A DNA stretch of 64,000 bases from Eledone cirrhosa (lineage: Eukaryota): assembly GCA_964016885.1 (NCBI GenBank), contig OZ024742.1:255068001-255132000 (forward strand), read 5' to 3'. This document shows positions 1 to 64,000 of the stretch, piece by piece. How positions within the stretch are numbered: position 1 is the first letter of the stretch; every line of letters starts with the position of its first letter. A program made the translations under genes and the position numbers. The notes under the pieces were generated by a model. It was not told the origin of the DNA and did no database searches. It was given only the letters and a program-made list of their open reading frames with translations.

Positions 1-1289
1 CCATTTATTCATGCTTGTATGGGTTAGATGTGTCTTCTCCAGCTGTCCCCACCTATTGCATTCCTTCATCATCTCCTGTATGGGGATTGGTGTTTTGAGA
101 TCAGCTCTAACTATCTCTGCCCAGGTTTTCCTTAGTCTTTTGCTATTGCATATTCCTTACACTGGCATCTCCTTGCACTTCTTCACCCAACGATTATCAT
201 CCATATGCAACACATGCCATTACCAGTGCTATCTTCTCCCTTGCACATTACATCCTATTCCTCAATTGAATATATAATATTTTCATTATTTTTTAATATA
301 TTTTTACTTCGCAGTGTTGGCCATAAAACTATTTATAACTAACACAAATCCAACCTTTTAGGATTTTTTTGTATTTAATTTCTAAAAAGGTTTTGACTAA
401 AATATATTGAAAATAAAGTTAGGAAAAACAGAAAGAAATCTATTCGTTGATCTCGCTTTTATATATATTTGGTAATGTTGGTATGAATGTTACTATTGTG
501 TTGTTGTAAACATTGATATTTGGCAAAAAATAACAAACACAAATACAAACAATAATAATAATAAATAAACAAATATTAGATACGTCTCGAGTGTATTTCA
601 GATTTAGTTTCACAAAAGATGAGTTCTGTCAGTCATTAGTCTCTTATTTCATGCTTATTACACAAAAGCTAGCCCCAAGGGACCTTTGGTAATTTTCAGC
701 TGCATAGGTGTGTATTACAAATACAACTAAATGAACATACATACACATAAACACTCACTCACAAGTAGCACTAAATGAAGCAGCATATACACATTCCCAA
801 ATGTAGCATCATGATTTGAATGTCTAACATAGAAGAGAAATTGTATTAAATGTTCTTTCAGCTCCTGTTATAATATATTTCTCAATGACTGGTTGATATG
901 GCATTCATATAATTAAATGTACTTTTATATGCATTCACAAGGATACAATACACACACAGACACACATACACACACAGACACACACAGACACATACACACA
1001 CACATACACACATACACACACATACACACACACATACACACAACATATATATATATATATATATAACAAAGAGGGTGTTGTAAGGTACCAGGTGGAACAT
1101 AACGTAACAGAGTACTCAATACTTATGGTAGTAGAGTGGGTAATAGGAAAAGAGTCAAGACCCCGACAGCTGAGCTGTGGCCGTTTTGATAGCTAGATCA
1201 GACTCTTTTCCAATATTATGTTAGAATGCCCCCCCCCCCCATCAGTCACTAATGACCATGGTTTTTACACATAGAAAATTTCCCGCCTG

Positions 1290-1535
1290 GGGAAGGTTTG
1301 TTAGTGGAAGACCAGCAGTTGCCCATGCATACCACTCTCCTCTCTCCACGCCACTGATGTTATCCAAGGGAAAGACAATGGCTCATATAGCTCAGCACTA
1401 GTAACATCACAAGTAATTTCTACAGCTGAGTGAACTGGAACAATATGAATCAAGGACACAACGCATTACCCAATCTGAGAATCTAACTCATAAACTCTCA
1501 ATTGCAAGGCCAAAGCTCTAACCACTAAGCCATCC
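1290..1535 (-). mobile_element. tRNA-derived SINE (diverged)
   Basis: The minus strand starts ggatggcttagtggttagagc (A-box-like) with a decayed B box. It is homologous to the copies at 34757-35075, 38025-38420 and 41399-41794. Confidence 0.7.
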
Positions 1536-1550
1536 ACTTTCATTATATAT

Positions 1551-5259
<3,709 letters not shown>

Positions 5260-5282
5260 TTATATATATACATATATATACA

Positions 5283-5337
<55 letters not shown>

Positions 5338-5339
<2 letters not shown>

Positions 5340-5526
5340 CGGAAGAAATGTGGTAAGGAACCCGGTGGAACATAACGCACCAAAGTACTCAATACTTAGG
5401 GTAGTAGAGTGGGTAATAGGAACGAGTAGGACCCCGACGGCTGAGCTCAAGCCGTCTCGACGGCTAATTCAGTCCAGAATTAGCCGTGGAAACGGCTTGA
5501 GCTCAGCCGTCGGGGTCCTACTCGTT

Positions 5527-5530
<4 letters not shown>
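5338..5530 (-). mobile_element. pLTR-like 3' end with fold-back inversion containing the 3' half of an HHR
   Basis: Homologous to 1065-1218, 25440-25610 and 28936-29118. Palindrome 5417-5530 contains GAAACGGC-ttgagctca-GCCGTC (stem III + GUC). Flanked by (TA)n. Confidence 0.65.
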
Positions 5531-5583
<53 letters not shown>

Positions 5584-5593
5584 CATACATTTA

Positions 5594-5656
<63 letters not shown>

Positions 5657-5680
5657 CATACATTTATATATACATACATT

Positions 5681-5751
<71 letters not shown>

Positions 5752-5753
<2 letters not shown>

Positions 5754-6000
5754 TGGCTACCAACTCGTTTTCGAGTACGGCCACTACTTTATATCCATGT
5801 AGGAGAACCCCTACCGATGCGCTAAACAAGTGTGACTTTTAGTCCAGCCAGCGACTTGAAAACTCTGGTACAAACACTACACCTGTGACAATTATTGACA
5901 CATAGTGTTTGGCCCTTGGTACCATGTGACGACAAGTGTAGAGAGATCTCCAGATATAAAGCAATGCCTGAGGCCGTGAAGCTTTTATAGTGAGCAAAGG
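5752..6000 (-). mobile_element. probable LINE 3' end with C2H2 zinc finger remnant
   Basis: Minus-strand [15 protein letters not shown] followed by a short UTR and (TA)n. Confidence 0.35.
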
Positions 6001-6350
6001 CACTGCACAAAGCCAGTCCCACTCTCTTAATCCAAGATGATATTTACCAAAAAGAAGAATAAGTCAACATCATTGGATACCATCAGGGTTGCAGGTGTTA
6101 TATCAGAGTTTTCCTTCTCCTAGAAATCTGCCTTGACGAAGGCTAAGGGGTCATCTCTCCCGGTGATTTTGGATGGCCATTGACTCTTAAGAGCTCATTT
6201 GCCAGGTTTTGTTTTTAGTCCTGCAGGATGTCCAAAGTCACCCTCCTCACCAAGAAACCTTGGTGGGGTTGCCAGTTTAGTCGCCAACGACCCGACCATG
6301 GGACAGGTTGTACTGGGATACTTGTTACCAGTAGCACCAACTGGTGACCT

Positions 6351-6407
<57 letters not shown>

Positions 6408-6409
<2 letters not shown>

Positions 6410-8852
6410 CTTTGAATAACTTTGAAATGTTTTGGCCAGTATTGGCCCAGGCCATGTCTAACTTAATAGCACCACCTGGCGAAGTCTTTCAATTCAGGAT
6501 TTGGGCACCATGGCCCATTCGAGAAGAGAATTACTGTTTGCGGAGACATATCCGGGTGTGGGTGGTTTGTCCGGGATTACTTGGAGGAATTTGTCCAAAG
6601 ACTTCTTGAATTTTGTGTGGTCAGTTTCTGTTTTGACGTGTCCTGGTGTGATGTTGAAGAGAGCAGGGCCGATTGAGGTGAAATAATTGTGCCGTATTGT
6701 TGTTATGAGTTGCGATTTAGATTTTTGAATGGGACGGATAGCACGGGGCCCAAGCCTTGGGTGTATCTTGAAGGCGATGCCAACATCATTTGGGCAGTGA
6801 TGATGGAACATTTTCTACATCATGCAGATAATATAACGCTCACGGCGACGTTGGAGTGAGTAAAGTTTCAGGTTTTCTAATCGACCCCAGTAGTCAAGGT
6901 CTGACATGCCATCTATCTTTTTCGTGATTGCCCTTTGAGGAGCTTCAAGTTTCATGATACTTTGTTTCGTGTGGGGAGACCACAGTGGACAACAGTATTC
7001 AAGGTGTGGTCGGGCAAAAGTAGAGAAGAGAAGGATAATGGTGCGGGAATCTCTCGACTGGAAGGTTCTGAGGATCCAGGAACACATTCTGCGGGCCATG
7101 TCAACTTTGCTGCTTATATGCGTGGTCCAGCTTATGTTGCTGTCCACGGTTACTCCCAAGTCTCTGATGTTGTTAGATGCCACGAGAGTTTCCCCGGAGG
7201 GAAGGGAGTACGGGAGTTTCAGAGCATCCTCTTTTCCAAAGTGGATCAGTTCGAATTTGTCTTCGTTCAGTAACATGTTGTTCTTTTCTGCCCATTGGGT
7301 AACAGCCAGTAGGTCTGACTGAAGGCTTATCCGGTCATCTACGCCATTGATGACCTTTTGGAGCTTGGAATCATCAGCGAAAATTTTAATGTTGCTGTGT
7401 TTGATGATGTCAGTGATGTCATTAATATAGATGATGAAGAGAAGTGGGCCCAACACAGTGCCTTGTGGGACCCCACTACTGACTTTGGCTGGGCTTGATT
7501 TGACTCCCTCAACTACAACATGTTGGGTTCTGTTTGACAGGAAGCTCTTGATCCACTGCAGCAGCTTTCCAGTGACACCAATATTGGACAGCTTTCTCAG
7601 TAGAATGTTATGATCAACCCTGTCAAAGGCCTTGCTGAAATCAAGGTAGATAACATCAGTGTTGGAACCCTCTCCCAAGGCTCTCAAAATGTCATCAAAG
7701 TGATGCAGTAGCTGCGTCAGGCAATCCCTTCCATTACGGAATCCATGCTGGTTGGAGTTCAGCATATTGTTACTCTCAAGGAAGTGGGTCATTCGCGATC
7801 TCACCACTCGCTCAAATACCTTAATGATATGAGAGGTGAGTGAGATTGGACGGTAATTCACGGCAAGGGATTTGTTTCCCTTTTTGAAAACTGGGACAAC
7901 AGACTGGGATAGAAGGTTTTCTGGCACATAGCCAGCATCCAGTGAGTTCCGCCACAGATTGGCAAGAGGAGATGCAAGTTGGTGTTGACACGCCTTCAAG
8001 ACACAAGCAGGGAACCTATCGGGACCTACTGCTGAATTATGCTTGATTTCCTTTATTGCCGCCAAGACATCAGGGGCGCCAAACGTTATGTCCGATAAGG
8101 TGTAATGGGGAGTAACATCGCCGATACAGCCCAGATCGGCCATATCAGGATTGCTGAAAACAGAGCAGTATTGTTTCTGCAGTATCTCACCCATGGTTTT
8201 AGCATTGTCTTGAAGAGTGCCATTTTCATCAATTAGAGGGCCAACAGTAGAGCCAGTGATCTTGTGTTTTTTTGCAAATGAAAAGAACACTTTGGGATTG
8301 AGTTTGATCTTCTCAATGGCCCAGGCCTCTTCAGCTCTTCTCTGATTGTTGATGAGGGACATTATGTTGTTTTGGAGGTTATGTTTTTTAATCTCTAGTG
8401 ATGAAATGGCAGTCAAGTTGATGTGTTGCTGCTGACAGTATTTCAGCTTGTTGATTTTTTTGTTCGTTCTCTTAATTTTTCTGATGAGCGTTTTTCTATT
8501 TCTAGGGATTCTGCTCTTAGATTTGTTTATAGTTCTTAATGGGGTGTGTTTAGCACATATGTTTGTAACAGTGTCCACAAATGTCTGCCAGGACTTTTTG
8601 ATGTTAGTGGGTGTATGAGTGTGCGTGAAGGACCAGTCGACATGTGCAAGATCATGACTGATCGCTTCCCAGTTTGCATTGTGGAAATCCATAGCGTCAA
8701 ACGGATGGACAGGAGAGATGACATTGGGTTTGTATATTGGACGGTGGAATCTCAGATCACAGAGAACCATGTCATGATCAGAGAGTAGAGTTTTCTCCAC
8801 TGCAATATTGTGGATATTGTCAGTGTGATTGCTGAAAATTAAGTCTAGGACG

Positions 8853-8858
<6 letters not shown>
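6408..8858 (-). mobile_element. 5'-truncated CR1-group (L2/Crack/Daphne-like) LINE ORF2, RT nearly intact
   Basis: APE C-terminus ([14 protein letters not shown]), then YRPISLTS, QHGF, YLDFSKAFD, GVPQGTVLGP, FADDSK and RPHLEY. A frameshift near 6813 leads into FKKSLDKFL...PDKP..PGY..SNSL. The ORF N-terminus in the track is (TA)n read-through. Confidence 0.9.
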
Positions 8859-8935
<77 letters not shown>

Positions 8936-9041
8936 CATTTATATATATATATATATATACATATATGTATATGTATGTATATATATATATATATATATAT
9001 ACATACATACATTTAAATATATATATACATATATATATATG

Positions 9042-9072
<31 letters not shown>

Positions 9073-9075
9073 TTA

Positions 9076-9162
<87 letters not shown>

Positions 9163-9666
9163 ATAATAATAAATTTGAAGACTAAAATCCAAAGAGGGCT
9201 CGTTAAGGATAAATATATATCAAATATATAAGAACCGTAGAGCAAATATTTATTAAAATAACAGATTATGTTATCTGTTATTTTAATAAATATATATACA
9301 CACATATATATATATACAAATATATATATACATATATATAAACATATATATATATATATATACATATATATATACATATATATATATACATATATATATA
9401 TACATACACATATATATATAACACAATAATCAAAGCTATGTTCAAATCATTTTATTGGCTGACAATCGTTTCTTTCAAACTATCGTTAGCATTCATCGGA
9501 ACAGTAGCAATGTTTGTACATATAAATAACCTCATATTCCGGCTCTGTAAAACATTGAGCTATTTTTTCTTACTGATAATAAGGAAGTAATAAATTACTG
9601 ACCTTTCCTGTTTATAGTTGTATATAGTGTCTACATAACTATAAATAATATTATTATTATATATAC

Positions 9667-9723
<57 letters not shown>

Positions 9724-9733
9724 CATATATATG

Positions 9734-9765
<32 letters not shown>

Positions 9766-9792
9766 CATATATATATATACATATATATATAT

Positions 9793-9895
<103 letters not shown>

Positions 9896-10069
9896 TACAT
9901 ACATTTATATATATACTATATAATATTTTGAGAATAAGCTCTCAGTCCTTTACAATAATTAAGCTCCAGGAAACTTTAATTAGTTTATTTCATTAATAGC
10001 TGACTGTCTGTTGCAAACACGTTTTGTGTTTATCATATATTTTAATGTATTTATATATATATATAGATG

Positions 10070-10120
10070 AGATTCTACAGGACTAGAACTGTTTCATTCA
10101 TTAGAAATCATCAGGAATCT
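10070..10120 (-). ncRNA. type I hammerhead ribozyme
   Basis: Reverse complement: agattc CTGATGA t-ttc-taat-gaa-t GAAACAG ttctagtc CTGT A gaatct. Stems I, II and III all pair; GUA cleavage site. Confidence 0.85.
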
Positions 10121-10315
10121 GGCTTTCCAAAATAAATGTTGTGCTATGCATATCTTTTCAGGTAGTAAGGGAGAGTGGGGAGTGGGATGGGTGGAGGTCA
10201 TTGGTTGAAAGAAAAGGGAATTCATTAAAAGCTAATTCTTTAAGGCTATAATTTATATTTAGAGTGACAATGGCAGAAAGAATTCTATAAACAAGTTCAG
10301 ATTGGAGTGCCACTC

Positions 10316-10405
<90 letters not shown>

Positions 10406-11043
10406 ATATATATAATAAAAACGAAAAATCAGTGATGCATCTGAATTCAATTTATTGTGTGTTACTATTGTTTTGCCAGCGGACAGCTCGAGACACGATC
10501 ATTGTGTGGATCTGTTTGATTATGGATCCCCAGGTTCGACGGACACGTCTAATGATTTCGGAGCAAATTCTTTCACTGGGGTGTTAGTGTCAAAAACATC
10601 CTCTTCACGCGTCCTGTTATTGGCTGCTGTTTTTCTACGACATCGTAATTCTGACCAACAGGTGTCATTCGACTGACCATGATCAGCTGTCGCGTTTCTG
10701 CCACACTTCCATCTTGTAACACATATATTTTCTGTATATCTCATACTTCTCCTGCGTACTATCTCATACGCATACACGTTCCTCCTTTTTTTATATATCT
10801 CTATGTGACCTTATATGTATATTTTTAATATATTGCATATTTCTTTTATATATGTGTATATACGTATGTGTATATGTAAATGTATATATATATGTATATG
10901 TATGTATGTGTATATATGTATGTGTATATATGTATGTGTATGATTATATTGTTTATATGTGCATGCTTATAACAAGATGCACCATTTCATGTATGACCCA
11001 TTGTATGACCCATCTTTATATGACTTTGTGTATATATCCTATT

Positions 11044-11168
<125 letters not shown>

Positions 11169-11662
11169 CTTTGTAGGCGTGCGTGGGCCTGTATGTGAAT
11201 ATGCGCATATTTGTAAAAGTGTATATGAACTTGTGTGTGTGTGTGTGTATGTACAAGCACCCAATGTAGGGAAAGGGCTTGTTTGTGTGTATATATATAT
11301 ATATATGTGTGTGTGTGTTTGCGAGCGAGTCTGTATCTGTGCTTGTATATATGGACACGTGTGTGTATGTGCGTGTGCATGGGGAAAAAGGAAACAAAGG
11401 GGCGGGTGTCTATGCATGTCTGTGCGTATTTGTGTATACGAGTATATATACGCGTATGCATGTGTGTGCGCCTGTGTGTGTTGATGTATGTGGGCATGAA
11501 GGCAGGCGTCTGTGTATGCGTATGTCTAGAGTTTTATATTTTCTCCTTAAGTGTGTGTATATAGCGGGAGTCTTTTCGTTTTTATTATATCATACTCTTC
11601 TCTGTAAGAACATAGAGTGTTCAACAGGCATACCGCCTATGGAAGCATCTTAGCTACCATCA

Positions 11663-11826
<164 letters not shown>

Positions 11827-11837
11827 CACATATATGT

Positions 11838-12760
11838 GTATGCAGATGACCTCGAACTTATAGCTGAATCTATGGTAGAACTAGAGAAGAAATTCCGAAC
11901 TTGGAAGCAGGGACTAGAAAGAAAGAGTCTCAAAGTCAACCTGACTAAGACTAAGGTCCTTGTAAGTAGATGAGAAAACAGAACCCAGATCCCCTCAGGC
12001 AAATAGCCTTGTTCAGTATGTAGGAAAGGTGTAGGTAGGAACTCCAATCTCTGCCCCCAAATGCAAACAATGGGTACACAAGAGATGTAGCGGGATCTCA
12101 GGAAGCTTAACTAAGAATGTAGGCTTCACATGTAGCAGTTGCACCGGGACAGCAAGCAGCAAACAGCCACAGGAAACAAGTACCACCAATCTCTGGGAGG
12201 GCTCTGTAGAAACAGTAGACAGCCTCTGCTACCTAGGTGACCGTGACCGAATTAGCAGCGGAGGTGGGTGTTCTGAAATTACAATAACTAGGGTAGAATG
12301 GGGTGGAAGAAGCTCGGGGCGCTACTGCCACTGCTATCTACAAAAGGCTTTTCTCTGAAATTGAAAGGCAGACTGTATGATGCGTGTATACGAACAGCAA
12401 TGTTACATGGCAGTGAGACCTGGGCGCTGACTGTGGAAGACTTGCGTAGATTAGAAAGAAATGAAGCCTGCATGCTCCGATAGATGTGTAATAGTAATAT
12501 ACGCGAACGGCAAAGCATAAATGAATTGAGAGAGAGACTGAGCATAAGAGGAATCAAATGCTGTGTGCAGGAGAGGCGGTTGCGCTGGTATGGACATGTG
12601 ATGTGTATGAAGGATGACAGCTGCATAATAAGGTGCAGAGCACTAGAAGCCGATGGAAAGCGCACAGTGGGGGAGACACAAGAAGACATGGGATGAGTTG
12701 TTAAAAGCCGACCTTACCCAGTTACATCTCTCAAAGGCGATGACACACGACAGTAATACA
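11838..12760 (+). mobile_element. RTE LINE 3' fragment (degenerate)
   Basis: [20 protein letters not shown], a Cys/His PHD-like insert, MLHGSETW and RRLRWYGHV. Confidence 0.85.
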
Positions 12761-12829
12761 GAAGACCCCCCCCCCATCCACGGGTACAAGCCGAAGCTGA
12801 AGCATATAGACAATATGCACCCACACCCT

Positions 12830-13125
12830 CCCACTGCAAAATGGTTGAGCTGGTGCCACGGTAAAAAAGCACCCAGCGCATACTGTAAATGCGGTTGGTG
12901 TTAGGAAGGGCAGGTTGTCCTGTTGTGGGCAGTGTCCGGTCGGCTGAACTTGTCTTGCTCATATGGGAACTGATTCTGGCTTGATTTCTACAGCTATCCA
13001 GCTGTAGAAATCAAGCCAGAATCAGTTCCCATATGAGCAAGACAAGTTCAGCCGACCGGACACTGCCCGCAACAGGACAACCTGTCTAACCCATGCTACC
13101 ATGGAAGAACGGTGATGATGATCAT
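12830..13125 (+). mobile_element. SINE 3' part with internal ~85-bp-arm inverted duplication and (TGA)n tail
   Basis: Shares taggaagggca and cagctgtagaaatcaagccagaatcagttccc with the SINE at 34757-35075. Near-perfect hairpin at 12911-13085. Confidence 0.6.
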
Positions 13126-13159
13126 GATATATATATATATATACATATATATACATACA

Positions 13160-13231
<72 letters not shown>

Positions 13232-13235
<4 letters not shown>

Positions 13236-13545
13236 GAATTGGTGCTCTGAAATAGCGATATATATATGATTGTATATATAGTGTATTTTGCAATACACTG
13301 TATGCTTAATTAAAAGCATTTCGAAGACCTTATACTATTGTTTTAGAGTAGTGACAGTCTCACTTACTTTAATTTTCAGCAAACAGGGGAGATAAAGCTG
13401 ACAGAGCACTGTTTCGCCCTTGTTGGTGCTTATGAAAGCTAACTTCTCTGCCTGTTTGCTTAAAACCATGAATGTTTGATTCTTATAGAATTCTAGTAAT
13501 AATCAGGAACTGATTATACAGAGCGGTTGCCGGTCAAGCAGATAT
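13232..13545 (-). mobile_element. diverged monomer related to the 312-bp HHR family, with decayed HHR (13396-13440)
   Basis: Shares tgctctgaaatagcgatatatat, gaagacc and gagcggt..cggtc with 51604-52021. Reverse complement reads agct TTCATAA gcacc-aaca-agggc GAAACAG tgct CTGTC agct. Confidence 0.6.
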
Positions 13546-13552
13546 ATAAATG

Positions 13553-13619
<67 letters not shown>

Positions 13620-13714
13620 ATACTTGGGGAGGGTCATATTTGCGTAATATTGCCAGAATTAATAACAGAACACACTCACTGTTTGGTTGGTTTTCGCTTT
13701 ATATATATACATAC

Positions 13715-13767
<53 letters not shown>

Positions 13768-13772
<5 letters not shown>

Positions 13773-15590
13773 GACGTAAAATAAGAAAATATTTTTTTTT
13801 TTTTATTTTTAAAAAAATTTTTACTTACTTAAATTTTCACTCCAACTAATTAGTTTCTGCAATGGGATAAAGACAGTTACGTAATCCAACTGTCGAGAAT
13901 TCATTGCGTCATCAGGGAGTCTATTCTCAGTTAAGTCTCCAGGCAATGCGCGGACACTGGCGGCTCATATAAAAATAATAATAATTCGGTAGATCGAACA
14001 GCTTGCGAGGACTGGATTCTATGTACCGAAATTCTCACTGCTTCAAGTCAAATGGCCGATTCTAAAGAATCAATCACGTGACACAGAGGCTAGTTAGAAG
14101 GAATGGGATGGTAAGATGACTGACGCCTACTAACACCCCCCCAAAAAAAAATTCTTTTAGAAGTGGTTTTGGCAAGTTTGCTCGACAAATCAGTGATTTG
14201 GAGATAAATATAGATAATTTAATATATCAACTAACATAAGCGCACAGATGCACGCCCATGCTAGCAAATACACAGGTTATGTCATAGTACCTAGGTGGTT
14301 CAATGCAGGAGAATGCAGAACAATAATATAAAGGACGTAAAATAAGAAAATATTTTTTAAAAAAAATTTTTTTTAAATTTTTTACTTACTTAAATTTTCA
14401 CTCCAACTAATTAGTTTCTGCAATGGGATAAAGACAGTTACGTAATCCAACTGTCGAGAATTCATTGCGTCATCAGGGAGTCTATTCTCAGTTAAGTCTC
14501 CAGGCAATGCGCGGACACTGGCGGCTCATATAAAAATAACAATAATTCGGTAGATCGAACAGCTTGCAACATCCCATTCCTTCTAACTAGCCTCTGTGTC
14601 ACGTGATTGATTCTTTAGAATCGGCCATTTGACTTGAAGCAGTGAGAATTTCGGTACATAGAATCCAGTCCTCGCAAGCTATTCGATCTACCGAATTATT
14701 ATTATTTTTATATGAGCCGCCAGTGTCCGCGCATTGCCTGGAGACTTAACTGAGAATAGACTCCCTGATGACGCAATGAATTCTCGACAGTTGGATTACG
14801 TAACTGTCTTTATCCCATTGCAGAAACTAATTAGTTGGAGTGAAAATTTAAGTAAGTAAAAAATTTTTAAAAAATTTTAAAAAAAAAATATTTTCTTATT
14901 TTACGTCCTTTATATTATTGTTCTGCATTCTCCTGCATTGAACCACCTAGGTACTATGACATAACCTGTGTATTTGCTAGCATGGGCGTGCATCTGTGCG
15001 CTTATGTTAGTTGATATATTAAATTATCTATATTTATCTCCAAATCACTGATTTGTCGAGCAAACTTGCCAAAACCACTTCTAAAAGAATTTTTTTTTTT
15101 TTGGGGTGTTAGTAGGCGTCAGTCATCTTACCATCCCATTCCTTCTAACTAGCCTCTGTGTCACGTGATTGATTCTTTAGAATCGGCCATTTGACTTGAA
15201 GCAGTGAGAATTTCGGTACATAGAATCCAGTCCTCGCAAGCTGTTCGATCTACCGAATTATTATTATTTTTATATGAGCCGCCAGTGTCCGCGCATTGCC
15301 TGGAGACTTAACTGAGAATAGACTCCCTGATGACGCAATGAATTCTCGACAGTTGGATTACGTAACTGTCTTTATCCCATTGCAGAAACTAATTAGTTGG
15401 AGTGAAAATTTAAGTAAGTAAAAAATTTAAAAAAAATTTTTAAAAAAAAATATTTTCTTATTTTACGTCCTTTATATTATTGTTCTGCATTCTCCTGCAT
15501 TGAACCACCTAGGTACTATGACATAACCTGTGTATTTGCTAGCATGGGCGTGCATCTGTGCGCTTATGTTAGTTGATATATTAAATTATC
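13768..15590. repeat. 561-562 bp HHR-bearing tandem/inverted array (retrozyme-like)
   Basis: About 1.4 units in minus sense (13768-14568) and 1.8 units in plus sense (14569-15590), near identical and TA-flanked. HHRs at 13839-13920(-), 14400-14481(-), 14760-14841(+) and 15322-15403(+). Confidence 0.9.
14760..14841 (+). ncRNA. hammerhead ribozyme with extended stem II (representative of 4 copies)
   Basis: actcc CTGATGA c-gcaatg..gacagtt/aactgtc..cattgc-a GAAACTAATTAGTT ggagt. Palindromic stem III; GUU site. Confidence 0.85.
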
Positions 15591-15661
15591 TCTATATATA
15601 TATATATATATATATACAGTATATATATATATATACATTTATACAAACATATAAATATATG

Positions 15662-15716
<55 letters not shown>

Positions 15717-15826
15717 ATAGTAATAATAATAAAATTGAAGATTTTAATAAATATATATATGTATATATATATACATACATATATATATATGTATATATAT
15801 ATATATATGTATATATATATACATAC

Positions 15827-15877
<51 letters not shown>

Positions 15878-15982
15878 TATATGTGTACATATATATACAT
15901 ATATATATACATATATATATACACATATATACATATATATATATATACATATACCTATATATACATATACCTATATATACAT

Positions 15983-16860
15983 ATAATTTTGATTTAGATT
16001 AAATTAATTTTGATCTATCTTAATTTTGGATATATATATATAAACAAAATTAAGAGAAATCAAAATTAATTTAATCTAAATCAAAATTATGGGTGTCATG
16101 ACAGAAAGGCATGCGCCATATCACCCGAAAAATAAGCTCTAAGATTCTAATGAATAGGTCCGAGCATTTTATAACAACTAGAAGTTGATTAACATAAATA
16201 AACACATGAATAATCACAGGAGATAATTCTTACAAGTGTGTAAGCACACATATCTAGGTAGGTAACTAAATAAAGTTAACTAGAACTTCAAAAATAGATA
16301 CCTTATAATATGATTAATCTTCCCTGTATATATTCCATTAAAGAAATATATTTCACCAATTAATCGAATGCCGGTACTTGGATTTTCAACAAGGAAGAAG
16401 TCCACCGATCTATGTTTACGCATTAAGTTCAAATCAGCAACTGGCCAGTAACACGTGCTGTATCTACTAGAAATACACACATCCATCATACCAGCTTCGT
16501 CCCATTGGCGTGAATAGGGTTATCAACAACTAGAAACAGCAGTCAAGTCCTTTCAACAAAGTTAGCTCTATAATTAAGGAGCCGTATTTATATATCTATA
16601 TCAAAAATTAAGATAAATCAAAATGAATTTAATCTAAATCAAAATTATGGGTGTCATGCCAGAAAGGCATGCGCCATATCACCCGCAAAATAAGCTCTAA
16701 GATTCTAATGAATAGGTCCGAGCATTTTATAACAACTAGAAATTGCTTAACATATAAATAAACACATGAATAATCACAGGAGATAATTTTTACACACTTG
16801 TAAAAGTATTCTCCTGTGATTATTCATGTGTTTATTTATATGTTAATCAATTTCTAGTTG

Positions 16861-16862
<2 letters not shown>
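15983..16862. repeat. ~558-bp partial tandem unit with inverted end duplications; no HHR found
   Basis: 16025-~16230 recurs at ~16603-16795. Inverted copies at 15983-16030 and ~16800-16862. TA-flanked. Confidence 0.8.
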
Positions 16863-16945
<83 letters not shown>

Positions 16946-18283
16946 ACAATTTTGTCGGGTGTTCTTTTTGTCATGCATCTATGTGTGTATAGGATGCTCT
17001 GTATATGAATCCACCTTTCCAAAGCATATACCATATATATCTGCTTGTGAATGAATGTATGAACACCCATATATATGTATATGTGTGTGTGTTAGTGTGT
17101 GTGTGTATATGTATGGCTGTGTATGTGTGTGAGTGTTACTGCTTTTCTGTGTGTGTTTATGTGAGTGTGAATGTGTGTGCAGCTGTGTGAGTGTGAATAC
17201 GTGCTTGTGTGTATGTGTATGTGTGAGTATGTGCTACTGCTAGAGAAGCATTCATTCTTTACAGAGATGTAAATTATCATGGTTAAATAATTTCAATGAA
17301 ATGGAAAATGGCAAAAGGAATTTTGCTGTTCAACAAATGGATTTCTATAATTATCTCAGTGGAAATTATCTTTTAAATAAATATCTATCCAGAAAGTTGT
17401 CATTACTTCTTTCAATTCATTGTCACACAGAGCTTTTCACGTTTCCTACTTCATAAATATATGCAATGGGCTTCTGGCGGTTTCCACGATGAGTTCTCCA
17501 GTTGATTGATTAATGGCACATCTTGCTCGTAAAATAAATGTGTAAGTGGCTGAACATTCCACATATACAGATACCCTTAACGTAATTCTCAGGAAGATTC
17601 AGCCTGACACAGTGTGTGTCAAAGCTCTGCACTTTTAATTACAGATGCAGTCCATCATGTATTATAGGCTGAGCATTCTACAGATACGCATATGTAATTC
17701 TCAGGGTGATGTAGTGTGTTATAAAACTGGCCTTTTCAAATGGCTTCCAAACAGTCCCCACCTATCAAATTTTGTTCACAATGTTTGGATCAAACAGAGA
17801 CTATGGTAAATGACACTTGTTCAAGATCCATGCAGTGGGATGATACCCAGGACCGAATTATTGCAAAGCAAGTGTTGGGCATATCGTCATAAACCAGTCA
17901 GTGCTGATTACTGACCAGTTTGTGGCCTCAAGGTAGGTTGGGGTTGCGGCATTCGATCCCACACTCAACGAAGCGTATTTTATCTTGGCACCAGCAGTAG
18001 GGTGGTTGTTCAGTCTTTGACTTCAGTGAATAGTGATCCTTCCCTGTAATTTGACAGGTTTTCTATGGTTTAATATACTTCTTATCACTAACCACTTTAG
18101 AGTGCACTGGGTGATCATTTATTATTTAGATCACCAAGGTTGTTATGTCTATGACACAACTGAAGACTCTTGTTTGGGCAAGTTTTATATGGCTGGATGC
18201 CCTTCCTAAACATACAATCGACACTTTTGTGAAATGATTGACATGGAGAACCTTCTTCTGCAACAGGGTTCATGACTCTTTTC

Positions 18284-18325
<42 letters not shown>

Positions 18326-21121
18326 AAGACAATAAGTCAACAGAGGTAGTTCGAGTTAGTAATCGAATAATTAAGCTTAGATTAGTTCTAGGCCCGAGAC
18401 TACTGACAATCATCTCTGCCTATGTTCCCCAAGCAGGCCTAGGCAAAGAAGAGAAAGACTGCAACTTTTACAAACAACCGCAATGACAGAGGACAGAGAC
18501 ATCGTTATGCTAGCAGGGGCTTCAATGGTCATGTTGGACAGCTCCAGGATGGTTACACTGGGGTACATGGTGGGCACGGTTACGGCTCAAGAAATGAAGA
18601 AGGGGTGAAACTTCTTGAATTTTGTGATGCAAGTACACTGACTATTTCCAAGACTAACTTCCAGAAACCTGCCAACCACCTAATAACCTACAAATCAGGC
18701 GAGCACATAAGCCAGATTGACTTCTTACTAGTTAGGCAGCGGGACAGGCAGATAGTGTCTAATACCAAGGCATACCCTGGGGAAGAATGTATCCCACAGC
18801 ATAGGTTTGTCGTTAGTGATATCTCAGTAAGCAAGAGACAGAATGAGACATACAGGCAGGTGTGGAGAAGAAAGGTGTGGAAGCTAAAAGACCTTTCACT
18901 AATATACAAATTTAGGAAAGCCTTAAAGATGTGTATGACCAAAAAGAACACGATTTAGAGACGTATGACATAGATAATAACTGGAATTTCTTACGTGACA
19001 ACTTACTGCAGGCTACTGATGAAACTTGTGTCTTGAGCAGAGCTCCTGCCAGACAGAGAGTGACCTGGTGGTGGAACAGCACAGTAAATAAGGCTATTAG
19101 AGACAAAAGACTAGCATAGAAGGCTTGGAAAAAGGGTGAGAGTAGAGAAGGATATACAGCCGCTAAGAGAGAAGCTAGACGTCAGGTGTACTTAGCACGC
19201 AGGTAGGCTGAGAGTAGGAGGTTTGTTCTGCGACGAGAAGATCAGAGGCGTGCGGTGTTCCACATTGCAAGAAAGTGTGTCAATGCAAATCAGGATGTTG
19301 TTGGAAATAAATGTGTCCGGAATGATGCCGGTGTACTTAGTGTCACGAATGATCAGAAAAAGGAGGCCTGGAAATGTCATTATGAGAGACTGATGAATGT
19401 GGAGAACGAATGGGAGAGAGAGAAATTACCCTCAGTAGATCCGCCAGAGGGACCAGCTATTGAGATTGATAAATATAGGGTTCAAAAGGCGATTAAGGAA
19501 ATGAAAAATGGTAAGGCTACTGGACCGTCGGGGATAGTTGCTGAGATACTGAAGGCATCAGGGGATGTAGGCACTAAACTGGTTGCACGCATCATCAATC
19601 ATGCTATATATGGCGGTGTCATACACAAAGACTGGTGCAGCAATATTCTCATAAATTGCTACAAAGGTAAAGGGGATGCTCTGGAGAGGAGCAATTATAG
19701 GGGTATAAAACTGCTGGATCAGGTTATGAAAGTGGCAGAAAGTATATTAGCACAACTAATTAGAGAAAGGGTCAAATTTAATGAGATGTAGTTTGGTTTT
19801 GTGCCTGGGAAAAGTACAACAGATGCCCTCTTCTTGGTGAGAGGTTCTTAGAGAAGAATAAGCCACTATACTTAGCCTTTGTTGACCTAGAGAAGGCCTT
19901 TGATAGGGTACCCCAATCTATCATCTGGTGGTCCCTAAGGAAACAAGGTGTTGAGGAATGGCTTGTGAGGACAGTACAAACTTTGTACAGAGGTGCTGTC
20001 AGTAAAGTCAGGGTAGGAATGGAGTTTAATGAGGAATTGAAGATACAAGTAGGAGTACATCAAGGTTCGGTCCTCAGCCAGCTCTTGTTCATTATAGTCC
20101 TCCAAGACATAACAGAGGAGTTTAAGACTGGCTGTCCATGGGAACTTCTCTATGCTGAGGATCTAGTTCTTATAGCAGAATCAGGAGAGGAGCTAGAGAA
20201 TAAATTCTGGCTATGGTAACAGCAGTTGGAAGCAAGAGGACTGAGAGTGAACCTAGCTAAGACAAAAGTGTTGATGAGTAGAAAAGAGGACAAAACTCTG
20301 ATTCCGTCAGGGAAATAGCCATGTTCGATATGCAGGAAAGGAACTGGCATACATTTTATATAATGCACCCAATGCAGATCCTGGGTACACAAGAGATGTA
20401 GTGGGATAGCATGCAAAATAACAGGTAGGGAGAAATACGTATGCAGTAGCTGTACAGGGAAATTAGACAGTAGAAGTCGCATTGATAGACACATTTTTCA
20501 AATGCAGGCAGGTGCTATAGAAGTGGTGGATAGCTTCCGGTACATAGGAGATCAGATTAGCATGGGAATGGGGTGTTCCGAGGCCATAGTATCTAGAATA
20601 AGGATGGGTTGGAAGAAGTTTAGGGAGCTGCTTCCTCTGCTGACAAAGAAGGGTTTCTCCCTGTGTACAATATGCCGGTTATATGATGCCTCTGTGCGGA
20701 GCACGATGCTACATGGTAGTGAGACATGGGCAGTAACTGCAGAGGATATGCGACGGCTGGAGAGAAATGAGACAAGCATGCTCCGTTTGATGTGCAATGT
20801 CAATGTGCTTGAACGACTCAGCATGAATGTGTTGAGAGAGAAACTGTGTCTGAGAGTGATAGAATGTAGTGTGCGAGAGAGGAGACTGGGGTGGTATGGA
20901 CATGTGATGCGCATGGAGGATGACCGATGGGTGAAGAAGTGCCAGGAAATGCCATGATGATATGGTAGAGGTAGAACACGAAAAAGATGGGCGGAGTTTA
21001 GTGAGAACAGACCTCAGATCGCTGAAGCTCACGGTGGAGATGACGAAAGACCGTGACAAGTGGAGAGATGCTGAGCTGAATAAGATCCATCCGACCCTTG
21101 CAAGCACGGAAAAGCGGACGT
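18326..21121 (+). mobile_element. RTE LINE, near full length (APE + RT), pseudogenised
   Basis: APE motifs (FNGHVG, SQIDFLL, QHR), NYRGIKLL, DLEKAFD, GVHQGS, LYAED and MLHGSETW. The 3' end is cccttgcaagcacggaaaagcggacgt. Confidence 0.9.
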
Positions 21122-24100
21122 TTCGGATGCTAGCCCTTCATCAGAAGAAAGAATGAAAAATAAAATAGCTTGAGGGGACGGGCAGGATGGAATTGGAAGA
21201 AATGTCTTTATATGAAAATAACAGGTCCATTCATGTTGATATCTCTTGTAAAACTGTTGGTGCTGGCGTTTTGTGTATGATTTGTTTTTTAGAAAACTGG
21301 ATGATAGAGTGCGTCTACCTGAAATGAGTAAAAAAAAACGTTTTGTAATATGAGCTATACTTGAGCACGTGCGTAAGCATGTGTGTGTGTGTCTATGTGT
21401 GTGGGTGTGTGTGTGGGTGTGTGTGCGTGTTATTGTAGATCCGTACGAAGCTAAGAAGAAATGTGTGTGTATATATGAGTAAAAGAGTGTATGTACATGT
21501 AAGTACGAAGCTATGAGCAAAAGTATGTTAGTATAAGGGAGTGTATCGGCATGTATTATTTGTAAGGGAGATGTTAATGATCAAGAGAAAGCGATAGGAA
21601 TTTAGGGGTGTGATAATGGACGGGGTATTAGAGAAATTGAGGAGGTGAGTTGAGTCCAAGAGGGGAATAGGACCCAAGGCGGTGAATCAGACTTTGTTCA
21701 GTTCTGGTGCGCCAGGCCTGTGATCCATGATGTAAAAGGACACCGCAGGACTGAAACATGTAGGGAAGAATGACCAGGAGAACAGAAATGACGGGCGACA
21801 GGAGTATCCAAACCGAGTCGTATGTCCCTCAAATGTTCGGCAAAACGGTCCGCCATACGACGTACCAGTGGTCCGATATATAAAGACCCGTAAAGGGAAC
21901 ACCGGAGGGCATAGACAACGTGGGTGGGTGTGCAGGTGAAGGAATGTGCGGATATGGAAAGACCCGTTAGGGATGTAAGAGTGATGAGGGTGGAAATAAA
22001 GGGACAAGTGTTGCAGCGGGAACAGGAACAAGGATGAGATCCGGGTGGAGTCGTGGGAGAGGACGAAAAGGAATTGCAATCCAAGAAGTCGCTGAGGTTG
22101 TGGGCGCGCTTAAAAGCAGTAATGGGTGGGTTTGGAAAAAAGCGAGAAATAACGGAGTCAGAAGAGAGGATACGGAAGGAACAGAGGATATGTCGCCGGA
22201 GTGGTAGGGTGATGGGGTGGTAGGTGAGAGGGAAAGGAACACAGGTGTTGGGAGAAAGGGGGTGAAGTGAGAGGGCTGTGGTGCGGTCTGTTTCACGGGC
22301 GTGGGTGAGAGCAGCTTGGATCAGGGTGGGGGGGATATCCACCCTGGATGAAGCAAGAAGCCATACGAAGGGAATGGGTTTCGAAATCATCGTCCTGGCT
22401 ACTGAGTCGACGAAGACGGAAGAATTGGGAATAGGGTATGGAGTGTTTGGTGGGGGTTTGATGGGAAGTGGTGAAGTCGAGATAAGATTGGGAGTCTGTT
22501 GGTTTAATGAAGATGGAAGTAGAGAGGGTGTGGTGAGAGTGATTAATAGATAGAGAGATATCTAGAAAAGCGACAGAAGAATCGTGAAATTAAGAGCAAG
22601 ATTGAAATATTGGACAAAACAAAGAAAACAGTCGAGCTGTTCTCGTGATAGAGAGGTGGCGCTGATACAGTCGTCGCTATAACAACCATATAGCTCAGAA
22701 GTCGCTCCAGCGTACTGGGAGAAAATCAGGGCTTCAACGTAGCCATTCTGGTTCCCATCGCTACCCCAGAGACCTGCTGGTAAAATTCACCCGAAAAAAG
22801 AAAATCCATTAAGGGTGAGAACAAGCTCAGCCAGACGGAGAAGAGTGGTAGTGCTGGGGTAGGTGGTAGGGCATAAATCTAAAAAATGCTGGAGAGCGCA
22901 GGGACCGTCATCATGAGGGATGACGGTATAGAGAGGAGTGATGTCGAGGGTAAAGAGAAGGCGGGAGGGACCAGCAGGAAACGAGAAAGGGTTGAAGAGT
23001 CTAAGGGCATGATTTATATCGTGGATGTGGGAGGGGAGATTGCCGACCAACGGGTGAGGATGGTGTCTAAATATTCAGAAATTATCTCGGTGGGGCAGTT
23101 GCACGCAGAAACGATAGAACGGCCAAGATTATTTTGTTTGTGTATTTTGGGGAGGAAGTATATGGTGGATGTGCGAGGGGTGCGTACAATAAGTTTGGTG
23201 GCTGTGGGGGTAGGTGAGAGGAGGAGATGGGCTCGAGGATGGTGGAGGACTCGAGTTGTTGGTAGCCAGGAGAGGGTTCGGAGGATAAAGGGTGGTAAAA
23301 AAGGGTTATTGTGAAGCTGGCGGAGAGCCTCAGCCCTATAGAGGTCAGCGCTCCAAACCACCACAGCGCCACCTTTGTCAGCGGGTTTGATGACAACGTC
23401 ATCGCAACGCCAAAGGTTGCGAAGAGCGCAGAGCTCAGTCCGCATGATGTTAGAGCGACGAGAATGCTGGTGGAAACGGTTCACAGTACGCCGGCAAGTA
23501 TCGACAAAGGAGTCGAGGGTGCTGAACTGGCCAGAGCTCGGCGTCCAATGTGATTGCCGGCGACTGCGATGAGTGAAGTCATCCGTCTGTGTCGATGATG
23601 GCGTGTCGTGAAAAAAAGCTTTCAGTTTTAATCGACAGAAGAACCTTTCACTCTCGGAACGTGTGCGGAACTCGTCGCAGGTAGATGTGGTTGGTATAAA
23701 ACGCAAACCACGGGCGAGGAGGGAGCTCTCAGCTTCAGAGAGTGGTAGGTCCTGGGGTATAGTGACTACAGGGCATGGATGTGAGGGAGTGAAAGAGGCG
23801 GAGGCGGAGGGGTCAAGGTGGGAAAATCGTGCAGATTATGTGGTAGGGGACGGGATAGAGGGGTTAGGGTTGGAGGTGATATGAGTATGGGTGGTGATGG
23901 CAGGCGAAAAGAGAAGAGAGTCGAGTTTATGATCTTTTACGGAAGTGAGGAAATTGAAAAGGAGGTGATTGAGGTAAAGGATGAATTGGATAAGGGATTG
24001 GGAAAGGAAAGAGTGGCAAGTGGAGGAGAGATGGCGGTAGACCTTGGGGAGATCTCGGTCGAGAGAACGGATTTGAGCGAGAGTTGATCGAATGGTCGCC

Positions 24101-24455
24101 TGTATGAACTGGCGAGTGGAACAGTTAAGGATGGGCTCAGTGGTGGGAGCAGAGTAAGAGGTGGGGTGAAACTTGAGGAGGAAACCGTGGTGAATGAGGT
24201 GGTGGTGGAGACAGCGACGTAAAAAAGTGATGTTACTGTTGTATCGTGTTTTGGTGAAGATGAGGTTGGAGAGATGCAGGGAGGATTGGATGCATATGGG
24301 TGGGGGGGTTGGAGGAAACGCTGAGAGTAGAATGGAGCTGGCGGAGAAAAGATTTGAAATTGGGCATATTGAATGTACTAGGGTGGGAGTGAAAAATAGA
24401 CGGGTGAGAAGAAGAAGGAGGTGTAAGAGGATTGTAGTAGAGGAAAAGTGGTAGT
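21118..24455 (-). mobile_element. Penelope-like element, Neptune-type, degenerate, with truncated HHR at its 3' end (21118-21148)
   Basis: FLRRCLHHHLI N-terminus, KPADKGGAVVVW, YFLPKIHK, TLDITPLYT, GVAMG, CSCSRCNTC linker and VVYALRC..YIG. Reverse complement of the 3' end reads CTGATGA agggctagcatcc GAAACGT. Confidence 0.9.
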
Positions 24456-24473
24456 GTATATATATATACATAT

Positions 24474-25173
24474 AAACGGAAAAAATGAAACGAAATTTCA
24501 TTTCCCACTCTTAGTACGGTTGTTACTTAAATATAAGTATGTACACGTACATACATATATGTATACAGACGCACAGTAGTATGTATATATATATACATAC
24601 ATGCACACATATATATATATGTACGTATGGATTCACTGAGCATTTATTATAATGCTCGGTGTGTTTGTAAACAAACATCCCGTATTAAGCCGTAGTGTCT
24701 AGCAACCATCGTTGCTCGTTTGTTCAACGCTGACAAAGGAACGCTGTACTAGGTTCAAGCTTATTAGCTATCGTCAGCAACGTATACCTTCCTGCCAGAT
24801 TGTTGAACGTATATACTTACCTTATGCATATTAACGGTTGAGTAGCCCGATATGCAAATTGGGCTACTCAGCCGTTAATATGCATAAGGTAAGTATATAC
24901 GTTCAACAATCTGGCAGGAAGGTATACGTTGCTGACGATAGCTAATAAGCCTGAAACTAGTACAGCGTTCCTTTGTCAGTGTTGAACAAACGAGCAACGA
25001 TGGTTGCTAGACACTACGGCTTAATACGGGATGTTTGTTTACAAACACACCGAGCATTATAATAAATGTTCGGTGAATCCATACGTACATATATATATGT
25101 GTGCATGTATGTATATATATATATACATACTACTGTACGTCTGTATACATATATGTATGTACGTGTACATACT

Positions 25174-25175
<2 letters not shown>
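24474..25175. repeat. inverted duplication (~330-bp arms) of an HHR/octamer unit of the ~510-bp family
   Basis: Arms meet at ~24850. HHR at 24926-24968(+): acgttg CTGACGA t-agct-aata-agcc-t GAAAC TA GTA cagcgt. The minus copy at 24741-24783 has GAAC instead of GAAA. ATGCAAAT at 24852. Confidence 0.85.
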
Positions 25176-25205
<30 letters not shown>

Positions 25206-25382
25206 AGAAACGAAATGAGCTGTGTGGTTACTGTAAACAAAGTTTAAGATGGTAGTATGGACGAAACAAGAGAAATCCTTCATCAGCTGTTAACCAAGAT
25301 CACAGATGTTTCGCCGCTTAATGATCTTGGTTTACAGCTGATGAACGATTTCTTCTGTTGTTTCGTCCATACTACCATCTTA

Positions 25383-25442
<60 letters not shown>

Positions 25443-25711
25443 CAGAATAGAACCAGTTCGACCATTACTCAACAGAGTACTCGATACTTGGGGTAGTAGA
25501 GTATGGCTATATTATAAAGAGTCGCGACCAGATGGCTGATTTCTTGTGGATTCAAAAATTAGTTCCAGACTGTGTCTAGAACTAGCTTTTGAAATGGCAA
25601 GAGCTGAGTATGTATATATCTATATAATGTATGTATATATCTATATAATGTATGTATATATCTATATGCATAAAAAATAAATATTCATATGTAAATACGC
25701 ATGTGCAAAGA

Positions 25712-25801
<90 letters not shown>

Positions 25802-25816
25802 TTTGTGTGTGTGCGC

Positions 25817-25921
<105 letters not shown>

Positions 25922-26086
25922 GCAGTGTAGCTGTCTGCTAAGATTATTTACATAGAAGGTACGAATAACTCTTTGATGTTTAATTAACGTCAAAGAACCT
26001 TACAATTAAATGCAATTGCAAAGTAAGGAAAGAGGATACACACAGACATACACGTATAGATATCATCATCATCATCATCATCATCC

Positions 26087-26134
<48 letters not shown>

Positions 26135-26645
26135 AGAGTATTGAAAACGACCTAAAGAAAATATATATATATTTATATATATAAATTAATAAAAACAATG
26201 AATAAAAACAAAGAACAAATATGTGTATATTCATATTCATACACACATACATTCATAAATAGATACATATATATATGTATATTCATATACATACACACAT
26301 ACATAAATAGATACGCATATATATATATACATACATACGTGCACACATACATATGTACTTACATACATACATACTTGCATACATACATACATACATACAT
26401 ACACATATACATTCATAAACAGCTTAGCACATAAAATAGATGTAGTAAACAGAGGCAACACGTTACAATGGAAACAAGCAGCTGCTATTTATTTAGAGGG
26501 TCCATTTGAGGAAAGCATGGCACTGAAATAATTGGCTAGCTTCCAGTTTATCATTTACTAACATCTTCAAAGTGAAATTTCTAAACCATTCTTGTGACTA
26601 CTTTTTCTCTCATATGTTAAACACACATATACAATATACACACTT

Positions 26646-26705
<60 letters not shown>

Positions 26706-26754
26706 GTGTGTGTATGCAGATATATACAAACATATAAATATGTACATATACATA

Positions 26755-26822
<68 letters not shown>

Positions 26823-27217
26823 TATATACACACATATAAATATGTACATATACATACCTATATATATATGTGTGTGTATGTGTGCAGCTGTGTATGTATG
26901 GATATATGTGCGTGTGTGCGTTTATATATATATATGCAATAGTATGGTATCATCATATATATAATATGTATGATGATTATGATTCTAAAAAAAAAAGAAG
27001 CTCAATGTGCTTTGGCCCAGAGCATCAATAATTCAAATTAAATGATACATATACAGAGAGAGTGAAAGAGCCATATATTGTTTGAGAAACATTTGTACAC
27101 ATAACGCACATAATATATTATGTGCGTTAGGTAAGTGTACAAAATACAAGGTATTTCTCAAACGATATAAAGCTCTTTCTTTCTCTATACATATATCTCT
27201 TAATTTGAATTATATGA

Positions 27218-27261
<44 letters not shown>

Positions 27262-27330
27262 TATGAAGAGAGAAGAAACATTTAGATACAATTAGTAATA
27301 AAATGTATCATACCTAAACTGCTCCTAAAT

Positions 27331-27420
27331 TCCTCGACTACGTAGTTTCGTGGCATAAACAAAAACAATATATCATAAAGATATAGAGTCCCTGCGAGGT
27401 CTGCCGACTTATCAAGAGGA
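27331..27420 (-). ncRNA. decayed hammerhead with long stem II
   Basis: Reverse complement: tcctc TTGATAA gtcggca...tgccac GAAACTACGTAGTC gagga. Palindromic stem III, GUC site, two core mutations. Confidence 0.55.
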
Positions 27421-27816
27421 TACCTCATTTTACTAGTCTCAAGAACGCGTCTACACGACGTGAGAAAGAATCCCAAAAGGCGGAGGGGGGAGATAGTCAC
27501 GCGATATAACGGTCGAGAAACAGAGCTAAGCCTCTTATAACCACGAAGAAAATACCACGGAGGCGGAGGGGGTATTCATATCGAGGCCGCAGAAGAGGTG
27601 GTGAAGAAGGCTAGAAGTATGAGTAATGGAAGCTTTCCAGTTGTCCCCACACTTATATGTATATATATATATATATATTTCGTTTCTGAATTTGTTTAGC
27701 AAGATTCTTTATCTGAAATCGTAAATTGTAAATTTATAAATATATATTAAATTAAATTGAAGTGAAAGCAACTGGTGCGTGTGTTTCTTATTGGCAACAT
27801 GACCCTCCCAAAGTAT

Positions 27817-27873
<57 letters not shown>

Positions 27874-28003
27874 TATATTCATAGGTAGAAATCCATAGAA
27901 GAAAAATCAAGGAGAAAGTGCTCGATCTGTAAGTAGAGTGCTCATTTAGTGTAAATAAAGTTTCATAAAAGTATAAAAGTTTGTTTACACTATATATATA
28001 TTA

Positions 28004-28745
28004 CACCTGACGCCCGTCATTTCTGTTCTCCTGGTCATTCTTCCCTACATGTTTCAGTCCTGGGTGTCCTTTAAGCTCATGGATCACAGGCCTCGCGCAC
28101 CAGGACTGAACAAAGTCTGATTCACCGCCTTGGGTCTCAACTCACCTCCCTAATTTCTCTAATACCCTGTCCATTATCACACACCTAGATTCCTATCGCT
28201 TTCTCTTGATAATTAACATCTTCTCTTACAACTAATAAATGCCGACTATATATGCTCACTCCACTTTTCCCTTCACTGCTCTGCATACTCACATACATAC
28301 CCTTATATTAATATACTTTTGCTCATAGCTTCATACTTACATGCACACACACTCTTTTACTCACATATACACACACATTTCTTCTGAGCTTCCTTCATAC
28401 GGACGTATAACACACGCACACACATACACACACATGCTTACGCATGTGCACAAGTATAGCTCTTTTTATAAAACGTTTTTTTTTTCCATTTCAGGTAGAC
28501 TCTCTCCAATCATCCAATTTTGTAAAAGATAAATCATACACAAAACGCCAGCACCAACAGTTTTGCAAGAGATGTCAACATGAATGGACCTGTTATTTTT
28601 ATATAAAGGCATTTTATCCAATTCCAACCCGCACGTCCCCTCAATCTATCTTATTGCTCATTATTTCTTCTGATGATGGGCTATCATCCGAAACGTTAAG
28701 ACCCTCTTCCTGCTATATCAAGCGATAACCTAATATATCCTTCCA
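28004..28745 (+). mobile_element. 3' fragment of the Neptune family at 21118-24455, with HHR (28666-28701)
   Basis: Clear homology to the reverse complement of 21130-21800. tctt CTGATGA t-ggg-ctatca-tcc GAAACGTT aaga. Confidence 0.85.
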
Positions 28746-28935
28746 TATGCTGTACCAATTGTGTTGTTATTTCTGTTTACCTTAAACATTGAGGACTAAA
28801 TGAATTAACTGTGGAATTTAAAGATACAGAAGCAAAAGTTAACCAAACAGTGAGGGTGTTCTGTTATTATTTCTGGCAATATTATTACAACAATATGACC
28901 CTCCCCAAGTATAACGATATATATATATAAATATA

Positions 28936-29230
<295 letters not shown>

Positions 29231-29239
29231 CATATATAT

Positions 29240-29433
29240 ACATCATCATCATCATTTTACGTCCGCTTTTCCCTGCTTGCAAGGGTGGGACGGGTCTTAT
29301 TCAGCACACCATCTCTCCACTCGTCACGGTCCTTCGTCATCTCCACCGTGAGCTTCAACGATCTGAGGTCTGTTCTCACCACCTCCGCCCATGTTTTTCG
29401 TGGTCTACCTCTACCACGTCTTCCCTCAACTGG
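29240..29433 (-). mobile_element. RTE LINE 3' terminal fragment with (ATG)n tail
   Basis: [12 protein letters not shown]...RDEWR; terminal cccacccttgcaagcagggaaaagcggacgtaaaatgatgatg. Confidence 0.85.
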
Positions 29434-29484
29434 CATACATACATATATATATATACATACACATATACACGCACATATATATAC

Positions 29485-29597
<113 letters not shown>

Positions 29598-29685
29598 AAT
29601 AAAATACAGAGTTACTAACTCACATTGGTGCCCTGCAATTAACAAGCTCAAAGTATAAATACTGACCATTATATAATAATATACG

Positions 29686-29800
29686 ATCTGAGTTCAAATC
29701 CCGCGAGGTTGACTTTGCCTTTCATCCTTACGGGGTCGATAAAATAAAGTACCAGTAATGCACTGGGTAATTGCTGGCCTTGTGCCTAAAGTAGAAACTA
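29686..29800 (+). mobile_element. SINE fragment with B box and conserved central domain (Meta/MESC-like)
   Basis: gagttcaaatcc followed by gcctttcatccttacggggtcgataaaataaagtaccag. A diverged copy lies at 31505-31570. The family name is from memory. Confidence 0.55.
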
Positions 29801-29813
29801 TTATATAATAATA

Positions 29814-30390
29814 TATGTAGAAATAAACACAGTAAATTGTGTGTCTAAAATTACGAGGGTTGAAATACCACATTGGTTTGATAAATTTAACCTGAAGCAA
29901 ACGGAAGATATAGAATATATATACAGACCGTCTCAATAACTATTTCATCTCTTGGACAGATTAGAGATTTAATCTGGGTATCAATATGAGTTAGTAACTC
30001 TGTATTTTATTTGTATTTTGGCTCCCTAACTAGGTGAGCTTATAAGTTATGTGTATTAAGGCTATTATTTTTAGCATATCCACTCACACCACTTCTAACG
30101 TCCAGCGCATGAGGTAAGATATTCATTCATGTGGCTTTTAGTTGTATGTGTTTGTTCCATTTGATCTTATCTCTCACTGAGGAAAGCCTAGGGATTATCT
30201 GTTACAAACACAATTTTCAGGGCGAAACAGATTAAATCTCTAATCTGTCCAAGAGAAGAAATAGTTATTGAGACGGTCTGTATATATATTCTGTACCTTC
30301 CGTTTGCTTCAGGTTAAATTTATCAAACCAATGTGGTATTTCAACCCTCGAAATTTTAGACACACAATTTACTGTGTTTATTTCTACATA
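29814..30390 (+). mobile_element. pLTR-like element with 5' inverted copy and HHR (30170-30256)
   Basis: 29814-29976 is the reverse complement of 30228-30390. CTGAGGA...gggc GAAACAGATTA aatctc TAATCTGTC; stem I is imperfect. Confidence 0.7.
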
Positions 30391-30409
30391 TATTATTATA
30401 TATATATAC

Positions 30410-30518
<109 letters not shown>

Positions 30519-32217
30519 TATATATATACACACAAATATCTACATATATATATATATATATACACACATATATCTACATATACATCTTAATTACCAGCCA
30601 GCTGCCTCTGGCCTTGTATATCTCTGAAAAATAATTTCTCTTTTAGGTTATTTAGATTAGATATTGAATTTTTGGCTCTTGCAGGTATATATCATAAAGA
30701 TGTGTGTCTGTTGAACCTTTATTAATTACTATAGTTCTCAGAGAGATTCTGTGTGACACTATATGTGACAAGACTGGCTTTTACAATTAGAGTATATAGT
30801 CCATCGTTTATTATAGTGTTTCTGGTTGAAACAAGAAAAGTGTATGTAAACACATACATTTATACATGCAAGCATGTTGTTGTTGGACATCTGTTGGTTT
30901 CAACAGAAGAACCAGCTCATCAAATTACAAATAATTGAGCATTCTATAGATATTACATTTAAAATAATTCTCAGGGAGATTTAAGATGACACAGTGTGTG
31001 ACATGGCTGGCTCATCAAATTACAGTTACAAAAGCTTTCTGCCAGCTGAATGGACTGGATCAATATGAAATAAAGTGTTACGCACTACCAAGAATCAAAA
31101 TTATAATTATAAGACCATAAGGTTGAACAAAGTATCAATTATCTATTCACTTTAAAGCTAGATTTTGGTTTGCCTAAATTGTTTGCTTTTGTGTATTTAC
31201 CTATTTACTTTCACATGAACTATTTGTATATGAATGGTTATGTAGTTAAGGAGTTCACTACACAAGCACATCATTCTGGGTTCAGTACTGCTCTGTGGCA
31301 CCTGAGGCAAATATTTTCTACTATAACTTAAGCTTACACCCAAATATCTTGGGTGTGGAATTTGTTAGACAAAAACTGCAGAAGCCTGTCATATATATAT
31401 GTGTGTGTGTTTCAGGTTTATGTAGGAGTATATGATAGAAGGAAAATTAGCAGTCATTGAAACATTGAATAGAATACTTTACAATATTGACTCTGGCTCT
31501 CTGTGGTCTGAGTTCTGATTCCAAGACCAATTTTACCTCATCCTTTTGGGGTCAATAAATAAAGTACCAGCTAATTATTATATTTGATTCGTCTTCTCTC
31601 CCCACCCTCTCTCTCTGTATATATATATATCAAAGAAATCAATTGAGATTAAACCTAGAAATTGGTGAGCAGCACCAGTTTTTAAATTTCACTGTTCATG
31701 CCACTCACCATGATGAGTCGCCTATGATTGAATTCGAGGTTAACAGATCAGTGATATCAGAGTATACTCAGCTGCTATTTCTAGTAGTTTGAATTGTTAG
31801 CTCAAAATAAATTAATTTACTGTATGTACTGGCAGATGCAATAAAAAACATAAATTTGCTTTCTACTTGCTAACATCTGACATTTTAAAGAACATACGTT
31901 AACAAGATCTTATCAATATGTAATCATTTAAAAAGAAAATTAAACACACCACTAAAATACTTCAAGTGCCATTATTCATTTTATTTTTGTGCTAAAACAT
32001 TTCAAACTAGTGAACCCATGCCATAAAAATTGGCATCAATTCACATATGTTAAATGTTATTCACAGGAATGCCTTCGATAAAAGGATGGGCATAATAAGT
32101 CTATGGATGAATTGAAGTGGAAAAAAGAGGAAATTTCCTGGAATAATAGAAAACTGGCCATTGGAAACCTTCTAAATATACATTGTGAGGAAATTAGAGA
32201 TGAATATTGTATTTTAA

Positions 32218-33175
32218 GTCTTCTTCTTCTTCTTCTTCTTCTTCTTCTTCTTCTTCTTCTTCTTCTTCTTCTTCTTCTTCTTCTTCTTCTTCTTCTTCTT
32301 CCACATATTCCTGAGAGGGTTGTGGGGCAAACGTGACCTGCCAAGCTCATGGATGTTATCGAATCATCTTGCATGGGGTCTACGCCTGGGTCTCCTGCTG
32401 ATTGGTTTTGCCTGTAAAATCTGCCCAGCAATTCTTCTCTGAGACATTCTAACCACATACCCATAGTTACAGAGCTGTGATCTCTCAGTTCGGAGAAGTA
32501 ACTGCTCTACCCGGAGCAACTCTCTGATCTCTGAGCTCTGCACACTATTGAGTAATCCTTTGAAGGAACTCCATTTTGGCTGCTTGTATTCACAATCCTA
32601 TTCTTTTTGTCATTACTCGAGATTCATGACCACAAGAAGGGGTTGGCATGAATACCGAATTGAAGTTAGCAAATTTAGCTTTTATACCAACCTCCCTTTT
32701 TTCTGATTACCAAATGCTGAAGCTGGTGCATTATTGCACCACCTCCTGCAATTTTTGCACTTATTTTCAGCCTCCTGCCTTCCATCACTTGTAGACCCCA
32801 AGGTATTTTAACTTCTCTTCTTCTTTCAGTGGAACTCTATACACATGTAGAACACATTGTGCAGGCTTCCTTGAGAGGATGAGTGTCTCAGTTTTTGCAG
32901 CAATGATTTTCATTCCAGCCATGCAGCACTTGGCATCAAATCTATCAAGTGCAAATTGGACATCACCTTCTGTCTAGTTAAGTAATACCATATTGTTTGC
33001 AAATTCCAACCGACTGATTCTACACTTGCCAGTCATGATACCACTTCCAACCTAGCTGCACATGTAAATCCTGTTCATGAAAATAATGAACAGGAGAGGT
33101 GGCAGTAGCACCCTTGGTAGAGTCCAACTTCCACATTGAATGGTTCCAATTTAGCACCATTTAACTGAATGCTTT
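32218..33175 (-). mobile_element. old RTE-like LINE 3' fragment with (AAG)n tail
   Basis: Reverse complement gives PFNVEVGLYQGC, PLLFIIFM and LEFANN (decayed FADD). A (CTT)n run at 32218-32301 marks the 3' end. Confidence 0.6.

Positions 33176-64000: not shown

Follow-up and report, generated by a model that had tools for sequence, protein, structure and literature searches.

Array layout and target site

The locus consists of two head-to-head arms built from 561-bp units and bounded on both sides by (TA)n, within a window of 64 kb (the whole stretch of DNA analysed). Unit positions are numbered V1-V561 in ribozyme sense, and one copy of the unit is 562 bp long. The parts of the array are as follows.

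13700..13769, no strand: left (TA)n target tract
13768..14567, minus strand: left inverted arm of 800 nt, a 5'-truncated unit (V323-561) followed by V1-561
14568..14569: head-to-head joint AA, 2 nt, untemplated by the left arm
14568..14673: spacer of the 800-bp inverted repeat, 106 nt, non-palindromic
14570..15591, plus strand: right arm of about 1020 nt, V219-561, then V1-561, then V1-117
15593..15985, no strand: right (TA)n target tract

This layout agrees with the original prediction of a 561-bp family in a divergent tandem-plus-inverted array, with some correction of its boundaries. The right arm ends at 15591 instead of 15590, and the inversion that had been placed at 14568 is present but does not form a clean palindrome, as positions 13768-14567 pair with 14674-15474 and the 800-bp arms stand 106 nt apart. 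A spacer of 106 nt disfavours cruciform extrusion, which weakens the suggestion that the locus is cruciform-prone.

The 3' end of the left arm lies about 75 nt past the predicted hammerhead cut site, immediately 5' of a bulged hairpin (described below). The right arm continues through an extension of about 117 nt (V1-117) that is absent from the left arm, and stops at about +193 from the cut. The two arms start at V323 and V219, neither of which coincides with the cut site at V486. There are four TA-like sites per unit, and the arms end at two of these; both outer ends of the array meet (TA)n with a 5-nt TA microhomology, and a target-site duplication is unreadable inside (TA)n. When homopolymer tracts are excluded, the copies diverge by 2 substitutions, and this near-identity marks the insertion as young. 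The unit is found at a single locus within the 64-kb window, and gave 0 matches when compared with prokaryotic genome contigs.

PLE insertions in the literature show a bias toward (TA)n and consist of partial tandems that carry an extension on one side and, at the 5' end, an inverted copy that is itself 5'-truncated (PMC8557442). The array likewise contains a partial tandem with an adjacent inverted 5'-truncated copy, and its target is a microsatellite, of the (TA)n type expected for the Hydra clade. The one-sided extension measures about 117 nt in the array, about 31 nt in a neighbouring 312-bp family and about 80 nt in the terminal repeat of the Hydra element in the window; the published PLE terminal tail is 30-40 bp (PMC8557442). 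It is very probable that a PLE-type retro-insertion made the array.

Coding content

The array had been predicted to lack coding potential, and this is borne out. The longest stop-free stretch covers 52 codons and the longest ATG-initiated ORF only 29, circularisation of the unit gives no endless ORF, and no ORF remnant was found adjoining the array. A tblastn search with 120 PLE homologues returned a single 22-aa match (E 0.015). The array therefore lacks the ORF by which an autonomous PLE is recognised, one that combines an RT with a C-terminal GIY-YIG domain and carries the RWK, DKT and CxCX5C motifs. What it does contain is the combination expected of a non-LTR retrozyme, namely at least two consecutive units that each possess an intact type I motif, together with an absence of protein coding.

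Hammerhead motifs

Each arm contains two hammerhead motifs.

13839..13920, minus strand: hammerhead L1, with C3 at 13915 and the predicted cut between 13844 and 13843
14400..14481, minus strand: hammerhead L2, with C3 at 14476
14760..14841, plus strand: hammerhead R1, with C3 at 14765 and the predicted cut at 14836/14837 (GUU); its parts are the core at 14765-14771, the helix II insert at 14772-14822, GAAA at 14823-14826 and the palindrome at 14825-14836
15322..15403, plus strand: hammerhead R2, the dimer partner of R1, with C3 at 15327 and the predicted cut at 15398/15399

The four hammerheads of the original prediction are thus recovered; they are identical in sequence, core included, so that no covariation occurs among them, and are spaced 561 or 562 nt apart within each arm. 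All four have the type I core (CUGANGA, GAAA, an A15.1-U16.1 pair and a cut-site base other than G). Three helices surround this core, with helix I open-ended. Helix I has 5 bp, and helix III has 3 bp in the monomer or 10 bp in the dimer. The A9-G12 distance is 51 nt in 4/4 copies, and the intervening helix II insert opens with a C.A mismatch and 6 bp, passes into a 7x7 internal loop and closes with 7-8 bp capped by an apical loop, which matches the stem II of about 50 nt and the two helices (6 bp and 7 bp) named in the prediction. The C.A mismatch forms the base of helix II, at 10.1/11.1, where a G-C pair is usual. The proposed 12-nt palindromic stem III is indeed a palindrome, but only 10 of its 12 bases, from A15.1 to U16.1, constitute helix III, and at its two edges stand A14 of the core and U17 of the cut site.

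The motif does not conform to the canonical type I hammerhead of the Schistosoma/coral type, which has G10.1-C11.1, a helix II of about 4 bp and a short loop 2. It also falls outside the minimal-PLE descriptor of Cervera 2014, where loop 2 may have 3-10 nt (37 nt here) and A15.1 and U16.1 stand 2 nt apart (8 nt here). The motif is nevertheless far from chance expectation: dinucleotide shuffles of the unit gave a descriptor match in 0/20000 cases, even with the relaxed descriptor, and the 64-kb window contains 23 matches versus 0 in each of 30 block shuffles. Rfam returned 0 matches at gathering score in the whole window, and at E<=10 it returned 74 matches for positions 12000-17500, none of them over the array hammerheads and nearly all of them microsatellite or hairpin noise. 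A weak match to HH9 was seen at 13381-13450 at this threshold (E<=10). Three short motifs of the array hammerhead gave 0 matches in the supplement of PMC8557442 (Craig 2021), where line breaks could mask matches. Judged by their sequence, the four motifs are almost certainly type I hammerheads.

Predicted folding, dimerisation and a candidate pseudoknot

The helix II insert folds better than 500/500 shuffles (z -4.4), and its distal 37 nt fold better than 991/1000. For the monomer, the core is predicted to be misfolded (P 0.85). For two tandem copies, the palindromes are predicted to pair between copies (P at least 0.97), and the predicted cost of the active site over the MFE is 1.3 kcal/mol for the dimer versus 7.7-9.6 kcal/mol for the monomer. 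This preference fits the dimer mechanism described for PLE hammerheads (PMC4209133), and the modelling favours cleavage as a dimer. Given that only 1/9 predicted retrozyme dimers cleaved in vitro in a recent test (bioRxiv 10.64898/2026.07.22.740005), the expectation of measurable dimer cleavage is set only slightly above even.

The unit as a whole folds with z -5.7 in ribozyme sense versus -1.5 in antisense (40 shuffles each), and the circular unit with z -4.7 (40 shuffles). Two further structures are predicted in the right arm.

14967..15020, plus strand: hairpin of 23 bp, 9 of them G-U, whose stability is confined to the ribozyme strand (-27.8 kcal/mol, versus -5.3 on the other)
14752..14785, plus strand: candidate pseudoknot of 6 bp, in which the helix I loop (14752-14757) would pair with the internal loop of helix II (14780-14785)

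The bases of the candidate pseudoknot are identical in 4/4 copies and show no covariation, with a duplex energy of -6.8 kcal/mol and a permutation p of 0.021, and its two strands appear to lie at a similar distance from the core and to have the right polarity. The longest equivalent pairing among 10 other window hammerheads was 4 bp. A pseudoknot joining the helix I loop to the helix II internal loop is proposed tentatively, as a rather doubtful contact.

Other hammerheads and retroelements of the window

The window has the look of animal DNA and is rich in (TA)n and retroelement pieces, and at least seven hammerhead-bearing repeat families occur in its 64 kb. The stricter descriptor detects 23 motifs from 7 families, and a relaxed scan adds more. 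The 312-bp, 475-bp and 24/35-kb families share an A9-G12 span of 14 nt, and elsewhere the span is 26, 30, 36, 38 or 116 nt. The sequences of the long helix II inserts are unrelated across families, yet all seven long inserts tested fold better than shuffles (z -3.1 to -7.6, with at most 4/500 shuffles as good). Pairing that is maintained between unrelated sequences suggests selection on pairing, and not on the sequence or length of the long inserts. When six long-helix-II motifs of the window were aligned, 13/18 predicted pairs changed on both sides, which is loose support, the MAFFT registers differing between families. The C.A mismatch recurs in three families of the window, that of the 561-bp unit included.

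An element of the Hydra clade is present outside the array.

50635..56218, minus strand: Hydra-clade PLE, with a 715-aa ORF at 56001-53854

The ORF at 56001-53854 carries the RWK, DKT and CxCX5C motifs, and its clade was set by these diagnostic motifs. A homologue search with this ORF gave 1637 matches, nearly all of them unnamed among the 120 listed, and Pfam returned nothing for 8/9 retroelement pieces, the Hydra ORF among them. The 3' UTR of the element terminates in a hammerhead (at 50808) whose helix II insert measures 38 nt, and the bulged hairpin is found at 56167 and 50708. The element is broken by a 312-bp retrozyme array, which has the same tandem-plus-inverted layout as the 561-bp array. 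Of the seven arm starts located, one, that of the right arm of this 312-bp array, falls within 2 nt of the predicted cut, which speaks only weakly for activity.

Also present in the window are another endonuclease piece of Hydra type and two elements (DKG motif) that resemble Neptune. The latter two are taken to be Neptune elements on the basis of the DKG and cysteine motifs together with general features of the clade; Neptune-like PLEs are reported to favour microsatellites, a point against the Hydra-based reading. Fold-back insertions are common in the window, and several have spacers much shorter than 106 nt. A bacterial promoter scan stayed at chance level, its models being bacterial and not applicable to the host.

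A bulged hairpin and a probable link to Hydra-clade elements

Three copies of a bulged hairpin are present in the array.

14298..14321, minus strand: bulged hairpin, left-arm copy
14920..14943, plus strand: bulged hairpin of the right arm, 84 nt past the cut site
15482..15505, plus strand: bulged hairpin in the right-arm terminal extension

The hairpin is composed of 4 bp, a 2-nt 3' bulge and then further stem. The pattern, which was relaxed after the 561-bp unit was seen, has 10 matches in the window versus 0.29 expected, and these come from 5 families. The first two bases of the hairpin were omitted from the search and are paired in 10/10 matches, with one compensatory pair change in the 561-bp unit. 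Among shuffled units, the strict motif occurs in 3/20000 and a version defined by architecture only in 193/20000. The hairpin lies at +43 from the cut in two families, that of the Hydra element and the 36.9-kb one, and at +84 in the 561-bp unit, where it is preceded by a 30-nt A/T tract. The short-arm ends lie just 5' of the hairpin, both in the array (+75) and in the 36.8-kb element (+37), and the terminal repeat of the in-window Hydra element begins at about +35 from the cut.

The hairpin was also sought by eye at the ends of six new Hydra consensi in the supplement of PMC8557442. It is exact in two (the 5' end of Ajap1 and the 3' end of Ajap2), occurs as a variant in Amil2 and Crog, and was not seen in Amil1 and Obim, whose 3' ends stop about 40 nt past the cut. 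The terms 'hairpin' and 'stem-loop' have 0 matches in the main text of that paper (PMC8557442), and no paper on the bulged hairpin was found in the literature searched, which included few subscription papers.

Overall alignments of the unit to the leader, 3' UTR and ORF of the Hydra element were not significant (for the leader, 123/500 shuffles did as well), and the Hydra link therefore rests on a short, relaxed motif. Alignment of the unit to seven neighbouring hammerheads was likewise not significant. An 11-mer common to the unit and the 475-bp family was rejected, since one is expected among 66 pairwise comparisons. From the sequence features available, a Hydra-clade PLE is the probable parent of the array. 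The chances are about even that the bulged hairpin is an undescribed cis-element, bound by the RT/endonuclease and fixing the RT start.

Proposed origin of the array

With a good degree of probability, the array arose in a single recent insertion of a non-autonomous non-LTR retrozyme, whose sequence comes from Hydra-clade PLE termini and which borrows the RT/GIY-YIG protein of that clade. In the mechanism proposed here, neighbouring hammerheads in a multimeric transcript would dimerise via the 10-bp palindromic helix III and cut after GUU, and this dimer cleavage would give unit-length, possibly circular RNA. The Hydra protein would bind near the bulged hairpin and nick both strands of a (TA)n tract, with each 3' end priming RT where the RNA is TA-like, before and after the hairpin region (at +75 and at about +193 from the cut). 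Each cDNA would cross two intact cut sites, reach more than one unit in length and stop early. Because the cDNAs run past intact cut sites, the template would have been an uncut multimer or a circle. The two truncated cDNAs would finally be joined head to head. In vitro, a purified protein of a Poseidon PLE cleaves AT-rich DNA on both strands and extends each, with RT starting at two internal RNA sites (PMC11167929). Simple twin priming of the L1 style was considered and ruled out, as the right arm starts at V219 and left-arm priming lies at V561. The inverted repeat is most likely a by-product of integration. The most likely explanation of the long helix II is an insertion that the motif tolerates, its pairing having been retained to let the core form.

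The same element could have spread from uncut multimeric RNA, with a hammerhead that is dead or of negligible activity and that travels as a passenger, and this reading retains an appreciable, though minor, share of the probability. It would account for the C.A mismatch at 10.1/11.1, for a U17 able to pair with A14 in the 12-bp palindrome and for the misfolded monomer, and it is consistent with the RT having crossed the cut site in 4/4 passes and with the absence of an arm start at the cut site. Elsewhere, 8/9 tested retrozyme dimers were inactive (bioRxiv 10.64898/2026.07.22.740005), and PLE insertion in vitro proceeds without need for cleavage (PMC11167929). However, the core is intact in 4/4 copies, the C.A mismatch is found in three window families, an axolotl hammerhead with U.U at the helix II base cleaves as a dimer (PMC7229834), and the 312-bp right arm, one of seven arm starts, begins within 2 nt of a predicted cut. 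A reading in the opposite direction would make the array a Hydra retrozyme with an RT-binding hairpin and a 6-7-bp pseudoknot that restores fast cleavage despite the C.A mismatch, the long-helix-II motifs forming a functional class. This is unlikely; if it were true, a hairpin kept across the Hydra elements of coral, sea cucumber and the Eledone host would give two different arm ends, and the long-helix-II class would be missed by current descriptors and might include the eight Naiad 'half-core' cases discussed below.

That a terminal fragment of an autonomous PLE was amplified locally as DNA, by unequal crossover and fold-back with no RNA step, is improbable; the unit does have a single locus in the window, and local satellite growth from a pLTR has been proposed (bioRxiv 10.64898/2026.07.22.740005), but no ORF remnant lies beside the array, the array meets (TA)n on both sides with an element 3' end, the arms differ in their start and end points, and the unit contains strand-specific, G-U-rich RNA structure. 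As to the extended dsRNA locus of the original prediction, a read-through RNA is predicted to form a hairpin pairing 781/800 left-arm bases. The ribozyme-sense strands, however, point away from the joint, so that a promoter outside the array or on the antisense strand would be required for read-through. That the host uses the locus as dsRNA or as a cruciform, with the inversion serving hairpin RNA or small RNAs, is very improbable; against it also stand the near-identity and hence youth of the copies, the many fold-backs of the window (several with far shorter spacers), the long ORFs examined, which are retroelement pieces, and the absence of any RNA gene from the Rfam results. An assembly or long-read fold-back artefact is scarcely credible. 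The copies differ almost only at homopolymer boundaries, as consensus errors do, and PLE repeats are known to trouble assemblies (PMC8557442), yet the mirror ends fall at element ends, the flanks are unrelated, the arms are asymmetric around a 106-nt spacer, and the layout resembles that of published PLE insertions and of other loci in the window.

As a locus the array is ordinary, and its wider value is modest. Being short, young and free of ORFs, it lends itself to studying how tandem-plus-inverted insertions arise from PLEs, and it brings out a hairpin that is a candidate recognition site of the Hydra clade. It also constitutes a natural test of cleavage at a GUU site with C.A at 10.1/11.1, and of an internal-loop pseudoknot replacing the loop 1-loop 2 contact. 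The features that merit further work are the bulged hairpin and the set of hammerhead motifs with a long helix II.

Comparison with known systems

The array resembles the termini of Hydra PLEs in the 10.1/11.1 mismatch, the near-palindromic helix III of 9-10 nt, the frequent U17 and the short helix I, as well as in the (TA)n target, the inverted 5'-truncated copy (as in Penelope-13_HM) and the bulged hairpin past the cut (PMC8557442). File S2 of that paper lists 26 Hydra rows; counted by hand, 15/26 have a helix II base mismatch, 10/26 a U at the cut site and 6/26 a helix III of 10 nt, and the A9-G12 span is 12-26 nt. The array differs from these elements in having no ORF, in its 51-nt span (versus 12-26), in the position of its hairpin (+84 versus about +40) and in its extension (about 117 versus 30-40 nt).

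Spans of comparable length are found in PLE-X1 of Selaginella, where hand counting gives A9-G12 distances of 54 nt (sMoe) and 48 nt (sTam) in motifs flagged there as non-canonical, and the PLE-X1_cBra element of Chara shares a C.A mismatch followed by G-C (PMC8557442). The PLE-X1 elements are, however, plant EN-minus elements, for which a long loop is tabulated and no second helix with an internal loop, and the array is set apart from them by this description (PMC8557442). In eight Naiads the core halves lie 35-50 nt apart and are recorded as 'half core', and the Naiad clade is said to lack canonical hammerheads (PMC8557442). Published descriptors restrict loop 2 to at most 10 nt (PMC4209133) or the core spacer to at most 17 nt (PMC8557442), so that long-helix-II motifs, such as those of the array and its 30-116-nt neighbours, have probably been under-counted, and this bears on the statement about Naiads.

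Retrozymes are described as tandem units of 51-972 bp, each with a type I hammerhead, that are related to pLTRs (bioRxiv 10.64898/2026.07.22.740005). The array has in common with metazoan non-LTR retrozymes its non-coding head-to-tail units, with one type I hammerhead each and at least two consecutive intact motifs, a unit length within 51-972 bp and a dimer-dependent helix III, which is predicted here (PMC7229834; bioRxiv 10.64898/2026.07.22.740005). Axolotl HHR_Amex2 also has a mismatch at the helix II base (PMC7229834). The metazoan retrozymes differ in having a helix II of 4 bp and a short loop where the array has a 51-nt insert, and a typical length of about 300 nt versus 561. An inverted arm is not mentioned for them in the available text of PMC7229834, in which 'inverted' has 0 matches.

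The minimal hammerheads of PLEs share with the array motif a core with one unpaired base followed by a 6-bp helix II running from G to C, a short helix I, a palindromic helix III, an NUH cut site and an AU-rich 3' flank (PMC4209133). One listed minimal PLE motif has an extra A before GAAA (PMC4209133). That descriptor limits loop 2 to 10 nt and sets the A15.1-U16.1 interval at 2 nt, and with 37 and 8 nt the array motif would escape the published search (PMC4209133). Metazoan PLE hammerheads are described as weak (PMC4209133), and one PLE hammerhead needed protein and was dispensable for insertion in vitro (PMC11167929). Contacts between helix I and helix II are common in hammerheads and matter for the rate of cleavage, and those of Watson-Crick type were predicted in about 40% of a published collection (PMC3088659). 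The candidate pseudoknot of the array is likewise a predicted Watson-Crick contact between helices I and II, but unlike the pseudoknot-stabilised hammerheads it would join two internal loops in a PLE-type motif (PMC3088659).

The special status implied for the locus in the original prediction was therefore overstated, as the PLE layout is published (PMC8557442), neighbouring motifs in the window span 26-116 nt, and spans of 48 and 54 nt are on record. The layout and most of the oddities of the array are precedented, and its long helix II is not unique.

Hydra-type elements and their remnants

Retroelement, retrozyme and hairpin features of the window (PLE, Penelope-like element)
1494-3806, plus strand: additional retroelement piece
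6815-8938, minus strand: additional retroelement piece
11.8-12.7, 18.4-21.0 and 63.3-63.9 kb: additional retroelement pieces
9542-9560, plus strand: bulged hairpin near (TA)n
27023-27000, minus strand: bulged hairpin near (TA)n
21698-25181, minus strand: Neptune-like PLE pieces with a 5' hammerhead repeat and an inverted copy of that repeat (24528-25181)
36570-37110, 39950-40480 and 50300-50420: fold-back elements with hammerheads, helix II spans 30, 36 and 26 nt
42023-49961: PLE remnant, a large inverted repeat, with a Hydra-type endonuclease piece at 44976-45776
50635-56218, minus strand: Hydra-clade PLE whose 715-aa ORF is open
51595-53437: 312-bp retrozyme, tandem and inverted, five hammerheads, U.U mismatch
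57178-59899, minus strand: 475-bp retrozyme, six hammerheads, G-C at helix II pair 10.1/11.1, GUU site

The Hydra-clade PLE has terminal repeats of ~80 nt each with the bulged hairpin inside, and its 3' UTR contains a hammerhead with a helix II insert of 38 nt. The terminal repeat recurs as an inverted copy at 50424-50548, and the element is interrupted by the 312-bp retrozyme array, the insertion point being a (TA)n tract in the 3' UTR. The hammerhead of the remnant at 42023-49961 has a 116-nt helix II insert (z -7.6), and C3 is altered in its plus-strand copy, near 49810. In the fold-back elements, the bulged hairpin follows one hammerhead at +43 from the cut site; a ~3.4-kb tandem duplication makes up 34.7-42 kb. 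Descriptor scans for a hammerhead at the hairpin copies at 9542-9560 and 27023-27000 found none, and these copies are probably truncated Hydra-type ends.

Retrozymes and other retroelements

The predicted cut site of the 312-bp retrozyme (52024) lies at most 2 nt from the start of its right arm, and its arms are distinguished by an extension of ~31 nt, which is the classical tail length. The 475-bp retrozyme and the 24.5/35.6-kb family have sequence traits in common, as judged by eye, including a motif upstream of the ribozyme that we take to be octamer-like.

Additional copies listed with the Neptune-like pieces occur at 35.2-35.9 kb and 38.5-39.2 kb. The additional retroelement pieces are a Neptune-like PLE, a LINE ORF bearing RVT_1 (Pfam E 1.9e-31) and LINE-like fragments related to it.

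Neighbors of the 561-bp array and shared motifs

A decayed neighbor of the 561-bp retrozyme array, at 13232-13545, resembles the terminus of the 312-bp family; its minus strand has degenerate hammerhead-like cores, with a weak Rfam HH9 match (13381-13450, E 2.6). Another insertion bounded by (TA)n tracts, at 15983-16865, combines a tandem (~558 bp) with a fold-back, and hammerhead descriptors applied to it gave no match. The window is also rich in short perfect fold-backs (e.g. 12911-13084).

An initiator-like hexamer lies ~11 nt upstream of the start point of the array's right arm. Across the window, one 8-mer is confined to the 561-bp unit (15055-15062) and the leader of the Hydra-clade PLE (56023, minus strand), where its distances from the bulged hairpin are similar, 135 nt and 144 nt, respectively. 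Both motifs, picked out post hoc, are weak leads. The published Hydra-1_Ajap leader likewise contains this 8-mer.
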